Positions 1 to 64,000 of a stretch of DNA of 64,000 nucleotides are shown here, piece after piece; within the stretch, counting starts at the first letter, position 1, and each line of letters begins with the position of its first letter. The stretch spans positions 221,692 through 285,691 of the forward strand of contig DAOUJP010000025.1 of NCBI GenBank assembly GCA_034422515.1, read 5' to 3'. Source of the stretch: Chloroflexota bacterium (GTDB taxonomy: Bacteria > Chloroflexota > UBA11872 > UBA12225 > JAJDUF01). Position numbers and translations under genes: made by a program. The notes below the pieces were generated by a model, which made no database searches, was not told where the DNA came from, and saw nothing but the letters and a program-made list of their open reading frames with translations.

Positions 1-480
1 GTAGAGCAGCAGCGAGAGCCGGTTGATATAGGTCAGCAGGTGCGGGTTGGGCACCGCCTCCGCGTGGACGACCTCTACCACCCGCCGTTCCGCCCGGCGC
101 ACCACCGCGCGGGCATAGTCCACCCCGGCCGACGCCGCGCACGCGCCCGGCAGCACGAACTTGGCCGGAATGGTCACGGTGGCTTCTAGTTCCTCTAAAG
201 CTCGCTCGACCCACTCCACCCGGTCCGCGGTCACGCGCACCCGCTTGGGATGCTCCGGCGGCATCGCCAACTCGGCCATGAGCTGATACAGGTCGCGTTG
301 CGCCTGCCGCAGCACCTCCCCGGCCTGCGGACGCTGCACACCCTGGCGTGCCACCCCGAGCGTGCTGGTGGCCTCATCGAGCGCCCCCAACGCCTCGATC
401 CTCGCGTCCGACTTGGCGACCCGGCGCCCGCCCAGCAGATCGGTCTCCCCGGTATCTCCCCCATGCTCACGCCTAGCCAT
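1..480 (-). CDS. ATP:cob(I)alamin adenosyltransferase, PduO-type (5' part in window; C-terminus beyond position 1)
   Basis: Reverse-strand frame with no stops. ATG at complement 478-480 gives MARREHGGDTGETDLLGGRRVAKSDARIEALGALDEATS..., which matches the PduO/MMAB N-terminal GDxGET..L.GG.RV.K.D.R.EA.G..DE motif. It is absent from the ORF track because the frame runs off the window edge. Confidence 0.8.
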   Translation of the reverse strand, partial: MARREHGGDTGETDLLGGRRVAKSDARIEALGALDEATSTLGVARQGVQRPQAGEVLRQAQRDLYQLMAELAMPPEHPKRVRVTADRVEWVERALEELEATVTIPAKFVLPGACAASAGVDYARAVVRRAERRVVEVVHAEAVPNPHLLTYINRLSLLLY

Positions 481-516
481 CACTCCTCCTCACACTCTGG
501 CCTTCCCACCTGTCCC

Positions 517-680
517 TGTCCCCCTGCACAGCGGGGGGACCATAGGGGGCCCAGCCGCCAGCGTCCCGGCCCTCCCGGTTCTCTCCCTCGTCATTGCGGC
601 GCAAGCCGCAGTCCAGGACCATGCGTCCCCCACCCAAACTCCCCTTCCCTGCAGGGAAGGGGCCGGGGGTTAGGTCCCAC
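517..680 (+). repeat. composite dispersed repeat cluster: module B (518-551), module A hairpin (589-616), module C palindrome (640-678)
   Basis: B = gtccccc-N7-ggggggaccataggggg. A = gtcattgcggcgcaagccgcagtcc. C = ccccttccctgcagggaaggggccgggggttaggtcc. All three recur elsewhere in the window. Confidence 0.85.
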
Positions 681-772
681 TCGCCATCCCCCCATCCTGT
701 CCATCCATGTAAATCCCCCCGTTGCGCCCCGCCCCGCCCCGCCAATATGTCCCATTGACAGGAGGCTGACGG

Positions 773-1660
773 ATGCGAGACAAGTCTGGCGCACCGCGCG
801 CACCGGCTGGGAGCGGTCTCGGCATCTTGCCGGCCATCAGCGGTGGCATCGCCACCACGCCGAGGGCACCGGGCCATGAGCGACCCTCCGCCGCCCAGCG
901 CGCGGCGGGGCATGGCCGCCTGAGTGCCGCTTCTACGGCACCGGGTTATGACGTACCCCGCGCCACCACGGTGCGGGCGCCGGGTCATGACTGTCTGAGT
1001 GCCGCCCAAAAGGCACCGGGTCCCGACGTACCCCGCGCCACCACGGCCAGGGCGCCACGTCACGACCGTCTGAGTGCCGCGCCTTTGGTGCCGGAGCACA
1101 ACCGCTCCGGCGCCCCCAGCGCCGCCGCGGCGGCCCCCGACCGCTCCCCCGTCTCGCTCCCGCTGGCGCCGGGTCACGACTGCTCCCGTCGTGCATCCGG
1201 CGCCGCCGGTTCGCCGTCAGCCTCTGTCGCCCATCTCACCACCCAGGAGGAAACCGTGTACGACCGATTGTTCACCGCAGAAGAGGTGCAGGCACTGCTG
1301 GAAGCTGCCTCCGCACCGGTGCTTGATGGAGAGATCCGTGTACTCCAGGTCCTCATTTGCCGGGTCCTGGCCATTCGCCCCGACCGGGCCCAACCCCGCG
1401 GACGCCGGCGCGGTGGCGCCGGCCGGCGCTGGCAGCGCACCGTCCTGTTCCAACAGATCGCCGCCATCGGCCGCACCTGTGACATTCTCCAGCGGATGCT
1501 CAAGACGCAACGCGCCCTCGGCCCCGACGCCGCGTCGGAGCTGAATCAGTTACTCGACGAAGCGGCCAAGTACATGGACAACCCACCGCCGCCCGAAGAC
1601 CTCGTGATCGAAGAGTACGACCCCGACACGCGCACCATACGACCCTTCCACGAACCATAG
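773..1660 (+). CDS. hypothetical protein with N-terminal 25-aa tandem repeats (alternative internal start GTG 1255 with AGGAGG RBS)
   Basis: The 295-aa ORF has a strong RBS (caGGAGGctgacggATG). The C-terminal ~135 aa look protein-like (YDRLFTAEEVQALLEAASAPVLDGEIRVLQVLICRVL...). The N-terminal part is encoded by 75-bp tandem DNA repeats, which are in frame. Confidence 0.45.
   Translation: MRDKSGAPRAPAGSGLGILPAISGGIATTPRAPGHERPSAAQRAAGHGRLSAASTAPGYDVPRATTVRAPGHDCLSAAQKAPGPDVPRATTARAPRHDRLSAAPLVPEHNRSGAPSAAAAAPDRSPVSLPLAPGHDCSRRASGAAGSPSASVAHLTTQEETVYDRLFTAEEVQALLEAASAPVLDGEIRVLQVLICRVLAIRPDRAQPRGRRRGGAGRRWQRTVLFQQIAAIGRTCDILQRMLKTQRALGPDAASELNQLLDEAAKYMDNPPPPEDLVIEEYDPDTRTIRPFHEP
904..1110. 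repeat. tandem repeat, ~75-bp unit x ~2.8 (units ~904-978, 979-1053, 1054-1110 partial)
   Basis: Direct comparison of units: gccgggtcatgactgtctgagtgccgcccaaaaggcaccgggtcccgacgtaccccgcgccaccacggccagggc against neighbours shows ~80% identity. Each unit contains a gtgcc...ggcac inverted repeat. Confidence 0.75.
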
Positions 1661-1679
1661 CTAACCACACCCCGCCGCC

Positions 1680-1716
1680 GTCCCCCCGCCGCAGCGGGGG
1701 GACCATAGGGGGGCCA
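1680..1716 (+). repeat. module B hairpin repeat copy
   Basis: tccccccgccgcagcggggggaccataggggggcc. Confidence 0.85.
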
Positions 1717-1747
1717 GCCCCCCAAAAACGAGAAAGGAGCACTCCCC

Positions 1748-1840
1748 ATGACCGCTGAATGGTTGATCGTACCCCTCTCCGTCGCCCTGGGCCTGCTCGC
1801 CGCCTGGATCGAGCACAGCCGCTTCCGGCGCGTACCATGA
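1748..1840 (+). CDS. small hydrophobic protein (30 aa), putative
   Basis: AAGGAG RBS then ATG. Product MTAEWLIVPLSVALGLLAAWIEHSRFRRVP is a single TM-like segment. Its TGA overlaps the ATG of the next ORF (ATGA coupling). Confidence 0.35.
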   Translation: MTAEWLIVPLSVALGLLAAWIEHSRFRRVP

Positions 1841-2070
1841 GTCAGAGTTCACCGCCGCCAGCCCCGGCCCCGTGGGCACGCACCGCCGCTGCCCTCGGCA
1901 TCCTCGTCGTCTGGCTCGGCCTCGTCGTCTACGACGCCCTGTCGGCCGCCTGGGAGATGCCCCTGCTGCTCTGGGGACTGGGCATCGCCGACGTCACCTA
2001 CCTACTCGGCGTCAGCCTCCCCCGACTGCTCACCTCCGGCAACGGCCGCCCCCCTACTCCTCCCACGTAG
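1837..2070 (+). CDS. small membrane protein (77 aa), putative
   Basis: ATG overlaps the previous stop. Hydrophobic core ALGILVVWLGLVVYDALSAAWEMPLLLWGLGIADVTYLLGV. Confidence 0.4.
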   Translation: MSQSSPPPAPAPWARTAAALGILVVWLGLVVYDALSAAWEMPLLLWGLGIADVTYLLGVSLPRLLTSGNGRPPTPPT

Positions 2071-2082
2071 GGGCCGGGCACA

Positions 2083-2162
2083 GGTTCCCTCCCCCGTCGG
2101 GACGGGGGAGGGCTAGGGAGGGGGCCAGCTCCTCCCTCATCAAGTTGTCAACCTTCATCAGG
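2083..2162 (+). repeat. module D dispersed element (~80 nt), copy 1 of 3
   Basis: ggttccctcccccgtcgggacgggggagggctagggagggggccagctcctccctcatcaagttgtcaaccttcatca. Near-identical backbone at 15813-15893 and 62926-63008. Confidence 0.8.
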
Positions 2163-2195
2163 GCCGGGGCCGGGGGTGAGGAAAGCCGCCCCGCC

Positions 2196-3200
2196 CTACC
2201 CCCACACCTCCGGGTTGACCAAGTGCGCCGGCCGGCGCCCATCCAGCGCGTCGAGCAGCCCTTGCGCCGCCAGCTCGGCCATCCGCGCCCGCGTGCCGTG
2301 CGTGCCACTTCCGATATGCGGAGTGAGCGCCACGTTGTCGAGCGTCAGCAACGGATCGTCGGGCCGTAGCGGCTCCTCCTCAAACACGTCCAAGCCGGCG
2401 GCTGCCAACGGGCCGTCGCGCAAGGCCGCCGCCAGCGCCGGCTGGTCCACAATCGGGCCGCGCGCGGTATTGACCAGGATCGCCCCTTGCCGCATCGCGC
2501 CCAACTCGGCAGCGCCGAGCAGTCCCTGCGTCTCCGCCGTCAGCGCACAGTGAACGCTCACGAAGTCGGATTCGGCCAGCACCTCTGCCAAGCTCGCATA
2601 GCGCGCCCCATAGCGCCCCTCCACGTCGAGCTTGCGCGTGCGACTCGTGTAGATCACGTCCATCCCAAAGGCGACCGCGCGGCGCGTAACCGCTTGCCCG
2701 ATGGCGCCCATGCCGACAATGCCCAGGGTGGAACCGAACAGATCATGTCCCCACAGCAACCCCGGCTCGTACTCGCCCCACTGCCCGGACCGCACGTAGC
2801 GATCCGCCTCCGACAGCCGCCGCGCTGCCGCCAGCATCAGCCCGAACGCCAGCTCGGCCGTCGTGTCCACCAGCACGCCGGGCGTGTTGGTCACAGCCAC
2901 CCCGTATTTCGTGGCCGCGTCCACGTCTATGTAATCGAAGCCGACCCCAAAGCCCGTGACTGCCCGCAGCCGCGGCGCCGCCGCCAGAATCGGCTCGTCC
3001 AGCCGGTCCGTCGGCGGCATCGCAAAAATACCCTCCACACCGTCGGCAATCCGCTGATGCGTCACGTCCGGCGGCGCCGGCAGCTTACCCTCCCATACCT
3101 CCACGTCGCAGCGCGCGCGCAGCAGGTCCAGCCCACTCTCCGGATAACCCCAACTACAGAAGACCCGCGGCCGCGCCCCGCCGGTCGTGCTCTCAGCCAT
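2196..3200 (-). CDS. D-isomer-specific 2-hydroxyacid dehydrogenase (glyoxylate/hydroxypyruvate reductase family)
   Basis: NAD-binding GxGxxG (GIVGMGAIGQAV) plus catalytic R/E/H region (NTARGPIVD...LDVFEEEP...PHIGSGT). Confidence 0.9.
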   Translation of the reverse strand: MAESTTGGARPRVFCSWGYPESGLDLLRARCDVEVWEGKLPAPPDVTHQRIADGVEGIFAMPPTDRLDEPILAAAPRLRAVTGFGVGFDYIDVDAATKYGVAVTNTPGVLVDTTAELAFGLMLAAARRLSEADRYVRSGQWGEYEPGLLWGHDLFGSTLGIVGMGAIGQAVTRRAVAFGMDVIYTSRTRKLDVEGRYGARYASLAEVLAESDFVSVHCALTAETQGLLGAAELGAMRQGAILVNTARGPIVDQPALAAALRDGPLAAAGLDVFEEEPLRPDDPLLTLDNVALTPHIGSGTHGTRARMAELAAQGLLDALDGRRPAHLVNPEVWG

Positions 3201-3300
3201 TGCTCGCTCCTTGTCCGGCCGAACGGCCGTCCGCCCCTACCACCCTTCCGGCCCTCGGACTACCGCTGAATGGTAGCACGGAGCAGGTATCGGCCAAGCC

Positions 3301-3358
3301 GTAGGGGCGCAACATGTTGCACCCGTCCCCCCGTCGGGACGGGGGGACCATAGGGGGC
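3301..3358 (+). repeat. composite repeat: module F palindrome (gggcgcaacatgttgcaccc) + module B
   Basis: gtaggggcgcaacatgttgcacccgtccccccgtcgggacggggggaccatagggggcc. The same F+B arrangement is at 6038-6097 and, degenerate, at 7957-8014. Confidence 0.85.
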
Positions 3359-3423
3359 CGCCACCCCCGCTCGCCCCGCCGGCGTCACTCTTGCTATACT
3401 GGATGCCACAAAGGTTGTCAGCA

Positions 3424-4158
3424 ATGCCACCGGTCTTTACAGCGAACGAGGTCGAGTTCAGCTACGGCCCACTCAACGTCCTCAATGGGCTTACCCTCGC
3501 GGTGAACGAGTCGGAGATTTTTGGCGTCCTCGGCGCCAACGGCGCCGGCAAGACCACCCTGATGCGGCTGCTCATCGGCCTCCAGCAGCCGTCCGCCGGA
3601 GCGGTCCGCGTGTTCGGCGAACCGCCATCGTCTCGCGTCACCGGGCGCATCGGCTACATGCCGCAGCTCAGTGCCCTGTACCAGGAGCTGTCCGTCCGCC
3701 AGAATGTAGACTTCTTCGCCCGGATGTACGGCCTCTCCCGGTCTGCCGAGCGGCGCGAAGCCGTTGACCAGGCTATCGAATGGGTCGCGCTGACCGAGCG
3801 CCAAAAGGACCCGCTCACCCGCCTGAGCGGCGGTATGCGCCAGCGCGTGAGCCTCGCCATCGCCCTCGTCCACCAGCCCGACCTCCTGGTCTTGGACGAA
3901 CCCACCGTGGGCCTTGACCCGGAGCTACGGGCCTCGTTCTGGGAGCACTTCCGTACCATGGCCGCCTCCGGCACCACCCTCATCATCTCCAGCCACACAA
4001 TGGACGACGCTGCCCACTGTCACCGGCTCGCCTTCATTCAGGAAGGGCGCGTCGTCGCCCTGGGGAGTCCCGATGAGTTGCGGGCGGCCACCGGGAGAAG
4101 CGACGCCACCCTAGAGGATGCGTTCCTCCATTTCGTCAGGCAGGGCGGTCCATCGTGA
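3424..4158 (+). CDS. ABC transporter ATP-binding protein
   Basis: Walker A GANGAGKTT, signature LSGGMRQR, Walker B LLVLDEPT. Start chosen at ATG 3424 (aaagg N11 ATG); TTG 3391 and ATG 3403 are alternatives. Confidence 0.9.
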   Translation: MPPVFTANEVEFSYGPLNVLNGLTLAVNESEIFGVLGANGAGKTTLMRLLIGLQQPSAGAVRVFGEPPSSRVTGRIGYMPQLSALYQELSVRQNVDFFARMYGLSRSAERREAVDQAIEWVALTERQKDPLTRLSGGMRQRVSLAIALVHQPDLLVLDEPTVGLDPELRASFWEHFRTMAASGTTLIISSHTMDDAAHCHRLAFIQEGRVVALGSPDELRAATGRSDATLEDAFLHFVRQGGPS

Positions 4159-4886
4159 CCATAGACCGGACCCTCGCCATCGCCTCGCGGATCGTCAACC
4201 AGATCACGCGCGACCACCGTTCCCTCGCACTCATCATCGTCGCGCCGGTCATCGTGATGTCACTGGTCGGCTTCTCCTTCGCGGACCAGCAGCCGATCCT
4301 TGATCAAATCGCGCCGGGCTTGATCGGCGCCTTCGTCCTCTTCTTCGTCTTTATTCTGACCGGCGTGAGCTTTCTGCGGGAACGATCCCAGGGTACCCTG
4401 GAGCGACTGCTGACTACCCCCGTTGGCCGAGCGGATATCTTGGCCGGCTACCTGCTCGGATTCTTGCCGTTCGCGGGAATCCAGTCCCTCGTCATCCTCC
4501 TCTACACGATCTTCGCCCTCCGGATCGAATACGAAGGCTCCTTATGGCAGATCTTCGTGCTCCTGGTTGTCGTCACCATCATGGCGGTGAACCTCGGCAT
4601 CTTCATCTCCACCTTTGCCCGGAACGAGTTCCAGGTGGTGCAATTCATCCCGGTCATACTGCTGCCCCAGATATTCCTATCGGGCGCCGTCCTCCCGTTC
4701 GAGCAACTCCCTGGCTACTTCCAAGCCGTTGGCCAGTTTCTACCGCTCACCTATGTAGTGGACGGCCTGAAGGCCATCATGCTGCAAGGCGAGACCCTGT
4801 GGGGTATCGGCCTGGAGTTAGCCGTATTGGGCGGATTCGCAATCGGGCTACTCGCCCTCGCCGCCATCACCCTCCGCCGCCCCTAA
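4155..4886 (+). CDS. ABC-2 family transporter permease
   Basis: GTG start overlaps the ATPase stop (GTGA). Six predicted TM segments typical of ABC-2 permeases. Confidence 0.85.
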   Translation: MTIDRTLAIASRIVNQITRDHRSLALIIVAPVIVMSLVGFSFADQQPILDQIAPGLIGAFVLFFVFILTGVSFLRERSQGTLERLLTTPVGRADILAGYLLGFLPFAGIQSLVILLYTIFALRIEYEGSLWQIFVLLVVVTIMAVNLGIFISTFARNEFQVVQFIPVILLPQIFLSGAVLPFEQLPGYFQAVGQFLPLTYVVDGLKAIMLQGETLWGIGLELAVLGGFAIGLLALAAITLRRP

Positions 4887-4937
4887 CCTGCATTGCGCTT
4901 GTCCGTTATCTAGCCCGACATGGTGGCTACGATGCCC

Positions 4938-4971
4938 GTCCCCCCGCTGTGCGGGGGGACCATAGGGGGGC
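4938..4971 (+). repeat. module B hairpin repeat copy
   Basis: gtccccccgctgtgcggggggaccataggggggcc. Confidence 0.85.
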
Positions 4972-4997
4972 CGGATCGCAAGGCACGTAGGCTTGCC

Positions 4998-5819
4998 ATG
5001 AGAACCAACGGCCCCAAAATCTTCATCGTCGCCGACAGCGAAGGCCCCACCGGCGTAGCCGAGTATTGGGCCAGGAATCTCCCAGCCACCAGCCCGCGCC
5101 TGCGCCCCTTCCGCGAGCTACTGACCGGCGATGTCAACGCCGCCGTCCAAGGCTGTTTCGATGCCGGCGCCGCCGCCGTGGTGGTCAAGGACGACGGCTT
5201 TCGGGACCGGAACATCCTCCCGGAGCTACTCGACCCGCGAGCGCAGCTTATCCTCTCCGGCGGCCCGCTGCTCAACGGGCTGGACGAGCATTTCGCCGGG
5301 GTCATGCTCGTCGGTTTCCACGCGATGGAAGGCGCCCCGGACGCCGTGCTGGCCCACACCTGGTCCAGCGCCCGTCGGCGCCGCTACTGGTTCAACGGCC
5401 GGGAAGGCGGCGAGCTGGCCGCCTACGCCATCGCGGCCGGTCACGATCACGGCGTCCCGATCATCATGGCTACCGGCTGTACCGGTCTGTGTCGGGAAGC
5501 GCACGCTTGGCTCGGCCCCGCCCTCGTGACCGTCCCCGTCAAGCGACTACGCCCCGACGGGACGGTGGACCTGTTCCCGGCCGCAGACACGTATCACCGA
5601 ATCCGAGTTGGCGCCCGCGCCGCCGTCGAACGCGCACACCACTACCGGCCCTACCGCACCCGCTTCCCGCTGGCCGTGCGCTTGCAGCTCACCGACCCCG
5701 AAACAACCACCGGCTACGTCGCCTGGCGCCGCCAGCACAAACCCGACTGGCCTGCCCACCGCACGGGCCCCTGCACCCTCGACGCCTCGCTACCCACCAC
5801 CCACCACCTCGTCCTGTAA
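4998..5819 (+). CDS. peptidase M55 (DppA D-aminopeptidase)-like protein
   Basis: N-terminus KIFIVADSEGPTGVAEYW resembles the M55 KIYISADIEG(I/V)AG motif. Start moved to ATG 4998 because upstream codons are encoded by the B repeat. Family call is moderate. Confidence 0.55.
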   Translation: MRTNGPKIFIVADSEGPTGVAEYWARNLPATSPRLRPFRELLTGDVNAAVQGCFDAGAAAVVVKDDGFRDRNILPELLDPRAQLILSGGPLLNGLDEHFAGVMLVGFHAMEGAPDAVLAHTWSSARRRRYWFNGREGGELAAYAIAAGHDHGVPIIMATGCTGLCREAHAWLGPALVTVPVKRLRPDGTVDLFPAADTYHRIRVGARAAVERAHHYRPYRTRFPLAVRLQLTDPETTTGYVAWRRQHKPDWPAHRTGPCTLDASLPTTHHLVL

Positions 5820-5844
5820 CCCCCACACTGCACCGCCGCCATCC

Positions 5845-6178
5845 GTCATTCCCGCGCAAGCCGCAATCCAGGGCCATTCATAGCCTCCGGTCGTCGCGTG
5901 GACTCCCCTGCCCTGCCAGGGAAGGGATCGGGGGTGAGGTCCCATCCGCCGCTCCAATCCGCCTTGCGCCTGTTTTCCGGGTTTACCTACCCCTGTCAGG
6001 AAGGGCCGGGCTGACTGGAGTAGGTACGGGTTTTCCCGTAGGGGCGCAACATGTTGCGCCCGTCCCCCCGTCGGGACGGGGGGACCATAGGGGGGACAGC
6101 CCTCCTCCTGTCTATCCCATCCATCCATGTAAAATACCTACCCCTGTCAGGAGAGGGCTGGGGGTGAGGCTCACCGGC
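5845..6178 (+). repeat. dense mosaic repeat cluster: A (5845-5869), C-variant (5903-5943), C-variant+G (5987-6032), F palindrome (6042-6061), B (6062-6097), E ccatccatgtaaa (6117-6138), C-variant (6140-6176)
   Basis: Each module matches other copies in the window, e.g. ctgactggagtaggtacgggtt also at 7928 and 13308. Confidence 0.85.
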
Positions 6179-6185
6179 ACTGCCG

Positions 6186-7691
6186 CTAGGAAATAGAGCC
6201 GTGCTCCTTCAGCAGGCGATCCGCCTGCCGCTGCATCTCGGTCAGCAGTTCACGCACCCCCTTCGTGCCCTCGACCAGTTCCTTCCAGCCCTCGCTCCAC
6301 ATCTTGTTGATGTCGCCTTGCTTGACGATGAGCTTGGTGGGCGCGGAGGCCTTGGCCGAGGCGGAGTACACCTCGGCGTCCTCGTAGGCGTGCAGCACCT
6401 TGGGCGTCGCGTCCTTGAACACCGAGTACCGGCCACCGCCCAACAAGGCCATCTCGTGCTGTGCCCCTTCGCCGATGATGAACTTGTTGAACTCCCACGC
6501 GCCGTCCGGCTCCTTGGCCTGCGCGGTGATGTAGCTGGCGTTATTAGCCAGCGGCACTCGCCGCAAACCGGTTGGCCCTTTCGGCAAGAGCGTCATCTGC
6601 AAGTCGAACTGTTCCTCCTGCAGCAGCCGTTGGAACGTCCGCGTGTAGTACGAGCCGGTCACCAGGGAGGCGTTCTCGCCCCTGGCGAAGTTCCCGCCGG
6701 CCACCTGATGCTCCCGCACCAGGTCCACCGCGAACTCGATCGCCTCGACGAACTCCGGCGTGTCAATGGTCGCCTTCGTGAAGTTGTCGTCGAACCAGTC
6801 CGCGCCCCACGCCAGCAGGACGTTGAGAATCCAGCCGGTGCTACTGAACGGCAGGTTGAAGGCGTACTGCGTGATCTCGTCGCCCTCTCGCTTCACCAGC
6901 TTCTTCGACATCTCCAACAGCGTGTTCCAGTTCCACTCGCCGGCCTGCTCCAGATCGCGCGGGTTTTCGAGGCCCACCTCCTGGAGCTTGTTCCACTTGT
7001 ACCAGAACTCCTTGCCGTTCGTGAACCAGGCCAATCCGTAGGTCTTGCCCTCGAACTTCTCCACCGCCGCCGGCACGAAGTTGTCCACCCGGATGTTCTT
7101 CTCTTTGGCCAAGAAGGGATCGAGCGCCTGAACGATCCCCTGGTCCACGTACCCCCCGATGATCGTGTAGTGGCCGTAGAGGAAGTCGTAGTAGTCACCG
7201 GCAGCAAACGTCGCCACCGCCTTCTCGGCCGAAGCGCCAATGCCCAAGGCCGGGTCCCACACGATCCGATACTGCGGGTTCTGCTCCTCGAAATTGCGGA
7301 AAATCGTGTTCCAGGCGTCCTTCCAGTAGAGCTGGTTCACGTCTACGTGCAGATACCGAATGATCTTCTGCTGCGTCAGCTTCTCGACCACCTTCTCCAC
7401 TGGCTTCTCGACGGTGACGACCCGTTCCACCACCACCGGCTTCTCGACGATCTTCTCGACGATAACCGGCTTCTCCTTCTCGACCACAATAGTCTCGCCA
7501 GCGCTCCCGGCCGCACCCTTGGCCCCCGCCGCCCCGGTCGCGCCCCGCTCACCCGCCGGCCCAGCCGGTCCAGCCGGCCCCGCCGGCCCCTGGACGTAGC
7601 GCACTTCGATTTCACCGCAGGCCACAGCCAACAGCCCGGCCAGCGCGGCGCTGGCTCCTCCCAGGTACGTTCGCCGAGTTGCTTTGCTCAT
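6186..7691 (-). CDS. ABC transporter substrate-binding lipoprotein (extracellular solute-binding protein family 1, sugar-type) with collagen-like/VEKPV linker
   Basis: Start ATG 7691 with GGAGGGAG RBS. Tat/lipobox-like N-terminus TRRTYLGGASAALAGLLAVAC. The linker carries a GPAGPAGPAGPAG repeat and an (I/V)VEKPV repeat. The SBP core has WKD..N..F... motifs. No adjacent permeases, so it is an orphan SBP. Confidence 0.85.
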   Translation of the reverse strand: MSKATRRTYLGGASAALAGLLAVACGEIEVRYVQGPAGPAGPAGPAGERGATGAAGAKGAAGSAGETIVVEKEKPVIVEKIVEKPVVVERVVTVEKPVEKVVEKLTQQKIIRYLHVDVNQLYWKDAWNTIFRNFEEQNPQYRIVWDPALGIGASAEKAVATFAAGDYYDFLYGHYTIIGGYVDQGIVQALDPFLAKEKNIRVDNFVPAAVEKFEGKTYGLAWFTNGKEFWYKWNKLQEVGLENPRDLEQAGEWNWNTLLEMSKKLVKREGDEITQYAFNLPFSSTGWILNVLLAWGADWFDDNFTKATIDTPEFVEAIEFAVDLVREHQVAGGNFARGENASLVTGSYYTRTFQRLLQEEQFDLQMTLLPKGPTGLRRVPLANNASYITAQAKEPDGAWEFNKFIIGEGAQHEMALLGGGRYSVFKDATPKVLHAYEDAEVYSASAKASAPTKLIVKQGDINKMWSEGWKELVEGTKGVRELLTEMQRQADRLLKEHGSIS

Positions 7692-7804
7692 CTGCTCCCT
7701 CCCCTTCCGCAGCGCCCTCGACTGTGGCACCCCACCGCCGGCAACGGCACAATACCGCACCCGCGAACCAAGCGTCAAACGGTCTAGGGCGAGGCATCAC
7801 CCCC

Positions 7805-8014
7805 GGTAGGGGCGCGATTCATCGCGCCCTGGAATTCGTCATTCCGGCGGAAGCCGCAATCCCCCTCTCGCTTGTGGAGCGGCCCTCACCCCCGTAGGCG
7901 TGTCCCTTGTGGGCGCCCTCTCCTCCTGACTGGGGTAGGTACGGGTTAATCCGTAGTGGGCTACAGCATGTTGCGCCCGTCCCCCTGCGAAGCGGGGGTA
8001 CCATAGGTCCCCCC
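7805..8014 (+). repeat. mosaic repeat cluster: F' palindrome gggcgcgattcatcgcgccc (7808-7829), A (7838-7862), G (7928-7949), degenerate F+B (7957-8014)
   Basis: Same modules as elsewhere. The F'-A pair recurs inverted at 55421-55468. Confidence 0.8.
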
Positions 8015-8190
8015 ACCCTAGCCCTATTCCTCCACCACCAGGGCATGCCACTTCGCGTGTCCGAGGGTTCGGGCCAGAGCGACTCTTTGGAAAACTATAG
8101 CAATTCTGCTATAGTTACGATCCCATGGACTGAGCCGTAGAAACCCTGAATGCGACCGTAGACCGGGAGCTTGACGCGCTGCCGGCCGAC

Positions 8191-8451
8191 ATGCGTGCCC
8201 GTTTCGTGCGCCTCTGTGAACTGATCGCGGCCGTTGGGTTGGATCGTGTCGGTGCGCCGCACGTCAGGCACGTGACCGGCCCGCTGTGGGAAATGCGTCT
8301 GAGCGGCCGCGCCGGCATATCGCGTGCGTTGTACGTTGCCGTCCGCAGCAAACGAGTTGTGGTAGTGCGGGTCTTCATCAAGAAGACCCGCAAGACTCCC
8401 CGCCGGGAGGTGGACTTGGCGCTGCAGCGCGCTAGGGAGGTGTTGGCATGA
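8191..8451 (+). CDS. type II toxin, RelE/ParE superfamily, HigB/Gp49-like (likely N-terminally truncated or decaying; see finding)
   Basis: GPLWEMRLSGRAGISRALYVAVRSKRVVVVRVFIKKTRKTPRREVDLALQRAR matches the Gp49/HigB signature lwElR...g.aRvlY....LL..F.KKtqktP..eielA..R. The in-frame upstream codons (8134-8190) encode the conserved N-terminus but are cut off from ATG 8125 by a TGA at 8131. Confidence 0.6.
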   Translation: MRARFVRLCELIAAVGLDRVGAPHVRHVTGPLWEMRLSGRAGISRALYVAVRSKRVVVVRVFIKKTRKTPRREVDLALQRAREVLA

Positions 8452-8738
8452 GCAATGTACGTGACTTGCACGAGCAATGGAGCCGGGACCCGGACTACCG
8501 GGCCGCCTATGACGAACTTGGTCCAGAGTTTGCGCTGGCCCGCTTGTTGATCGAGGCGCGTACCGGCGCCGGGCTGACGCAAGCACAGCTTGCCGCCCGC
8601 ATGAAGACCACGCAGTCGGTCATCGCCCGACTGGAGAGCGGCCGCGTTCACCCATCCACCAAAACGCTGGAGAGGGTTGCACAGGCCACCGGCACCCGGC
8701 TCAAGATCAGCTTTGAGCCTATCGGGGCCGCAGCCTGA
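8448..8738 (+). CDS. HTH XRE-family antitoxin (HigA-like)
   Basis: GGGAGG RBS, ATGA overlap with the toxin, and helix-turn-helix LTQAQLAARMKTTQSVIARLESG. Confidence 0.8.
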   Translation: MSNVRDLHEQWSRDPDYRAAYDELGPEFALARLLIEARTGAGLTQAQLAARMKTTQSVIARLESGRVHPSTKTLERVAQATGTRLKISFEPIGAAA

Positions 8739-8783
8739 CCTCCTACCATCGCCCCTGGCTCCGTCATCCCCATCATCTCGCCC

Positions 8784-8889
8784 GTCATTCCCGCGCCCGC
8801 AGGAATCCATGTCCCCCTGCGTAGCGGGGGGACCATAGGGGGGCCAGTGGATGGAGACAAGCCCGTCATTCCGGCACAGGCCGGAATCC
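8784..8889 (+). repeat. composite repeat A (8784-8808) + B (8811-8845) + A (8865-8889)
   Basis: gtcattcccgcgcccgcaggaatccatgtccccctgcgtagcggggggaccataggggggcc ... gtcattccggcacaggccggaatcc. The A-B junction ggaatccatgtccccc is identical at 18674. Confidence 0.85.
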
Positions 8890-8925
8890 AGAGTCGACAG
8901 AATCCGCCATGGCTGCTGTGGGCAA

Positions 8926-8954
8926 TTGAATCGCCTATAGACCGCTGATATGGT
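8926..8954 (+). promoter_or_regulatory. candidate sigma-70-type promoter TTGAAT-N17-TATGGT upstream of the 9044 gene
   Basis: AT-rich stretch in a GC-rich genome with hexamers at correct spacing ~90 nt upstream of the ATG. Confidence 0.3.
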
Positions 8955-9043
8955 AGAGGCAAGGAAGAAGTTATAGACACACCGGATATTGCCCGGCTAG
9001 GCGCCCCAGCCTCGCGGCGCGTGGTCAGGAAACCGAGGACAGC

Positions 9044-10702
9044 ATGGACTTTGTTGTGGGTCTAGCTCTAGCCGTAGTCCTTTGGGCAGGCATCACCTTG
9101 ATCGTGGGCATCATCCCTATGATCCATCGGCATAGAACAACGAAGGGCCTGCAACAAACCGACAAGGATGTGCATAAGCTTCTGACACCTGACGAGACGA
9201 TCGTCTGTATCGCGCGACAGGGCAATATCTCCGGATGGAAAGATACCGTAGTCGCCACCAATAACCGCATTATCATCCATCGAGTTAAGTGGCGCTGGTG
9301 GGGGAAGGCCGTTTTCGAAGCTGTCGCGTGGGAAGATGTCCAGAATGCGACCATTGACGGATTGTTCAGTGTTGCACATTTTCGCCTGACCACAACTGGT
9401 GGTCGCAAGCTCCTGATCGGCAACCTAGTCAAGGAGCAGGCCCGGATGCTGTTAACCATCTGCCACGAGAGGATCAAGCAGGGCAAAGATGTCGAAATTG
9501 AGCGAGTTGACGAGGGGCAGGACACCATGCGCCTGGATCAGATCGCCAGGGATGTGCATGCGATCCTAGCACCCAACGAGACCATCACTTACATCGCACA
9601 CCAGAGCACGGGATTCCTCGGTGGGAAGGATGCCGTAGTTGTCACCAACAAACGCGTTATCATCTACCGGATCAAGGTGCATTGGTCCGGGGAGAATGAG
9701 TCTACTTTCGAAAGTGTTGCGTGGAAAGATGTCTGGGATGTGTCCATTCACGAGACATTCGGGACTGCCGATTTCCGCCTGACCACGACCAACGGTCGCA
9801 CACTCCAACTCGCTAACTTGGTCAAGGAACAGGCCCAGGCATTATTAGCCATCTGCAAGAGGAAGCGGCGGAAACCGCGGCGTTGGCAGGAGAAGATTGA
9901 GCGGATTGATGCGATGCAAGATACCACACGCATGGCCGAGATCGTCAAGAGTGTGTACCCGATCCTGAAACGCAACGAGACGATCATTTACGCTGCACAC
10001 CAGGCTAAGGGCGGGAACGGCGCTGTAATAGTCACTAACAGACGCATTATCATCTACCGGATCAAGATGCGTTGGTCCGGGGGACATGAGCCTACCTTCG
10101 AAGATACCGTGTGGAAAGATGTCCAGGACGTGTCCATTGACGAGACATTCGGGATTACCGATTTCCGCCTGACCACGACCGACGGCCGCACGCTCCAACT
10201 CGCTAACTCGGTCAAGGAACAGGCCCAGGAATTACTGGCCATCTGCAAAGAGCGGACTGAAGCAGGGCACTATACCACGCTCCTATCTCAAGTCGCTGAG
10301 GCAGCACGGCAGGTTTCTGTCTCGGCAGGCGTTGATTTGGAGACAATGACGCCCAGTGAGTTTGAGAAGGTAGTCGCTCGCCTGTATGAGCAAATGGGAT
10401 TTAATGTGGACCTTACCCAACATAGTCACGACGGTGGCGTGGACCTGTATGCGCGCAGAACGAATGAAGCCGGCGTTGAGGGGGTTGCCGTCCAATGCAA
10501 ACACTACAGCGGCACTGTCGGCGTGGCAGAGGCCAGAGCGCTCTTTGGCGTCGTAAGCGCCGATCAGCGCCTAGCGCGGGGCGTACTCGTCACCAGTGGC
10601 TCGTTCTCCGCCGGTTGCCGGTTGTTTGTCGAGGGTAAGCGCATTGATCTTATTGACAGAGAGCGCCTGCGCGAGTTGCTAGATCGCTATGGGGTGCAAT
10701 AA
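9044..10702 (+). CDS. membrane-anchored protein with 3 tandem bacterial PH-like (bPH) repeats and C-terminal Mrr-type restriction endonuclease catalytic domain (PD-(D/E)xK)
   Basis: N-terminal TM helix (VVGLALAVVLWAGITLIVGIIPMI). Three ~130-aa repeats each with ...ETI.YIA.Q......KD.VV.TN.RIIIYRIK..W.........W.DV.......F....FRLTTT.GR.L.L.NLVKEQA..LL.IC... The C-terminus FEKVVARLYEQMGFNVDLTQHSHDGGVDLYA...VAVQCKHYSGTVGVAEARALFGVV...GVLVTSGSFSAGCRLFVEGKRIDLIDRERLRELL matches the Mrr_cat D-x-(Q/E)xK nuclease fold. GC is ~50% against ~68% background. Confidence 0.8.
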   Translation: MDFVVGLALAVVLWAGITLIVGIIPMIHRHRTTKGLQQTDKDVHKLLTPDETIVCIARQGNISGWKDTVVATNNRIIIHRVKWRWWGKAVFEAVAWEDVQNATIDGLFSVAHFRLTTTGGRKLLIGNLVKEQARMLLTICHERIKQGKDVEIERVDEGQDTMRLDQIARDVHAILAPNETITYIAHQSTGFLGGKDAVVVTNKRVIIYRIKVHWSGENESTFESVAWKDVWDVSIHETFGTADFRLTTTNGRTLQLANLVKEQAQALLAICKRKRRKPRRWQEKIERIDAMQDTTRMAEIVKSVYPILKRNETIIYAAHQAKGGNGAVIVTNRRIIIYRIKMRWSGGHEPTFEDTVWKDVQDVSIDETFGITDFRLTTTDGRTLQLANSVKEQAQELLAICKERTEAGHYTTLLSQVAEAARQVSVSAGVDLETMTPSEFEKVVARLYEQMGFNVDLTQHSHDGGVDLYARRTNEAGVEGVAVQCKHYSGTVGVAEARALFGVVSADQRLARGVLVTSGSFSAGCRLFVEGKRIDLIDRERLRELLDRYGVQ

Positions 10703-10750
10703 TCTGTGGGCTGGCCCCTACCCTAGCCTCCGCGCGGACTCCCCCTTCCC

Positions 10751-10797
10751 TACCAGGGAAGGGGCCGGGGGTTAGGTTCTCATCCCACCACTAACCA
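10751..10797 (+). repeat. module C palindrome repeat copy (with gcgcggactcccc leader)
   Basis: cccccttccctaccagggaaggggccgggggttaggttc. Confidence 0.8.
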
Positions 10798-12008
10798 CCG
10801 CCCGCCGATACCCCCAAGGTGTAGGGCGAGCGGCTGAGGCTGGGCGCCGGGAACAGGCGCGTTAGCAGCACCTCGGCGTCCTCGAACGGATCGGCCCCGT
10901 ACTGCTGCACGAACTCCGCGTGCAGCTGCCCCTCCAGCCCCGTCGGCGCGCGCAACGGCAGGTCGAGCCGGCGGTTCCCTTGCCGCGACGATTCGCGGAT
11001 CGCTATCAGTAGCTCCAAGTCGGTGCGCGCGGAAGTCCCGTAGACTGCCGGCCGGCCCTCGACAATCGAGCGATGCAGACCGAGCCAGGTATCCGCGCGA
11101 GCAACGTCGTCCGCGCTGGGCAGCGCATACTGCGAGTAGGGATTCTCCCAGGTCAGCGGTGGCTCAGTCGCCAGTTCGGCGTGCGTAATCGTTTCGCTGC
11201 CGTCCGCGCTAGCGCCCAGCACCGTCTCGATAGGAATCCGGCGACCACGCCGCGACCGGCTATCCTCCCACAACACCACCTCGTTGCCGACAATCGCCCC
11301 CTGCGTGCCAGCGACTTCCCACTCGTTGCCGCGGGTGGTACCAATCGGCCACTGGTAGACGCCTAGCTCACCATCGGCAAACTCAATGACGCCCAGCTCC
11401 CAGGTGCGCTGCGTGCGCGTGTGCCCATCCACCTCGACGAACGGCCGGACCGTGACGGGCGCACTTGTACCCCAGACGCCCACCGGCCGGCTGGTGATGA
11501 AGCGACGCATGGCGGCCATCCCGTGATAGCTGCCGGAGGTGTACCAGAAATGGACTTGGGTCACTTGTCCGAGTAGCCCCTGCTCGACCACCAGTCGCTT
11601 GAGCCGTTCGTGCGGCCACCGCCAGACGTTCTCGGAGACTTCGAGCAAGACGTTGTGTCGTTCGGCGGATGCCAGCATGTGATCGGCCATCGCCAACGTG
11701 GTTGCGATGGGCGTTTCCGTGATGATATGAGCGCCGCGCGCCGCGGCAACGGCCGTGACCAAGTGGTGTGCGTCCGGTGGCACCACCACGCCCACGACCT
11801 GCGGACGCACCGCGTCGAGCAGCGCCACCGGATGCGCGAATGTGGGCACGCCATAGGTCTCGGCAGCCCACTGCCGGCGTTCCTCCCGCGCGTCGCACAC
11901 GCCCACCAGCCGGAAGTGCTGGCGCAGCGTGCTGACTGTCGCCAAGTGCGTCGCACCGCGATTGCCGGCCCCGATAATGGCAGCAGTGAGCACAGGTCCC
12001 TCTGTCAC
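10791..12008 (-). CDS. Gfo/Idh/MocA family oxidoreductase
   Basis: Start GTG 12008 with GGAGGAGG RBS. Rossmann motif AAIIGAGNRG followed by a C-terminal alpha/beta domain. Confidence 0.85.
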   Translation of the reverse strand: MTEGPVLTAAIIGAGNRGATHLATVSTLRQHFRLVGVCDAREERRQWAAETYGVPTFAHPVALLDAVRPQVVGVVVPPDAHHLVTAVAAARGAHIITETPIATTLAMADHMLASAERHNVLLEVSENVWRWPHERLKRLVVEQGLLGQVTQVHFWYTSGSYHGMAAMRRFITSRPVGVWGTSAPVTVRPFVEVDGHTRTQRTWELGVIEFADGELGVYQWPIGTTRGNEWEVAGTQGAIVGNEVVLWEDSRSRRGRRIPIETVLGASADGSETITHAELATEPPLTWENPYSQYALPSADDVARADTWLGLHRSIVEGRPAVYGTSARTDLELLIAIRESSRQGNRRLDLPLRAPTGLEGQLHAEFVQQYGADPFEDAEVLLTRLFPAPSLSRSPYTLGVSAGGG

Positions 12009-12094
12009 GGCCCCTCCTCCCCAGCGTTCGTGCTGGCGGACATCACGGTACAACAGCCGGCCGGCCCATGTCACGCCGGTCGCCCTAGCCCGCG

Positions 12095-13198
12095 CTACAC
12101 CGTCGGCAGCGGGGCCAGGCTGACCAGCGGTACCCACTGCGTCGCGCCGCCGGCGGCCGCCACGCGGGCCGCCGGCCCGCGCCACTCACTCGGAAAGAGA
12201 TACGCCTCGGTCGTCTCGACAACCTGCACGACCGTTCCCGCCTGCGGGCCGCCGAGGATCACGGCGTCACTGCCCGGCGCCAGCACCGGCGGACCGAGGC
12301 GCGCGGCCAACGCCTCGGCCGCCGGGCCGGTCAGCAGCAGCTCCGGCACGCTGCTCCGGTCTGCACCGGCCATCCCGACTGTCTTACCCGCCAAGGGCCG
12401 CAGCGCCTCCAGGACCGCCGCAGGGAGTGTCGGCGCGAGGTGTCCGTAGAGCAGCAGCGTCGGCACCACGGGTGCCGCTGCCGCCTCCAGGACGACGCTG
12501 TGTGGATCGGTGCCGGGCACGAGATCCGTACTGCCCGCCGCGACGATGCCCGCAGCACGATACCTGGCCGCCGCCGCCAGGAGGTCGGCCGTCGCCGCGC
12601 CGCACCGGAGCACCACGGCCGCCTCCCAAGTATCCCAGTCTTCGGCCCCAACGGGCGGGGCTGCTTCTTCCCAGAGCACCAGTGGTCCCCAGACGGACGC
12701 GCCGTAGCTCCACGCGCTGGCGATAGCCAGGCCCGGCGCCGTGAGCACCACCGCCGGCGCCGGCGCCTCCTCCAAGGCTGTGACCGTTCCATACACCAGC
12801 GCCGGCAGCGGTACGGTGTCACCGTCCACGTGCGGATGGATGACGACGGTGCCGGTGTCCTGCGAAACGAACGCCACGCGGCCGGCGTGCGGCGCCGTCA
12901 CGGTCCGCTGCTGCAAGCCCAAGAGACCGGCTCGCTCGGCCAAAACGGTTCCCGCCGCGACATCCTGCTCGGCCTCGACGGTCAGGTACTCGGCCACCTG
13001 TGCCGGTCCGACACCCAACTCCGCGCTGAGGGAGAGCGCCACCAGCGCCGCTGCCGCTGGGACGTGCGCCAGGGGAGTGGCCGGTTCCACCGGCTGTCCG
13101 ACGGCCACCGCGATCTCCGCTCCCGGCGGCAAGACCACGCGGCGCGTCAGCGGTCCGACTTCCCAGGCGGCACCCGGCGGCTGTCCGTTCATAAGCAT
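12095..13198 (-). CDS. hypothetical Ala/Val-rich protein
   Basis: Long ORF in the coding-like frame between two confident genes. No recognisable motif. Start ATG 13198 or 13267 is unresolved. Confidence 0.4.
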   Translation of the reverse strand: MLMNGQPPGAAWEVGPLTRRVVLPPGAEIAVAVGQPVEPATPLAHVPAAAALVALSLSAELGVGPAQVAEYLTVEAEQDVAAGTVLAERAGLLGLQQRTVTAPHAGRVAFVSQDTGTVVIHPHVDGDTVPLPALVYGTVTALEEAPAPAVVLTAPGLAIASAWSYGASVWGPLVLWEEAAPPVGAEDWDTWEAAVVLRCGAATADLLAAAARYRAAGIVAAGSTDLVPGTDPHSVVLEAAAAPVVPTLLLYGHLAPTLPAAVLEALRPLAGKTVGMAGADRSSVPELLLTGPAAEALAARLGPPVLAPGSDAVILGGPQAGTVVQVVETTEAYLFPSEWRGPAARVAAAGGATQWVPLVSLAPLPTV

Positions 13199-13280
13199 CG
13201 TGCCCGCGAGCGAAGCGTCCTTGGCTCTACCAACATTAACATGCCGGTGGCAGCATCCCCGTAGCATTCACCCCGGCCCG

Positions 13281-13390
13281 GTCATTCCCGCTGTGCGGGG
13301 GGGATCATAGGCTGACTGGGGTAGATGTTCATTTGTGCAGTCATATACCGCTGCCCGGCCCCCGTCATTGCGGCTTGCGCCGCAATCCAG
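13281..13390 (+). repeat. chimeric A/B hybrid + G (13281-13324) and module A (13362-13390)
   Basis: gtcattcccgctgtgcgggggggatcataggctgactggggtag ... cccgtcattgcggcttgcgccgcaatccag. Confidence 0.8.
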
Positions 13391-13740
13391 TGGACGCAGG
13401 CGGCGGAGTTGCGGTAGGAGGCTGATGGAACACGATGACTACCAGGGCTAGATCACCTATGCCGAGGTGGCGGCTTTTCTCGCCGAGAGATGAGCGCACC
13501 GGTGAAGTGCTCACGGCGACGTGGGACGTGGCAGGTTTGCGGGCGGCGCTGGCGCCGGCGGAGCAGGCTGCAAGAGCGATGTGGGACGATTTCCGTAGAA
13601 GTACGCGCCCCGAGGATATACCAGTGTGAACTTGATACTCCGCGGTGGATGAGGAGCCGTAGGGAGCGAGTTGTGATGGACGACACCCTCACCCCAGCCG
13701 CAGTCCCCACTAACCACTCTCCACTCTTCACTCGCCACTG

Positions 13741-15663
13741 CTAGAGATACCAGTCGGGATCGGTCAGCGCCTCTGCGACTACGCCGCCCTCCGCGTCGCG
13801 CGGACGCGGCAAGCCGGTCACGTAGGCCAGGGTCGGCGCGACATCCACTTGGCGCACCTGCTGTTGCAAGTGAACACCCTCTTTGATTCCGGCGCCGGCC
13901 AGCACAAAGCATGTATGCTGTGATCCCCAGCCGAGGCGTGCGCTCGGTAGCTGCGGTCCGTGCGCGCCGTTGAACTCCGGCAGCGTCGCGTACACCACGT
14001 CACCCACCAGCTCGCCCCACAGGTTGGCTACCTCGGCGTCCTCGCGCCGCAACGCGAACACGAACGGGCAGTAGCCGGCGCCCGGCTCCCGATAGCCGTT
14101 CAGCGCGTGAATGATGTCCCGCCGGACCTGCTCATAGTCCGCCGGGTCCACGATACCGGTCGGCTCGCGGCCCTTGAGATTGACATAAATGTTCACGTTG
14201 CCGACCGGCGCCGCCGTGGTGCGCGTCCAGTCAATGGCCCGGCCGCCGTTACCATCGTCCGTGTAGACCAGGAAGCCGGTCTGCTCCAGCACGTCGGCGA
14301 CCTCGACTAGCGGATAGCTGGTTGGCGTGCCGCCGTGATCCGCCACAATGCAGATGACGGTGTGGTCGTCGAGCAGCGCCTCGCAGAGCCGCCCGATCCA
14401 GCGGTCACAGGCCGCGTAAGAGCGCGCCATTCCCTGGAAGCACCGCTCGACGCGCTCCGGCGGCTGGCCGCTGACCGCATCGGCATCGGCCATGAAGAAG
14501 TGGTTGGCATAGTCGGGCACGTGCGTCTGGGTGAAGAGGCCGCCCCAATCGGGTCGTGTCGAGCAGAGGTGGATCGCCGTGTCGGCGAGCTTGCCCAGAT
14601 GGTGCTCGACTAGCTCGAAGTAGGTATCGTCGTCAATCACCCCCAGCGCGTCACGACCGGGGTTCTGCAGAAACGGCCCCACGTTCTCCAGCAGTTCTCC
14701 TGCCACGGCGTTTGGGTAGGTGAAGCCGTCCAGCGGCCAGATTTGCGGCACGAACAGTTCGAATCGCTCGCCGTCCGGCGTCAGCTCGATACATTTCATC
14801 CGCACGTGGCCGGCGATGTCGCTATCGCCGATGCGGAAGCTGTCGCGGACATATCCCGTCCATGCGCCGGCCTGGAGGTCCTGCTCGAACAGGCAGTCGG
14901 CGCCATCGCGGCTACGGGTAATCCGCACCCGGTCATAGCCCTCCCCGCCGGAAGCGTAGATCAACGCATAGTAGCTCTTCGGAACGACGGCGCCCGAGCG
15001 GCCCATGGAATGGTGGCTGCGGTGTTGTGGCCGGATGACCAGCTCCGCTTCCAGCGGCTCACGCGCGCTCGCCGGCAGGTTACTCCATCCGGCACCGGAT
15101 ACGCCGCGCAGGGTGATCGGCTCGAAACGTTGGCTCTCCCGCAAGGCGCTCGGATCAACGGCGGCGCTGTCCGTCGAGGCCGCCGTTTGCTCTTCCTCCC
15201 GGCCCACCGCGAACAGGTGATAGCCGGCGATCTGCGCGTGATTGCTGATGCCCGGCCCCGTGCCCTCGACCTGAACACCGCGACTGATCGTCGGCGGCCA
15301 CGACATCTCGTACTTCACCAGCACCGGCACGCGCCCGCCGCGCTCGACGGTATTCCAGAGGTACTCCGCCTTGCATAGCCGGGTGTTGATGCCCCACACG
15401 GTCTGATCGAGCGGCTGCCCCAACGCGCGGATATTGAAGTCCATCACCTGATGCGTACCCGGCCACGCGCCGGTGGCCAACGTAGTCCAGCCCGGCGGCG
15501 TCAGCGTGGGTAGCACCCCCCACATCTCTCGATGCACACCCCGCTCGATGAGCCGGCCAACGTTGGGCATGTAGCCGGCCTCAACCATGTGCAGCATACT
15601 CTCCATGCCCACACCGTCGAGACCCACCAAGATGAACCGTTTCGCTGGACTCTCGCCAGCCAT
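13741..15663 (-). CDS. alkaline phosphatase superfamily protein (type I phosphodiesterase/nucleotide pyrophosphatase-like)
   Basis: Metal-binding cores ILVGLDGVG, TLTPPGWTTLATG, CIVADHGG and HG. Confidence 0.85.
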   Translation of the reverse strand: MAGESPAKRFILVGLDGVGMESMLHMVEAGYMPNVGRLIERGVHREMWGVLPTLTPPGWTTLATGAWPGTHQVMDFNIRALGQPLDQTVWGINTRLCKAEYLWNTVERGGRVPVLVKYEMSWPPTISRGVQVEGTGPGISNHAQIAGYHLFAVGREEEQTAASTDSAAVDPSALRESQRFEPITLRGVSGAGWSNLPASAREPLEAELVIRPQHRSHHSMGRSGAVVPKSYYALIYASGGEGYDRVRITRSRDGADCLFEQDLQAGAWTGYVRDSFRIGDSDIAGHVRMKCIELTPDGERFELFVPQIWPLDGFTYPNAVAGELLENVGPFLQNPGRDALGVIDDDTYFELVEHHLGKLADTAIHLCSTRPDWGGLFTQTHVPDYANHFFMADADAVSGQPPERVERCFQGMARSYAACDRWIGRLCEALLDDHTVICIVADHGGTPTSYPLVEVADVLEQTGFLVYTDDGNGGRAIDWTRTTAAPVGNVNIYVNLKGREPTGIVDPADYEQVRRDIIHALNGYREPGAGYCPFVFALRREDAEVANLWGELVGDVVYATLPEFNGAHGPQLPSARLGWGSQHTCFVLAGAGIKEGVHLQQQVRQVDVAPTLAYVTGLPRPRDAEGGVVAEALTDPDWYL

Positions 15664-15717
15664 TACAAAGCCTCCCCAAACCGCGTGGATTGCACCGCCC
15701 CTCTGCCGGGGCGGCTG

Positions 15718-15919
15718 TAGCCCCTAACTATAGACGACGCGCACGTGGTCCGGGCCGCAGCAGTGTGGAGTTGCCGGCGGAATCGGCGGGGGAATGCAAA
15801 GGAGGAGAGTACGGTTCCCTCCCCTGGAGCTTGCTCCGGGGGAGGGCTAGGGTGGGGGCCAAAACACTACCCAGTTAAGTCCGCAACCTTCATTAGCCCC
15901 TAACTATAGACGACGCGCA
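15718..15919 (+). mobile_element. MITE-like insertion: 150-bp segment (15744-15893, includes module D 15813-15893) flanked by perfect 26-bp direct repeat tagcccctaactatagacgacgcgca (15718-15743 and 15894-15919)
   Basis: Exact 26/26 direct repeat seen in sequence. The insert carries a D element also present at 2083 and 62926 without this flank. Confidence 0.6.
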
Positions 15920-16015
15920 GCAGCAATCCGCTTCTTCAGCGCCTCGCCGTCTACGAGGCCCTGCCATCCGCCGGCGGCCGCGAGGGAAGCGCTGAGGGCG
16001 GCAGCGTCCTGCTCC

Positions 16016-16789
16016 TTAGCCATCTTCTACCCTCTTCCTCTCACCATCGGCGAGCACACGCGCACGGGCATACTGCGTGCAGGCGTAGTAGGCCTCAATG
16101 GACTCGCCGGCATCGCCCCAGAAACCAGACAGGACATCGTGTTCGACCTGACCGCGTTCGAGGAAGGCCTTATTGACATCGGTAATCTCCAGCTCGCCGC
16201 GCCCGGAGGGGGTGAGGGTCCGCACAATGTCGAACACCTCGGCCGGATAGAAGTAGACGCCGGTGACGGCATAGGCAGAGCGCGGGTGAGCGGGCTTTTC
16301 CTCGATGTCCACCAGCCGCTCTGGCTGATCGCCATCGAAAACGGCCACGCCGAGATGCCGCAGATGCGCCGGGTCCGCGATCTCTTTCAGTAGCAGCCGC
16401 GCTCCTTGCGGCTGGCGCTCGAAGCGCCGGACGATGGGAGCTAGATCGTCCTCTACGATGTTGTCGCCGAGCATCACGACCACCTTGTCGCCGGCCGCGA
16501 AGTGCTCGGCCAACCCAAGCGCCTGGGCAATTCCACCCGGTCGCTCCTGATAGGCGTACTGCAAGCTCCGCAGACCTACCGGCCCGCCGCTGCCCAGCAG
16601 GCGCAGGAACTCGCCCGCGTGATTGCCGCCGGTGACGACCATGATCTCCTCCAGCCCGGCGCGCACGAGCGCCTCTAGTGCAAAGTAGATCATGGGCCGG
16701 TCGTAGATCGGCAGCAGGTGCTTGTTGGTGATGTTGGTCAGCGGGGCCAGGCGCGACCCGGTCCCTCCGGCGAGAAGAATCCCTTTCAT
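16016..16789 (-). CDS. sugar-1-phosphate nucleotidyltransferase (RmlA/GlmU-N-like; glucose-1-phosphate thymidylyl/uridylyltransferase family)
   Basis: MKGILLAGGTGSRLAPLT...NKHLLPIY...VVMLGDN signature of NTP_transferase. Confidence 0.85.
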   Translation of the reverse strand: MKGILLAGGTGSRLAPLTNITNKHLLPIYDRPMIYFALEALVRAGLEEIMVVTGGNHAGEFLRLLGSGGPVGLRSLQYAYQERPGGIAQALGLAEHFAAGDKVVVMLGDNIVEDDLAPIVRRFERQPQGARLLLKEIADPAHLRHLGVAVFDGDQPERLVDIEEKPAHPRSAYAVTGVYFYPAEVFDIVRTLTPSGRGELEITDVNKAFLERGQVEHDVLSGFWGDAGESIEAYYACTQYARARVLADGERKRVEDG

Positions 16790-16952
16790 AATGCACGCTT
16801 ACCCGTGAGGGCGGCCTCCTTTGCTCTATCGGCTTGCCGACGTACCCCGTCCGCGCCACCTTGGCCCGTCATTGTAGCGGCAATACCCGGACGAGTGACC
16901 GGACCAAGCTGATAGCACCACCGTCGCACAGAGCACACCTATCCCCAACCAC

Positions 16953-17042
16953 CTCTCCCCTGGGAGAGGGCCGGGGTGAGGGCAGCCGGGGACGGCACCG
17001 ACTCCCCTTCCCTGCAGGGAAGGGGCCGGGGGTTAGGTCCTC
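16953..17042 (+). repeat. module C-variant (16953-16984) and module C (17003-17042)
   Basis: cctctcccctgggagagggccggggtgagggc ... ctccccttccctgcagggaaggggccgggggttaggtcc. Confidence 0.8.
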
Positions 17043-17053
17043 CCCGCCAACGG

Positions 17054-17083
17054 TTGCCATGCAGTGGACTTGACCGCTACAAT
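17054..17083 (+). promoter_or_regulatory. candidate promoter TTGCCA-N18-TACAAT for the gdh gene
   Basis: Hexamers read ~85 nt upstream of the gdh ATG. Confidence 0.3.
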
Positions 17084-17169
17084 CATAGGTAGGGCGTCAC
17101 GCTTGGACCTGGTGTTCAGGTCAACGGCGGCGTGGCACCCGTAAGTACTTCAATGAGGAGGTACTGTCA

Positions 17170-18546
17170 ATGGCAGACGTGCGTCGCAGCGCAGCGGTTT
17201 CCCCATACCCATCGCCCGGCTACCTGGTCACACCCACTACGGTCCCCAGCGGATGGGACCTCCCGAACGGCGTACCGCCCACACCCGCCGCCCCTTCCGA
17301 CGAGGGGCTGAACGCCTGGGACATTGCCCGGCAGCAATTCGATCTCGCCGCCGACCGTCTGGGCCTCGGCGCCGACGAGCGCGCGGTGCTCCGCAACTGC
17401 AAGCGTGAGTTCACCGTAAATTTCCCGGTGCAGTTGGACGATGGCTCCGTCCGCTCCTTCACCGGCTACCGCGTTCAGCACAACCTGGCCCGCGGTCCCG
17501 GCAAGGGCGGCATCCGCTACCACCCCCAAGCCGACCTCGACGAGGTCCGCGCCCTCGCCATGTGGATGACGTGGAAATGCGCCGTCGTGAACATTCCTTT
17601 CGGCGGCGCCAAAGGCGGCGTGGCCGTGGACCCGAGGGAGCTATCGCCAACGGAGCTTGAGAAGCTGACCCGGCGTTACACCCTGGAAATCGAGCCGTTG
17701 ATCGGTCCGCACAGCGACATTCCGGCACCCGACGTGAACACGGACCCGCAGGTCATGGCCTGGATGATGGACACCTACAGTATGCACAAGGGCTACACCG
17801 CCACCGCGGTCGTGACAGGCAAGCCCGTGAGTATCGGCGGCTCGGAAGGTCGCAACGAAGCGACCGGCCGCGGGTGTGTCTTCACCATCCAGCAAGCCGC
17901 CAAGCGCCTCGGCCTCGACCTCGCCGGGAGTACGGTGGCCGTGCAGGGATTCGGCAACGTCGGCGCCACCGCTGCCTGCCTACTCCACGATCTCGGCTGC
18001 CGCATCGTCGCGGTGAGCGACGCCGAGGGCGGCATCGCCGATAGGCGCGGTCTCGACCCGCACCGGCTCTTGCGCCATCGGGAGGAAACCGGGTCCGTCG
18101 TCGGCTTTGGCGATGCAACCGCGATCAGCAGTGCCGATCCGCTGACGTTCGAGTGCGACATCCTCGTTCCGGCGGCGCTGGAAAACCAGCTCACCGCTGC
18201 GGTTGCCGAGCAGGTCCGGGCCAAGATCGTCGCCGAGGCGGCGAACGGGCCGACGACCCCGGAGGCCGATGCCATCCTCCGCGACCGGGGGATATTCGTA
18301 ATCCCGGATATCCTCTGCAACGCCGGTGGCGTCACGGTGTCGTACTTCGAGTGGGTCCAGGACCTCCAGCACTTCTTCTGGGACGAAGCGGAGATCAACC
18401 GGCAGCTGCACCGCATTATGGTCCGCAGCTTCGATCAGGTCTATCGGATGTCCCAGGAGCACGACGTTGACCTCCGCCAGGGCGCGCAGATGCTTGCCAT
18501 CTCGCGGGTTGCGGAAGCCACCCGCCTGCGCGGACTGTATCCTTAG
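17170..18546 (+). CDS. gdhA: Glu/Leu/Phe/Val dehydrogenase (NAD(P)-glutamate dehydrogenase)
   Basis: GGAKGGVAVDP catalytic Lys-Gly motif and GFGNVG Rossmann motif. Confidence 0.95.
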   Translation: MADVRRSAAVSPYPSPGYLVTPTTVPSGWDLPNGVPPTPAAPSDEGLNAWDIARQQFDLAADRLGLGADERAVLRNCKREFTVNFPVQLDDGSVRSFTGYRVQHNLARGPGKGGIRYHPQADLDEVRALAMWMTWKCAVVNIPFGGAKGGVAVDPRELSPTELEKLTRRYTLEIEPLIGPHSDIPAPDVNTDPQVMAWMMDTYSMHKGYTATAVVTGKPVSIGGSEGRNEATGRGCVFTIQQAAKRLGLDLAGSTVAVQGFGNVGATAACLLHDLGCRIVAVSDAEGGIADRRGLDPHRLLRHREETGSVVGFGDATAISSADPLTFECDILVPAALENQLTAAVAEQVRAKIVAEAANGPTTPEADAILRDRGIFVIPDILCNAGGVTVSYFEWVQDLQHFFWDEAEINRQLHRIMVRSFDQVYRMSQEHDVDLRQGAQMLAISRVAEATRLRGLYP

Positions 18547-18651
18547 TCCCGCACTGGCTCCCGGAGCAACGCCACACGGAGCGCCTAGTCGGCCGCACCG
18601 CTCATGCTGACCATCTTGCATCATGAGCGAGTGTGAGCGGCCCCTACTTTC

Positions 18652-18713
18652 GTCATTCCGGCGGAAGCCGGAATCCATGTCCCCCGGCAGAGCGGGGGGA
18701 CCATAGGGGGGCG
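18652..18713 (+). repeat. composite repeat A (18652-18676, GNRA loop GGAA) + B (18679-18713)
   Basis: gtcattccggcggaagccggaatccatgtcccccggcagagcggggggaccataggggggcg. Confidence 0.85.
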
Positions 18714-18782
18714 TCGTTCCTGCTTGCACGGCAATGACCGGGAAACGCCAACGGAGCCATAGGAAACGAGGGAGGTCCCAGC

Positions 18783-19697
18783 GTGATAAAGGTCTGCTAT
18801 GCCTACCGTCGCAGCGTCTTCCATCCCTACCAAGGCGGGGAATTCCCGCCAGCGAGCGAGGCGGCTCTGATCCGGTCCTACCTGGCCAAGGTCAAAGCCA
18901 TCGGCTTTGATGGCATCGAGCTACCGGCGGCCCTCGCCGAGAGCTACACTACCGCCCAGCGCGAGGACTTACGGCGGGTGCTGCGTGCCCTGGACCTGCC
19001 CTGCGCGGCCGTGCGCGGCGGCGGCGGTATGCACGATCCCCGCGTCGCGGCGGCGAACCGGCAGCGGCTGGAGAACGCGGTGCGCTTTACCGCCGAGATC
19101 GGGGCCGACGTGCTCAACGCCACGGTCACGACGCCGCCACGCGATCCGGGCGGACCGGGCAGTTTCGTCGGCGACCCGATCTCGCAAGGCTCCAGCCGCC
19201 AGGCCAGCGCCAGCGATTTCGAGCGAACGGCCGATGGGCTGCGCGAGGTTGCCGATCTCGCTGCGGACGAGGGCGTCCGCATCTCCATCGAAGTCCACCA
19301 GCACTCGATAGCCGACTGTAGCTGGGCGACGCTCCACTTACTGGACTTAGTTGACCGTCCCAACGTCGGGGCCAACCCCGATCTGGGCAACGTCTACTGG
19401 GTCTACGACACCCCGCAGGAGAGCATCGAGGCGGCCATCGTCGCGCTCGCCCCGCGAGCCATGTATATGCACTGCAAGAACCTGGTCCGCGTGCATATCC
19501 CGGAGCTGCGGCATAGCATCTTCCTGCGCGTGCCCCTGCCCGACGGCGATATTGACTACCGCTTTGCCTTCACCGCCATGCACGACGCCGGCTTTGACGG
19601 CTATTTGGCCGTCGAAGGCGCCCGGGACGGCGACCAGCTCACCAGCGATGCCCGCAGCCTGAACTACGTGCGCGAACTGCTGGCCGAGTTAGAGTAG
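18783..19697 (+). CDS. sugar phosphate isomerase/epimerase (xylose isomerase-like TIM barrel)
   Basis: GTG start with GAGGGAGG RBS. AP-endonuclease-2 type TIM barrel residues (...FDGIEL..., HxH, E...D). Confidence 0.8.
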   Translation: MIKVCYAYRRSVFHPYQGGEFPPASEAALIRSYLAKVKAIGFDGIELPAALAESYTTAQREDLRRVLRALDLPCAAVRGGGGMHDPRVAAANRQRLENAVRFTAEIGADVLNATVTTPPRDPGGPGSFVGDPISQGSSRQASASDFERTADGLREVADLAADEGVRISIEVHQHSIADCSWATLHLLDLVDRPNVGANPDLGNVYWVYDTPQESIEAAIVALAPRAMYMHCKNLVRVHIPELRHSIFLRVPLPDGDIDYRFAFTAMHDAGFDGYLAVEGARDGDQLTSDARSLNYVRELLAELE

Positions 19698-19769
19698 ACC
19701 AGCCGCGCGTCCGCTACAATGCCGAGCAACCGGCAGCATAGCCAGCACAGCCGCACCGGAGGGATCGCC

Positions 19770-20645
19770 GTGAGCACCGCACCTGTGCCGGACCACGATC
19801 CGGTAAGCAATCAGCACGAGCCATTTGCGCTAGGCATCATCACCCGCCTGCAAGACGACGCCGATGCCGCCATCCGGCGCGTGGCCGCGTTCGACTTGCC
19901 GACCTGTCAGCTCACCACCGACGACCCGGCACTGTATACACCCGCCATGGCCGATCAGGTGCGGGCCGCCGCCGAGCAGCATCAAGTCACCGTCACCACC
20001 CATTGGGCACATGCGCCCGGCCGCAGGGTGTGGAACTTCTACGAGGGGCCGTTGACGCTGGGATTGGTCCCGCCGGAGACCCGCGCGGATCGTCTGGCCG
20101 CGCTCCAGCAGGCGGCGGCCTTTGCCGAATGGATCGGCGCGCCGTCGCTCACCGGGCACATGGGCTTCATCCCGGAGGACCCGAACGATCCGCGCTATCC
20201 GGGCACGGTAGACGCGCTCACGCGGCTCGCGCACACCTGCGCGGAGCACGGTATCGAGCTATGGTTCGAGACCGGCCAGGAAACCCCGACGACGCTGCTC
20301 CGCACCTTCGACGACATCGGCACCGACAACCTCGGCATCAATCTCGATCCGGCCAATCTGCTCCTCTACGGCCGGGCAAACCCGCTCGACGCGGTTGACC
20401 AACTCGGCACGCTCATCAAGGGGGTCCACGCCAAAGATGGCGAATACCCCACGACGGGCCGGGCACTCGGCCACGAGCAGCCCTTGGGCAAAGGCCGGGT
20501 CAACTTCCCGGTGCTGATCGCCAAGCTCCAGGCGCTGGACTACCAGGGCGCCGTCACCATCGAGCGCGAAATCAGCGGTCCACAGCAAGCCGCCGACATC
20601 CGCGCAGCCATCGCGCTACTGAATTCGCTGATCGGTGAACGGTAG
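19770..20645 (+). CDS. sugar phosphate isomerase/epimerase (xylose isomerase-like TIM barrel), paralog of previous
   Basis: GTG 19770 with GGAGGG RBS, giving an N-terminus consistent with the family. The longer ATG 19719 start is an alternative. Confidence 0.8.
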   Translation: MSTAPVPDHDPVSNQHEPFALGIITRLQDDADAAIRRVAAFDLPTCQLTTDDPALYTPAMADQVRAAAEQHQVTVTTHWAHAPGRRVWNFYEGPLTLGLVPPETRADRLAALQQAAAFAEWIGAPSLTGHMGFIPEDPNDPRYPGTVDALTRLAHTCAEHGIELWFETGQETPTTLLRTFDDIGTDNLGINLDPANLLLYGRANPLDAVDQLGTLIKGVHAKDGEYPTTGRALGHEQPLGKGRVNFPVLIAKLQALDYQGAVTIEREISGPQQAADIRAAIALLNSLIGER

Positions 20646-21897
20646 CTATCAGCGATCAGCGATCAGCCAAGGGTTGCCGAGCGTGACCGCCTCCGTCGTC
20701 CAGATAGACCTCATCGTTTTTGTCGGCCAGCCAGGCCCTTCTCCAGTGGAGCGGGCCGTCGCCGGCATCCGACAGGCCGCCGTGCTCGACCTGGTAGCCC
20801 TGGCGCAAGCCTGCGACCGGATCGGACGGATTGTGGCGGTGGTAGCCGACGACACCATTGCCGACCGCCTGCTCGCCGCAGGCCGTGAGTCACCGGCCAC
20901 TCCGCCGGTACACGTTGACCTGGACGCGGCGGCCGAGCCGTTTCACTTCGGCCGGCGACTAGCCAGCGTCATCGAGCGTTTCTCCGTCCGGCACGCGCTC
21001 TACTTCGGCGCCGGCGCCGCGCCCCTACTCTCCGCGCACACGCTGACGCGCCTGTGCGACACGCTGCTCGCGCAGAAGGCCACTGCATCAGGGACCGGCG
21101 CCGGCGTGGTGAGCGCCAACAACTTCTGGTCCGCCGACTTTCTCGGCTGGACCCCGGCCTCGGCCATCCGCCACATTGATCTCCCTGCCCGCCGCGATAA
21201 CCAACTGGCCGTCCTGTTGCAGCGGCAGGCTGGCTTGACCCGCGAGGACATTCCGCCGTCCGTCGGCTCACGCTTCGACATTGACACGCCGGCGGACGTT
21301 GCCATTCTGAATCTGCATCACGGCACCTACCCGCACACGCGAGCCGCCCTGCAAGCGATCCCCTGGGGACAAGCAGGCTGGCCGGATCAGCACCTTGCGG
21401 CATTCATGCCGCCGCTGGTCAGCCCCGGCGCCGAGGTCTGCCTGGCCGGTCGTGTGAGTAACAGCGTCTTTGGCGGGCTGCGCCAGGACCTCGCCTGCCG
21501 GCTCCGCATCTATGCCGAGGAGCGCGGGATGCAGGCGTCCGGACGTGACCGCCGGGGGGAGGTGCGCTCGCTACTGGGCATTCTCCTGGAGCAGGTCGGC
21601 GCCCAGCGGTTCTTCGCGGCGCTCGCGGACCTCGGATCGGACGCGGTGCTCCTGGATACGCGCCCCATCTTCCGACACATGGGCTGGGACGTAGCCACGG
21701 CCGACCGCTTCTATTCCGACTTGGGCTGCGTCGAACGGATAGGTCACGCGGAGGTGCGCTCGTTCACCGCCGCCGCACGCGCCGCACCGGTGCCGGTCGC
21801 CCTCGGCGGACAGTCACTCGTCGGCGGCGGGCTGTGGGCACTCACGGAGGCCGCGTGGGAGCACGCCGACGCCGGGCTATTGCCGCCGGTCGGCTGA
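20635..21897 (+). CDS. conserved hypothetical protein
   Basis: 420-aa coding-like ORF whose GTG start overlaps the upstream stop. No family assignable by eye. Confidence 0.5.
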   Translation: MNGSYQRSAISQGLPSVTASVVQIDLIVFVGQPGPSPVERAVAGIRQAAVLDLVALAQACDRIGRIVAVVADDTIADRLLAAGRESPATPPVHVDLDAAAEPFHFGRRLASVIERFSVRHALYFGAGAAPLLSAHTLTRLCDTLLAQKATASGTGAGVVSANNFWSADFLGWTPASAIRHIDLPARRDNQLAVLLQRQAGLTREDIPPSVGSRFDIDTPADVAILNLHHGTYPHTRAALQAIPWGQAGWPDQHLAAFMPPLVSPGAEVCLAGRVSNSVFGGLRQDLACRLRIYAEERGMQASGRDRRGEVRSLLGILLEQVGAQRFFAALADLGSDAVLLDTRPIFRHMGWDVATADRFYSDLGCVERIGHAEVRSFTAAARAAPVPVALGGQSLVGGGLWALTEAAWEHADAGLLPPVG

Positions 21898-22317
21898 CGG
21901 CTCGCCGGCTTCCGGCTCCGCGTCTGCCGCTTGCGCCGCCTTGGCGCGCTCGGACTCCTCGGCTTCCAGCGCGGCGAGCTTATCGAACTGCCGCGTGCGG
22001 CGCAGATACGCCCAGCGCTTGTTCCGCGCCACTTGGGCCTGCGTCGCCACGTAGTCTTCGTCCTTGGGCGGCCGCATCCGGTCGAGCAGCGCCTGTGCGT
22101 CGTCCTCCCCGGAGAGGAGCCGGTCCGACCACTGCATCACGCGCCGGGTAACCAAGACCGCGATGCCAAAGGCCACGAACGCCGCTATGACGGAGCCGCG
22201 CCCGCCCAACAGTTCATCCAGGACACCCGGACCCATCAGGAAGATGACAATTATCGCGCCGTACATAATGAGAAACGCAACGAAAACCAACCCCAGCGCG
22301 AACATAGTACGTAACAT
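21877..22317 (-). CDS. hypothetical membrane protein
   Basis: Two N-terminal TM helices and a charged C-terminal tail. Convergent with the previous gene. Confidence 0.55.
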   Translation of the reverse strand: MLRTMFALGLVFVAFLIMYGAIIVIFLMGPGVLDELLGGRGSVIAAFVAFGIAVLVTRRVMQWSDRLLSGEDDAQALLDRMRPPKDEDYVATQAQVARNKRWAYLRRTRQFDKLAALEAEESERAKAAQAADAEPEAGEPSADRRQ

Positions 22318-22429
22318 GCCCCGTTACTCCTCGCGGCAGACAATAACGCTGCCGTCTACCCTCAAGTATAGACCCTGGCCCGGCCGCCCGAATTCTATCC
22401 GCGTCAGCCCATCCACCGCGGCACACCAC

Positions 22430-22463
22430 GTCCCCCCGCCGTGCGGGGGGACCATAGGGGGGC
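22430..22463 (+). repeat. module B hairpin repeat copy
   Basis: gtccccccgccgtgcggggggaccataggggggcg. Confidence 0.85.
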
Positions 22464-22496
22464 GAGTGCGCCACCGGCGTGTGGTATGGTGCAGCG

Positions 22497-23612
22497 ATGG
22501 CTAGTACGTTTGGCGTGCTGTTCCGGGTGACGACCTGGGGGGAGTCGCATGGCGGGGGCGTAGGCGTCGTCGTGGACGGCTGCCCCCCTCGGATCGCGCT
22601 CGACGCTGCCACCATTCAGCACGAGTTGGACCGCCGCCGCCCCGGACAGAGCCGCATCACCACCCAGCGCAAAGAAGAGGACCAAGTCGAAATCATCTCC
22701 GGCGTGTTCGAGGGACACACCCTCGGCACGCCCATCTCGCTGATGGTGAAGAACAAGGACGCCCGGCCGAAAGACTACGCGGAAGTCCGCGTCAAGTATC
22801 GCCCCTCCCACGCCGACTACACCTACCAGGCCAAGTACGGCATCCGCGACTGGATGGGTGGCGGCCGGGCCTCGGCGCGCGAAACCGTCGGCCGGGTCGC
22901 AGCCGGCGCGATTGCGAAACGCATTCTGCGCGAGGCCGGCGGCATAGACATCGTTGCCTACGTCAAGCAAGTCCATGACCTCGTTGCCGACGTGGACCCG
23001 GGCGCCGTCACGCTCGACGACGTGGAGGCCAACATCGCCCGCTGCCCGGACGCCGCCTGCGCCGAGCGCATGATCGAGCGCATTGACGCGGCCCGCAAGG
23101 CTGGCGACTCGCTCGGCGGCGTGGTCGAGTGTGTCGCCCGGAACGTACCGGTCGGCCTGGGTGAGCCGGTGTTCGACAAGCTCGAAGCCGATCTGGCCAA
23201 GGCGATGCTCTCGTTGCCGGCCGCCAAAGGCTTCGAGATCGGCTCCGGGTTCGCTGGCATCCTCATGACCGGCTCGACCCACAACGACCCCTTCTACAGT
23301 GACGCCGGCGCCATCCGCACCCGCACGAACTACTCCGGTGGCATCCAGGGTGGCATCTCGAACGGCGAGCCGATCATCTTTCGCGTGGCCTTCAAGCCGA
23401 CGGCCACCATCCTCAAAGAGCAGGAAACGGTAGACGTGGAGGGCCGGCCCACCACCCTCCGCGGGCGCGGGCGGCACGACCCCTGCGTCCTGCCGCGCGC
23501 CGTCCCAATGGTCGAGGCCATGGCCGCGCTCACCCTCGCCGACCATTGGCTCCGCCAGCAAGCCATGCAGAGCTATCCCGCGCCGTCCCCCTGCGAAGCG
23601 GGGGGACCATAG
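22497..23612 (+). CDS. aroC: chorismate synthase
   Basis: N-terminus [27 protein letters not shown] and internal [16 protein letters not shown] match AroC. The 3' end reads into a B repeat (23585-23618). Confidence 0.9.
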
Positions 23613-23618
23613 GGGGGC
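23585..23618 (+). repeat. module B hairpin repeat copy (overlaps aroC 3' end)
   Basis: gtccccctgcgaagcggggggaccataggggggcc. Confidence 0.85.
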
Positions 23619-23636
23619 CTGCCAAAGGACCGCGCG

Positions 23637-24539
23637 ATGATCGTTGACGTACACACCCACGCCCCGCGTCGGCGAACGGCGGCAACTGCGGCAGCCACAC
23701 CGAGTTCCGACCGCGCGCCCATGCGCCCGGACCGCCCTGACCCGGCCGGCGTGACCTGGGACGACTACCTAGCCGCGATGGCCGTCGTGGATCGAGCTAT
23801 CGTCTTCAACATCGCGTCACCGCCGCCCGGCGATCCGGACCCGCTGAGTGCCCACCTCACCGGCTCCGTGTTCGAGGCGCCGGCCCGTGCGGTGAATGAC
23901 AACACCGCCGCCCTAGTGCGCGCCTATCCCGACAAGCTGATCGGCTTTCTGTCGGTGCATCCGCGCGACCCGGCCATGGACGACGAGTTGGACCGCGCAA
24001 CCGGCGATCTCGGGCTACGCGGCATCAAGCTCGGACCAAACTACCAGAACTTCGATCCTCTCAGCGACGAGGCGTTCCGGCTCTACGCCCGCGCGCAGGA
24101 GTTGCGACTGCCGATCCTGTTCCACCAGGGCACCTCGCCGGTCCGTTTCGCCGATCTCGACTACGCCCACCCGCGGCACATTGATCGCGTCGCCATGCAC
24201 TTCCCGGAGCTACGGATCGTGATGGCGCACATGGGTCATCCCTGGCAGACCGATTGCATCACAGTAATCCGCAAGCACCCGCACGTCTACGCCGACATCT
24301 CGGCCCAGCACTACCGCCCTTGGTCCTACTACACCTGTATGCGGTTGGCGACCGAATGGGCAGTCCTGCCGAAACTGCTATTCGGCTCCGACTTCCCGGT
24401 AGCAACGCCCCAGGAGACGATAGACGCCATCCCCCACGTCAACGACATCCTCGCCGGCACCGCCCTCCCCCGCGTGCCCACCGATGAGCTTCAGGCAGTC
24501 GTCGAACGGGACTCCCTGGCCTGCCTCGGCCTCGACTAG
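23637..24539 (+). CDS. amidohydrolase-2 family metal-dependent hydrolase (TIM barrel)
   Basis: N-terminal metal ligand pair HTH (MIVDVHTHAP), and later HQGT, MAHMGHPW and GSDFP, typical of pfam04909. Confidence 0.85.
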   Translation: MIVDVHTHAPRRRTAATAAATPSSDRAPMRPDRPDPAGVTWDDYLAAMAVVDRAIVFNIASPPPGDPDPLSAHLTGSVFEAPARAVNDNTAALVRAYPDKLIGFLSVHPRDPAMDDELDRATGDLGLRGIKLGPNYQNFDPLSDEAFRLYARAQELRLPILFHQGTSPVRFADLDYAHPRHIDRVAMHFPELRIVMAHMGHPWQTDCITVIRKHPHVYADISAQHYRPWSYYTCMRLATEWAVLPKLLFGSDFPVATPQETIDAIPHVNDILAGTALPRVPTDELQAVVERDSLACLGLD

Positions 24540-24567
24540 GGCACCCTGGCCGCTCTCCCGCCGCCCC

Positions 24568-24768
24568 GTCATTGCGGCTTCCGCCGCAATCCAACCCCTT
24601 CCCTGGAGGGAAGGGGTTGGGGGTAGGTCCGCGCCCCCTCTCTATCGCTCCGCGATGGAGAGGGGGCCGGGGGTGAGGCCCGCCCCACCCCGTCAGTCCC
24701 ACTGCTATACTGGTCCGCGCTTCCTAGGTACCCCCCTACCGCGGTCATTCTCGCGAAAGCGGGAATCC
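24568..24768 (+). repeat. repeat cluster: A (24568-24592), C (24596-24630), C-variant (24637-24683), A (24744-24768, GNRA loop GAAA)
   Basis: gtcattgcggcttccgccgcaatcc / cccttccctggagggaaggggttgggggtaggtcc / gtcattctcgcgaaagcgggaatcc. Confidence 0.8.
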
Positions 24769-24792
24769 GGAGCGCCGAGCAGGAGCGTCGTT

Positions 24793-25587
24793 GTGAGCAG
24801 CACGATTGACGAGCACATCACGCGCAACCTCTTCGACCTCTCCGGGCGGTCCGCCATCGTGACGGGCGCGGCCTCCGGGCTAGGCGAAGCCATTGCCGGC
24901 GGGCTGGCCGTGTTCGGCGCCGACGTGGCGCTCGCCGATGTCAATGAGCCAGGGCTGGCAGAGGTAGCCGCGGCCATCCGCAGCGGCGGACGACAAGCCT
25001 TGCCCGTCACCTGCGACGTGCGCGTCCGCGACCAAGTGCAGTCGCTCGTTGACCGGACGCTGGACACCTTTGGTCGCGTGGATATTCTCGTCAACGCGGC
25101 CGGTATCGCGCGCCGCGCGCCGGCCGTAGAACTAACCGACGCAGAGTGGGACGAGGTAGTAGCGATTGACCTGACCGGCGCCTTCCTCTGCGCCCAGATA
25201 GTCGGGCGGGCCATGATCGCGCAGGGACAAGGTGGGCGCATCATCAACATCGCCTCCATCGGCGCGCACGTCGGCGTGACCAGCGGCAACGCCAACTACT
25301 CGGCGGCCAAAGGCGGCCTGGTCGCCATGTCGAAGTGCCTTGCGCTCGAATGGGCGCCGCACAACATCCTGGTCAACTGCATCTCACCCACGCACTTCAA
25401 CACGCCGCTCATCCAGCGCAACATGCAGAATCCCGAGGTCCGGGCCTACTACCTGTCGAACATCCCGCTTGGCCGGCTCGGCGAGCCGCCCGAGATCGTT
25501 GGCCCGGTCGTGTTCCTGGCCTCCGACGCCGCCAGCATGGTCACTGGCGCCACCCTCGTCGTTGACGGCGGACACATGGCCAAGTAG
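24793..25587 (+). CDS. SDR family NAD(P)-dependent oxidoreductase
   Basis: AGGAG RBS then GTG. TGAASGLG Rossmann motif, NAAG and the catalytic YSAAK. Confidence 0.9.
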   Translation: MSSTIDEHITRNLFDLSGRSAIVTGAASGLGEAIAGGLAVFGADVALADVNEPGLAEVAAAIRSGGRQALPVTCDVRVRDQVQSLVDRTLDTFGRVDILVNAAGIARRAPAVELTDAEWDEVVAIDLTGAFLCAQIVGRAMIAQGQGGRIINIASIGAHVGVTSGNANYSAAKGGLVAMSKCLALEWAPHNILVNCISPTHFNTPLIQRNMQNPEVRAYYLSNIPLGRLGEPPEIVGPVVFLASDAASMVTGATLVVDGGHMAK

Positions 25588-25628
25588 CTTGCCCCCCTCT
25601 CCCCATCGCAACAGGGGAGGAATGAGCC

Positions 25629-25663
25629 GTCCCCCCGCCGCAACGGGGGGACCATAGGGGGGC
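25629..25663 (+). repeat. module B hairpin repeat copy
   Basis: gtccccccgccgcaacggggggaccataggggggcg. Confidence 0.85.
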
Positions 25664-25685
25664 GTGGAATAATCAAGAAAAGGAC

Positions 25686-27728
25686 ATGAGCATGGCTATC
25701 GCAACTGCACCGCAGACCCGCACGGACACCGACTTGAGTACGGACCTGAGCACCGACCAACTCCGGGAAACGTATGCGCTGATGTGGCGCATCCGCTATT
25801 TCGAGGAGACGGTGCTGGATCTCTTCAACAAGGGCCACATCCGCGGCACCGCCCACCTCTACATCGGCATGGAAGCCGTTGCGGCCGGCACGCGGGCGGC
25901 CATGGGTCCCGACGACTTCCTGGCGAGCACGCATCGCGGTCACGGGCATAGCCTGGCGATGGGCCTCGATCCCAAGCCAATGATGGCCGAGCTACTCGGT
26001 CGCGGCGACGGCTACTGCAAGGGCAAGGGTGGATCCATGCACGTGGCCTGCCTGGCCCTGGGGATGCTGGGCGCGGATGCCGTGGTCGGGGCCAATGCGC
26101 CGATCACCACCGGCGCGGCGCTGGCAGCGCGACTGAAGGGCGAGGACCGCGTCGGGATCAGCTTTTTCGGCGACGGCGCCGCCAGCCAAGGGGTCGTGCT
26201 GGAGGCGCTCAACATCGCCGCCGTGTCCAAGCTACCCGTCGTCTTCATCTGCGAGAACAACCAGTGGGCCTTATCCACCTCGATCCAGTCCACGCTCTCC
26301 GTGCCCGACGTAGCCACCCGCGCCCAGGGGTTCGGGCTGCCGAGCGTCATCGTAGACGGTCAAGATGCCCTCGCCATGCATGAAGCGGCCCAGGAGGCAA
26401 TTGACCGCGCCCGCGCCGGTGACGGTCCGACCCTGATCGAGGCCAAGACCTATCGCTTCCACACCCACTCCGCCTTTGCGACCAAAGACCCCCGCGCGGC
26501 CGACGAAGTGGCCTTCTGGAAGAGCCGCGATCCCATCGAAATCCTCGGCGCCAAGCTGCTCGACGCCGGCGTGCTCACCGCGGCCGAACTGGATGCGCTG
26601 CGTGCCCACGAAGCGGCCCTGGCCCAAGAAGCGGCCGACTTTGCCGTCGCCAGCCCGTATCCCGCACCGGAAGAGGCCTTGACCGACGTGTTCTTGCCGT
26701 CCGAGACGGAGAGCTACAGCGAGCCGGGTCACCCGGCGCCGGAATCCGGTGTGCGGCAACTCAACATGGTCGAAGCACTCAACGAGGCCCTGCACGAGGA
26801 GATGGCGCGCGACTCGACCGTGTTCATCATGGGTGAGGACATCGGCAACATCGGTGGCCTGTTCGGTGTCACCGGTGGCCTGCTGGAGCGGTTCGGCGAG
26901 GAGCGCATCCGCGAGATGCCGATTGCCGAGCCGGGCTACACCGGCGTCGGCGTCGGCGCGGCCATTGCCGGCGCGCATCCCGTCGTCGAGATACAGGTGA
27001 TGGACTTCCTCTCCCTGACGATGGACCAGCTCGCCAACCACGCCGCCAAGCTCCGCTACATGACCGGCGGTCAGGCGTCGGTGCCGATGGTGCTGCGTGG
27101 TGTCGTGATGACCGGCATCGGCCTGGCGGCGCAGCATTCGCAGAGCCTCGAAGCGTGGGTGGCGCACATTCCGGGCCTCAAGGTCATCATGCCCAGCACA
27201 CCCTACGACGCCAAGGGTCTCATGAAGAGCGCCATCCGCGACGGCAACCCGGTCGTCTGCTTCGAGAAGCGCCTGCTCTACGCCGCGGCCGGTCCGGTGC
27301 CGGAGGAGGAATACCTGGTGCCCTTTGGTCAGGCTGCCGTCCGCCGGACCGGCGACGATCTGACGATTGTCGCCAGCGGCCTGTCGGCACAGATGGCTAT
27401 TGAGGCCGCTGAGACGCTGGCCGCCGAGGGCATCGAGGCCGAGGTGATTGACCTGCGGACTTTGGTCCCGCTCGATATGGACACGATCATCGAGTCTGTC
27501 GCCAAGACCCACCGCGTGATCGTCGCCAACGACGGCTATCGCAACTGCGGCTTTGCTGCCGAGGTGATGGCGCGGATCATGGAGCAGGGGTTCGACTATC
27601 TGGACGCGCCGGTCATGCGCGTGACCTCGGAGGACGTGCCGATCCCCTGCTCCGAGGCCCTGGAGCAGGTCGCACTGATTAGCGCCGACAAGATCGCCAC
27701 CGCTGCCCGCGACCTACTGGAAGCCTAG
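25686..27728 (+). CDS. TPP-dependent 2-oxoacid dehydrogenase E1 component, fused alpha and beta subunits
   Basis: The alpha part carries the TPP motif GDGA...NN (FFGDGAASQGVVLEALNIAAVSKLPVVFICENNQWA). The beta part carries transketolase-like pyrimidine and C-terminal domains (EMPIAEPGYTGVGVGAAIAG...). Confidence 0.9.
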   Translation: MSMAIATAPQTRTDTDLSTDLSTDQLRETYALMWRIRYFEETVLDLFNKGHIRGTAHLYIGMEAVAAGTRAAMGPDDFLASTHRGHGHSLAMGLDPKPMMAELLGRGDGYCKGKGGSMHVACLALGMLGADAVVGANAPITTGAALAARLKGEDRVGISFFGDGAASQGVVLEALNIAAVSKLPVVFICENNQWALSTSIQSTLSVPDVATRAQGFGLPSVIVDGQDALAMHEAAQEAIDRARAGDGPTLIEAKTYRFHTHSAFATKDPRAADEVAFWKSRDPIEILGAKLLDAGVLTAAELDALRAHEAALAQEAADFAVASPYPAPEEALTDVFLPSETESYSEPGHPAPESGVRQLNMVEALNEALHEEMARDSTVFIMGEDIGNIGGLFGVTGGLLERFGEERIREMPIAEPGYTGVGVGAAIAGAHPVVEIQVMDFLSLTMDQLANHAAKLRYMTGGQASVPMVLRGVVMTGIGLAAQHSQSLEAWVAHIPGLKVIMPSTPYDAKGLMKSAIRDGNPVVCFEKRLLYAAAGPVPEEEYLVPFGQAAVRRTGDDLTIVASGLSAQMAIEAAETLAAEGIEAEVIDLRTLVPLDMDTIIESVAKTHRVIVANDGYRNCGFAAEVMARIMEQGFDYLDAPVMRVTSEDVPIPCSEALEQVALISADKIATAARDLLEA

Positions 27729-27741
27729 CCTCCGAGGCCCC

Positions 27742-27776
27742 GTCCCCCTGCGAAGCGGGGGGACCATAGGGGGGCC
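27742..27776 (+). repeat. module B hairpin repeat copy
   Basis: gtccccctgcgaagcggggggaccataggggggcc. Confidence 0.85.
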
Positions 27777-27805
27777 TGTATCCTACACGGCCCTCTCCTC
27801 CCAGT

Positions 27806-29329
27806 TCAAGCCGCCTCTTCCCCCGCCATCGTGCGGTCAAACAGCTCGACGACCTCCTCGGACGGCTTAACCGTTAGGAGCGTGACCGCGACGGCCACCA
27901 GTATCGCCAGCAGGAAGCCAGGCGTGGCCGGCTGAATGTCCCATAGCCCGCCGGGACCGCCGGAGAGGTATCCCCAGATGGAGGAAACGACCGTGCCGGT
28001 AAGAATGGACGCTAACGCGCCCCAAAAGTTGAACCGGCGCCAATAGAGCGCCAGCAACGTGACCGGCCCAAACGCCGCGCCCATGCCGCCCCAGGCGTAA
28101 GCAACCAAGGTGGATACCGATTCCGGGTTGAATATCGAAAGCAGTGCAGCGATGACACCGACGACCACGAGCAACAGGCGGCCCACCCACACGCGGATAA
28201 ACGCGCCCAGCACGAACACGTATCTCTTCGCATAGATCAGCCGCTTGATGAACGGCAGGTCGTCGGTAGCGACCGCGGAAGCCAGCAGGAGCTGCGAGTC
28301 CGCCGTGCTCATCACCGCCGCAATCACCGCCGTCAACAGCAGGCCGGTAATCGCGGGGATGAAGAACGTTTCCGAAGCCACGAGGAAGACTCGCTCCGGG
28401 TCCGCCGTGACTTCTGCCAGCATATTCGCTTGCGACAGGGCGGGGAGCGCCACCAACCCCAGGAGTAGCCCGAACGAGAACATCAAGAGAATCCAGGCGG
28501 TACCGAGGTCGCGGCTCGGTGCAATCTGCTCCTCGCTCTCCACCGCCATGAACCGCTGCAAGACCCGCTGCGAGCCGAAGTACCCCGCTCCCCAGCCGGC
28601 TGCGGACAACAGGAAGAAGAAGGTGATCGGCTCACCGTCGGCATCGGTCAGCGGATTCCAGAAACCGGCTGGCACGTCGCCGGTACCCTGGAAGGGGTTG
28701 CCGGCCATGGCAATCAACGTCACAGGCAGGATGATGAAGCCGCCCAGCATGATGAGCGCTTGAAATACGTCCGTCCGCGAGACGGCGAGAAACCCGCCAA
28801 TGAACGTATAGGACGCCACCGCGATCAGCGTCACGATGATGCCGGTGTTGTAGCCCAGCCCGAACACCGTCTCCAAGAGCTTGGCGCCAGCGATCAGACC
28901 GGAGCTAATGTAGAAAATCACGAAGAACACGGTGATGAAGCCCGAGAGCGTTCGCAACACCCCCGTCCGATCTCGGAAGCGCCGCTCGAAGAACTCCGGC
29001 AAGGTCAGCGAGTCTTCCGCGGCGATGGTAAAGCGGCGCAGCCGCTTGGCCAGGACCTTCCACGTGAGCCAGCTGCCGAGCACAAGGCCCACCAACGTCC
29101 ACAGCTCGATCAGGCCGTGCTGGAACGCCAAGGCCGGGAACACCAACATGGTCCAGCCACTCAACGCCGACGAACCGGCACTCAACGCCGAGGTGATTCG
29201 ACCCACCCGCCGGCCGGCCAGGACATAGTCCGACATCTCCTGCATCCCGCGGGCGCGGGCTACCGCTATGCCGATCAGCACCAGAAAATAGATGACAAAG
29301 ACGGTCAGAATCCAAGGACTGAATTCCAT
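27806..29329 (-). CDS. sodium:solute symporter (SSS family, PutP-like)
   Basis: 13-TM topology and an N-terminus MEFSPWILTVFVIYFLVLIGIA...YVLAGRRVG typical of PutP. Confidence 0.9.
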   Translation of the reverse strand: MEFSPWILTVFVIYFLVLIGIAVARARGMQEMSDYVLAGRRVGRITSALSAGSSALSGWTMLVFPALAFQHGLIELWTLVGLVLGSWLTWKVLAKRLRRFTIAAEDSLTLPEFFERRFRDRTGVLRTLSGFITVFFVIFYISSGLIAGAKLLETVFGLGYNTGIIVTLIAVASYTFIGGFLAVSRTDVFQALIMLGGFIILPVTLIAMAGNPFQGTGDVPAGFWNPLTDADGEPITFFFLLSAAGWGAGYFGSQRVLQRFMAVESEEQIAPSRDLGTAWILLMFSFGLLLGLVALPALSQANMLAEVTADPERVFLVASETFFIPAITGLLLTAVIAAVMSTADSQLLLASAVATDDLPFIKRLIYAKRYVFVLGAFIRVWVGRLLLVVVGVIAALLSIFNPESVSTLVAYAWGGMGAAFGPVTLLALYWRRFNFWGALASILTGTVVSSIWGYLSGGPGGLWDIQPATPGFLLAILVAVAVTLLTVKPSEEVVELFDRTMAGEEAA

Positions 29330-29601
29330 GCTGACCTCCTGCAGTCAGTGTATTAAGTCCGGGCAAAGATACCGAGTGGGCAAGGTCGGAGCAACAACAC
29401 TCGAGACTGCTTGGTCAGTTCAAATGCCCAGTCATCGCCGCCGGATACGGGCTAGGGCAGCGGCGCCGCCCGCGGCTTGGCTTTCAACTCCTCTGTAGTG
29501 TGCAAGAGTAGCGAGGCCCCTTTGGTTGCGACGAGCACCACCGGCAAGCTCCCCCTCTCATTCGTCCGGGGGTGGAGCGAGGGCCGGTGGCTGAGGCCGG
29601 A

Positions 29602-31125
29602 TTAGACTTGGTCGCTCGCTGCCATTGACCGGTCAAATAACTCCACGACCTCCTCGGACGGCTTGGCTGTCAAAAGAGTGACCGCGATAGCCACCGGGAA
29701 CGCGAGCAGGAAACCGGGCGTGGCCGGCTGAATGTCCATGATCCCACCGGGTCCTCCCGAATAGTATCCCCAGATAGTGGAGACGACCGTGCCGGTGATG
29801 ATGGACGCCAGTGCGCCCCAGAAATTGAACCGGCGCCAATACAGCGCCAGAATTGTCACCGGGCCAAACGCTGCGCCCATGCCACCCCAAGCGTAGGCCA
29901 CCAAGTTGAGAACCGATTCCGGGTGGAGTATCGAAAGGAGGGCGGCGATGATGCCTACGATCACGAGCAGCAGGCGGCCCAGCCAAACGCGGACAAAGGC
30001 TCCCAGCACATAGACGTACCGCTTCGCGTAGGCGAGCCTCCTGATCAACGGCAGGTCGTCAGTAGCGACCGCGGAAGCCAAGAGCAATTGCGAATCCGCT
30101 GTGCTCATCACGGCTGCAATCACCGCCGTGAGCAAGACGCCGGCCACTATGGGATGAAAGAATAGCTCCGATACCACCAGATAGACCCGCTCCGGATCCT
30201 CCATGACCTCCGCCAGCGCACCCGCTTTCGCCAGAGCGGCGAACGCCATCACCCCTAGCAGCAGTCCGAAGATGTACGTTAAGAAACTCCATGCCGTACC
30301 CAGGTCACGACTGGCCGGTATCTTCGCTTCGCTCTCCACCGCCATGAACCGCTGCAAGATCCGCTGAGAGCCGAACGCGCCCAACCCCCACCCGGCGACC
30401 GAGAGCAGGAAGAAAACACCGATCGGCTCCCCGGCGGCATCGGTCAGCGGATTCCAGAAACCGGCAGAGACCGCTCCGGTCGTCTGGAAGGGATTGTCCG
30501 TGATGAAGATCAACGTGATCACCATGATGATGAAGCTGCCCGCCATCAGGATGGCCTGAAATACGTCGGTCCTGGAGACTGCCAAGAAGCCGCCGATCAG
30601 GGTGTACGAGGCCACGGCGAAAAACGTCAGCAGGATACCCACCGTCTCGTCCAGCCCGAATATCGTATTGAGGAGCTTGGAGCCGGCGATCATACCGGAG
30701 CTGACGTAGAAAATGACAAAGAAGACGGTGACAAATGCGGTAATAGTCCGCAGCACTCCCGTCCGATCATTGAAGCGTCGTTCGAAGAACTCCGGCAACG
30801 TGAGCGAGTCTTCGGCGGCGATGGTGAAGCGGCGCAACCGCTTGGCTACGATTTGCCAGTTCAACCACAGACCAAACACAATGCAAACGATCAGCCACAC
30901 TTGGATGAGGCCGCCTTGGAAGGCCAGGGCAGGCAGTACCAGCATCGTCCAGCCGCTCGACGTTGATGCGCCGGTGCTCAATGCCGACGTGATGATGCCG
31001 ATCCGCCGGCCGCCCAGGACGTAGTCCGACATCTCCTGCATCCCGCGGGCACGGGCTACCGCTATGCCGATCAGCGCCACGAAGTAGACCAGGAAGACGG
31101 TGACAATCCAGGGACTGAACTCCAT
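29602..31125 (-). CDS. sodium:solute symporter (SSS family, PutP-like), tandem paralog
   Basis: ~75% identical to the neighbouring gene, with the same length of 507 aa. Confidence 0.9.
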   Translation of the reverse strand: MEFSPWIVTVFLVYFVALIGIAVARARGMQEMSDYVLGGRRIGIITSALSTGASTSSGWTMLVLPALAFQGGLIQVWLIVCIVFGLWLNWQIVAKRLRRFTIAAEDSLTLPEFFERRFNDRTGVLRTITAFVTVFFVIFYVSSGMIAGSKLLNTIFGLDETVGILLTFFAVASYTLIGGFLAVSRTDVFQAILMAGSFIIMVITLIFITDNPFQTTGAVSAGFWNPLTDAAGEPIGVFFLLSVAGWGLGAFGSQRILQRFMAVESEAKIPASRDLGTAWSFLTYIFGLLLGVMAFAALAKAGALAEVMEDPERVYLVVSELFFHPIVAGVLLTAVIAAVMSTADSQLLLASAVATDDLPLIRRLAYAKRYVYVLGAFVRVWLGRLLLVIVGIIAALLSILHPESVLNLVAYAWGGMGAAFGPVTILALYWRRFNFWGALASIITGTVVSTIWGYYSGGPGGIMDIQPATPGFLLAFPVAIAVTLLTAKPSEEVVELFDRSMAASDQV

Positions 31126-31203
31126 GCCGGTACCTCCGAATATCGAGTGAGAAAAGTGTGTCTAGCGCAACAAGTTGCGGCAACATCTTTTGCGGCCGCC
31201 GGG

Positions 31204-32187
31204 TCAGCTCGACGCACCGTCAGGGCCGGCCGCCGATGGCTCGGCCTCGGGCTGCTCCCGGGGTGGCAAGAGGAGCGAAGCAGCGACCGATACGATGAGC
31301 ACCAAAGCGATCACGCCCAGGGAAATGGCCGTCGGCAGTTCGTAGTGGAACCACATCTCCAACAGGTCCTTAGTGAGCATCTTCAGCCCGACGAGCGCCA
31401 GAATGATGCCGAGTCCCATGCTGAGATAGTCCAGCGTGCGGAGCATACCGGCCAGCAGAAAGTACAGCGCCCGCAGCCCCAGGATAGCGAACACATTCGA
31501 GGTGAAGACGATGAACGGATCGGTTGTGATCCCCAGAATGGCCGGTACCGAGTCGACGGCGAACACCACGTCCGTCGTCTCGACGACGACGAGCACCGCC
31601 AACATCGGCGTGGCCATCAGTTTGCCGGCGTGCCGCACGAAGAAGCGCTGGCCATGGTATTCATCGGTCAGCGGCACCAAACGACGCAGCAGCCGCAGCA
31701 CCGGGTTCTCCCCCGGCTCGACCTCGACCCCGCTGTTCCGCGCCAGCTTGATCCCCGTGTACACGAGAAATGCCCCCAGCACGTAGAACATCCAGTGAAA
31801 GTTCTGCAGGAGCGCCACGCCGGCGAAAATGAAAACTCCCCGGAAGAACATCGCGCCCAAAATGCCCCAGAACAAGACGCGGTGCTGATACTCCGGCGCC
31901 ACGGCGAAGTACGTGAAGATCAACGCGAAGACGAACACGTTGTCTACGGAGAGGCTGTACTCGACGAGGTAGCCGGTGATGTATGCCAGACTTGGCTCCG
32001 ACCCCTGCCAAAACCACAGTAGCACTGCAAACGAGAGGCCGAGTGTCACCCAGCCCGCCGTCCACATTCCGGCCTCGCGGGTCGAAACCACGTGCGCCTT
32101 GCGGTTGAGCACGAGAAGATCAAAGCACAGTAACGACAGGATGACGGCGATGAAGACAACCCAAACCCACCATTCGACCTCTACCAT
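31204..32187 (-). CDS. TerC family integral membrane protein
   Basis: Conserved TerC motifs EYSLSVDNVFVF and ETTDVVFAVDSVPAILGIT. Confidence 0.9.
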   Translation of the reverse strand: MVEVEWWVWVVFIAVILSLLCFDLLVLNRKAHVVSTREAGMWTAGWVTLGLSFAVLLWFWQGSEPSLAYITGYLVEYSLSVDNVFVFALIFTYFAVAPEYQHRVLFWGILGAMFFRGVFIFAGVALLQNFHWMFYVLGAFLVYTGIKLARNSGVEVEPGENPVLRLLRRLVPLTDEYHGQRFFVRHAGKLMATPMLAVLVVVETTDVVFAVDSVPAILGITTDPFIVFTSNVFAILGLRALYFLLAGMLRTLDYLSMGLGIILALVGLKMLTKDLLEMWFHYELPTAISLGVIALVLIVSVAASLLLPPREQPEAEPSAAGPDGASS

Positions 32188-32358
32188 CAGGCTTCACTCC
32201 CCACGGCGCGATCAAAATGCCGACGGCCGTTGCAGCTCCGTTGGAAGCGGCACCGTCGGCTCCACGCACACGCTTGTGGTAGTCTAGCCGAAGTGTACCC
32301 GCTACGGTGCCGTTTACCGTAGCAGTACACGCATAGGCCGGGCAGCAAGGAGTTGACC

Positions 32359-32730
32359 ATGCCCTACCTGAACCCGCAAGACGCCAACAACGAGATCAGC
32401 ACGATGATCGCGGCGATCAAAGCCAGGCGCGGTCCGCCACCGTGGCGGGAGCCGCTCGTTGCCACGCCGGCCTTTCGGCAAGTGCTCCTGTACTGGATGC
32501 CGGGCGAGCAGCTTACTCCCCACTGGCACCCTCGTGCCAGCGAATCGTTCCTGGTGCTGGAGGGGAGCGGCACGTTCAAGATTGGTGACGCCCCACCAGT
32601 CGAGGTGCAGCCGGGCAACTGCCTGCTCGCGCTACCCGGCGTCCCGCACGAGATAGCGGTCAGTGCGACCGAACCGTTGCTTGTCCTCGCCACGGTCGCC
32701 CCCAACGAGCCGGACGACACCTACGAATAG
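32359..32730 (+). CDS. cupin domain protein
   Basis: AAGGAG RBS. Cupin motifs H.H....E (HWHPRASESFLVLEG) and PGVPHE. Confidence 0.75.
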   Translation: MPYLNPQDANNEISTMIAAIKARRGPPPWREPLVATPAFRQVLLYWMPGEQLTPHWHPRASESFLVLEGSGTFKIGDAPPVEVQPGNCLLALPGVPHEIAVSATEPLLVLATVAPNEPDDTYE

Positions 32731-32790
32731 GCCACGCAAGTCCAGCCGGGGAGCAGTGGCCGGAGCCGACATGTCTCGACGAACGAGGCC

Positions 32791-33135
32791 CTAGCTCACC
32801 CGGCGGCTATCCGGAGCAGCCCGGCGCGACGCCCGCTCGGCGAGGAAGTCGTCGCTGTAGAAGCCGGCCTCCTGGCCGCGATACACCGTCACCAGGAAGT
32901 CATCGCGGGCCACCTCGGCCGAGAGCACGAGCGCCTCGTCAATCCGCTCGATGAGGTCGAGTAGCGCCCCCTCGGTCATATCCTCTTCCAGGATGAGCGA
33001 GGCATATACGTCGCGCTGCGTATAGTGCAAGTCAACGTGCCCGATCCGCTGCTCCCCGTCGAGCAGATGATAGCCCTCCGAGGCAGCGGTGCGATACTGT
33101 CGCTCAAACCGCACGCTTTCGCTCATTTTGGTCAC
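32791..33135 (-). CDS. hypothetical protein
   Basis: 114-aa ORF in a coding-like frame and sensibly spaced. No motif recognised. Confidence 0.55.
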   Translation of the reverse strand: MTKMSESVRFERQYRTAASEGYHLLDGEQRIGHVDLHYTQRDVYASLILEEDMTEGALLDLIERIDEALVLSAEVARDDFLVTVYRGQEAGFYSDDFLAERASRRAAPDSRRVS

Positions 33136-33175
33136 TTTGTGCCAACCCGGCGGTCAGGTGGTCGCTCACTCGCGG

Positions 33176-34078
33176 CTAGGTCCCCAACTCCGCAAAGTCT
33201 AACCCTAAATCGAGGGCCGGCGCAGAGTGGGTCAGCGCACCTACTGATATGATGTCCACGCCGGCCTCAGCGTAGGCCCGCACCGTCTCCAATGTCACTT
33301 GCCCCGAGGCCTCCGTGATCGCGCGGCCGGCCACCAGTCCGACTGCGGTTTCCGCTTGCTCCGGTGACATATTGTCGAACGTGATCGCGTCGGCACCCGC
33401 AGCGAGCGCCTCCTCGACTTGCGCCAGCGTGTCCACCTCCACCTGCACCCGCACCGTGTGCGGTGCGTAGGCCCGTGCTCGCTCAATAGCAGTGCGGACC
33501 GAGCCGGCTACCAGCAGGTGATTGTCCTTGATGAGGATACCGTCGTAGAGCGCCTGGCGATGGTTACGCCCCCCACCGGCACGCACAGCGTACTTCTCCA
33601 GCACACGCAGGCCCGGCGTCGTCTTGCGGGTCTCGACGATAGTCGCGCCGGTACCCTCGATGGCAGCGACGTACCGGGCCGTCAGCGTTGCGACTCCCGA
33701 CAGCCGCTGGACGAAGTTGAGCGCCACCCGCTCCGCCGTCAGGATGCCGCGCGCCGGCCCCTGCACCGTCAACACGCGCTGACCGGGTGCCAGCCGCGAG
33801 CCGTCTCGCCGGTGGTACTCGACCTCCACCCGCGGCTCTACCAGCGAGAAGGTAAGGGCGGCCACCTCGGCCCCCGCCAGCACACCAGCCGTCCGCGCGA
33901 CCAGATGTGCCACGGCGCGGGCGCTCCGCGGCACCACTGCCGTTGCCGTGATGTCGCCCGGCCCTACATCCTCCACCAAGGCCTGCCGCACCATCGCCCG
34001 CACGACGCCCGGATCGGGCGGCTCCGGGAGGGGCGCATCATGTTGCGTCCCTCCTGGGGATGGTGAGTGCTCCAACAT
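33176..34078 (-). CDS. nadC: nicotinate-nucleotide pyrophosphorylase (carboxylating)
   Basis: QRLSGVAT...ETRKTTPGLR...KYAVRAGGG.NHR..L.D..LIKDNH fingerprint of NadC. Confidence 0.9.
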   Translation of the reverse strand: MLEHSPSPGGTQHDAPLPEPPDPGVVRAMVRQALVEDVGPGDITATAVVPRSARAVAHLVARTAGVLAGAEVAALTFSLVEPRVEVEYHRRDGSRLAPGQRVLTVQGPARGILTAERVALNFVQRLSGVATLTARYVAAIEGTGATIVETRKTTPGLRVLEKYAVRAGGGRNHRQALYDGILIKDNHLLVAGSVRTAIERARAYAPHTVRVQVEVDTLAQVEEALAAGADAITFDNMSPEQAETAVGLVAGRAITEASGQVTLETVRAYAEAGVDIISVGALTHSAPALDLGLDFAELGT

Positions 34079-34112
34079 CTCATGCTCCTATCGGACCGTG
34101 CTGCCCTGACAG

Positions 34113-35807
34113 TCAGAGGCTCACCGGGATGATGGATTGCATCGGCGAGAGGGCCGCTAGTTCCGCGAGTAGCTCCGGCGGCACCTGCTCATCCACGTTC
34201 ATCACCATGATCGACTCGCCGCGCGGCACGTGCCGACCGACCTGCATCCGCGAGATGTTGATGTCCCCGGTGCCCAGCAGGGTCCCCACGCGGCCGATCA
34301 CGCCGGGACGGTCCCGATGGGTCGTGATCAACAGATGGCCGAACGGATGGATGTCAATATCGAAGTCGTCAATACGCACAATGCGCGGCACGTCACTGAT
34401 GATCGTGCCGGCGACGAGACGGGCCGTCGCACCGGAATGCACCCGTAGCTCGATCAGGTTGGCATAGTCGCTTGCTCGGTCCGCACCACCTATGTCGGCA
34501 GATCGTGCGGAGCGAGCGAGTGAGTTGGCGGCAATCGCACTCTCTTTCCGCTCGCGCACGCGCAAACCTCGGCCGCGCGCCACGTGCCGCGCGTTCACGA
34601 TGTTCACCCGCTCGTCGGTGATGGGATCAATCAAGCCCTTGAGCGCCGCCGCCGTGAGGGGCGCGCTGTCATGCTCGGCCAGTAGGCCGGACAACGTGAC
34701 TTCCACCTCGTCAATACGGCCACCCGGCACAGCGCCGCTGACCTGCCGCAAGAAGGAGCCGAGCCGTTCCGCCAGGTCGAGGTACGGCTGGAGCAGTGAC
34801 AATGCGCCCGGCAGGATGAAGGGCGCGTTCACCGCACCAGCGACGTACTCACCCCGCAGCGCCGCAAGTGTCTGCTCGGCAACGTCCAGCGCCACCCCCC
34901 GCTGCGCTTCCTCGGTCGAGGCGCCCAGATGCGGCGTGAGCACCACGTTGGGCGCGTTCAGCAGCGGGCTACAGCGCGGTGGCTCCGTCTCGAACACGTC
35001 CACCGCGGCCCCGGCCAACCGCCCGGCCGTGAGGGCCGCGGCCAAGGCGTGCTCGTCTACGATTCCGCCGCGCGCGCAGTTGACGAGGCGTGCCGTGGGC
35101 TTGAGCAAGGCCAGCTTGTCGGCATCCAGGAGGCCGGCGGTGCTACTGGTCAGCGGAGCATGAACCGAGACGAAGTCGGCGCGCCGCAGCAGGTCCTCCA
35201 GGCCGGACAACTGCACACCGACCTGTTGAGCGCGATCCTCGGAGACAAACGGGTCGTGCGCGAGCACGGTCATCTCGAATGCCTGTGCCCGCCGCGCGAC
35301 TAGGCTGCCGATCCGCCCCAGACCGATGATGCCGAGGATTTTGCCGCGTAGCTCGACACCGACAAACTCACCACGCTCCCATTGCTTCTGGAGCACGGCA
35401 GCGTGCGCCGCCGGCACGTGTCGGGCCAGCGACAGGATCAAGGCCAGCGTATGCTCTACGGCCGCGTGCGTGTTGGCGGTCGCGGCATTGACAACAATGA
35501 CCCCGCGGCGCGTGGCCTCCGCGAGATCAATGTTGTCCACGCCCGTTCCGGCACGCCCGACGATGCGGAGCCGCTGGCCGGCGGCAAGCACCTTGGCCGT
35601 GACGGGCGCTTGGCTCCGCACGATCAGGGCATCGAAACGGGGCATGCGGGCGATCAGCTGTTGCTCGTCCAGGCCATTGGCAACGACCACCTCGGCTTGC
35701 TCGTGCAGCAGCGCCAGCCCCTCGCCCGCCAGTCCGTCGGCCACGAGCACGGTCGGGCACGACTGGGGGCGCGAGCCGGAACGGTAGCGCGGTGTCGTAT
35801 CAGCCAT
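34113..35807 (-). CDS. serA: D-3-phosphoglycerate dehydrogenase (type I, with ASB and ACT domains)
   Basis: Start ATG 35807 overlaps the upstream stop (ATGGCTGA). Rossmann motif GLGRIGSLVARRA, catalytic ARGGIVDE and HLGAST, and a C-terminal ACT regulatory region. Confidence 0.9.
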   Translation of the reverse strand: MADTTPRYRSGSRPQSCPTVLVADGLAGEGLALLHEQAEVVVANGLDEQQLIARMPRFDALIVRSQAPVTAKVLAAGQRLRIVGRAGTGVDNIDLAEATRRGVIVVNAATANTHAAVEHTLALILSLARHVPAAHAAVLQKQWERGEFVGVELRGKILGIIGLGRIGSLVARRAQAFEMTVLAHDPFVSEDRAQQVGVQLSGLEDLLRRADFVSVHAPLTSSTAGLLDADKLALLKPTARLVNCARGGIVDEHALAAALTAGRLAGAAVDVFETEPPRCSPLLNAPNVVLTPHLGASTEEAQRGVALDVAEQTLAALRGEYVAGAVNAPFILPGALSLLQPYLDLAERLGSFLRQVSGAVPGGRIDEVEVTLSGLLAEHDSAPLTAAALKGLIDPITDERVNIVNARHVARGRGLRVRERKESAIAANSLARSARSADIGGADRASDYANLIELRVHSGATARLVAGTIISDVPRIVRIDDFDIDIHPFGHLLITTHRDRPGVIGRVGTLLGTGDINISRMQVGRHVPRGESIMVMNVDEQVPPELLAELAALSPMQSIIPVSL

Positions 35808-36915
35808 CACCCAGCTCATGGGCCAACGCTTGCAAGACGCGCCGGATCGCCGCCCGGTTGACCCGGCCCAAGTGCCCGACGCGGATGATCTCGTCGGTCC
35901 ACTTGCCCTGACCGCGAGCGAGGACAATCCCGTGACGCTCGCGGACCCGTCGTAGCAAGTCCGAGGGCGCTACATCCGGCGGGGGACGCGCCGCGGTGAC
36001 GGTATTCGAGGCATGCGCCGGGTCCGCCGCCAGCGCAAACCCCAAGCGGGCGAGGCCGCGGCGCGTATAGCCGCCGACCTGCCGATGGCGCTCATAGACC
36101 GCCGCCAGTCCCTCATTCTCGATGATCTCAAGCGCAGCCCGCAGCGCGAACATCTGTGTCAGTGGCGGTGTGTACGGCGTCACCCCTCGCGCCTGTGCCT
36201 CACGCTGCGCCTGGAAATCCCAGTAGTAGCGCGGCAGTTGCGCGGTGTCCGCCAACGCCCAGGCCCGCGGACCGACGCCCACCAGCAACAGGCTCGGCGG
36301 CACCATCCAGGCTTTCTGCGAGCCGGTTACCACCACGTCAACGCCCAACTCGTCCATCGCAAACGGCAACGCCGCCAGCGAGCTGACTCCATCCACCAGC
36401 AGCAGCGCATCGCTGTGCTCATGCACCGCAGCCGCGACGGCCGCGAGATCGTTCGTCACGCCGGTACTCGTCTCGTTGTGTGTAATCAAGACCGCTCGCG
36501 TTGCTGGCGCCGTCTGCAATCGGCGCCGCACCTCGTCCGGGTCGGCCGCCTGTCCCCACTCGACTTCATACCGTTCGACCGCGAGGCCGAAACTGTCGGC
36601 AATGTCCGCGTAGCGGTCGCCGAACGCGCCAATCGTGATGGCCAGGACGCGATCACCGGGCGAGAGCGTGTTGACGAGCGACGCCTCCAGCCCGCCGGTG
36701 CCCGACCCGGGGAAGAACAGCACGTCATGTTCGGTCCGCAAGACGCGCCGGACGCCGGCCGTGAGGTCCGCCAGCAGCGCCGCGAACTCCGGCCCCCGGT
36801 GGTTAATCATCGGCGACGCCAGGGCACGGCGCACTGCCGCCGGCAGCGGGGTGGGGCCGGGGATACGCAAATCGCGGTCCGTGCGCCGGACCGCGCCAGG
36901 ATTCACTTCAGTCAT
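35800..36915 (-). CDS. class V pyridoxal-phosphate aminotransferase (phosphoserine/serine-pyruvate aminotransferase-like)
   Basis: PLP-Lys region VVTGSQKAWMVPP and the class-V fold. Co-operonic with serA. Confidence 0.85.
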   Translation of the reverse strand: MTEVNPGAVRRTDRDLRIPGPTPLPAAVRRALASPMINHRGPEFAALLADLTAGVRRVLRTEHDVLFFPGSGTGGLEASLVNTLSPGDRVLAITIGAFGDRYADIADSFGLAVERYEVEWGQAADPDEVRRRLQTAPATRAVLITHNETSTGVTNDLAAVAAAVHEHSDALLLVDGVSSLAALPFAMDELGVDVVVTGSQKAWMVPPSLLLVGVGPRAWALADTAQLPRYYWDFQAQREAQARGVTPYTPPLTQMFALRAALEIIENEGLAAVYERHRQVGGYTRRGLARLGFALAADPAHASNTVTAARPPPDVAPSDLLRRVRERHGIVLARGQGKWTDEIIRVGHLGRVNRAAIRRVLQALAHELGDG

Positions 36916-37090
36916 AGTAGCCAAACTATAACTGCCGCGATTCCCGATCAGCAAGGCGCCAAGAGTGTATCCGACCCGGATTGCTGCGTAAGCGGGAATG
37001 ACCGGGCGGCAGACACCTATCGCCGCAGCAATACGACGCGCCTGCTACCATTGGTCATCCGGCCCGATCACGCCGCACGAGGCGCTAGGC

Positions 37091-38041
37091 ATGGTGGATG
37101 TACGCGAGATTCGCGAGTTCAGCGAGACCGTCACCGGCAACATCGAGCAGGTCATCGTCGGCAAGCGCGACGTGATCGAGTTGGTGATGGTTGCGCTGCT
37201 GTGCGAAGGCCATCTGCTCTTCGAGGATATGCCCGGTACCGGCAAGACCATGCTCGCGCGAGCCGTCGCGGTCTCGCTCGGCCTGGACTTCCACCGCATT
37301 CAGTTCACGCCCGACCTGCTACCCAACGATGTCGTCGGCGTCTCGGTCTTCAATCAGCAGACGCTCGAATTCGAGTTCCGCCCCGGCCCGGCGTTCTCGC
37401 ACGTCCTACTCACCGACGAGATCAACCGCGCCACTCCACGGACGCAATCCGCCTTGTTGGAGGCGATGGGTGAGCAGCAAATCTCGGTGGACGGCGTTTC
37501 GCGGACGTTGCCGCGCCCCTTCCTCGTTATGGCCACGCAGAATCCCATCGAGTACGAGGGGACCTTCCCGCTCCCGGAGGCGCAGCTCGACCGCTTCTTC
37601 ATGCGGTTGTCGCTCGGCTATGCCTCTGCGGACGACGAGCGCACGATCCTGCACAATCTGCAGCGCGAGCATCCCATCGAATCGCTGGAGCAGGTCGTAG
37701 ACGGGCGCCTCCTCCTCCGGCTTCAGCGGGCGGTCTGGGACATTCACGTGGACGACACGGTGCGCGACTACCTCATCGAACTGGTGCAAGCTACGCGAGA
37801 GCACGACGAGCTAATCCTCGGTGCCAGTACGCGCGGCACCATCGGGCTGTTCAAGGCCGTGCAGGCGTATGCGGCGCTGCAAAACCGCGACTACGTGATC
37901 CCGGACGACGTGAAGCGGCTGGCCGTCTGCTCACTGGCCCACCGCCTGATCGTCAAGCCGGAGAGCGCCCTGCGCGGCCGCACGGCGGACAGCATCGTCA
38001 GCAACATTCTGGAACGCGAGACGGTCACACTGAGCCAGTAG
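37091..38041 (+). CDS. MoxR-family AAA+ ATPase
   Basis: Walker A GMPGTGKT, Walker B HVLLTDEINRATPRTQSALLEAM, and VMATQNP. Confidence 0.9.
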   Translation: MVDVREIREFSETVTGNIEQVIVGKRDVIELVMVALLCEGHLLFEDMPGTGKTMLARAVAVSLGLDFHRIQFTPDLLPNDVVGVSVFNQQTLEFEFRPGPAFSHVLLTDEINRATPRTQSALLEAMGEQQISVDGVSRTLPRPFLVMATQNPIEYEGTFPLPEAQLDRFFMRLSLGYASADDERTILHNLQREHPIESLEQVVDGRLLLRLQRAVWDIHVDDTVRDYLIELVQATREHDELILGASTRGTIGLFKAVQAYAALQNRDYVIPDDVKRLAVCSLAHRLIVKPESALRGRTADSIVSNILERETVTLSQ

Positions 38042-38109
38042 CGGTCAGCACTCGGCTATCAGCGCGCTCACGACCGCAGGCACAAGGCGAACGGCTGGAG
38101 GGCGAACCG

Positions 38110-39444
38110 GTGCAAGGACTATTCCTTTTTCTGATTGGCCTCGTCGTCATCGCCTCCATGTTCCGTATCTCCTTCTACTATTTCATCGCCTACTTTCTCG
38201 GCTTTGTCGTGCTGCTCGCCTGGCTGTGGGTACGACACACGAGTCGGCGCATCGCCCTCCGCCGCGAGTTCGCCGGCCATGCGTTCCAAGGTGAGAAGGT
38301 CACGTTCAAGCTCCGGCTCTCCAACCGCAGCCGGCTGCCACTGCCTTGGCTCAAGGTCGAAGACCGGCTGCCGCAACCGTTAACTACGACCGATGCCTTC
38401 CGAGCCGTCGTGACGCTCGGGCCGCGCCTCTCCCGTACCGTCACCTACGAACTGGTTGCCAAGACCCGCGGCTACTTCCCGGTCGGCCCGGCACAGCTAC
38501 ACTTTGGCGATGTCTTCGGCTTCTTCGAGCGGATGCTGTCTACCCAGACACCGCACTACCTGACCGTCTACCCGAAGATCATCCCGCTCGCCGACCTGGA
38601 CCTCCCCTCACGCTCGCCGTTCGGCCAGTTTCGCACCAACGAGATTATCTACGAGGACCCCTCGCGCGTCGCCGGCGTGCGCGACTACTTGCGTGGGGAC
38701 TCGTGGCGCCGGATCAACTGGCGGGCGACGGCAACGCTGGGCCGCTTGCAAGTCAAGAAGTACGAGCCGGCCATCACCCTCGACACGATGCTGTTCCTCA
38801 ACCTCAACCCCGCCGAGTTCGAGGAGCACTATCTGGACCCGGCCTCCGAGTTGGCGATCAGCCTCACCGCCTCGCTGGCACACCACCTCGCCAATCGGCG
38901 CCAGTCGGTCGGACTGGTACTCAACGGCCGGGATCGCTCCGTGCCGCTCCCACCGCCGCAGCGGACGCCGTTCGACTTCACGTTCTCGACTGAGGACGAT
39001 GAAGAAACGGACGATGAAGAGACCACCGTAGAGGGCCGGAGCCACGATGATCTCACCGACTTCCATCCACTGCTCGACGAAGAGCTACCCCCGGTCGTGG
39101 TACCGCCGGGGAAGACCCGCGCGCATCTGATGCGGATACTCGAGGTCCTCGCGCGTGCCGAGGCCCGTGGCGTCGAGCCATTTTCCCAGGTGCTCCGCCG
39201 CTACACCGCGGACCTGCCCTGGGGCTGCACCATTGTCGCCATCGCCTGGGGAAGATCGCCCGGCCTGCAAGAAACGCTCGTTGCGCTGCGCCGGGCCAAC
39301 TTCCACGTCGTCCTGCTGCTCGTGCGGTTTGGCCCGCCCGACGACTTCCTGGGCGCGATGCGCGCGCAGGGGATTGCCTGCCAGGAGATTCGGGGAGAAG
39401 AAGATGTCCGTCGGATCCATGCTCGGGTCGCAATGGCTTGGTAA
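38110..39444 (+). CDS. DUF58 domain protein (MoxR-associated, vWA-like)
   Basis: GTG start with GGAGGG RBS. Two N-terminal TM helices followed by the DUF58 core (YLRGDSWRRINW). Confidence 0.85.
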   Translation: MQGLFLFLIGLVVIASMFRISFYYFIAYFLGFVVLLAWLWVRHTSRRIALRREFAGHAFQGEKVTFKLRLSNRSRLPLPWLKVEDRLPQPLTTTDAFRAVVTLGPRLSRTVTYELVAKTRGYFPVGPAQLHFGDVFGFFERMLSTQTPHYLTVYPKIIPLADLDLPSRSPFGQFRTNEIIYEDPSRVAGVRDYLRGDSWRRINWRATATLGRLQVKKYEPAITLDTMLFLNLNPAEFEEHYLDPASELAISLTASLAHHLANRRQSVGLVLNGRDRSVPLPPPQRTPFDFTFSTEDDEETDDEETTVEGRSHDDLTDFHPLLDEELPPVVVPPGKTRAHLMRILEVLARAEARGVEPFSQVLRRYTADLPWGCTIVAIAWGRSPGLQETLVALRRANFHVVLLLVRFGPPDDFLGAMRAQGIACQEIRGEEDVRRIHARVAMAW

Positions 39445-41122
39445 TCGCGGCCTCCAGCGTGGCCTCGTGTGTGGCATGTACGCCTGCGTGGCCGCGGCAC
39501 TGTGGCAACTGCTGCTCCGCGCCGGCGCCAGCGAAGCGCAGGCCGTCGCCACCACCCTGGCCTCGTTCGTGACGTTCGTCGCCGGCATCCTGCTAGGGGG
39601 CCGGAGTAGCTCGCAGCCGTACCGACCGACCGGCAACCTCGGGCCGCGGGACTGGCTGCTGATGCTCGTGCCCATCATGCTCTTGCTGCGCTTTCTCCCC
39701 TACATCGGCCTGGGCGGCGAGCAGCTCGCCTCCGATATGACCCAGTGGCGCAGCAACCCGACCAGCTTTTTCGACTTCAGCCTCATCGGATCGGCGCTCG
39801 TGCTCCTAGGCGTCTGGATGTACGCCTTGGCCGTGGCCCGCAACCTGGAGCTACTGTCGCTCCAGCCGGGCGAGCTACCCCCGACCGCCGGCACGGTCGA
39901 ATACCACGACTGGCTCGACAGTCCCTACCGCTACGTGGACCACGCCGGCGCCTGGCAAGGACTCATGGGCCGCTTCCTCGGTGGCGGAGTGATCCTCATG
40001 CTCATCCTGGGCATCGCCGAACTAGGACCAAACCTCCTTATTCCCGACCGCCCACTCCGGACCGACCCCATGCTGCTGCTGCTGCTTTACTTCCTCCTCG
40101 GCCTGGTCCTCGCGGCCCAGACCGGACTGGACCGACTCCGCGCCGACTGGATTCGCAGCGGCGCGGCGGTGCAGCCGGGGATGATCCCACGCTGGCTGGT
40201 CGCTGGCACTATGCTGATGCTGTGTGGCTTGGCCCTGGCCCTACTCCTGCCGACCACCCTGGCCGAGGACGCAGTGGGGTCGCTGCCGCTGCTCGGCCAA
40301 CTGCTCGCGCCCATCTTTGCTTTGGTGAAGCTGGTTCTGAGTGGGCTGGCGTGGCTCTTCAGCAATCTCTTGGCCCTGCTGCTCGCGCCGCTAACGTGGT
40401 TCCTACCCGACGCCCAGCTCCCCACGCCAGAGCCGGAATTGGCCTCGCAGGAGACCATCGAACAGGGAGAGGGCCAGGCTATCGAAGCTGGGTCGCTGCA
40501 GCAAGAACCAACTTGGCTCAACATCATCTGGCGCTTGCTCACTTTTGGCATCCCCGGCGCCATTGCCGCAGTCATCGCGCTCTATGCGCTCTGGAATGCG
40601 TGGCGCAAGCGGCGCGACATCCGGGTATTGCTGGCAAGTGCCTGGGGCGAGGCCGTCGATTCACTCCGCGATGTCCTCACCATCCTCATTGCCTGGGTGT
40701 GGCGCGCCGCCGCAGCGCAGCGGCCGCGGCGGCGACGACGCGCACGGGCCAAGCGCCGCGAGCAGCAGCAGGGGATAGCAGACCTCGATTTCCCTGAGCT
40801 AGGGCGGCGCGCGCTCAACCGCCTCGCGCCACGCCAGCTACTCATCTACTTCTACCTCTCGATGCTCGCCTGGGCGGCTAAACTGGGCTGGGGACGGCAG
40901 GAAAGTGACACCGCCTACGAGGCCAGCACGCAGCTCACCCGCCACCTGCCGCAGCAGCGCGAGCCTATCGCGTCGCTGACCGAGGCCTTTGTCCGGGCGC
41001 GGTACAGCCAAGCAGCAGTCAGTAGCGACGAGGCCGCGCTGCTGCGGCAGCCGTGGGATCGGCTGCGGGGCATTCTCCAGCAGAAACGGCGCTTCCAATG
41101 GCTGGCCTTCTGGCGGCGCTGA
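39404..41122 (+). CDS. DUF4129-like polytopic membrane protein (third gene of the MoxR/DUF58 operon)
   Basis: ATG 39404 with GGGGAG RBS, overlapping the DUF58 3' end. Multiple TM helices and a C-terminal DUF4129-like segment LTEAFVRARYS....EAALLRQPW. Confidence 0.65.
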   Translation: MSVGSMLGSQWLGNRGLQRGLVCGMYACVAAALWQLLLRAGASEAQAVATTLASFVTFVAGILLGGRSSSQPYRPTGNLGPRDWLLMLVPIMLLLRFLPYIGLGGEQLASDMTQWRSNPTSFFDFSLIGSALVLLGVWMYALAVARNLELLSLQPGELPPTAGTVEYHDWLDSPYRYVDHAGAWQGLMGRFLGGGVILMLILGIAELGPNLLIPDRPLRTDPMLLLLLYFLLGLVLAAQTGLDRLRADWIRSGAAVQPGMIPRWLVAGTMLMLCGLALALLLPTTLAEDAVGSLPLLGQLLAPIFALVKLVLSGLAWLFSNLLALLLAPLTWFLPDAQLPTPEPELASQETIEQGEGQAIEAGSLQQEPTWLNIIWRLLTFGIPGAIAAVIALYALWNAWRKRRDIRVLLASAWGEAVDSLRDVLTILIAWVWRAAAAQRPRRRRRARAKRREQQQGIADLDFPELGRRALNRLAPRQLLIYFYLSMLAWAAKLGWGRQESDTAYEASTQLTRHLPQQREPIASLTEAFVRARYSQAAVSSDEAALLRQPWDRLRGILQQKRRFQWLAFWRR

Positions 41123-42762
41123 CACAGCGGCAGCAGGTGACCGACGTGCGCCAGAGCAGCCCAAACCGGTGGATATTGAGGTGGTGGAAATCCGGCATCC
41201 ACTGGCCGCTGGTCGTGATGCTCCTAGCACTCGTGCTTTACAGCACCTCACTGGCGCCAACAGTTCTTTGGGGAGACGACGCGGAGCTGCAACGCATCGT
41301 AGTCACCGGCGAGCAGCGCACCATTGGGCAGTCCTCTCCGGCAAGCCACCTCCTGTGGCTGACGCTCGCTTCCTGGTTTGTGCGTGCGTCCACCGTGCCG
41401 GGCGACCTCGCCGGGCGTGTGAACTTTGTCTCGGCGCTCTGTGCCGCGCTGACGGTCCTGTTCGTTTACCTGGCAACTGCCGAAATCACTCGCCAGGTAT
41501 CAAGCCGACAAAGGCGACCCAGCACACAAGCCGACAGACTTGCCCGGATTAGGCCAACCTGGCCGTCAGTGGCCGGGATCGCGGCGGCCGCCGCTCTCGC
41601 CTTGTCCCATACTTTCTGGCTACTGGCCGTGCGGCCGAATGTCTACACGCTCCAGACAGCGCTCATCGCCGCGGCGCTATGGCTCGTCCTGCGGTGGCGC
41701 GCTCCCCCTCATCGGCCGTGGTTGCCGGCGGCAGCGGCCGGCCTGCTCGGATTGGCGCTCTTCAACCACGCGCTGGTGCTGGCCTCCGTGCCGGGATTTG
41801 TGTGGCTCGTGATGGTAATTCCCCGCTCTGCCAGGCGCCAATTGGTAGCGGCTGTGTTGTTGACGGCTGCGCTTGCACTGATCGCCCTGACGGGGGCAGC
41901 GTTGCGAGGCTTGCCGGTGATCGACTTGCTCGGCGCCATGGCCAGCTACCGCGTGCAACTTCCGTTGCTGCGGGACGTGCTGCTCCTGCCCGCCTACTTG
42001 GCCTACCAGTTCCCGTTTTCGCTGCCGCTGGCACTCCTCGGCGCGGGGTGGCTGTGGCGCCGGGACCGAGCAGTGCTCCTCGGCCTGCTCGTTTTGTACC
42101 TAGGTAATGCGCTCCTGATGCTCACACGCCACCATCCCGGCATGTACGTGCGCGACCAATTTCTCTTCTACCTCGCGTCGTACCTGCCCGTAGCACTCTC
42201 AATCGGCCTCGGTGCAGCCGTGCTCGCGGTCACGGCGACCTCCTGGCGACAGCGGCCGTGGCGCCTAGCCGCGGCGCTCGGTGTAGCAGTTCTGATTGCC
42301 GCCCCGGTAGCCATCTATCCGCTGGCAGCCCGCTTCGCCGGTGAGGTCAGCCTCAGACTGGCCCCGGCCCGCCACCTGCCGGGCCGCGACCCGGTGAGCT
42401 TCTACCTCTTACCCTGGAAAACGGGTTACCACGGGGCACGAGAATTCGGCCACGCGGCACTCACCGGCTTGCCACGCGACGCGGTCGTCGTCGCCGACTG
42501 GCTGCCGTTCCATACGCTCCGCTATCTCCAAGCAATTGAGGGTCTGCGGACCGACATAACGATAACGCAGCTTAATGCCGGCGATAATGTGCAGTTGCGT
42601 TACTTGCTGGACCAGGAGCGCGGGCGCCCACTCTACCTCGCCGACAATAGCCCGTTTCCCTACTACGAACGCGCAGCAATAGAGCGCTGCTTTCGTATTG
42701 AGCCGGACGGTGTGCTCTACCGCCTCGAACGACGCCGGAATACGCCCTGCCCCTCACAGTGA
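41098..42762 (+). CDS. DUF2723-like polytopic membrane protein (TMEM260/PMT-type glycosyltransferase-like)
   Basis: ATG 41098 overlaps the upstream gene by 25 nt. LVLYSTSLAPTVLWGDDAELQ resembles the DUF2723 N-terminal WGDSGEL loop. About 11 TM helices. Confidence 0.6.
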   Translation: MAGLLAALTQRQQVTDVRQSSPNRWILRWWKSGIHWPLVVMLLALVLYSTSLAPTVLWGDDAELQRIVVTGEQRTIGQSSPASHLLWLTLASWFVRASTVPGDLAGRVNFVSALCAALTVLFVYLATAEITRQVSSRQRRPSTQADRLARIRPTWPSVAGIAAAAALALSHTFWLLAVRPNVYTLQTALIAAALWLVLRWRAPPHRPWLPAAAAGLLGLALFNHALVLASVPGFVWLVMVIPRSARRQLVAAVLLTAALALIALTGAALRGLPVIDLLGAMASYRVQLPLLRDVLLLPAYLAYQFPFSLPLALLGAGWLWRRDRAVLLGLLVLYLGNALLMLTRHHPGMYVRDQFLFYLASYLPVALSIGLGAAVLAVTATSWRQRPWRLAAALGVAVLIAAPVAIYPLAARFAGEVSLRLAPARHLPGRDPVSFYLLPWKTGYHGAREFGHAALTGLPRDAVVVADWLPFHTLRYLQAIEGLRTDITITQLNAGDNVQLRYLLDQERGRPLYLADNSPFPYYERAAIERCFRIEPDGVLYRLERRRNTPCPSQ

Positions 42763-43194
42763 CCAATGGTCAGGTCGAAGGCGGCCAACCACTAACATCA
42801 ACCGAGCACCAGAGCGGGCAGGAGTTGCGGACAGCCTTACCGGGATTTATCCTGCGGTTAATACTCGCCTGTTATACCTTGGTGGTAGGTGGTCTCGCGG
42901 CGGATGGCTGCACAGGCGAGTGCAAGGCACCGGTCGGTGCTTGCCGGACTGCGCCGAGTGTAGCCCTCCATGCCGTTGTGCCGTGTTCATGGTACTTTCA
43001 TAGCGGCAGCGATCCTGCGGATGTCAGTCGATGAGAGGCCGCCATGAGAACACCAGCCAAAACCCGGCGTCGCTGGCTGCTGATGGTCCTCGCAGTGCTT
43101 AGTACGGGCTGCACGCTCGGAGAAACGCGCGGCGACCGTGAGCGCAGTCACGCCAACCGGTGGTAATCGCGCGCTCCGAGGAGGAGGTCCCTCA

Positions 43195-44010
43195 GTGTCT
43201 CCAGCAAGCAATCCCTACGGCGATGATGCAAAGATCGCACAAGCAGTAACCGACCCCGTGACCAGCGGCCGACTACGCACATTTCTCCTGGATCGTCGGC
43301 GCTCACTGGCTGCGCTGGTGGCGCTGGTAGCCGTAAGCTGCGGCCCGGAAGAGGGTGACGACGGCCAGGCTGCCCCGGCGGCGCCACAGCCAGCGGCCGT
43401 GGCAAACACCCCGGCACCGACCGCTGCGGCTCCCGCGGCGACGACCGCTCCGGCACCGGCTGCCGGTGCCACGCGCTTCCAAGTCGCGGGGGATCGCTCG
43501 CTGGCCAGCTACACCACCCGTGAGAAGTTCTTCGACCAACCCTCACCTATCTTCGTCACCGGCACGACCTCCGCCATCTCCGGTGACCTCCACCTCGACC
43601 GCACCACCTGGCAGCCGGCCGCCGATCCGCCCTCCGTCATCACCGTAGACCTGCGGACCCTCCAGACCGATAGCTCGCGCCGCGACAACGCGATCCGGGG
43701 GCGGTTCTTGGAGTCCAACACGTATCCAATGGCGACGTTCGTGCTCAAGCGGGTGGCGGGTGTGCCGCAGTCGTACCAGGAGGGAACCGAGGTGACGGTA
43801 GTGCTGGAAGGGGAGTTGACGGTGCGGGAGATCACCAAACCGGTTTCCTGGCAAGGGACGGCCAAGCTGGAGGGCAACACGCTGACGGGCAAGGTGGGGA
43901 CGAGCGAGCTGAAGTACGCGGACTTCGGGATCCCGCAGATCACGATTCGGATTTTGGCGGTCGAGGACTGGTTCAAGCTGGACATGGAGCTGACCGCCGT
44001 AGCGCAGTAG
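43195..44010 (+). CDS. YceI-like periplasmic lipoprotein
   Basis: GAGGAGGAGG RBS then GTG 43195. Tat/lipobox-like RRRSLAALVALVAVSCG and a Pro/Ala-rich linker. YceI core TFVLKRV...ELTVREITKPVSW.... Confidence 0.75.
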   Translation: MSPASNPYGDDAKIAQAVTDPVTSGRLRTFLLDRRRSLAALVALVAVSCGPEEGDDGQAAPAAPQPAAVANTPAPTAAAPAATTAPAPAAGATRFQVAGDRSLASYTTREKFFDQPSPIFVTGTTSAISGDLHLDRTTWQPAADPPSVITVDLRTLQTDSSRRDNAIRGRFLESNTYPMATFVLKRVAGVPQSYQEGTEVTVVLEGELTVREITKPVSWQGTAKLEGNTLTGKVGTSELKYADFGIPQITIRILAVEDWFKLDMELTAVAQ

Positions 44011-44155
44011 CCAGCATGGAACGGCACAGCGGATCGGCAGCAACCGGCCCGCTCCCTAACCGGATGCACTCCAGAGGCAACCGCTGTCGTCGTGCTACTA
44101 TGGTGGGCCAAGGGATAGGGTTGTTAACCATCTGCGCGCTGAGGGGGACGAGGGC

Positions 44156-44635
44156 ATGATTGAGGTCGTCGGCTTGATGCACCACGCAATACCCATCGGG
44201 AAAGGCGATACCGACGCGCTGGTGAAGGCCAAGGAGTTCTATGGTGAGTTGCTCGGCTTGCCCCTCGATACGGGGCGCCCGGACATCCCGGGGACACCGG
44301 GCTACTGGTACAATGTTCCGAGCGGTCCACGCCCATCCTCCGCTGGGAAGGAAGATAGCCGCGCGGTTGGCCCCCCGCCGGCGCACCTGCGACAGATCCA
44401 TCTCATCGGGCGACCGAACGGGGCACCGGCGGACGACACCGACGCGCAAGAACCCATGAGCCGCAAGGTGGCCCACCTAGCACTGGCCGTCACCAGCTTG
44501 GCTGCCGCCAAGAACGCCCTGGACCAGCGCGATATCCCCTACCTTGTCCAGACGGCTGCGGTCGGCGCGGAGCAGGTGTTTTTCTTCGATCCCTTTGGCA
44601 ATCAGATCGAGCTGCAAGAAGCCCGTGAGCGTTGA
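44156..44635 (+). CDS. VOC (glyoxalase/bleomycin-resistance/dioxygenase) family protein
   Basis: N-terminal HHAIPIG and C-terminal FFFDPFGNQIELQE beta-alpha-beta-beta-beta modules. Confidence 0.75.
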   Translation: MIEVVGLMHHAIPIGKGDTDALVKAKEFYGELLGLPLDTGRPDIPGTPGYWYNVPSGPRPSSAGKEDSRAVGPPPAHLRQIHLIGRPNGAPADDTDAQEPMSRKVAHLALAVTSLAAAKNALDQRDIPYLVQTAAVGAEQVFFFDPFGNQIELQEARER

Positions 44636-44809
44636 CGGTGACTGCGAGTATCACCGCCGACATGCTATTCTGTGGTAGAGGACATGACCACACACCCACG
44701 CCGATCCGGGGACGGTATGCGCTGAAACTCCCCGTTCGATACAACGGTGCCTCGATGAACGGTCCGGTGCGGATGGCGAGGCATCGTTGGGAAACCTTGG
44801 AGGCAAACG

Positions 44810-45970
44810 ATGGCACGTCGGCCAGGTGATCCACCCCCTGCCCCTGAAGAAAACGGTGACGACCAACCACGCGAACGCCGCGTCTACGGCGGGCCGCCGG
44901 AGGAGCCACCGCGCCGCCGCTTTGGCGGTGGTGGCGGTCGCGGCGGTGGGGACGGCGAGGACTTCGAAGACTATGTGCGGGGCATCATCCGCAGTGGCCG
45001 CTGGTCCGGCCTCCTGCGGCGCGGCGCGGGACTCTGGGTCGTCCTCGTCGTCGTCATCATCGGCGGCTGGCTCGCCACCGGGTTCTATCAGGTTGGCCCC
45101 GGCGAGCAGGGAGTCGTGCGTCAGTTCGGCAAGCTCGCCGATCAGACCGACCCCGGCCTGCGCTATCACCTCCCCTGGCCCATCCAGCGCGTAGACGTGG
45201 TGAACATGGCCCTCGTGCGACGGCTGGAGCTTGGCTTCCGCTCCGGCGGCGGGGACCGCGCCCAGCGCGTGCCCGAAGAAGCGTTGATGCTGACCGGCGA
45301 CCAGAATATCGTCGAAGCGCAGATGATCGTCCAGTACCGCGTGCGCGACGCCGCCCGCTACCTCTTCAATGTCCGGGAACCGGAAGAAGTCCTGAAGGAC
45401 GCCGCGGAGGTGGCCCTGCGGAGCATCGCCGGGAGTACGACGATTGACGACCTCCTGACCATCGGCCGCGCCGACGCTGAAGAGCAAACGCTGGCCTTCA
45501 TGCAGCGCCAGCTCGACGACTACCAGGCCGGCTTGCTCGTCCAGAACGTCAAGCTCCAGGTCGTAGACGCGCCAGAACAGGTGCGGGACGCTTTCCACGA
45601 CGTAGTACGCGCCCTGGAGGACCGCGAGCGCCTGATTAACGAGGCCCGCGGCTACGCGGAAGACGTGATCCCGAAGGCTCGCGGTGAAGCCGAGCGGTTA
45701 GTGTTCGAGGCCGAGGGCTATCAGCAAGAGCGGATCATCCGCGCCCAGGGCGACGTCTCCAAGTTCATCCAGGTGCTGGAGGAGTACGAGAAAGCTCCCG
45801 CAGTGACGCGAGCGCGGCTCTACCTGGAAACGATGAACCAAGTCCTGCCCAACGTCGAGAAGGTCATCACCGATGGACCGATGAGTGACAACATCCTGCC
45901 GTTCCTGCCACTCCGGGACGGCACCACTCCTGCCCAAGGCGGAGCGGCCGCAGCGGGATTTGGCAGCTGA
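44810..45970 (+). CDS. hflK: FtsH protease modulator HflK
   Basis: GGAGG RBS, TM helix, and SPFH/band-7 domain with the typical HflK coiled-coil (RGEAERLVFEAEGYQQERIIRAQGDVSKF). Confidence 0.9.
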   Translation: MARRPGDPPPAPEENGDDQPRERRVYGGPPEEPPRRRFGGGGGRGGGDGEDFEDYVRGIIRSGRWSGLLRRGAGLWVVLVVVIIGGWLATGFYQVGPGEQGVVRQFGKLADQTDPGLRYHLPWPIQRVDVVNMALVRRLELGFRSGGGDRAQRVPEEALMLTGDQNIVEAQMIVQYRVRDAARYLFNVREPEEVLKDAAEVALRSIAGSTTIDDLLTIGRADAEEQTLAFMQRQLDDYQAGLLVQNVKLQVVDAPEQVRDAFHDVVRALEDRERLINEARGYAEDVIPKARGEAERLVFEAEGYQQERIIRAQGDVSKFIQVLEEYEKAPAVTRARLYLETMNQVLPNVEKVITDGPMSDNILPFLPLRDGTTPAQGGAAAAGFGS

Positions 45971-46012
45971 GAGGCTCGCGCATACGGACAAGGAAGAGAC
46001 AAGGATCACACG

Positions 46013-47017
46013 ATGAAACTACTGGGAATCGCCGTACTAGCGTTGGTCATTCTGGCTGCGCTGGCTATGCCACAGGTCTTCTACTTCGTTGACGAGACCG
46101 ATCAGGTGGTCATCACGCAGTTCCGGCGGCCCGTCCGCACGGTGACGGCGCCGGGTCTGCACACCAAGATACCGTTCATCCAGGCCGTCAACCGCTTCGA
46201 GAAGCGTATTCTGCGCTCCGACCCGGCGCCGACGGAATATCTGACCCTCGACAAGAAGCGCGTGATCGTCAACCACGTCTCGCGGTGGCGGATCGTCGAG
46301 CCGCTTCAGTTCCTCGAACGCATCCGCACCGAAGGGGCCGCCCTCTCGCGGCTCGATGACATCATCTTCTCACAGCTGCGGGCCGAGTTGGCCAAGCATG
46401 AGTTGGAGGAGATCATTGACGAGCGGCGCGAGCCGATCATGGAGAGCGTGACGGCGGCTACCCAGGAGCGCCTCAGTCCCTTCGGCATCGAGATCGTGGA
46501 CGTGCGGATTAAGCGTGCCGACCTACCGGAGGAAGTCCACGCCAGTGTCTTCAACCGCATGGTCGCCGAGCGCCAGCGCATCGCCAAGCGGTACCGCTCT
46601 GAGGGCGAAGAGGAGTCGCGGAAGATTCGCGGCGATACCGACCGCCAGCAGCAAATCATCCTCGCCGAGGCCTATGAGAAGGCCCAGGACTTGCAGGGCC
46701 AGGGCGACGCGCGAGCCGCAGCGATCTACGCCGAAGCGTTTGGTCGCGACCCGGAGTTCTACAACTACGTGCGCTCGCTGGAGGCCTACCGCGCGGTGAT
46801 TGACGACAGCACGCTGCTGATCCTACCCTCCGACACCACGCTGCTCCAGTACCTGCGTAGCCCGGACGCACCTCAAGCGCCAAGCCAGCCGGCCAGCGCC
46901 CCTCCGGCAACGTCGCCCCGGCCGGTGACTGCCACCCCGACACCGGTACCGGCCACCGCAACGCCAGCCCCAACTTCGACCCCAGCCACCGCGGCCACCG
47001 CGACACCCACTGGCTAG
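46013..47017 (+). CDS. hflC: FtsH protease modulator HflC (with Pro/Thr/Ala-rich C-terminal tail)
   Basis: SPFH domain directly downstream of hflK. Low-complexity PTPVPATATPAPTSTPATAATATPTG tail. Confidence 0.9.
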   Translation: MKLLGIAVLALVILAALAMPQVFYFVDETDQVVITQFRRPVRTVTAPGLHTKIPFIQAVNRFEKRILRSDPAPTEYLTLDKKRVIVNHVSRWRIVEPLQFLERIRTEGAALSRLDDIIFSQLRAELAKHELEEIIDERREPIMESVTAATQERLSPFGIEIVDVRIKRADLPEEVHASVFNRMVAERQRIAKRYRSEGEEESRKIRGDTDRQQQIILAEAYEKAQDLQGQGDARAAAIYAEAFGRDPEFYNYVRSLEAYRAVIDDSTLLILPSDTTLLQYLRSPDAPQAPSQPASAPPATSPRPVTATPTPVPATATPAPTSTPATAATATPTG

Positions 47018-47077
47018 GCGCGGATGACGTTGCCCGGCTATTCCGGTGTCTGTAGGAGTGCAGCCAGACCGTAGTCC

Positions 47078-47113
47078 CGTCCCCCCGCCGCGGCGGGGGG
47101 ACCATAGGGGGCT
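47078..47113 (+). repeat. module B hairpin repeat copy
   Basis: gtccccccgccgcggcggggggaccatagggggct. Confidence 0.85.
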
Positions 47114-47151
47114 ACATCCTACAGAGAGAGGGTTGGGGTAGGTCCGGCCAG

Positions 47152-48771
47152 CTACCCGTCACGGCCGTGCCGCAGCGCCCGGCCCGGTAGCTTGCCCGTA
47201 TGGCGGTTGTGGTCCTTGACGAGCACGCCGTTCACAAGCACGTAAGGAATACCCTCCGGGTATGAACGGGGCCGCTCGTAGGTGGCGGTGTCGGTTACAC
47301 GCTCCGGATCGAAGCACACCACGTCGGCGGCCTGACCTGGCCGGAGCGAGCCGCGATCCCGGAAGCCGAGGATGCGGGCCGGCACCGCCGTCATCTTGCG
47401 GACGACCTGCTCCCAGGTGAACAGTCCTAGCTCGCGCGTATAGTGTCCGAGATACCGCGCGAAGGTGCCCCAAGCGCGCGGATGCGGCTGCTCGCCGACC
47501 ATCACCCCGTCGCTGCCGGCGGTATGCGTCGGGTGCCGCATGATCGCCTGCACGTTGTCCTCGTTCCCCTGGTGCCAGACCATGGTGCTGCCCAACTGCT
47601 CCTGAATCAGGAGGTCGCACACCCAATCGAACGGCCGCCGGCCCAATTCGGCTGCCACCTCGCTGACGCGCATCCCGGTGAAGCGCCGGTTGGCCAGCAC
47701 CGTCATGGCCCCGAGTTGGATGATGGACCAATCTACCGGCACACCCTGCGCCCCGTCCGTCCCGACCACCTCGACCTCATGCCGCAGCCGCTCGCGCGTT
47801 GCCGGGTCGCGCAGGCGCGCCAGCAGCGCCTCGTCACCGCCGCGGTAAGCCCACGACGGCAGGATGGCCCACAGGTAGGTGCTCGCCGCGATATAGGGGT
47901 AGCTATCCATACTCACCGCGACGCCGCCGGCCCGCGCGCGGTCAATCATGCTGAGGAGCGCGCCACTGCGGCCCTTGTTCAGGGGAAAGGCCAGCTGGGC
48001 GTGTGCCAGATGCACCGGCACTCCGGCCCGGCGGCCGATCTCGATGCTCTCACGGTACGCCGCCAGCGCCCCGGCGCCATAGCTGCGGTGATGCGTGCAA
48101 TAAAACCCGCCGTGCGGCTCGATAGCAGCGCAGAGCGCCACAATCTCGTCGTCGCTGGCGAACATGCCTGGGGGATAGGTCAGCCCGGTCGAGAGACCGA
48201 CGGCGCCTTCTTCCATCCCTTGCTGGATCAGGTTTTGCATCGCCGCCAGCTCGCCGTCGGTGGGTGGACGGTCGGCAAAGCCCATGACGTTCATGCGGAT
48301 GGTGCCTTGCCCGATCAATGTCGCAACGTTCGGCGCCACCCGGCCGTCGAGCGCGTCGAGATAGTCGCCGAGACTCCGCCAGCGCCAGGTCACGCCCGGT
48401 GGATCGCCGGTGAGCGCCCGCACTTGGCCCCGCACCATCTCCACGCGCTCATCGGTGAGCGGCGCGACACCTAGCCCGTCTTGCCCCAGCACCTCCAGCG
48501 TCACGCCCTGCATGATCTTGGCTTCATGCGCCGGCGACGCGAGCAGTTGGATGTCGGAGTGCGTATGCATGTCCACGAAACCGGGACATACCAGCAACCC
48601 GGCGGCGTCAATCCGGCGGCGCGCCGGCTCGCGGTGCAGCCCCGGCGCCACGGCGCCAATGCGCCCGGCCCGGATGGCCACGTCGGCGCGAAAGCGCGGT
48701 CGGCCCGTGCCGTCCACGATCTCACCACCGGCGATCACCACATCCCACGTGGTGTGGTTTGGGTAGGACAT
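47152..48771 (-). CDS. N-acyl-D-amino-acid deacylase (D-aminoacylase) family amidohydrolase
   Basis: ATG 48771 with GGGGAG RBS. GFVDMHTHSD metal site and family-typical GTDG and HHRSYG. Confidence 0.85.
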   Translation of the reverse strand: MSYPNHTTWDVVIAGGEIVDGTGRPRFRADVAIRAGRIGAVAPGLHREPARRRIDAAGLLVCPGFVDMHTHSDIQLLASPAHEAKIMQGVTLEVLGQDGLGVAPLTDERVEMVRGQVRALTGDPPGVTWRWRSLGDYLDALDGRVAPNVATLIGQGTIRMNVMGFADRPPTDGELAAMQNLIQQGMEEGAVGLSTGLTYPPGMFASDDEIVALCAAIEPHGGFYCTHHRSYGAGALAAYRESIEIGRRAGVPVHLAHAQLAFPLNKGRSGALLSMIDRARAGGVAVSMDSYPYIAASTYLWAILPSWAYRGGDEALLARLRDPATRERLRHEVEVVGTDGAQGVPVDWSIIQLGAMTVLANRRFTGMRVSEVAAELGRRPFDWVCDLLIQEQLGSTMVWHQGNEDNVQAIMRHPTHTAGSDGVMVGEQPHPRAWGTFARYLGHYTRELGLFTWEQVVRKMTAVPARILGFRDRGSLRPGQAADVVCFDPERVTDTATYERPRSYPEGIPYVLVNGVLVKDHNRHTGKLPGRALRHGRDG

Positions 48772-48834
48772 GTTTCTTTGCTCTCCCCTCGTAGGGGTAA
48801 GGCGTAGCTGGCTCCGACCAGCCACTCCGGCGCG

Positions 48835-49626
48835 TCAGGGGCGCAGCGCCGTGAGCACCATCCCGGTATCGTCGGCCGCGTCCACTGTACCCGACGGCTG
48901 CGCCTCATGCCGCTGCACCGCGGCAAAGCCCACGGCGGTTAGCAGATGGAGCCAGGTCCGTAGCGGGAAGATACCGCACGTATGGCGGTCGGATTCGATT
49001 GACAGGCCCCCGTCCCGCCGGATGAGATACAGAAAAGTCACCTCATACGTCGTATCGGAGTGGTCCGGATCGTAGACGTTCTCCACCATGACGACCTCCG
49101 TATCGCCGGCGGTATGCACGGAAGTCCAGGTCCGGTTTTGCCGGAACCGCTCCGGTGTGGCCTCGACAACAGTGAGGAAGACCCCGCCGGGCCGCAACTG
49201 GGCAAAGGCCGTCTCGAACGCTGCCCGTAAATCATCCGGCGCGCACATATACGCCACGGCGTCGAAGAGCACTACCGCGTCAAACGCCTCGCCTAAGCGC
49301 ACCTCGCGCAGATCGCCGACGCGATAGGCGACGTGAGGATTGAGCCGGCGCGCCAAGGCCAGCATCGCCGGGCTGCGGTCCACGCCCGTGACCGCAAAAT
49401 GCCGCCGCAGGTGATAGTCGTGGTGCCCACCGCCACAGCCCAAGTGCAGCAGCGACCGCACCGGGCGCCGGCTGCGTTGCTCGATCAGCTGGCGATATTC
49501 CGCGCACTCCTCGCGGTAGTCCTCCGCCGGGCTGACGATAGGCCACAGCCAGGCCAGGTCGTCATACAGCCGCGGCCCGCTGTCCTGCGGGCGCAGCCGC
49601 GCCGTCGGACGGCGCTGCTTTTGCAT
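48835..49626 (-). CDS. class I SAM-dependent methyltransferase
   Basis: GAGGTGG RBS before ATG 49626. SAM-binding motif LHLGCGGGHH and VLFDAVAYM. The start overlaps the 3' end of the upstream amidohydrolase by ~65 nt. Confidence 0.75.
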   Translation of the reverse strand: MQKQRRPTARLRPQDSGPRLYDDLAWLWPIVSPAEDYREECAEYRQLIEQRSRRPVRSLLHLGCGGGHHDYHLRRHFAVTGVDRSPAMLALARRLNPHVAYRVGDLREVRLGEAFDAVVLFDAVAYMCAPDDLRAAFETAFAQLRPGGVFLTVVEATPERFRQNRTWTSVHTAGDTEVVMVENVYDPDHSDTTYEVTFLYLIRRDGGLSIESDRHTCGIFPLRTWLHLLTAVGFAAVQRHEAQPSGTVDAADDTGMVLTALRP

Positions 49627-51229
49627 AGACCACCTCGCCGCCAATGATCGTGTGGCTTACTCGTGCCGCCAATATGGCGTGCGGCGGCCGGTCGAAGATA
49701 TTCGGCTTGATGATCGTGAGGTCGGCCGCCGCGCCCGGCCGGAGCGTCCCATGCCTGTGCTCCAGCCCGGCCGCATAGGCCGCGCCGACCGTATAGGCCC
49801 GCACCGCCGCCGCGAGCGAGATGCGCTCCTCCGGGTACCAGCCGCCGGCCGGCGTGCCGTCGGGCCGCTGCCGCGTGACCGCCGCAAAGAGACCGGCCAA
49901 CGGGTCCGGCGTCTCCACTGGTGCATCAGATCCGAACGCCAGGACCGTCCCGGCCCGCAGCAAGCTGCCGAACGCATAGGCGCCACGGCTGCGCGCGCCC
50001 CAGAAGCGGTCGGCGTTGTCCATGTCCTGCGTCGTGTGGATCGGCTGCATGGACGCGACGACGCCAAGGGCGGCCAGGCGCGGGATGTCGTCCGGGTGGA
50101 GCACCTGGACGTGCTCGATGCGTGGGCGGCGCAGAGGATCGTCGGTCGGTAGGTGCGCGTCGGCTACCGTGTCGAGGGCTTGCCGATTGGCCCGGTCGCC
50201 GATGGCGTGCATCGCTACGCCGAAGCCGGCATCAGACGCGCGCTGGAGCAAGTCGGCCAACTCCTCCGGCGGGGTAATCACCACGCCGGTATTGCCCGGC
50301 TCGTCCTCGAACGGCGCCAACATCGCGGCCGTGTGCGAGCCGAGCGATCCATCGAGAAAGCATTTCAGGTGCCCGATACGCAGGCGTCCGTTGCCCCAAC
50401 CGGCCGCCATCCGGCGAGCAATAAGCTGATCGAGCGTGGCGGCCGGCGGCAGGTAGACGACCCGCAGCCGCAGTTCCCCGGCAGCCGCAAGGTCTTGCAG
50501 CGCGGCAAAGGTCGCCGGCGTGTCCGGCGCATGAACACAGGTGATTCCCAGCTTGAGCAGCGCCGCCTGTGCCCGCCGCAACGCGCCCCGCAGCACTTCC
50601 GGCGGCGGGTCGCCAATCGCCGTCTCGACAAGCCGCTGGGCCGACTCGCGCACAATGCCGCTCGGCGCCCCGTCCGCCTCCCGGTCAATCACCCCACCGG
50701 CCGGCTGCGGCGTATCCCGACCAATCCCGGCGCGGCGCAGGGCCGCCGAACTGACCCAAGTGATGTGCCGATCCTTGCGAGCGAGGGCGACGGGCCGGCC
50801 GCCGGCGACAGCATCAAGCGCGTGCCGGTCCGGCACGCGGGGTTCCGGCCAGAGCGTATGGTCCCAGCCGCCGCCGAGCAGCCAAGCGTCGCGCGGCAGT
50901 TCACCGGCCCGCGCCGCCACCAGCGCCACCGCTTCGGCAAGTGACCCGACATCCGTCAGATCCAGCTGCTCTAGCTGCAAGCCATAGGCGCCGAGATGCA
51001 AATGGGCATCGGTCAGGCCCGGCAGCACACAGGCGCCCGGCACGTGTAGCTCTTCCACACCGCGCCGATCAAGCGCCCGCGCAGCCGCCCGCACCTCGGC
51101 CGCCGAGCCAACGGCATGCACCCGGCCGCCGACCAGCAACAGCGCCTCGGCCTCCGGCTGCGCCGAGTGCATCGTCACCACGCGGCCACCGTAGATCGCC
51201 AGCGCCCGCACCGCCTCGGTCATGGTCAT
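49562..51229 (-). CDS. amidohydrolase-3 family metal-dependent hydrolase
   Basis: PGLTDAHLHL metal-binding start, GGGWD and the Amidohydro_3 C-terminal half (HAIGD...GSDAPV). Confidence 0.85.
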   Translation of the reverse strand: MTMTEAVRALAIYGGRVVTMHSAQPEAEALLLVGGRVHAVGSAAEVRAAARALDRRGVEELHVPGACVLPGLTDAHLHLGAYGLQLEQLDLTDVGSLAEAVALVAARAGELPRDAWLLGGGWDHTLWPEPRVPDRHALDAVAGGRPVALARKDRHITWVSSAALRRAGIGRDTPQPAGGVIDREADGAPSGIVRESAQRLVETAIGDPPPEVLRGALRRAQAALLKLGITCVHAPDTPATFAALQDLAAAGELRLRVVYLPPAATLDQLIARRMAAGWGNGRLRIGHLKCFLDGSLGSHTAAMLAPFEDEPGNTGVVITPPEELADLLQRASDAGFGVAMHAIGDRANRQALDTVADAHLPTDDPLRRPRIEHVQVLHPDDIPRLAALGVVASMQPIHTTQDMDNADRFWGARSRGAYAFGSLLRAGTVLAFGSDAPVETPDPLAGLFAAVTRQRPDGTPAGGWYPEERISLAAAVRAYTVGAAYAAGLEHRHGTLRPGAAADLTIIKPNIFDRPPHAILAARVSHTIIGGEVVYAKAAPSDGAAAPAGQRAAAV

Positions 51230-51270
51230 GGTGCTTGATATTTTCTCAGCAGCCTATCCACCCGCAAATC

Positions 51271-51816
51271 TCACGGTGCCGCAAAGTGCGGCGAGGGATG
51301 CTGCCGGGTGAGACCCGGCTGCGTGTACCACGCCTCCGGACCGCTCGCTGCCAACGACCCGTCCGCCAGAATATGGTGCAGCGTCAGGCCGTCGTTTTGC
51401 AGTGTCCGGCCAATGAGGTTGTGCCGATGGCACTGGCGATAGTCGCCCTCGCTACACATGATGCAAGCGCGCTCGCGCCGCATCAGCTGCTTGAGCCGTG
51501 CGATGGCTTGACGGTACGCGGGTAGCCCGGTCATCCGCTCGTAGTCCACCCGCCCCGCCGCGTCATACGCTTCCCCCGTATCGGGACGCCCGCCCAACTC
51601 ACTGCCGGCGAAACGATACTTGATCCCGTGCCGCTGAAGATACTGCTGGAGCGGCTGCTTGTTGAACCACGGCGCAATGCCGCTGTACGGAGCAGACCGC
51701 ACGTCCACCACCAGCGTAATGTTGTGCTGCCGCAGTAACTCGATGAACCGTCCCAGGGCCAGCCGGCTATGACCAATCGTGTATAAGGCTGCCCCCTCAC
51801 CCGGCCGATCACCCAT
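51271..51816 (-). CDS. DUF488 family protein
   Basis: LYTIGHS...L.....LVDVR..P.S signature of DUF488. Confidence 0.7.
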   Translation of the reverse strand: MGDRPGEGAALYTIGHSRLALGRFIELLRQHNITLVVDVRSAPYSGIAPWFNKQPLQQYLQRHGIKYRFAGSELGGRPDTGEAYDAAGRVDYERMTGLPAYRQAIARLKQLMRRERACIMCSEGDYRQCHRHNLIGRTLQNDGLTLHHILADGSLAASGPEAWYTQPGLTRQHPSPHFAAP

Positions 51817-51901
51817 GCTTCCCACCTCACCACACCCTTAATGCTACCCAACGAGAGCGCCGCTACCCCTCTTGACAGAGGTGGTTCTTTGTCGAGGGCC
51901 C

Positions 51902-51936
51902 GTCTCCCCGTCGCAACGGGGGGACCATAGGGGGGC
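51902..51936 (+). repeat. module B hairpin repeat copy
   Basis: gtctccccgtcgcaacggggggaccataggggggct. Confidence 0.85.
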
Positions 51937-51946
51937 TAGTCCCCCA

Positions 51947-52738
51947 TCACGGCCGGCGATTGAGACGATAGCCTACGTCGCGCACGGTGAGGACAAAACG
52001 CGGCCGACGCGGCTGGGCTTCGATCTTGCCCCGCAGGTGCAGGATGTGGCTGTCGAGGAGGCGGGTGCCGCCTTCCGAATCGTAGCCCCACACCGTTGCC
52101 ACCAGTTCGTCGCGCGTCAGCACACGGCCCTGCGCCTGGGCCAGTGCCAGGAGCAGATCGAACTCGGTGCGCGTCAGCGCGACTTCCTTGCCGCCGACCA
52201 GCACTTGGCGCTCGGCCGGCAATACCTCCAGGGCGCCGAACACCAGGCGGTCCGCTGACTCGTCCGCGTCGGTGGCGGCTGCGGCATCGCGCCCGGCGCC
52301 CGGCGCCGTTCTGCGCGCGGACTCGGCGGCAGCCCGGCGCAGCCCCGCGCGCACCCGCGCCACCAGCTCACGCACGCTGAACGGCTTGGTCACGTAGTCG
52401 TCGGCGCCTAGCTCCAGCCCGACGATCTTGTCCACCTCGTCACCGCGAGCACTGACCATAATGATCGGCAAGAGGCGATCTTCCAGCCTGATCTGCCGGC
52501 ACACGTCGAGGCCGCTCATGTCCGGGAGCATGATGTCCAGCAAGACGAGATCGGGCCGCTCCTGGCTGACAGCCGCCAAGGCTTGCTCGCCGGTCGTCGC
52601 CTCGACCGTCTGCCAGCCCTCGCGCTCGCTGGCCACGCGCAGACTGAAACGCACCGCCGGCTCGTCCTCGACGATGAGAATACGCGGCACCGCATTGCCA
52701 CCACGCCGGCCGCTATTCCGTCGCCCCGGCGCGGTCAT
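51947..52738 (-). CDS. OmpR-family two-component response regulator
   Basis: Receiver ILIVEDEP...LLDIMLPDMSG...KPF and winged-helix LTRTEFDLL...VWGY....RLLD.HI.LR.KIE. ATGA overlap with the kinase gene. The linker holds an unusual Ala/Asp-rich insert. Confidence 0.9.
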   Translation of the reverse strand: MTAPGRRNSGRRGGNAVPRILIVEDEPAVRFSLRVASEREGWQTVEATTGEQALAAVSQERPDLVLLDIMLPDMSGLDVCRQIRLEDRLLPIIMVSARGDEVDKIVGLELGADDYVTKPFSVRELVARVRAGLRRAAAESARRTAPGAGRDAAAATDADESADRLVFGALEVLPAERQVLVGGKEVALTRTEFDLLLALAQAQGRVLTRDELVATVWGYDSEGGTRLLDSHILHLRGKIEAQPRRPRFVLTVRDVGYRLNRRP

Positions 52739-54687
52739 GCTTCCGGCCCATCCGCCGCCGGTACGGGCCTATCCTGGCGCTGCACGTGGTCCGGAGCAAC
52801 CGGCACAGTAAATCGGAACGTCGCGCCCCGGCCCAGCTCGCTCTCGACGCGGAGCGTACCGCCCATCAGTTCCACCAGATTGCGGGCAATGTAGAGGCCC
52901 AGGCCGGTCCCGGTCCGACGGAGCTGCTGCTGACCCTCGACCTGATAGAACTTGTCGAAGATATAGGGTAGGTGCTCGGCCGCGATCCCAGGCCCCCCGT
53001 CAGCCACGCTGATCTCAACGAACGGACCGCGTGACGACGCCAGCGCCGCACCCCTCCCCACCACGGCCCTACCATCCGCGCGGGCGCGGGCATCCATGTC
53101 CTCCCCCGGCTCCGACACGCCATCGGTCTCCACCAGTGCCGCCTGCACACGGACGCCGGCGCCGGCCGGGACGTAGCGCAGCGCGTTTCCGAGCAGATTG
53201 TCAAGCACGCGGCCGAGGTGGTCACGGTCGGCCCAGACCGCGGGCAGCGGCGGCAACGGCGTCAGCACGAAATGGGGGCCGCCCTCGCGTGCTTGGCCTT
53301 GCACCACCGCGACAGCCTCTCGCAGCAACGCTTCCAGGTCGAGCCGCTGTGGCTCGGACGTGAGGCCGCCGGCCTCGATCCGCGTCACGTCGAGGATATT
53401 GTCCACCAACCGGCTCAAGCGCACCGCCTCCGCGTTGATGTGCCCGGCCAGCTCCCGCGATTGATCCGGTGCGAGCACGTGCTCCAGCAGCAACTCGCTC
53501 AATGCCCGTAGCGACGTGAGCGGGGTGCGTAGCTCGTGGGACACGGTGGAGATCAGGGATGACTTCAGCTCGTCCATCTCCTTTGCCACGGTAATGTCAC
53601 GCAGCACCAGGACAATTCGCGGCGTGCCGCGCCGCCGGCTCGCCACCTCGGCCAGACTGGCTCCCACCCACCGTTCGTCCCCGTGGCGTGCGCGAATACG
53701 CAGCTCCAGATAGGGCACGTCCGTACCGGCGTCCGCTTGGCTCTCCGGCCGCTCGTCCACCCACGGCGGAGCTTGTTCGTCGGCGGTATCAAGGGCACCG
53801 GCGAGGGTATCGGCATCAAAAGGGCTACCGTTCGCCAGGTCGGCTGGCAGGACCTCGAACACCACGCGCCCCATGACCTCGGCCTCCTGCCAGCCCGTGA
53901 GGCGTTCGCAGCCGGGGCTAAACAGCAAGACCCGCCACTCGCTATCCAGGGCGAGAATGCCATCCTCGGCGTGGAAGATGACGTTCTGCAGGAGCTCCCG
54001 CTGGCGGCTCGCTGCCGCCTCCGCCCGCCCGGTCCGCGCGTACAGCACGGCATTCTCGATAGCCGTGGCGGCGTGGGCCGAGAAACTGACCAGCAGTGCT
54101 ATTTCGGCCGGCGTGAACTCGTGAACGTCGCGCCGATAGATGCTCAAGACCCCCACCGGCTGGCCCCGGCGGAGCAGCGGCGCCGCCAAGAAGGAGCGGA
54201 TGCCTTCCTGCTCCCAGAGCGGGCGCGGGACGCGCGAGTCGCTGGCCACGTCGGCGACGGCGAGCGGATGGGCGGACAGGGCCACCAAGCCGGTGACGCC
54301 TTCACCGACTTCGAGGTTGGCCACCGCCTCCACGTATTCGCGCGACAGGCCCTCGGAGGAGAGCCGCTGGAGCGTGCCCTGCTCATCAATGCGCCATACC
54401 GCCGCCGCCGAGGCGCCCAGTAGGTTAGTCGCACTGGCCATGATTTTGCGGAGTAGCTCGGCCAGCGTGAGGTTAGCGGTACTCGCTTGACCAATCTCCA
54501 AGAGTGCCCGCAACTGTGCATGTACCACCCGCTGAGAGGCGCGCAACCGCACCTGCACTCGGCGCAGATATTGGACTTCGGCGCTCAGATGGGCAGTCTT
54601 GGACGCAGCAGTCGGCGTGGTAGCGCGCTGGGCACCAGTAGGTTGGCGAGGCTGGCTCTTGGCCGGGGACTTGCGAACTGTGTCCAT
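52735..54687 (-). CDS. sensor histidine kinase with GAF and PAS domains (soluble)
   Basis: HisKA HELRTPLTSL and HATPase N/G boxes (LDNLLGNALRY...GTGLGL). No TM segments. Confidence 0.9.
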   Translation of the reverse strand: MDTVRKSPAKSQPRQPTGAQRATTPTAASKTAHLSAEVQYLRRVQVRLRASQRVVHAQLRALLEIGQASTANLTLAELLRKIMASATNLLGASAAAVWRIDEQGTLQRLSSEGLSREYVEAVANLEVGEGVTGLVALSAHPLAVADVASDSRVPRPLWEQEGIRSFLAAPLLRRGQPVGVLSIYRRDVHEFTPAEIALLVSFSAHAATAIENAVLYARTGRAEAAASRQRELLQNVIFHAEDGILALDSEWRVLLFSPGCERLTGWQEAEVMGRVVFEVLPADLANGSPFDADTLAGALDTADEQAPPWVDERPESQADAGTDVPYLELRIRARHGDERWVGASLAEVASRRRGTPRIVLVLRDITVAKEMDELKSSLISTVSHELRTPLTSLRALSELLLEHVLAPDQSRELAGHINAEAVRLSRLVDNILDVTRIEAGGLTSEPQRLDLEALLREAVAVVQGQAREGGPHFVLTPLPPLPAVWADRDHLGRVLDNLLGNALRYVPAGAGVRVQAALVETDGVSEPGEDMDARARADGRAVVGRGAALASSRGPFVEISVADGGPGIAAEHLPYIFDKFYQVEGQQQLRRTGTGLGLYIARNLVELMGGTLRVESELGRGATFRFTVPVAPDHVQRQDRPVPAADGPEA

Positions 54688-54866
54688 GATGCCCGTTCAC
54701 CGCCGGGGCGCGAACACCGGCCGCGGCACCCAGCAGCGACATGACATATGGCCCGGACACCAGCCGCTAGGCCAACTCAACAGGCCGGAAGTTGCCAACG
54801 GCGCGGCCGCATCCCACCAACCGGAGCAGGCGATTCACCCACGTCGTTGCCGCAACGCCGAGTGGG

Positions 54867-55109
54867 CTACTGCAGGAAGAAGTCGGCGTTGATGTCAATG
54901 AAATGCACCCACTCTTCGGGCACCGCGTCCTCGGGGTAGATGGCGCTCACCGGGCAGACCGGCTCGCAGGCGCCACAGTCAATGCACTCATCGGGATCAA
55001 TGTAGTACATCTCCTCATCGTCCGTCGTGTGAATACAATCCACCGGGCACACGTCCACGCACGAGGCATCCTTGGTGCCAATGCACGGCTGCGCGATCAC
55101 ATAGGTCAT
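54867..55109 (-). CDS. fdxA: 7Fe ferredoxin (3Fe-4S/4Fe-4S)
   Basis: AGGAGG RBS then ATG 55109. MTYVIAQPCIGTKDASCVDVCPVDCIH...CIDCGACEPVCP cysteine pattern. Confidence 0.85.
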   Translation of the reverse strand: MTYVIAQPCIGTKDASCVDVCPVDCIHTTDDEEMYYIDPDECIDCGACEPVCPVSAIYPEDAVPEEWVHFIDINADFFLQ

Positions 55110-55420
55110 AGCGAACCTCCTCGCCGATGAGTTGCGGCCCCCGCTCCGAATATCTCGTTCAGCAAGCACTCAGCGTTGCTGCCGAAGCGGTGAGACCGCT
55201 CCACATGGATCAATATAGTATATCCGCGCGTCATCTGTAGAGTAGGGGGTATCCGCCGAACGGATATCTCCATCTCCGGACCAGACGGCCTCCACACCGC
55301 TACACGGGATCGAGCGACCGGCGAGGTCACGAGCAGCACCCGGCAGCGAGGCGCGGATTACCGTAGCACAGTCCGGCCTGTTCTACCACATCCTCGCACC
55401 GGAGACCCGGTGAGCGGCCG

Positions 55421-55468
55421 CCCGGCGGAAGCCGGAATGACGGGGGCTGGGCGCGATTTATCGCGCCC
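55421..55468 (-). repeat. inverted copy of F'-A composite: A in reverse orientation (55421-55446) + palindrome gggcgcgatttatcgcgccc (55449-55468)
   Basis: ccggcggaagccggaatgacggggg is the reverse complement of cccccgtcattccggcttccgccgg. This is the mirror of the 7808-7862 arrangement. Confidence 0.75.
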
Positions 55469-55550
55469 CTACATCAAAAACCTACTCTTGTGGGCGGAGG
55501 CCCTCATATTCGCGCCAACGACCGGGAAATGTCAACACAATCCAGGACTC

Positions 55551-57005
55551 TCACGCCCGTTCATCGAACGTTGTCCAGGCGAGGTCAAGCTCCCGTTGTA
55601 CGCGGCTCTGCGCGTCTCGCAGGGCGCGTAGCTCCGTCGCCTCGCCGATCACTGCCCGCCGAAAGGCCGTGCGTAGACTGCCCGCGACAATCCGCGGCAC
55701 CGGATTCCGCTCCGGCGAGCGTGCATACCGCGCCTGCTCCAGGGCATGGAGGTTGAACTCGTCGAGCGTCGCGTGGCCGGAAGGCCGCTCGGCCAGGCGG
55801 ATGCGATCAAGCGGCAGTTGCCCACTGTACGTCGGTACCCACTGCCCGCCGTGACGCGCGGCCTCGGCCGCCGCCGCCCGATCACGAGGGCCGGCCGTCG
55901 GGTGCGCTACCAGGAATTGCACCACCTCCCAAGCGGCCTCGACGTGCTGACCCGGCACCAGCGCGAGCGCCTGCACCGCCGCTTGAGTGATAGGCGTCTC
56001 GCCAGCGCGGCGCACCGGCAAGGGCACAAAGCGCAACGGCAGGTGCGGCGCATACCGCGAGATCTGGTCCAGGAAGCGATTGTCGGCATGGGCAGCGAAC
56101 AGCTGACCGGTGAGCAGCGGATGCGCGTCGTTAAACCCCCAGGACCGCTGCTGCTCCACCAGCTCCGCCGGGCCGCCCTGGTCCCGCACCCAGGAGGTCA
56201 GCCATTCGAGCGCGTCAAGGTTCGCCGGATGCGTCAGGCTGGCGACGCGCCCGTCGTCGCTCACAAGACGCCCGCCGTTCTGCCAGCACCAGACCAGCGG
56301 CTTGGAGAACCGCTCACTGGGATCGAAGCCCCAGCGGCCGCCGCCGGCCGGGCGCGCCAGGTTTCCGGCCAGTTCGCGGAAACGCTCCCACGTACTCTCC
56401 GGCTGCGTGAAGTCCAGCCCGGCTTGGCGGTAGTCCATGCCGGCTTCCTCCAAGAACCGGCGATTGAAGAAGAGCAGCGTGAGCGTCAACCCCTCCGGTA
56501 GCGCGTAGAGCCGGTCATCCAACCCGTAGCAAGGCTGCAAGGCCGGCGGCATAAAGGCTTTGAGATCGTAGCGGCTCGCTCGGACCAGACTATCGAGCGG
56601 CTGCACCACGTTGGCCAGCGCGAGCGGGGTGAGGTCATCGGCTGCCAACGCGAGCAGTGCCGGTGACTGTCCCGCCGCGATGGCCGCCGCAAGCTCGTGT
56701 GTAGCCCGGGCCTCCGCTCGCTCGCTCACTTCCAGCCGCAGCGATCCGTGGCTTTCGTTCCACGCGGCCGCCGCGCCCTGCTGGGCCGGCGTGTGGCGGG
56801 CAGTCCACCATTCCAGCCGCGGCGTCTCGCCTCCGGCCGGAGTCTGGGGCACCGGCGCCGGCGCGGTCACTGCACAGGCCGGCAACAGGCCAGCGAGGAA
56901 CAGCCCGCCGGCAATGGCGTAGGAACGGCGGCGCGTCAGCCGCCTACCTGGCGCTGCCGGAGGGCAAGTCAGGCACCGTAGCTTACGAGCAGACATGGGG
57001 AGCAT
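55551..57005 (-). CDS. ABC transporter substrate-binding lipoprotein (extracellular solute-binding protein family 1)
   Basis: Tat/lipobox-like TRRRSYAIAGGLFLAGLLPACA and the SBP_bac_1 fold. Orphan, with no adjacent permease genes. Start uncertain between 57005 and 56993. Confidence 0.8.
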   Translation of the reverse strand: MLPMSARKLRCLTCPPAAPGRRLTRRRSYAIAGGLFLAGLLPACAVTAPAPVPQTPAGGETPRLEWWTARHTPAQQGAAAAWNESHGSLRLEVSERAEARATHELAAAIAAGQSPALLALAADDLTPLALANVVQPLDSLVRASRYDLKAFMPPALQPCYGLDDRLYALPEGLTLTLLFFNRRFLEEAGMDYRQAGLDFTQPESTWERFRELAGNLARPAGGGRWGFDPSERFSKPLVWCWQNGGRLVSDDGRVASLTHPANLDALEWLTSWVRDQGGPAELVEQQRSWGFNDAHPLLTGQLFAAHADNRFLDQISRYAPHLPLRFVPLPVRRAGETPITQAAVQALALVPGQHVEAAWEVVQFLVAHPTAGPRDRAAAAEAARHGGQWVPTYSGQLPLDRIRLAERPSGHATLDEFNLHALEQARYARSPERNPVPRIVAGSLRTAFRRAVIGEATELRALRDAQSRVQRELDLAWTTFDERA

Positions 57006-57143
57006 AGTAGGAGCTTAGGACTTGGAGTAGGAGCGTAGCATACGTCCTGCACGCACCACATACGCACCCTCTTTAACAGTCGAATCGGTATGCTAACGCC
57101 ACAGTCACGGCCACGCAGCGCCAGCGGGCGGGGGACACCACGG

Positions 57144-57857
57144 ATGGGTGGCGAAGCACCAGCGCAAATCCTGGTAGCACACCTACGGCGTCAGGGTATC
57201 CGCGACGAGGCTGTGCTGCAGGCGCTGATCCGCGTGCCGCGGGAGTTGTTCATCGCCCAAGAGCTGCGCCATCTGGCCTACGCAGACGAAGCGTTGCCGC
57301 TGGCGGAAGGGCAGACGATCTCGCAGCCAATTGTCGTTGCGACGATGACGGAGGCACTCAGAGTCACGCCGGGGCAGCGCCTGCTCGAAATCGGCACCGG
57401 CAGCGGCTATCAGGCCGCGGTCCTGGCCGAGATGGGCGCCGAGGTCGTGACCGTCGAGCGACTGCCTCGCCTGGCCGATCAGGCGCGGGTGCTGCTGCGC
57501 CATCTCGGCTATCACAACGTCACCGCCCATACCGGCGATGGCACGCTGGGGTGGCCCGAGGCCGCGCCCTATGATCGGATCATCGTCACAGCAGCCGCAC
57601 CTGCGGTCCCACCGGCGCTGTTGGACCAGCTCCGCGAGGCGGGGCGGCTCGTCGCACCGGTCGGCCGGCGCCGCGGTCAGCGGCTACTCGTCGTGCGAAA
57701 GGACGCTGCCGGTCCGGTCGAGGCGGCGGCGCTCGGCCCGGTGCGTTTCGTGCCGCTCATCGGCGCGGCCGGCTGGTCCGAGGCACCGGCCCCGCAGCGC
57801 CGCCGGTCTGGGCCGGATAATGCTGCTGATGCTAAGGACTCCGCCGATTCCAAATGA
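57144..57857 (+). CDS. pcm: protein-L-isoaspartate O-methyltransferase
   Basis: GQTISQP, EIGTGSGYQAAVLA and RIIVTAAAP motifs. Confidence 0.85.
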   Translation: MGGEAPAQILVAHLRRQGIRDEAVLQALIRVPRELFIAQELRHLAYADEALPLAEGQTISQPIVVATMTEALRVTPGQRLLEIGTGSGYQAAVLAEMGAEVVTVERLPRLADQARVLLRHLGYHNVTAHTGDGTLGWPEAAPYDRIIVTAAAPAVPPALLDQLREAGRLVAPVGRRRGQRLLVVRKDAAGPVEAAALGPVRFVPLIGAAGWSEAPAPQRRRSGPDNAADAKDSADSK

Positions 57858-57875
57858 GCGGCCGCCGGCGTGACG

Positions 57876-58676
57876 CTAGTGGCGGAGCGCCTGCAGTAGC
57901 TCTTCGGCCTGCTCGGCGCTGATCTTCCCTTCCTGCAACATGGTCAAGACGGCCCGCCGCTCCTCGGCAACGGTCGCAGCCGCATCAGCGGCGCCCTCCA
58001 CAGCGTCCGCCGGCCCGGAGTCGGCTCTGGCCTCTCCCGCAGCACGCGGGCGGCGCTCCCCGGCCCGTTGCTTTGCTTGCTGCATCCGCTCCTCGGTGCG
58101 CTGGGCAAACCGCTCGGCACGCTCCTCGGCGGCACGAGCAAACCGCTCGGCGCCCTCCTCTGCCCGGCGGATGAAGGCCTCCACGTTTATGTTGGCACTC
58201 CCGCGCCGCCCGCGGCGGCGTGGACGGTCATCGGATTGGTCGCCGAAGTCGCCGCGCCCCCACGCGCCAAACGTGCGTCCGAACTGCTCGCCGAGATCGC
58301 GGCCTAGCCGCCCGAAGTCGGCGCCGATGCGCCGGCCGACATCCGAGAACTCACGCGCAAACACGGTGGCCGTCTCCACCACCTGATCGTCGCCGGCCGA
58401 CCGAACAGTGAACTCACCGTCCATGTTGTGGACGCTGACTTTGCGCGGGCCGGCGACCACGGCCAGTTGTGCGGCCCGCGGCACGTCAATGCGGAGCGGT
58501 CCCGACGCCTCCACGATAAAGCGGTGGCCCTCCTCGCGGACGTGGTATTCGGTTTGCGGGTCTTGGGCCTCCACGCGCAGCGTCGGGGCATCGTGGCCTA
58601 GCACCTCGATGTCGCCGCGGCACGCAAAGACGTTCAACTCCAGCGTGCCCTCTGCGGGTACCTCTTGCTCGAACAT
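57876..58676 (-). CDS. DUF4097-like beta-strand protein with C-terminal SHOCT-like helix
   Basis: Repetitive beta-strand N-half (L.V....G.I.V). C-terminal LTMLQEGKISAEQAEELLQAL short helical motif. Confidence 0.6.
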   Translation of the reverse strand: MFEQEVPAEGTLELNVFACRGDIEVLGHDAPTLRVEAQDPQTEYHVREEGHRFIVEASGPLRIDVPRAAQLAVVAGPRKVSVHNMDGEFTVRSAGDDQVVETATVFAREFSDVGRRIGADFGRLGRDLGEQFGRTFGAWGRGDFGDQSDDRPRRRGRRGSANINVEAFIRRAEEGAERFARAAEERAERFAQRTEERMQQAKQRAGERRPRAAGEARADSGPADAVEGAADAAATVAEERRAVLTMLQEGKISAEQAEELLQALRH

Positions 58677-58738
58677 GCTGCTCTCCTTCCCTCTTCCTCA
58701 TTGGTCACAACGGCCGCGCATCCTGCGACACGCGCCCG

Positions 58739-59137
58739 TCACTGCTCGCGGAGCTTTTGCACCGCCTCGTCTACGCCGATTGCGCCGGCCGCCAAGTCAT
58801 CGAGCACGGCACGTCGCGCCGCCGGCGAGACCGGGCGTCCGGCAGCCTGTTCGGCCGCGATATGCTCATCCACCGCAGCCAGCCCCAGGCTGTTGATAAC
58901 GTCGTCGAGCCGGGAGCGTACCGTCGGATAGGACACGCCCAATTCCTGCTCCATGTCGCGGATGACGCCCCGACACCGCACGAACAGCTCGACAAAGCGC
59001 AGCTGCTCCGGTGCGAGGCGCAGGAGGCGCGGCAGCGTGAACCGTCCTTCGAGCGCGGTACCGCAGTGCGTACACTCCTCACGGACCACAACCAGTTCAC
59101 CGGTGCAGACCGGACACTGTCCGAGAACCTCGCTCAT
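58739..59137 (-). CDS. DUF2089 family protein (zinc ribbon + HTH)
   Basis: AAGGAG RBS then ATG 59137. CPVCTGEL...CTHCG zinc ribbon followed by an HTH-like FVRCRGVIRDMEQELGVSYPTVRSRL. Usual genomic partner of DUF4097. Confidence 0.7.
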   Translation of the reverse strand: MSEVLGQCPVCTGELVVVREECTHCGTALEGRFTLPRLLRLAPEQLRFVELFVRCRGVIRDMEQELGVSYPTVRSRLDDVINSLGLAAVDEHIAAEQAAGRPVSPAARRAVLDDLAAGAIGVDEAVQKLREQ

Positions 59138-59159
59138 CGGCGGCTCCTTCAATATCCTC

Positions 59160-59260
59160 CACTCAACTGTGAGAAATCTTGATGATCTTATCAAGATCAT
59201 AGACTCTCGACGATCATTTGTCAAGCGAGCGGTATGATCGGACGTGCGTGGACCGTCAGG
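59160..59260. promoter_or_regulatory. AT-rich divergent control region with near-palindrome TGATCTTATCAAGATCA and candidate promoters (TTGATG-N17-TAGACT)
   Basis: Strong local AT bias in a 68% GC genome. An imperfect 17-bp palindrome sits between divergent DUF2089 (-) and dop (+). Confidence 0.35.
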
Positions 59261-59417
59261 CGCGGTGTCGGCGACGAGTACCATGGCCCGGCGAAGACTT
59301 GACCGGGCCGGTGCCGGCCGGTGCTAGAATGGATGCAGAGCCAACAGCGGGTCGGTTGCTCCGGCCGGAGGGGACGCTCCGGGGCAGCAACGACCGGGAA
59401 AGGGACACCACTCCTAG

Positions 59418-60959
59418 ATGAACCGTCCTGTCGGGATCGAGACCGAGTACGGGATCAACTGCGAGGGCTTTGCCGGGCCGGTGGACTTTGCCTACGAGGC
59501 CTCGGCCATCGTCCGCGGCGCGCCGCTCGACGGAGTGCTGCGCGGCTGGGACTACCGGCACGAGGATCCGCGGCTGGACCTGCGTGGGATGCGGGTCGAG
59601 CAGCTCGCCCACGATCCTCACGACCTGCACAGCACGACCGAGCTGAGTAAGCGGCTCAACCGCGATGAGCTATTGGCGAATACCGTCCTGACCAACGGGG
59701 CGCGGTTCTACAACGACCACAATCACCCCGAATACTGCACGGACGCCTGCGCCACGCTCGCCGATCTCGTCGCTCAGGATCGGGCCGGCGAGCACGTGCT
59801 CTACCAAGCCGAGCAGGCCCGCAACGAGGTCCTGCGCCGCGAGCGCGGCGGGGGCGTCCGCGTGCGGCTGGTCAAGAACAACACCGACTATCACGGCCGG
59901 TCGTTTGGCACGCACGAGAACTACCTTGTTGCTCGCGCCTGGCCCTTCCCGACGCTGGTGCGGCTGATGGTGCCCTTCCTGGTGACCCGCCAGGTGTACG
60001 CCGGCGCCGGCAAAGTCGGTATCGAAGCGCGCGACGGCCAGGCCGCGATGCCGGCCGCAGGCTTTCAACTGAGTCAGCGGGCCGATTTCTTCGAGCAAAT
60101 CGTCGGCATCAACACAACGGCCCAGCGTCCCATCCTGAACACCCGCGACGAGCCGCACGCGGATCGCAAGAAATATCGCCGGCTCCACGTCATCATCGGC
60201 GATGCCAACCGCTCCGAGTACGCCACCGCGCTCAAAGTCGGCACTACCGCTCTGGCGCTGGACTTGGGGGAGCTAGGCTGGGTACCGTCGGTCGAACTGG
60301 TCGAGCCGGTCCAGGCGCTACAGACCATCGCCCACGACCTCACCCTCAGCGCACCGCTGCCCACCCGCGCCGCCACGCCGACCACGGCACTGGCCGTGCA
60401 GCGTGAGTTTCACACGGCGGCCCGCCGCGAGTTCGCCGGCCGCGACCCGGAAACGGACTGGGTGCTCCGCGAGTGGGCCACCGTGCTGGACCTGCTCGCA
60501 TCCAATCCGCAGCAGCTACGCGACCGGCTCGATTGGGTAGCGAAATGGGTGCTGTTCGAGGGTATCCGCCAAGCCCAAGGCCAAGACTGGAGCAGCCCGG
60601 CCTTGCGCCGCCTCGACCTCGCCTACCATCTGGTCAACCCGGAGTGCAGTCTCTTTGCTACCCTGAGCAGGCGGGGCGCGATGCGCCGGTACGTTGACGA
60701 GGAGGCCATCGCGCGCGCGCGCACCGAGCCACCCGCGGGCACACGGGCCGCCATTCGCGCGCTTTGTCTGCGGAAGTTCGGCGACCGGATTCGCCGGCTC
60801 GAATGGGACTCCGTAACGTTCGGTGTCAATGGACGCGAGGTGGTCCTACACTTGGATGAAGTGTGGGGAGCCGGAACGACCCGCATCGAGGAGTTGACGC
60901 GCGGAGCAGACAGTCTCGACGCCCTGTTGACCACCCTGAAGTCGGGAGGAACCCAATGA
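59418..60959 (+). CDS. dop: Pup deamidase/depupylase Dop
   Basis: Pup-ligase/deamidase family (GIETEYGI...NGARFYNDHNHPEY...KNNTD..G.S.G.HENY...RRLHVIIGDAN). Carries the long Dop-specific insertion between the first strand and the NGAR motif, about 80 residues against about 45 in the downstream paralog. Confidence 0.75.
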   Translation: MNRPVGIETEYGINCEGFAGPVDFAYEASAIVRGAPLDGVLRGWDYRHEDPRLDLRGMRVEQLAHDPHDLHSTTELSKRLNRDELLANTVLTNGARFYNDHNHPEYCTDACATLADLVAQDRAGEHVLYQAEQARNEVLRRERGGGVRVRLVKNNTDYHGRSFGTHENYLVARAWPFPTLVRLMVPFLVTRQVYAGAGKVGIEARDGQAAMPAAGFQLSQRADFFEQIVGINTTAQRPILNTRDEPHADRKKYRRLHVIIGDANRSEYATALKVGTTALALDLGELGWVPSVELVEPVQALQTIAHDLTLSAPLPTRAATPTTALAVQREFHTAARREFAGRDPETDWVLREWATVLDLLASNPQQLRDRLDWVAKWVLFEGIRQAQGQDWSSPALRRLDLAYHLVNPECSLFATLSRRGAMRRYVDEEAIARARTEPPAGTRAAIRALCLRKFGDRIRRLEWDSVTFGVNGREVVLHLDEVWGAGTTRIEELTRGADSLDALLTTLKSGGTQ

Positions 60960-61183
60960 CACCTGAACAGACCACAGCCATTTTCGACCGCATCCTGCCG
61001 CTACCGGCGGCGGAGATTGACGCGCCCGTCAAGCCGGTGGAGACGCCAACGGAAACGCCGACCCGCATTGACAATCCCGATGGCGACGGGGGCAGCGAGG
61101 ACGGCGAGACGGACCTGGATGAGGAGATCAAGCGGATCGTGCGCGAGATTCCCGATCCGACCCCGCAGCCGGGCGGCGAATAA
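60956..61183 (+). CDS. pup: prokaryotic ubiquitin-like protein Pup (atypical, ends -PQPGGE)
   Basis: 75-aa acidic, low-complexity ORF. ATGA-coupled to dop, lies between dop and pafA, and terminates in GGE immediately before the stop. Confidence 0.65.
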   Translation: MTPEQTTAIFDRILPLPAAEIDAPVKPVETPTETPTRIDNPDGDGGSEDGETDLDEEIKRIVREIPDPTPQPGGE

Positions 61184-61288
61184 CACGCTCGGCGCGGTCC
61201 TACGGCGCCAAATAGTTTGACATAAGTGCGGCGAACACCAGGTCAAGCCGAGACGCAGTGGCAAGAGAGCCAGCGCAAGGCAAAGTAG

Positions 61289-62815
61289 ATGGAAAACGCG
61301 CTTTTCGGCACGGAGATCGAGTATGCGTGCGCCGGGCGCTGGACCCCGGCCGAAGCCGCCATCCGCACCAAGGACGGCGTGTTCGGCAATCGCCTGTACG
61401 GCGTGATCGAGCCGGCGCCGCGGGAATGGGGCGAAATCCCGGGGAACGGCGGCTTTCTCTACAACGGCGGCCGCCTGTACCTGGACTCCGGGCACCTCGA
61501 ATACGCCTCGCCGGAATGCCGGACCCTCGATGACCTAGTCGCTGCCGAGGTGGCCGGTGACCGTATCCTCAGCGGCGCAGTAACCCTACTGGGACAGCAA
61601 GGCTCTGTCTTTTTCATCAAGAACAATACGGACCATTTCGGCCACACGTTCGGCTATCACGAGAACTACTGCCTCCGGGTCAGCCCGCGAAGCCGGGACA
61701 TGGTCGAGGGCTTGCTGCCTTTCCTGGTCACCCGGCAGATTTTCGCCGGCGCCGGTATGGTCGTGCCCACCCGCCGCACCAGCCGCGGCCGCGGCGGTGA
61801 TGAGGACGCGAATACGCCCTACCATCTCTCCCAACGCGCCGCGTTTGTCTCCGTAGACGTGAGCCATCGCGTGCGGTTCGGCGGACGACCAATTCTCAAT
61901 CTCCGCGATGAGCCGCTGGCCGGCGGCCTCTACCGCCGACTGCACATCATCATCGGCGATGCCAACCGCTCGGAGTACACGACGGCCCTCAAGATCGGGA
62001 CGACCGCCCTCGTCGCGCAATTGCTCGAATTGGGCTGGGACCCCGAGTTGGAGTTGGAAAATCCGGTACAGGCGCTCAAGGACATCTCGCGCAACACGCG
62101 CGGGGGGTGGACGGCCCGCTTCATGGACCGCGGCACGATGCCGGCCGTGGACGTGCAGCGCCTCTACCTGCACGAGGCTACCCGCCAATTCCTCGGCCGC
62201 GACCCGGATACCGATTGGGTGCTCCGCAACTGGGCACAGGTGATTAATGGCCTGGAGCTTGATCCTCTCCGGCTCGACGGCCATCTCGATTGGGTCACCA
62301 AGTGGCACCAGCTCAACGCCTTTGCGGAGCAGTCGCCGCAGGGTTGGGAAGACCCGCAGCTTATCAAGGTTGATCTCGCCTACCATCACATCGAGCCAAA
62401 GACCAGCCTCTACGAGTCGCTCCGCAAGCGCGACCTGGTGAGCACGCGGGTAGACGAGCCGCGCATCGAACGAGCGGTCACGGAGCCGCCGTCCGACACG
62501 CGGGCCGTGGGCCGGAGCCGGGTCATCCGGGCGCTCGCCGACGCCCGCGCCGACGCCACCATCCCCTGGGACCTGCTCTCTCGCCGGCTCGGGGAGCGCG
62601 CGCTGTGGGGTGACGAGCCGTTCTTCATCTACAGCTACGTGGAAGACTGGCAGGACGTTCGGGACACCGGCACGTGGCACCTCATCCCGTATCTGGTGGA
62701 TTGGGGCGCCGTCACCGTGCATAACCACGTGCTGGAGCTACCCGACCCCTTCGACACGCACCTGGAGCGCGCGGAGCAGTTCGCCCGGACCATCCCCGGG
62801 CTGCTGCGTAAGTAG
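61289..62815 (+). CDS. pafA: Pup--protein ligase PafA
   Basis: Same family as dop (GTEIEYA...NGGRLYLDSGHLEY...KNNTDHFGHTFGYHENY...RRLHIIIGDAN) but lacks the Dop loop. The C-terminal WDLL..RLGERAL region aligns with PafA. Confidence 0.75.
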   Translation: MENALFGTEIEYACAGRWTPAEAAIRTKDGVFGNRLYGVIEPAPREWGEIPGNGGFLYNGGRLYLDSGHLEYASPECRTLDDLVAAEVAGDRILSGAVTLLGQQGSVFFIKNNTDHFGHTFGYHENYCLRVSPRSRDMVEGLLPFLVTRQIFAGAGMVVPTRRTSRGRGGDEDANTPYHLSQRAAFVSVDVSHRVRFGGRPILNLRDEPLAGGLYRRLHIIIGDANRSEYTTALKIGTTALVAQLLELGWDPELELENPVQALKDISRNTRGGWTARFMDRGTMPAVDVQRLYLHEATRQFLGRDPDTDWVLRNWAQVINGLELDPLRLDGHLDWVTKWHQLNAFAEQSPQGWEDPQLIKVDLAYHHIEPKTSLYESLRKRDLVSTRVDEPRIERAVTEPPSDTRAVGRSRVIRALADARADATIPWDLLSRRLGERALWGDEPFFIYSYVEDWQDVRDTGTWHLIPYLVDWGAVTVHNHVLELPDPFDTHLERAEQFARTIPGLLRK

Positions 62816-62925
62816 TTGCACATACCCACCCCCAACCCCTCCCTGATGAAAGTTACCAACTTAATCGGGTAGTGAGGCATCCCCTTCCCCCAGCCCTATC
62901 CCCGCTCCGCAGGGGGCCGGGAGCG

Positions 62926-63072
62926 GGTTCCCTCCCCTGGGGCTTGCTCCGGGGGATGGTGAGGGGGGCCAGACCACTACCTAATCAAGTTCGCAACCTT
63001 CATAAGGGAGGAGGCTCCAGGTTGTCGCGCGGACTCCCCTTCCCTGGAGGGAAGGGGCCGGGGGTTAGGTCC
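62926..63072 (+). repeat. module D copy 3 (62926-63008) followed by module C (63026-63072)
   Basis: gggttccctcccctggggcttgctccgggggatggtgaggggggccagaccactacctaatcaagttcgcaaccttcat ... gcgcggactccccttccctggagggaaggggccgggggttaggtcc. Confidence 0.8.
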
Positions 63073-63080
63073 GCCCCCCG

Positions 63081-64000
63081 CTACAGCGCCCGCTCGAACA
63101 ACTCTTCAATGTCGGATTGCTCGGTCCGTCGCGGGTTGATGGGGATGTTGCCGCTCTTCATGGCATCCACGGCCATCGCAGCGATGGCCTCCCGCTGCAC
63201 ACCGACATCGCTTAGTGACGAGGGGATGCCGATGTCGGCCTCTAGCTGCTGCACACCGCTCACGGCACGGCGAGCGGCCGCCATTTCCCCCTGCCCGGCC
63301 AGCGGCTCACCCAACGCCTGCCCGACTTCGATCAGCTTCCGCGGCACCGCCAGCGCGTTGAACTCCATGACGTGCGGCAGGATGATCGCATTCGCAACGC
63401 CGTGCGGGACGTGGAAGAAGGCACCGACCGGATGCGACATCGCGTGGACGTTGCCGAGCCGCGTGGCGTTGAACGCCATCCCGGCGAGACACGACGCCAC
63501 GAGCATGTTCGCCATCGCGCCATGGTTCCGGCTGTTGGCAACCGCCGGCCGGAGGTTTGCGCCGATGAGGCGGATAGCATGGAGCGCGAGCGCCTCCGTG
63601 AGCGGTGTCGCGAGCAGGGAGAGGTAGCTCTCGATAGCGTGTGTCAGGGCGTCCATCCCCGTCGCCGCCGTGATCGGCGCCGGCAGACCGAGCACAAGCT
63701 GCGGGTCCAGAAAGGCCGCCAGCGGCGGCACCAGCCTTCCCGCGATGGTGAACTTGAACTGCGCCTCGGGATCGGTAACGACCAGAAATTGGGTCACTTC
63801 GCTGGCCGTGCCGACCGTGGTAGGCGCACAGAACAGCGGTACCGGCGGCTGCTCGAACTGGTCCAACCCTTCATAGTCCCGCAGACTGCCCGGATTGCGC
63901 GACCAAATGGCAATCGCCTTGGCCGTGTCCATCGAGCTACCGCCACCGACGCCGATCAAGCTGTCGCAGCCCTGCTCCTCAAACTGCCGCAGTCCGGCCG
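63081..64000 (-). CDS. iron-containing alcohol dehydrogenase (C-terminal part; N-terminus beyond window end)
   Basis: GGGSSMDTAK glycine motif and Fe ligands (...HAMSH...H...) are present. The GGGS motif normally sits near residue 95, so the gene continues past position 64000. Confidence 0.85.
   Translation of the reverse strand, partial: AGLRQFEEQGCDSLIGVGGGSSMDTAKAIAIWSRNPGSLRDYEGLDQFEQPPVPLFCAPTTVGTASEVTQFLVVTDPEAQFKFTIAGRLVPPLAAFLDPQLVLGLPAPITAATGMDALTHAIESYLSLLATPLTEALALHAIRLIGANLRPAVANSRNHGAMANMLVASCLAGMAFNATRLGNVHAMSHPVGAFFHVPHGVANAIILPHVMEFNALAVPRKLIEVGQALGEPLAGQGEMAAARRAVSGVQQLEADIGIPSSLSDVGVQREAIAAMAVDAMKSGNIPINPRRTEQSDIEELFERAL

Follow-up and report, generated by a model that had tools for sequence, protein, structure and literature searches.

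The DNA analysed here, a 64-kb window of a Chloroflexota genome, carried three plus-strand genes, ligA, pupL and ligB, forming a cassette at positions 59418-62815 (Table 1). Judged from its sequence, this cassette, which is restricted to part of the Chloroflexota, is probably a protein-conjugation module of Pup type and complete in itself. Most likely it tags proteins in the manner of pupylation; the small tag belongs to a family that databases do not recognise, and no proteasome or Mpa genes adjoin.

Table 1. Positions of the cassette genes and nearby promoter elements in the window
Feature	Position	Strand	Basis
ligA, Dop-type deamidase/depupylase homolog with Dop loop, 513 aa	59418..60959	+	Pfam Pup_ligase PF03136, E 1.6e-150
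pupL, Pup-like modifier candidate, 75 aa, ends PQPGGE	60956..61183	+	ATGA overlap with ligA, conserved tail
ligB, PafA-type ligase homolog without Dop loop, 508 aa	61289..62815	+	Pfam Pup_ligase PF03136, E 2.3e-113
DUF2089 promoter and conserved inverted repeat, adjacent, probably independent	59177..59224	-	promoter scan, relatives
Candidate ligA promoter, extended -10-like TGcTAGAAT	59322..59330	+	putative, ~88 nt upstream of ligA ATG

A cassette conserved in Chloroflexota

A reading of the sequence alone had proposed that two Pup-ligase paralogs flank a small ORF encoding an atypical Pup-like protein, and both paralogs indeed matched Pup_ligase with the ORF between them. The 65 related genome loci that were found all kept the cassette and were all from Chloroflexota rather than Actinobacteria, and in each relative carrying the dop- and pafA-type genes (65/65) the small ORF was present at the same place, between ligA and ligB. 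Across these loci the ligases diverged to about 50% identity and the tail of the small protein was nearly invariant. The genes flanking the 65 cassettes varied between lineages, and no conserved biosynthetic or transport genes adjoined them. In the window, the downstream region held an Fe-ADH gene and inverted repeats, as the first reading had listed. The cassette had the gene order of a UBact operon (mpa-dop-UBact-prcB-prcA-pafA) without its mpa and prcBA, so that the dop-modifier-...-pafA order is common to both.

The two ligases resemble Dop and PafA

Both enzymes kept 41 near-invariant columns, among them those of the KNNxD, HEN and RDEP motifs and of the catalytic Asp (D100 in LigA, D66 in LigB). 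A Dop loop was present in every LigA and in no LigB of the related loci: the spacing from GxExE to NGxRxYxD was 87 in LigA of the window, reflecting a long insert (86-123 across all LigA), and 52 in its LigB (52-54 across all LigB). In a neighbour-joining tree with few actinobacterial references, in which the Mtb PafA sequence was unvalidated against model or structure, a Dop clade containing LigA split from a PafA clade containing LigB at 96% bootstrap. Together with the LigA signatures described below, the loop and the tree bear out the earlier assignment of the upstream paralog as Dop and the downstream one as PafA. As in actinobacterial pupylation, the enzymes are thus paralogs of Dop and PafA type with catalytic residues kept and the Dop loop confined to Dop.

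For LigA, the best-scoring model was Dop (TIGR03688, 441.7 bits, against 355.7 for the PafA model), with both scores under the equivalog cut-offs (492.3 bits for TIGR03688), and PDB Dop scored 376 bits compared to 229 for PDB PafA. Its Dop loop carried the conserved motif WDY..EDP..D.RG (WDY..E.P..D.RG across the family), its alpha-loop was of Dop type (DFFEQIVGINTTA, pattern DFFExxxGINTT), and so was its catalytic neighbourhood, ND-HNHPEY, with D-H-x-H after the catalytic Asp. The Dop loop, alpha-loop, D-H-x-H and tree support LigA as a predicted Dop ortholog.

LigB was less clear-cut by model, with ambiguous NCBIfam scores (Dop 291.1, PafA 289.1 bits) under the equivalog cut-offs (551.3 bits for PafA, TIGR03686). 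At the PafA/Dop signature positions defined in PMC7947786 (Table 1), equivalents of the PafA residues Phe47, Leu56 and Gly59 were present (GGFL[FY]NG; L-D-S-G-H). Unlike actinobacterial PafA, LigB had neither the Val58 insertion, with no insertion after the catalytic Asp, nor the canonical alpha-loop HxWEGxSSAxxRS, including the functionally important Glu177 position. Its own alpha-loop, FVSVDVSHRVRFGG, was family-specific (pattern F[VT][ST][VI]DVS[HRQ]RVRFGG) and one residue longer than the canonical one. UBact-type PafA likewise had neither the insertion nor the canonical loop, and the PafA-position ligases of the UBact operons compared here (L067-L070, from Gram-negative phyla; Pfam PF20513 UBact) were the nearest relatives of LigB outside its own clade (44-46% identity), forming its sister group at 97% bootstrap. 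They shared with LigB the N-terminal PGNGGFL[FY]N motif and a D-x-G-H catalytic neighbourhood, and differed in the alpha-loop (HIVTEIYQWIQFS). The catalytic columns of LigB were intact, and its AlphaFold2 model (pLDDT 89, pTM 0.90) matched Dop and PafA structures in Foldseek at TM 0.75-0.77, with remote matches to YbdK, GCL and glutamine synthetase. LigB is supported as a putative PafA ortholog by the tree, by the lack of a Dop loop and by the Phe47, Leu56 and Gly59 equivalents; since it has neither a Val58 insertion nor the canonical alpha-loop with its Glu177 position, its ligase activity is something we infer.

PupL, a small modifier candidate

The ATG of pupL overlapped the TGA stop of ligA (ATGA, 60956-60959), GGAGG stood 6-7 nt upstream of the start, and the same 75-aa gene was called independently on a Logan contig. 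PupL ended in ...DLDEEIKRIVREIPDPTPQPGGE, and 24 homologs as well as the 65 genome loci shared the tail RIIRE[IV]PDPTPQPGG[E/Q]. All 66 pupL sequences ended in GG[E/Q] followed by the stop codon, 44 of them with E as the last residue and 22 with Q; the two endings were split by clade, an alternation that Pup also shows. Thirteen of the last 17 residues were invariant despite each being encoded by 2-5 synonymous codons, which indicates strong purifying selection on the tail.

Neither PupL nor other members of its family matched any Pfam or NCBIfam model at E≤10, the UBact model PF20513 included, whereas among controls Mtb Pup matched PF05639 at 3e-22 and the UBact proteins of L067 and L069 matched their own model at 1e-20 and 2e-22. 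Similarity to Mtb Pup was not significant in hhalign (probability 8%), nor was there statistically significant similarity to UBact. An exhaustive HMMER profile search of 1.84 billion representatives returned only 21 cluster representatives, all with the PupL tail, and never reached Pup. UBact had a similar KR[IM]..[RK]..DP stretch but ended in ...VDPNQARRYRQRTGE, with a single Gly (tail RRYRQR[TS]G[EQ]), and the PDPTPQPGG[E/Q] tail of PupL stands in place of FVRxYVQKGG[E/Q] in actinobacterial Pup. AlphaFold2 (pTM 0.17) predicted a single helix at residues 54-62 (LDEEIKRIV) and disorder elsewhere; hhalign set this helix on Pup residues 35-50, which we take to be the first PafA-binding helix of Pup. 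The N-terminal part was variable and disordered and the middle proline-rich. With respect to the features of Pup as a functional class, PupL was small, predicted to be disordered, ended in GGE or GGQ and was encoded directly downstream of a dop-type gene, as is the modifier of actinobacterial pupylation. These observations support the small ORF as a genuine gene, conserved and Pup-like but atypical.

Upstream region

The intergenic region upstream of the cassette was, as first read, the most AT-rich of the window, the lowest-GC 100 nt lying at 59147-59246 (43%, against a mean of 66%). The palindrome reported there, TGATCTTATCAAGATCA, was present at 59183-59199, but the element conserved in relatives was a different one, the inverted repeat TCTTGAT-N6-ATCAAGA (59177-59196), in which the arms were conserved and the spacer varied. 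The strongest promoter-like site lay on the minus strand, with TTGACA (59224-59219), a 17-nt spacer and TATGAT (59201-59196), 11/12 matches, and points to a promoter driving DUF2089 itself. Since the inverted repeat lies over the -10 and start of this promoter, it suggests autoregulation of DUF2089. The suggestion that the DUF2089 protein regulates the cassette fails: the repeat overlaps DUF2089's own -10, and synteny of DUF2089/SHOCT with the cassette was confined to the closest relatives, L002-L009 (88-96% LigA identity). The DUF2089 gene is most likely 58739-59137 (132 aa), which had its own GAAGGAG Shine-Dalgarno sequence and was called independently; a 181-aa ORF extending to 59284 was set aside. 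A weak Zn_ribbon_LysW match in the region came from the DUF2089 protein and did not involve PupL. The 266-aa neighbour, previously labelled DUF4097, matched only SHOCT-like_DUF2089-C, leaving that label unconfirmed.

The block gaagacTTGACC...ggtgcTAGAATgg around the candidate ligA promoter was conserved in 8/8 close relatives, which argues only weakly for it as all of them are close. Its spacer to TTGACC was 20 nt, and for this reason the promoter scan did not list it.

Proteasome genes and alternative functions

The earlier reading had noted no prcAB or mpa in the window. We detected no proteasome or Mpa-like genes in these 64 kb and no prcAB or mpa in the 10 kb to either side of the cassette at the 65 related loci. 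The search (E<0.01) used validated proteasome probes together with the Mpa, PrcB and PrcA proteins of UBact operons and covered the window and 68 loci of ±10 kb (~20 kb per genome). The pupL-ligB spacer held no remnants of mpa/prcBA. UBact operons, in contrast, carried an mpa-like ATPase and prcB/prcA. As ~20 kb was examined per genome, mpa and prcBA could lie elsewhere, and the cassette might then belong to an ordinary Pup/UBact-proteasome system in which these genes were merely relocated and PupL-tagged proteins still reach a 20S proteasome. LigB being sister to PafA of UBact-proteasome operons would fit such a system, and PupL has in its variable, disordered N-terminal region a potential threading handle. 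Nevertheless, we think it unlikely. The proline-rich middle of PupL fits poorly with the Mpa-binding region of Pup, which is helical, and none of the 65 loci from diverse lineages had mpa/prcBA nearby or remnants of them in the pupL-ligB spacer. Tight linkage of these genes is the rule in the systems known so far (PMC8223512), as it was in the UBact operons here, and Chloroflexi have been reported to contain no proteasome (Fuchs et al. 2017, PMC5666114). Corynebacterium is a known case of pupylation that operates with no 20S proteasome, and the C. glutamicum locus is, like the cassette, without prcBA (PMC8223512). The cassette locus has no Mpa/ARC gene either, whereas Corynebacterium keeps ARC.

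A still less probable alternative is that PupL is a carrier or precursor peptide, to whose C-terminal Glu LigB joins a small-molecule amine, with LigA hydrolysing or maturing PupL (LysW/RiPP-like). LysW is a small acidic amino-group carrier protein on which ATP-dependent ligation takes place at the carboxylate of a C-terminal Glu, and PupL would resemble it in this. Pup ligases are members of the carboxylate-amine ligase superfamily, and Foldseek gave the remote matches of LigB named above; the extreme tail invariance and family-specific alpha-loop would suit dedicated small-molecule chemistry too. However, LysW ligases are ATP-grasp enzymes and LysW sits in biosynthetic operons, whereas the cassette ligases are of the Pup_ligase/GCS2 fold and have no conserved biosynthetic or transport neighbours. 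Dop and PafA are known to act on Pup and on protein lysines, and the orthology of the cassette ligases to them also speaks against a carrier, as does an E/Q alternation specific to the deamidation logic of Pup. That the small ORF is a chance one, with the ligase paralogs acting on another substrate, might be suggested by the lack of a database family match and a GC-rich genome full of spurious ORFs, but is effectively refuted by its conserved position in 65 loci and its invariant tail despite synonymous turnover, always with GG[E/Q] before the stop; independent gene callers also called it.

A possible pupylation pathway uncoupled from the proteasome

In the favoured reading, conjugation in the manner of pupylation, PupL would be a disordered tag of ~55-100 aa with the tail ...[DE]L.E.[IV][KR]RIIRE[IV]PDPTPQPGG[E/Q]. 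Where it ends in Gln, LigA would deamidate this residue to Glu. LigB, with ATP, would phosphorylate the C-terminal Glu on its gamma-carboxylate and attach PupL to target proteins at the epsilon-amino groups of their lysines, from which LigA may also strip it. Because the second Pup helix, FVRxYVQK, appears to be replaced by a proline-rich segment and LigB has its own active-site alpha-loop, tag recognition probably differs in detail from that of Pup by PafA. Given that no Mpa-type ATPase or 20S gene was found at any locus, the tag most likely serves to mark proteins reversibly for regulation, or hands them to an unfoldase or protease not linked to the cassette, instead of to an operon-encoded proteasome.

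More tentatively, though as a possibility we take seriously, PupL may represent a third, independent Pup-type modifier family working without any proteasome or Mpa-type unfoldase, with LigB and LigA as a minimal write/erase pair, a proline-rich tail bound otherwise than in the two-helix Pup-PafA complex, and marks destined for regulation or a non-proteasomal machine. If true, the cassette might preserve ancestral pupylation from before its coupling to the proteasome, or represent a complete secondary uncoupling, in a phylum for which the absence of proteasomes has been reported.

Gene organization of the cassette

Two full-length Pup_ligase genes, ligA upstream and ligB downstream, flanked a small ORF (pupL, encoding PupL) on the same strand, and we refer to the three genes together as the cassette (table below). 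The TGA stop of ligA was overlapped by the ATG of pupL (aATGAc), a GGAGG stood ahead of pupL, and PupL ended in DLDEEIKRIVREIPDPTPQPGGE. The same three genes, the 75-aa one included, were called in Logan SRR13587046, a second assembly of this organism made independently. ORF, Pfam and GC data confirmed the factual part of a sequence-only reading of this DNA, namely paired Pup_ligase genes, a small ORF between them and an AT-rich stretch. A word-indexed protein search returned 24 relatives of PupL, and scanning a single genome from each species identified 65 cassette loci, all labelled Chloroflexota or Chloroflexi (5 of the 65 named Thermoflexus); a metagenome scan found at least two short loci. 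Complete chromosomes with the cassette include OZ242293.1, OZ241866.1, OZ243944.1, OZ244803.1 and OZ244814.1, and habitats rich in carrier lineages include freshwater hypolimnion (TK10-type), sponges (as symbionts) and soils. PADLOC defence models matched none of the five proteins scanned (those of ligA, the small ORF, ligB, DUF2089 and its SHOCT-like neighbour), and no RNA genes turned up when the window was scanned with Rfam and for tRNAs. The 265-nt gap between ligB and a convergent Fe-ADH gene housed G/C-rich direct repeats and a 37-nt inverted repeat (arms 81% complementary and 100 nt apart, the left arm occurring once in the window), perhaps a structured terminator region, perhaps an insertion of the MITE type. 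Elsewhere in the window, two adjacent ORFs of equal length are possibly tandem paralogs.

Features of the window and of related cassette loci (L numbers; window coordinates unless a locus is named)
Feature	Coordinates	Strand	Details
ligA	59418-60959	+	513 aa; Pfam Pup_ligase, full-length, E 1.6e-150
pupL	60956-61183	+	75-aa ORF
ligB	61289-62815	+	508 aa; Pfam Pup_ligase, full-length, E 2.3e-113
DUF2089 gene	start at 59137	divergent from cassette	132 aa (Logan SRR13587046 call); own GAAGGAG upstream
AT-rich stretch	59147-59246		100 nt
Inverted repeat TCTTGAT-N6-ATCAAGA	59177-59196
Predicted DUF2089-facing promoter TTGACA-17-TATGAT	59224 to 59196	-	strongest sigma-70-like site, 11/12 matches
Candidate ligA promoter TTGACC-N20-TAGAAT	59299-59330	+	TG-preceded; conserved block, eight close relatives
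Tandem duplication ccggtgctaga	about 59311-59325		11 bp; in L003 and L006
Protein-L-isoaspartate O-methyltransferase gene	57090-57857	+	protein repair
SHOCT-like protein gene	57876-58676	-	266 aa
37-nt inverted repeat	62838-62874 / 62975-63011
Possible tandem paralogs	27806-29329 and 29602-31125	- (both)	507 aa each
HicAB-like insertion	L008:10229-10962		734-nt pupL-ligB spacer
Spacer repeats	about L024:10136-10770
Clp-type ATPases	L042:2477-4603, L045:207-2351, L038:1288-3444; L033:16953-19418 and other group-4 loci

Assignment of ligA and ligB

The NCBI name for both enzymes was just 'proteasome accessory factor PafA2 family protein', and both scored under the Dop/PafA equivalog cut-offs of NCBIfam, where model scores for ligB were indecisive (Dop 291 bits, PafA 289). 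In a PDB sequence search ligA favoured Dop (376 vs 229 bits for PafA) and ligB was nearly neutral (224 vs 207 bits, Dop vs PafA). GxExE and NGxRxYxD were 86-123 residues apart in all ligA proteins and 52-54 apart in all ligB proteins, and in one UBact operon the spacing was 87 in the Dop-position gene and 57 in the PafA-position gene. The insert in ligA, the Dop loop, carried a conserved WDY..E.P..D.RG motif common to UBact Dop-position enzymes. A neighbour-joining tree (401 well-aligned columns, 200 bootstraps) split actinobacterial Dop, UBact Dop-position enzymes and ligA from actinobacterial PafA, UBact PafA-position enzymes and ligB at 96%, with few references, three of them from PDB alignments and Mtb PafA an unvalidated sequence; ligB and UBact-type PafA were joined at 97%.

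Both enzymes were compared at the Dop/PafA discriminating positions listed in a table by Hecht et al. (PMC7947786). The alpha-loop of ligA was of the Dop type (DFFExxxGINTT), with D-H-x-H following the catalytic Asp, and ligB had the equivalents of PafA-type Phe47, Leu56 and Gly59. The Val58 insertion was missing from ligB, whose alpha-loop was of its own, strictly conserved type (F[VT][ST][VI]DVS[HRQ]RVRFGG; FVSVDVSHRVRFGG in the window); UBact-type PafA (loci L067-L070) was also without this actinobacterial insertion and had a third alpha-loop type, HIVTEIYQWIQFS. Both ligA and ligB kept 41 near-invariant columns intact, including the catalytic Asp (D100 and D66, respectively) and the nucleotide-binding motifs. 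An AlphaFold2 model of ligB (pLDDT 89, pTM 0.90; the least confident part including the alpha-loop) matched Dop and PafA crystal structures alike in Foldseek (TM 0.75-0.77) and so did not tell the two apart. The Dop loop, the tree split and the discriminating positions support the earlier assignment of ligA as Dop and ligB as PafA, ligB being a divergent PafA with presumed ligase activity.

Proteasome genes and cassette neighbours

Outside their own clade, the closest ligB relatives (44-46% identity) were encoded in operons of mpa-like AAA, Pup_ligase, UBact, prcB, prcA and Pup_ligase, and the Chloroflexota cassette had the identical gene order minus mpa and prcBA. Complete UBact operons, with the Dop-position ligase just ahead of UBact and the PafA-position ligase last, were seen on Latescibacterota and other MAG contigs (L067-L070). 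Two proteasome beta probes, validated as PF00227 members, gave no phmmer match at E≤1 against every ORF in the window and in 66 loci, and tblastn with Mpa, PrcB and PrcA from three UBact operons gave none below E=0.01 in the window and 68 loci, spacers included. Both searches agree with the sequence-only reading, which had seen no proteasome or mpa genes in the window, and the same held within ±10 kb of the related loci. Since linked mpa and prcBA are missing, we favour regulation of tagged proteins, or their delivery to an unlinked machine, as the probable outcome of tagging. A relocated proteasome system, with mpa and prcBA elsewhere in the genome, seems unlikely; chloroflexi contain no proteasome according to Fuchs et al. 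2017 (PMC5666114), and in Corynebacterium pupylation proceeds without a proteasome, ferritin tagging serving iron release (review, PMC8223512).

All-versus-all clustering of ORFs within ±10 kb in 66 loci found no universal neighbour beyond the cassette, and recurrent neighbours were metabolic (MR_MLE, PFK, OCD/mu-crystallin and 2-hydroxyacid dehydrogenase). The alternative that a small amine is attached to PupL, which would then be a precursor or carrier peptide, is improbable, as conserved biosynthetic neighbours were lacking. In three lineage groups a Clp-type double-AAA ATPase was encoded 4-8 kb from the cassette: two groups had a short form upstream (about 710 aa) that lacked Clp_N but had an N-terminus rich in Arg and Gly as well as an IGF loop of the ClpP-binding type, and in the third a canonical 821-aa ClpC was encoded 8 kb downstream, on the other strand. 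Paralogs, positions and strands differed between groups, residual synteny was judged probable, and a ClpC-like ATPase was not adopted as the cassette partner; the Clp-type ATPase is kept as a candidate unfoldase partner.

Spacers between pupL and ligB ranged from 10 to 735 nt. Proteasome remnants were considered for the long ones and rejected, their contents being short repeats except in L008, where two small ORFs looked by eye like a HicA/HicB toxin-antitoxin pair (motifs YLDRHGSSHDIYRHP and MIRYPALLDGDEGAYGVVFPDIPG); the cassette therefore tolerates insertions at this point. In the spacers of L021, L022, L024, L027, and L028, repeats of about 35-45 nt were common to different genomes, in both orientations and at 88-94% identity, which suggests that this Chloroflexota lineage has a small family of dispersed repeats.

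Conservation and family membership of PupL

In 65/65 loci a small ORF was flanked by orthologs of ligA (47-96% identity) and ligB (51-99%), so that conservation at this position in relatives with dop and pafA homologs, named as a check in the sequence-only reading, held throughout. The PupL tail, RIIRE[IV]PDPTPQPGG[E/Q], was nearly invariant and the N-terminal half variable. Among the last 17 residues 13 were invariant, each with 2-5 synonymous codons at the DNA level, a pattern that clearly marks selection at the protein level. The small ORF is a real gene, and the idea that it is spurious, to which we give next to no credence, is refuted by this codon turnover beneath an invariant tail. The last residue was Glu in 44 cases and Gln in 22, never another, with a clade-wise distribution. 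Alternation of GGE and GGQ is a hallmark of Pup, and GGQ forms need deamidation by Dop before ligation.

Neither PupL nor other members of its family matched Pfam or NCBIfam even at E≤10, with Mtb Pup (PF05639 at 3e-22) and UBact proteins from real operons (PF20513 at about 1e-20) as positive controls. A HMMER profile of the family retrieved 21 representatives from 1.84 billion representative proteins, all with the PupL tail and no Pup or UBact among them. A sequence link to Pup was rejected: hhalign placed ETDLDEEIKRIVREI of the family on ETDDLLDEIDDVLEEN of Mtb Pup (Pup 35-50) at a probability of just 8%, without significance. AlphaFold2 modelled PupL as a disordered chain (pTM 0.17) with a single short helix at residues 54-62, coinciding with that aligned segment. 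PupL thus resembles Pup in architecture (disordered N-terminus, acidic amphipathic helix, GG[E/Q] end) and UBact in a KR[IM]x[RK]xxDP stretch, but unlike Pup has PDPTPQP in place of the second helix. As judged by profile searches, PupL is a sequence family distinct from Pup and UBact, and the atypical Pup-like gene first proposed is borne out by a protein that falls outside both families and keeps the GG[E/Q] end.

Control region and DUF2089

A 100-nt stretch between the divergent DUF2089 gene and ligA (59147-59246) was the most AT-rich of the window (43% GC vs 66% overall). Its inverted repeat was conserved against eight close relatives, with arms kept and spacer variable, and overlapped the minus-strand -10 and expected start site. 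The earlier proposal of a palindrome here survives in part: a conserved inverted repeat exists, and the 17-mer originally described was restricted to the window and one relative. The plus-strand site proposed with it, TTGATG-N17-TAGACT, may be genuine but was unlisted by the promoter scan, and its -35 coincides with an arm of the inverted repeat. The conserved block TTGACC-N20-TAGAAT outranks it as a candidate ligA promoter; its conservation is among relatives too close to give strong proof. In two loci an 11-bp tandem duplication fell exactly at the candidate TGcTAGAAT promoter, so that part of the -10-like motif is present twice.

DUF2089, the SHOCT-like protein, PCMT, a solute-binding protein and Fe-ADH accompanied the cassette in no group but the closest (L002-L009). 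Because synteny is so limited, DUF2089 is more probably a neighbour that regulates itself than the cassette regulator once suggested, and the inverted repeat overlaps its own -10. As an autoregulator, the DUF2089 protein would be expected to bind TCTTGAT-N6-ATCAAGA. The 266-aa protein beside it, formerly labelled DUF4097, matched only SHOCT-like_DUF2089-C, in its C-terminal domain, and with DUF2089 looks like a self-contained module. A protein-L-isoaspartate O-methyltransferase gene lay nearby.

Proposed function and significance

We consider it likely that the cassette is a Pup-type write/erase module, and it would work like pupylation. In such a module ligB would activate the C-terminal Glu of PupL with ATP and then ligate it to lysines, and ligA would deamidate GGQ forms and take the tag off conjugates. 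Co-diverged enzyme surfaces may recognise PupL by way of its proline-rich tail and acidic helix. Each of three PafA lineages had its own alpha-loop and its own tag tail, from which we infer contact between alpha-loop and tail.

The published range of pupylation covers Actinobacteria and Nitrospirae, where it is conserved, and a few further phyla with sporadic homologs, a list from which Chloroflexota are absent (PMC7947786); our literature search turned up no account of the cassette or of any Chloroflexota pupylation. Compared with known Pup-proteasome loci the degradation half is missing; the enzymes are orthologous to Dop and PafA yet stay below equivalog thresholds, and the tag is outside Pup and UBact. 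This marks an annotation gap, with a tag gene that has no Pfam or NCBIfam model and enzymes named only as PafA2 family. Engineered tagging could also make use of so short a tag, whose recognition motif is compact and invariant. The cassette offers a natural experiment on tag recognition, in which the acidic helix and GG[E/Q] end are kept, the second helix is replaced by PDPTPQP, and the alpha-loop of ligB co-varies with the tag tail, and it could serve to test the role of Pup-type tagging without a linked Mpa or 20S proteasome.
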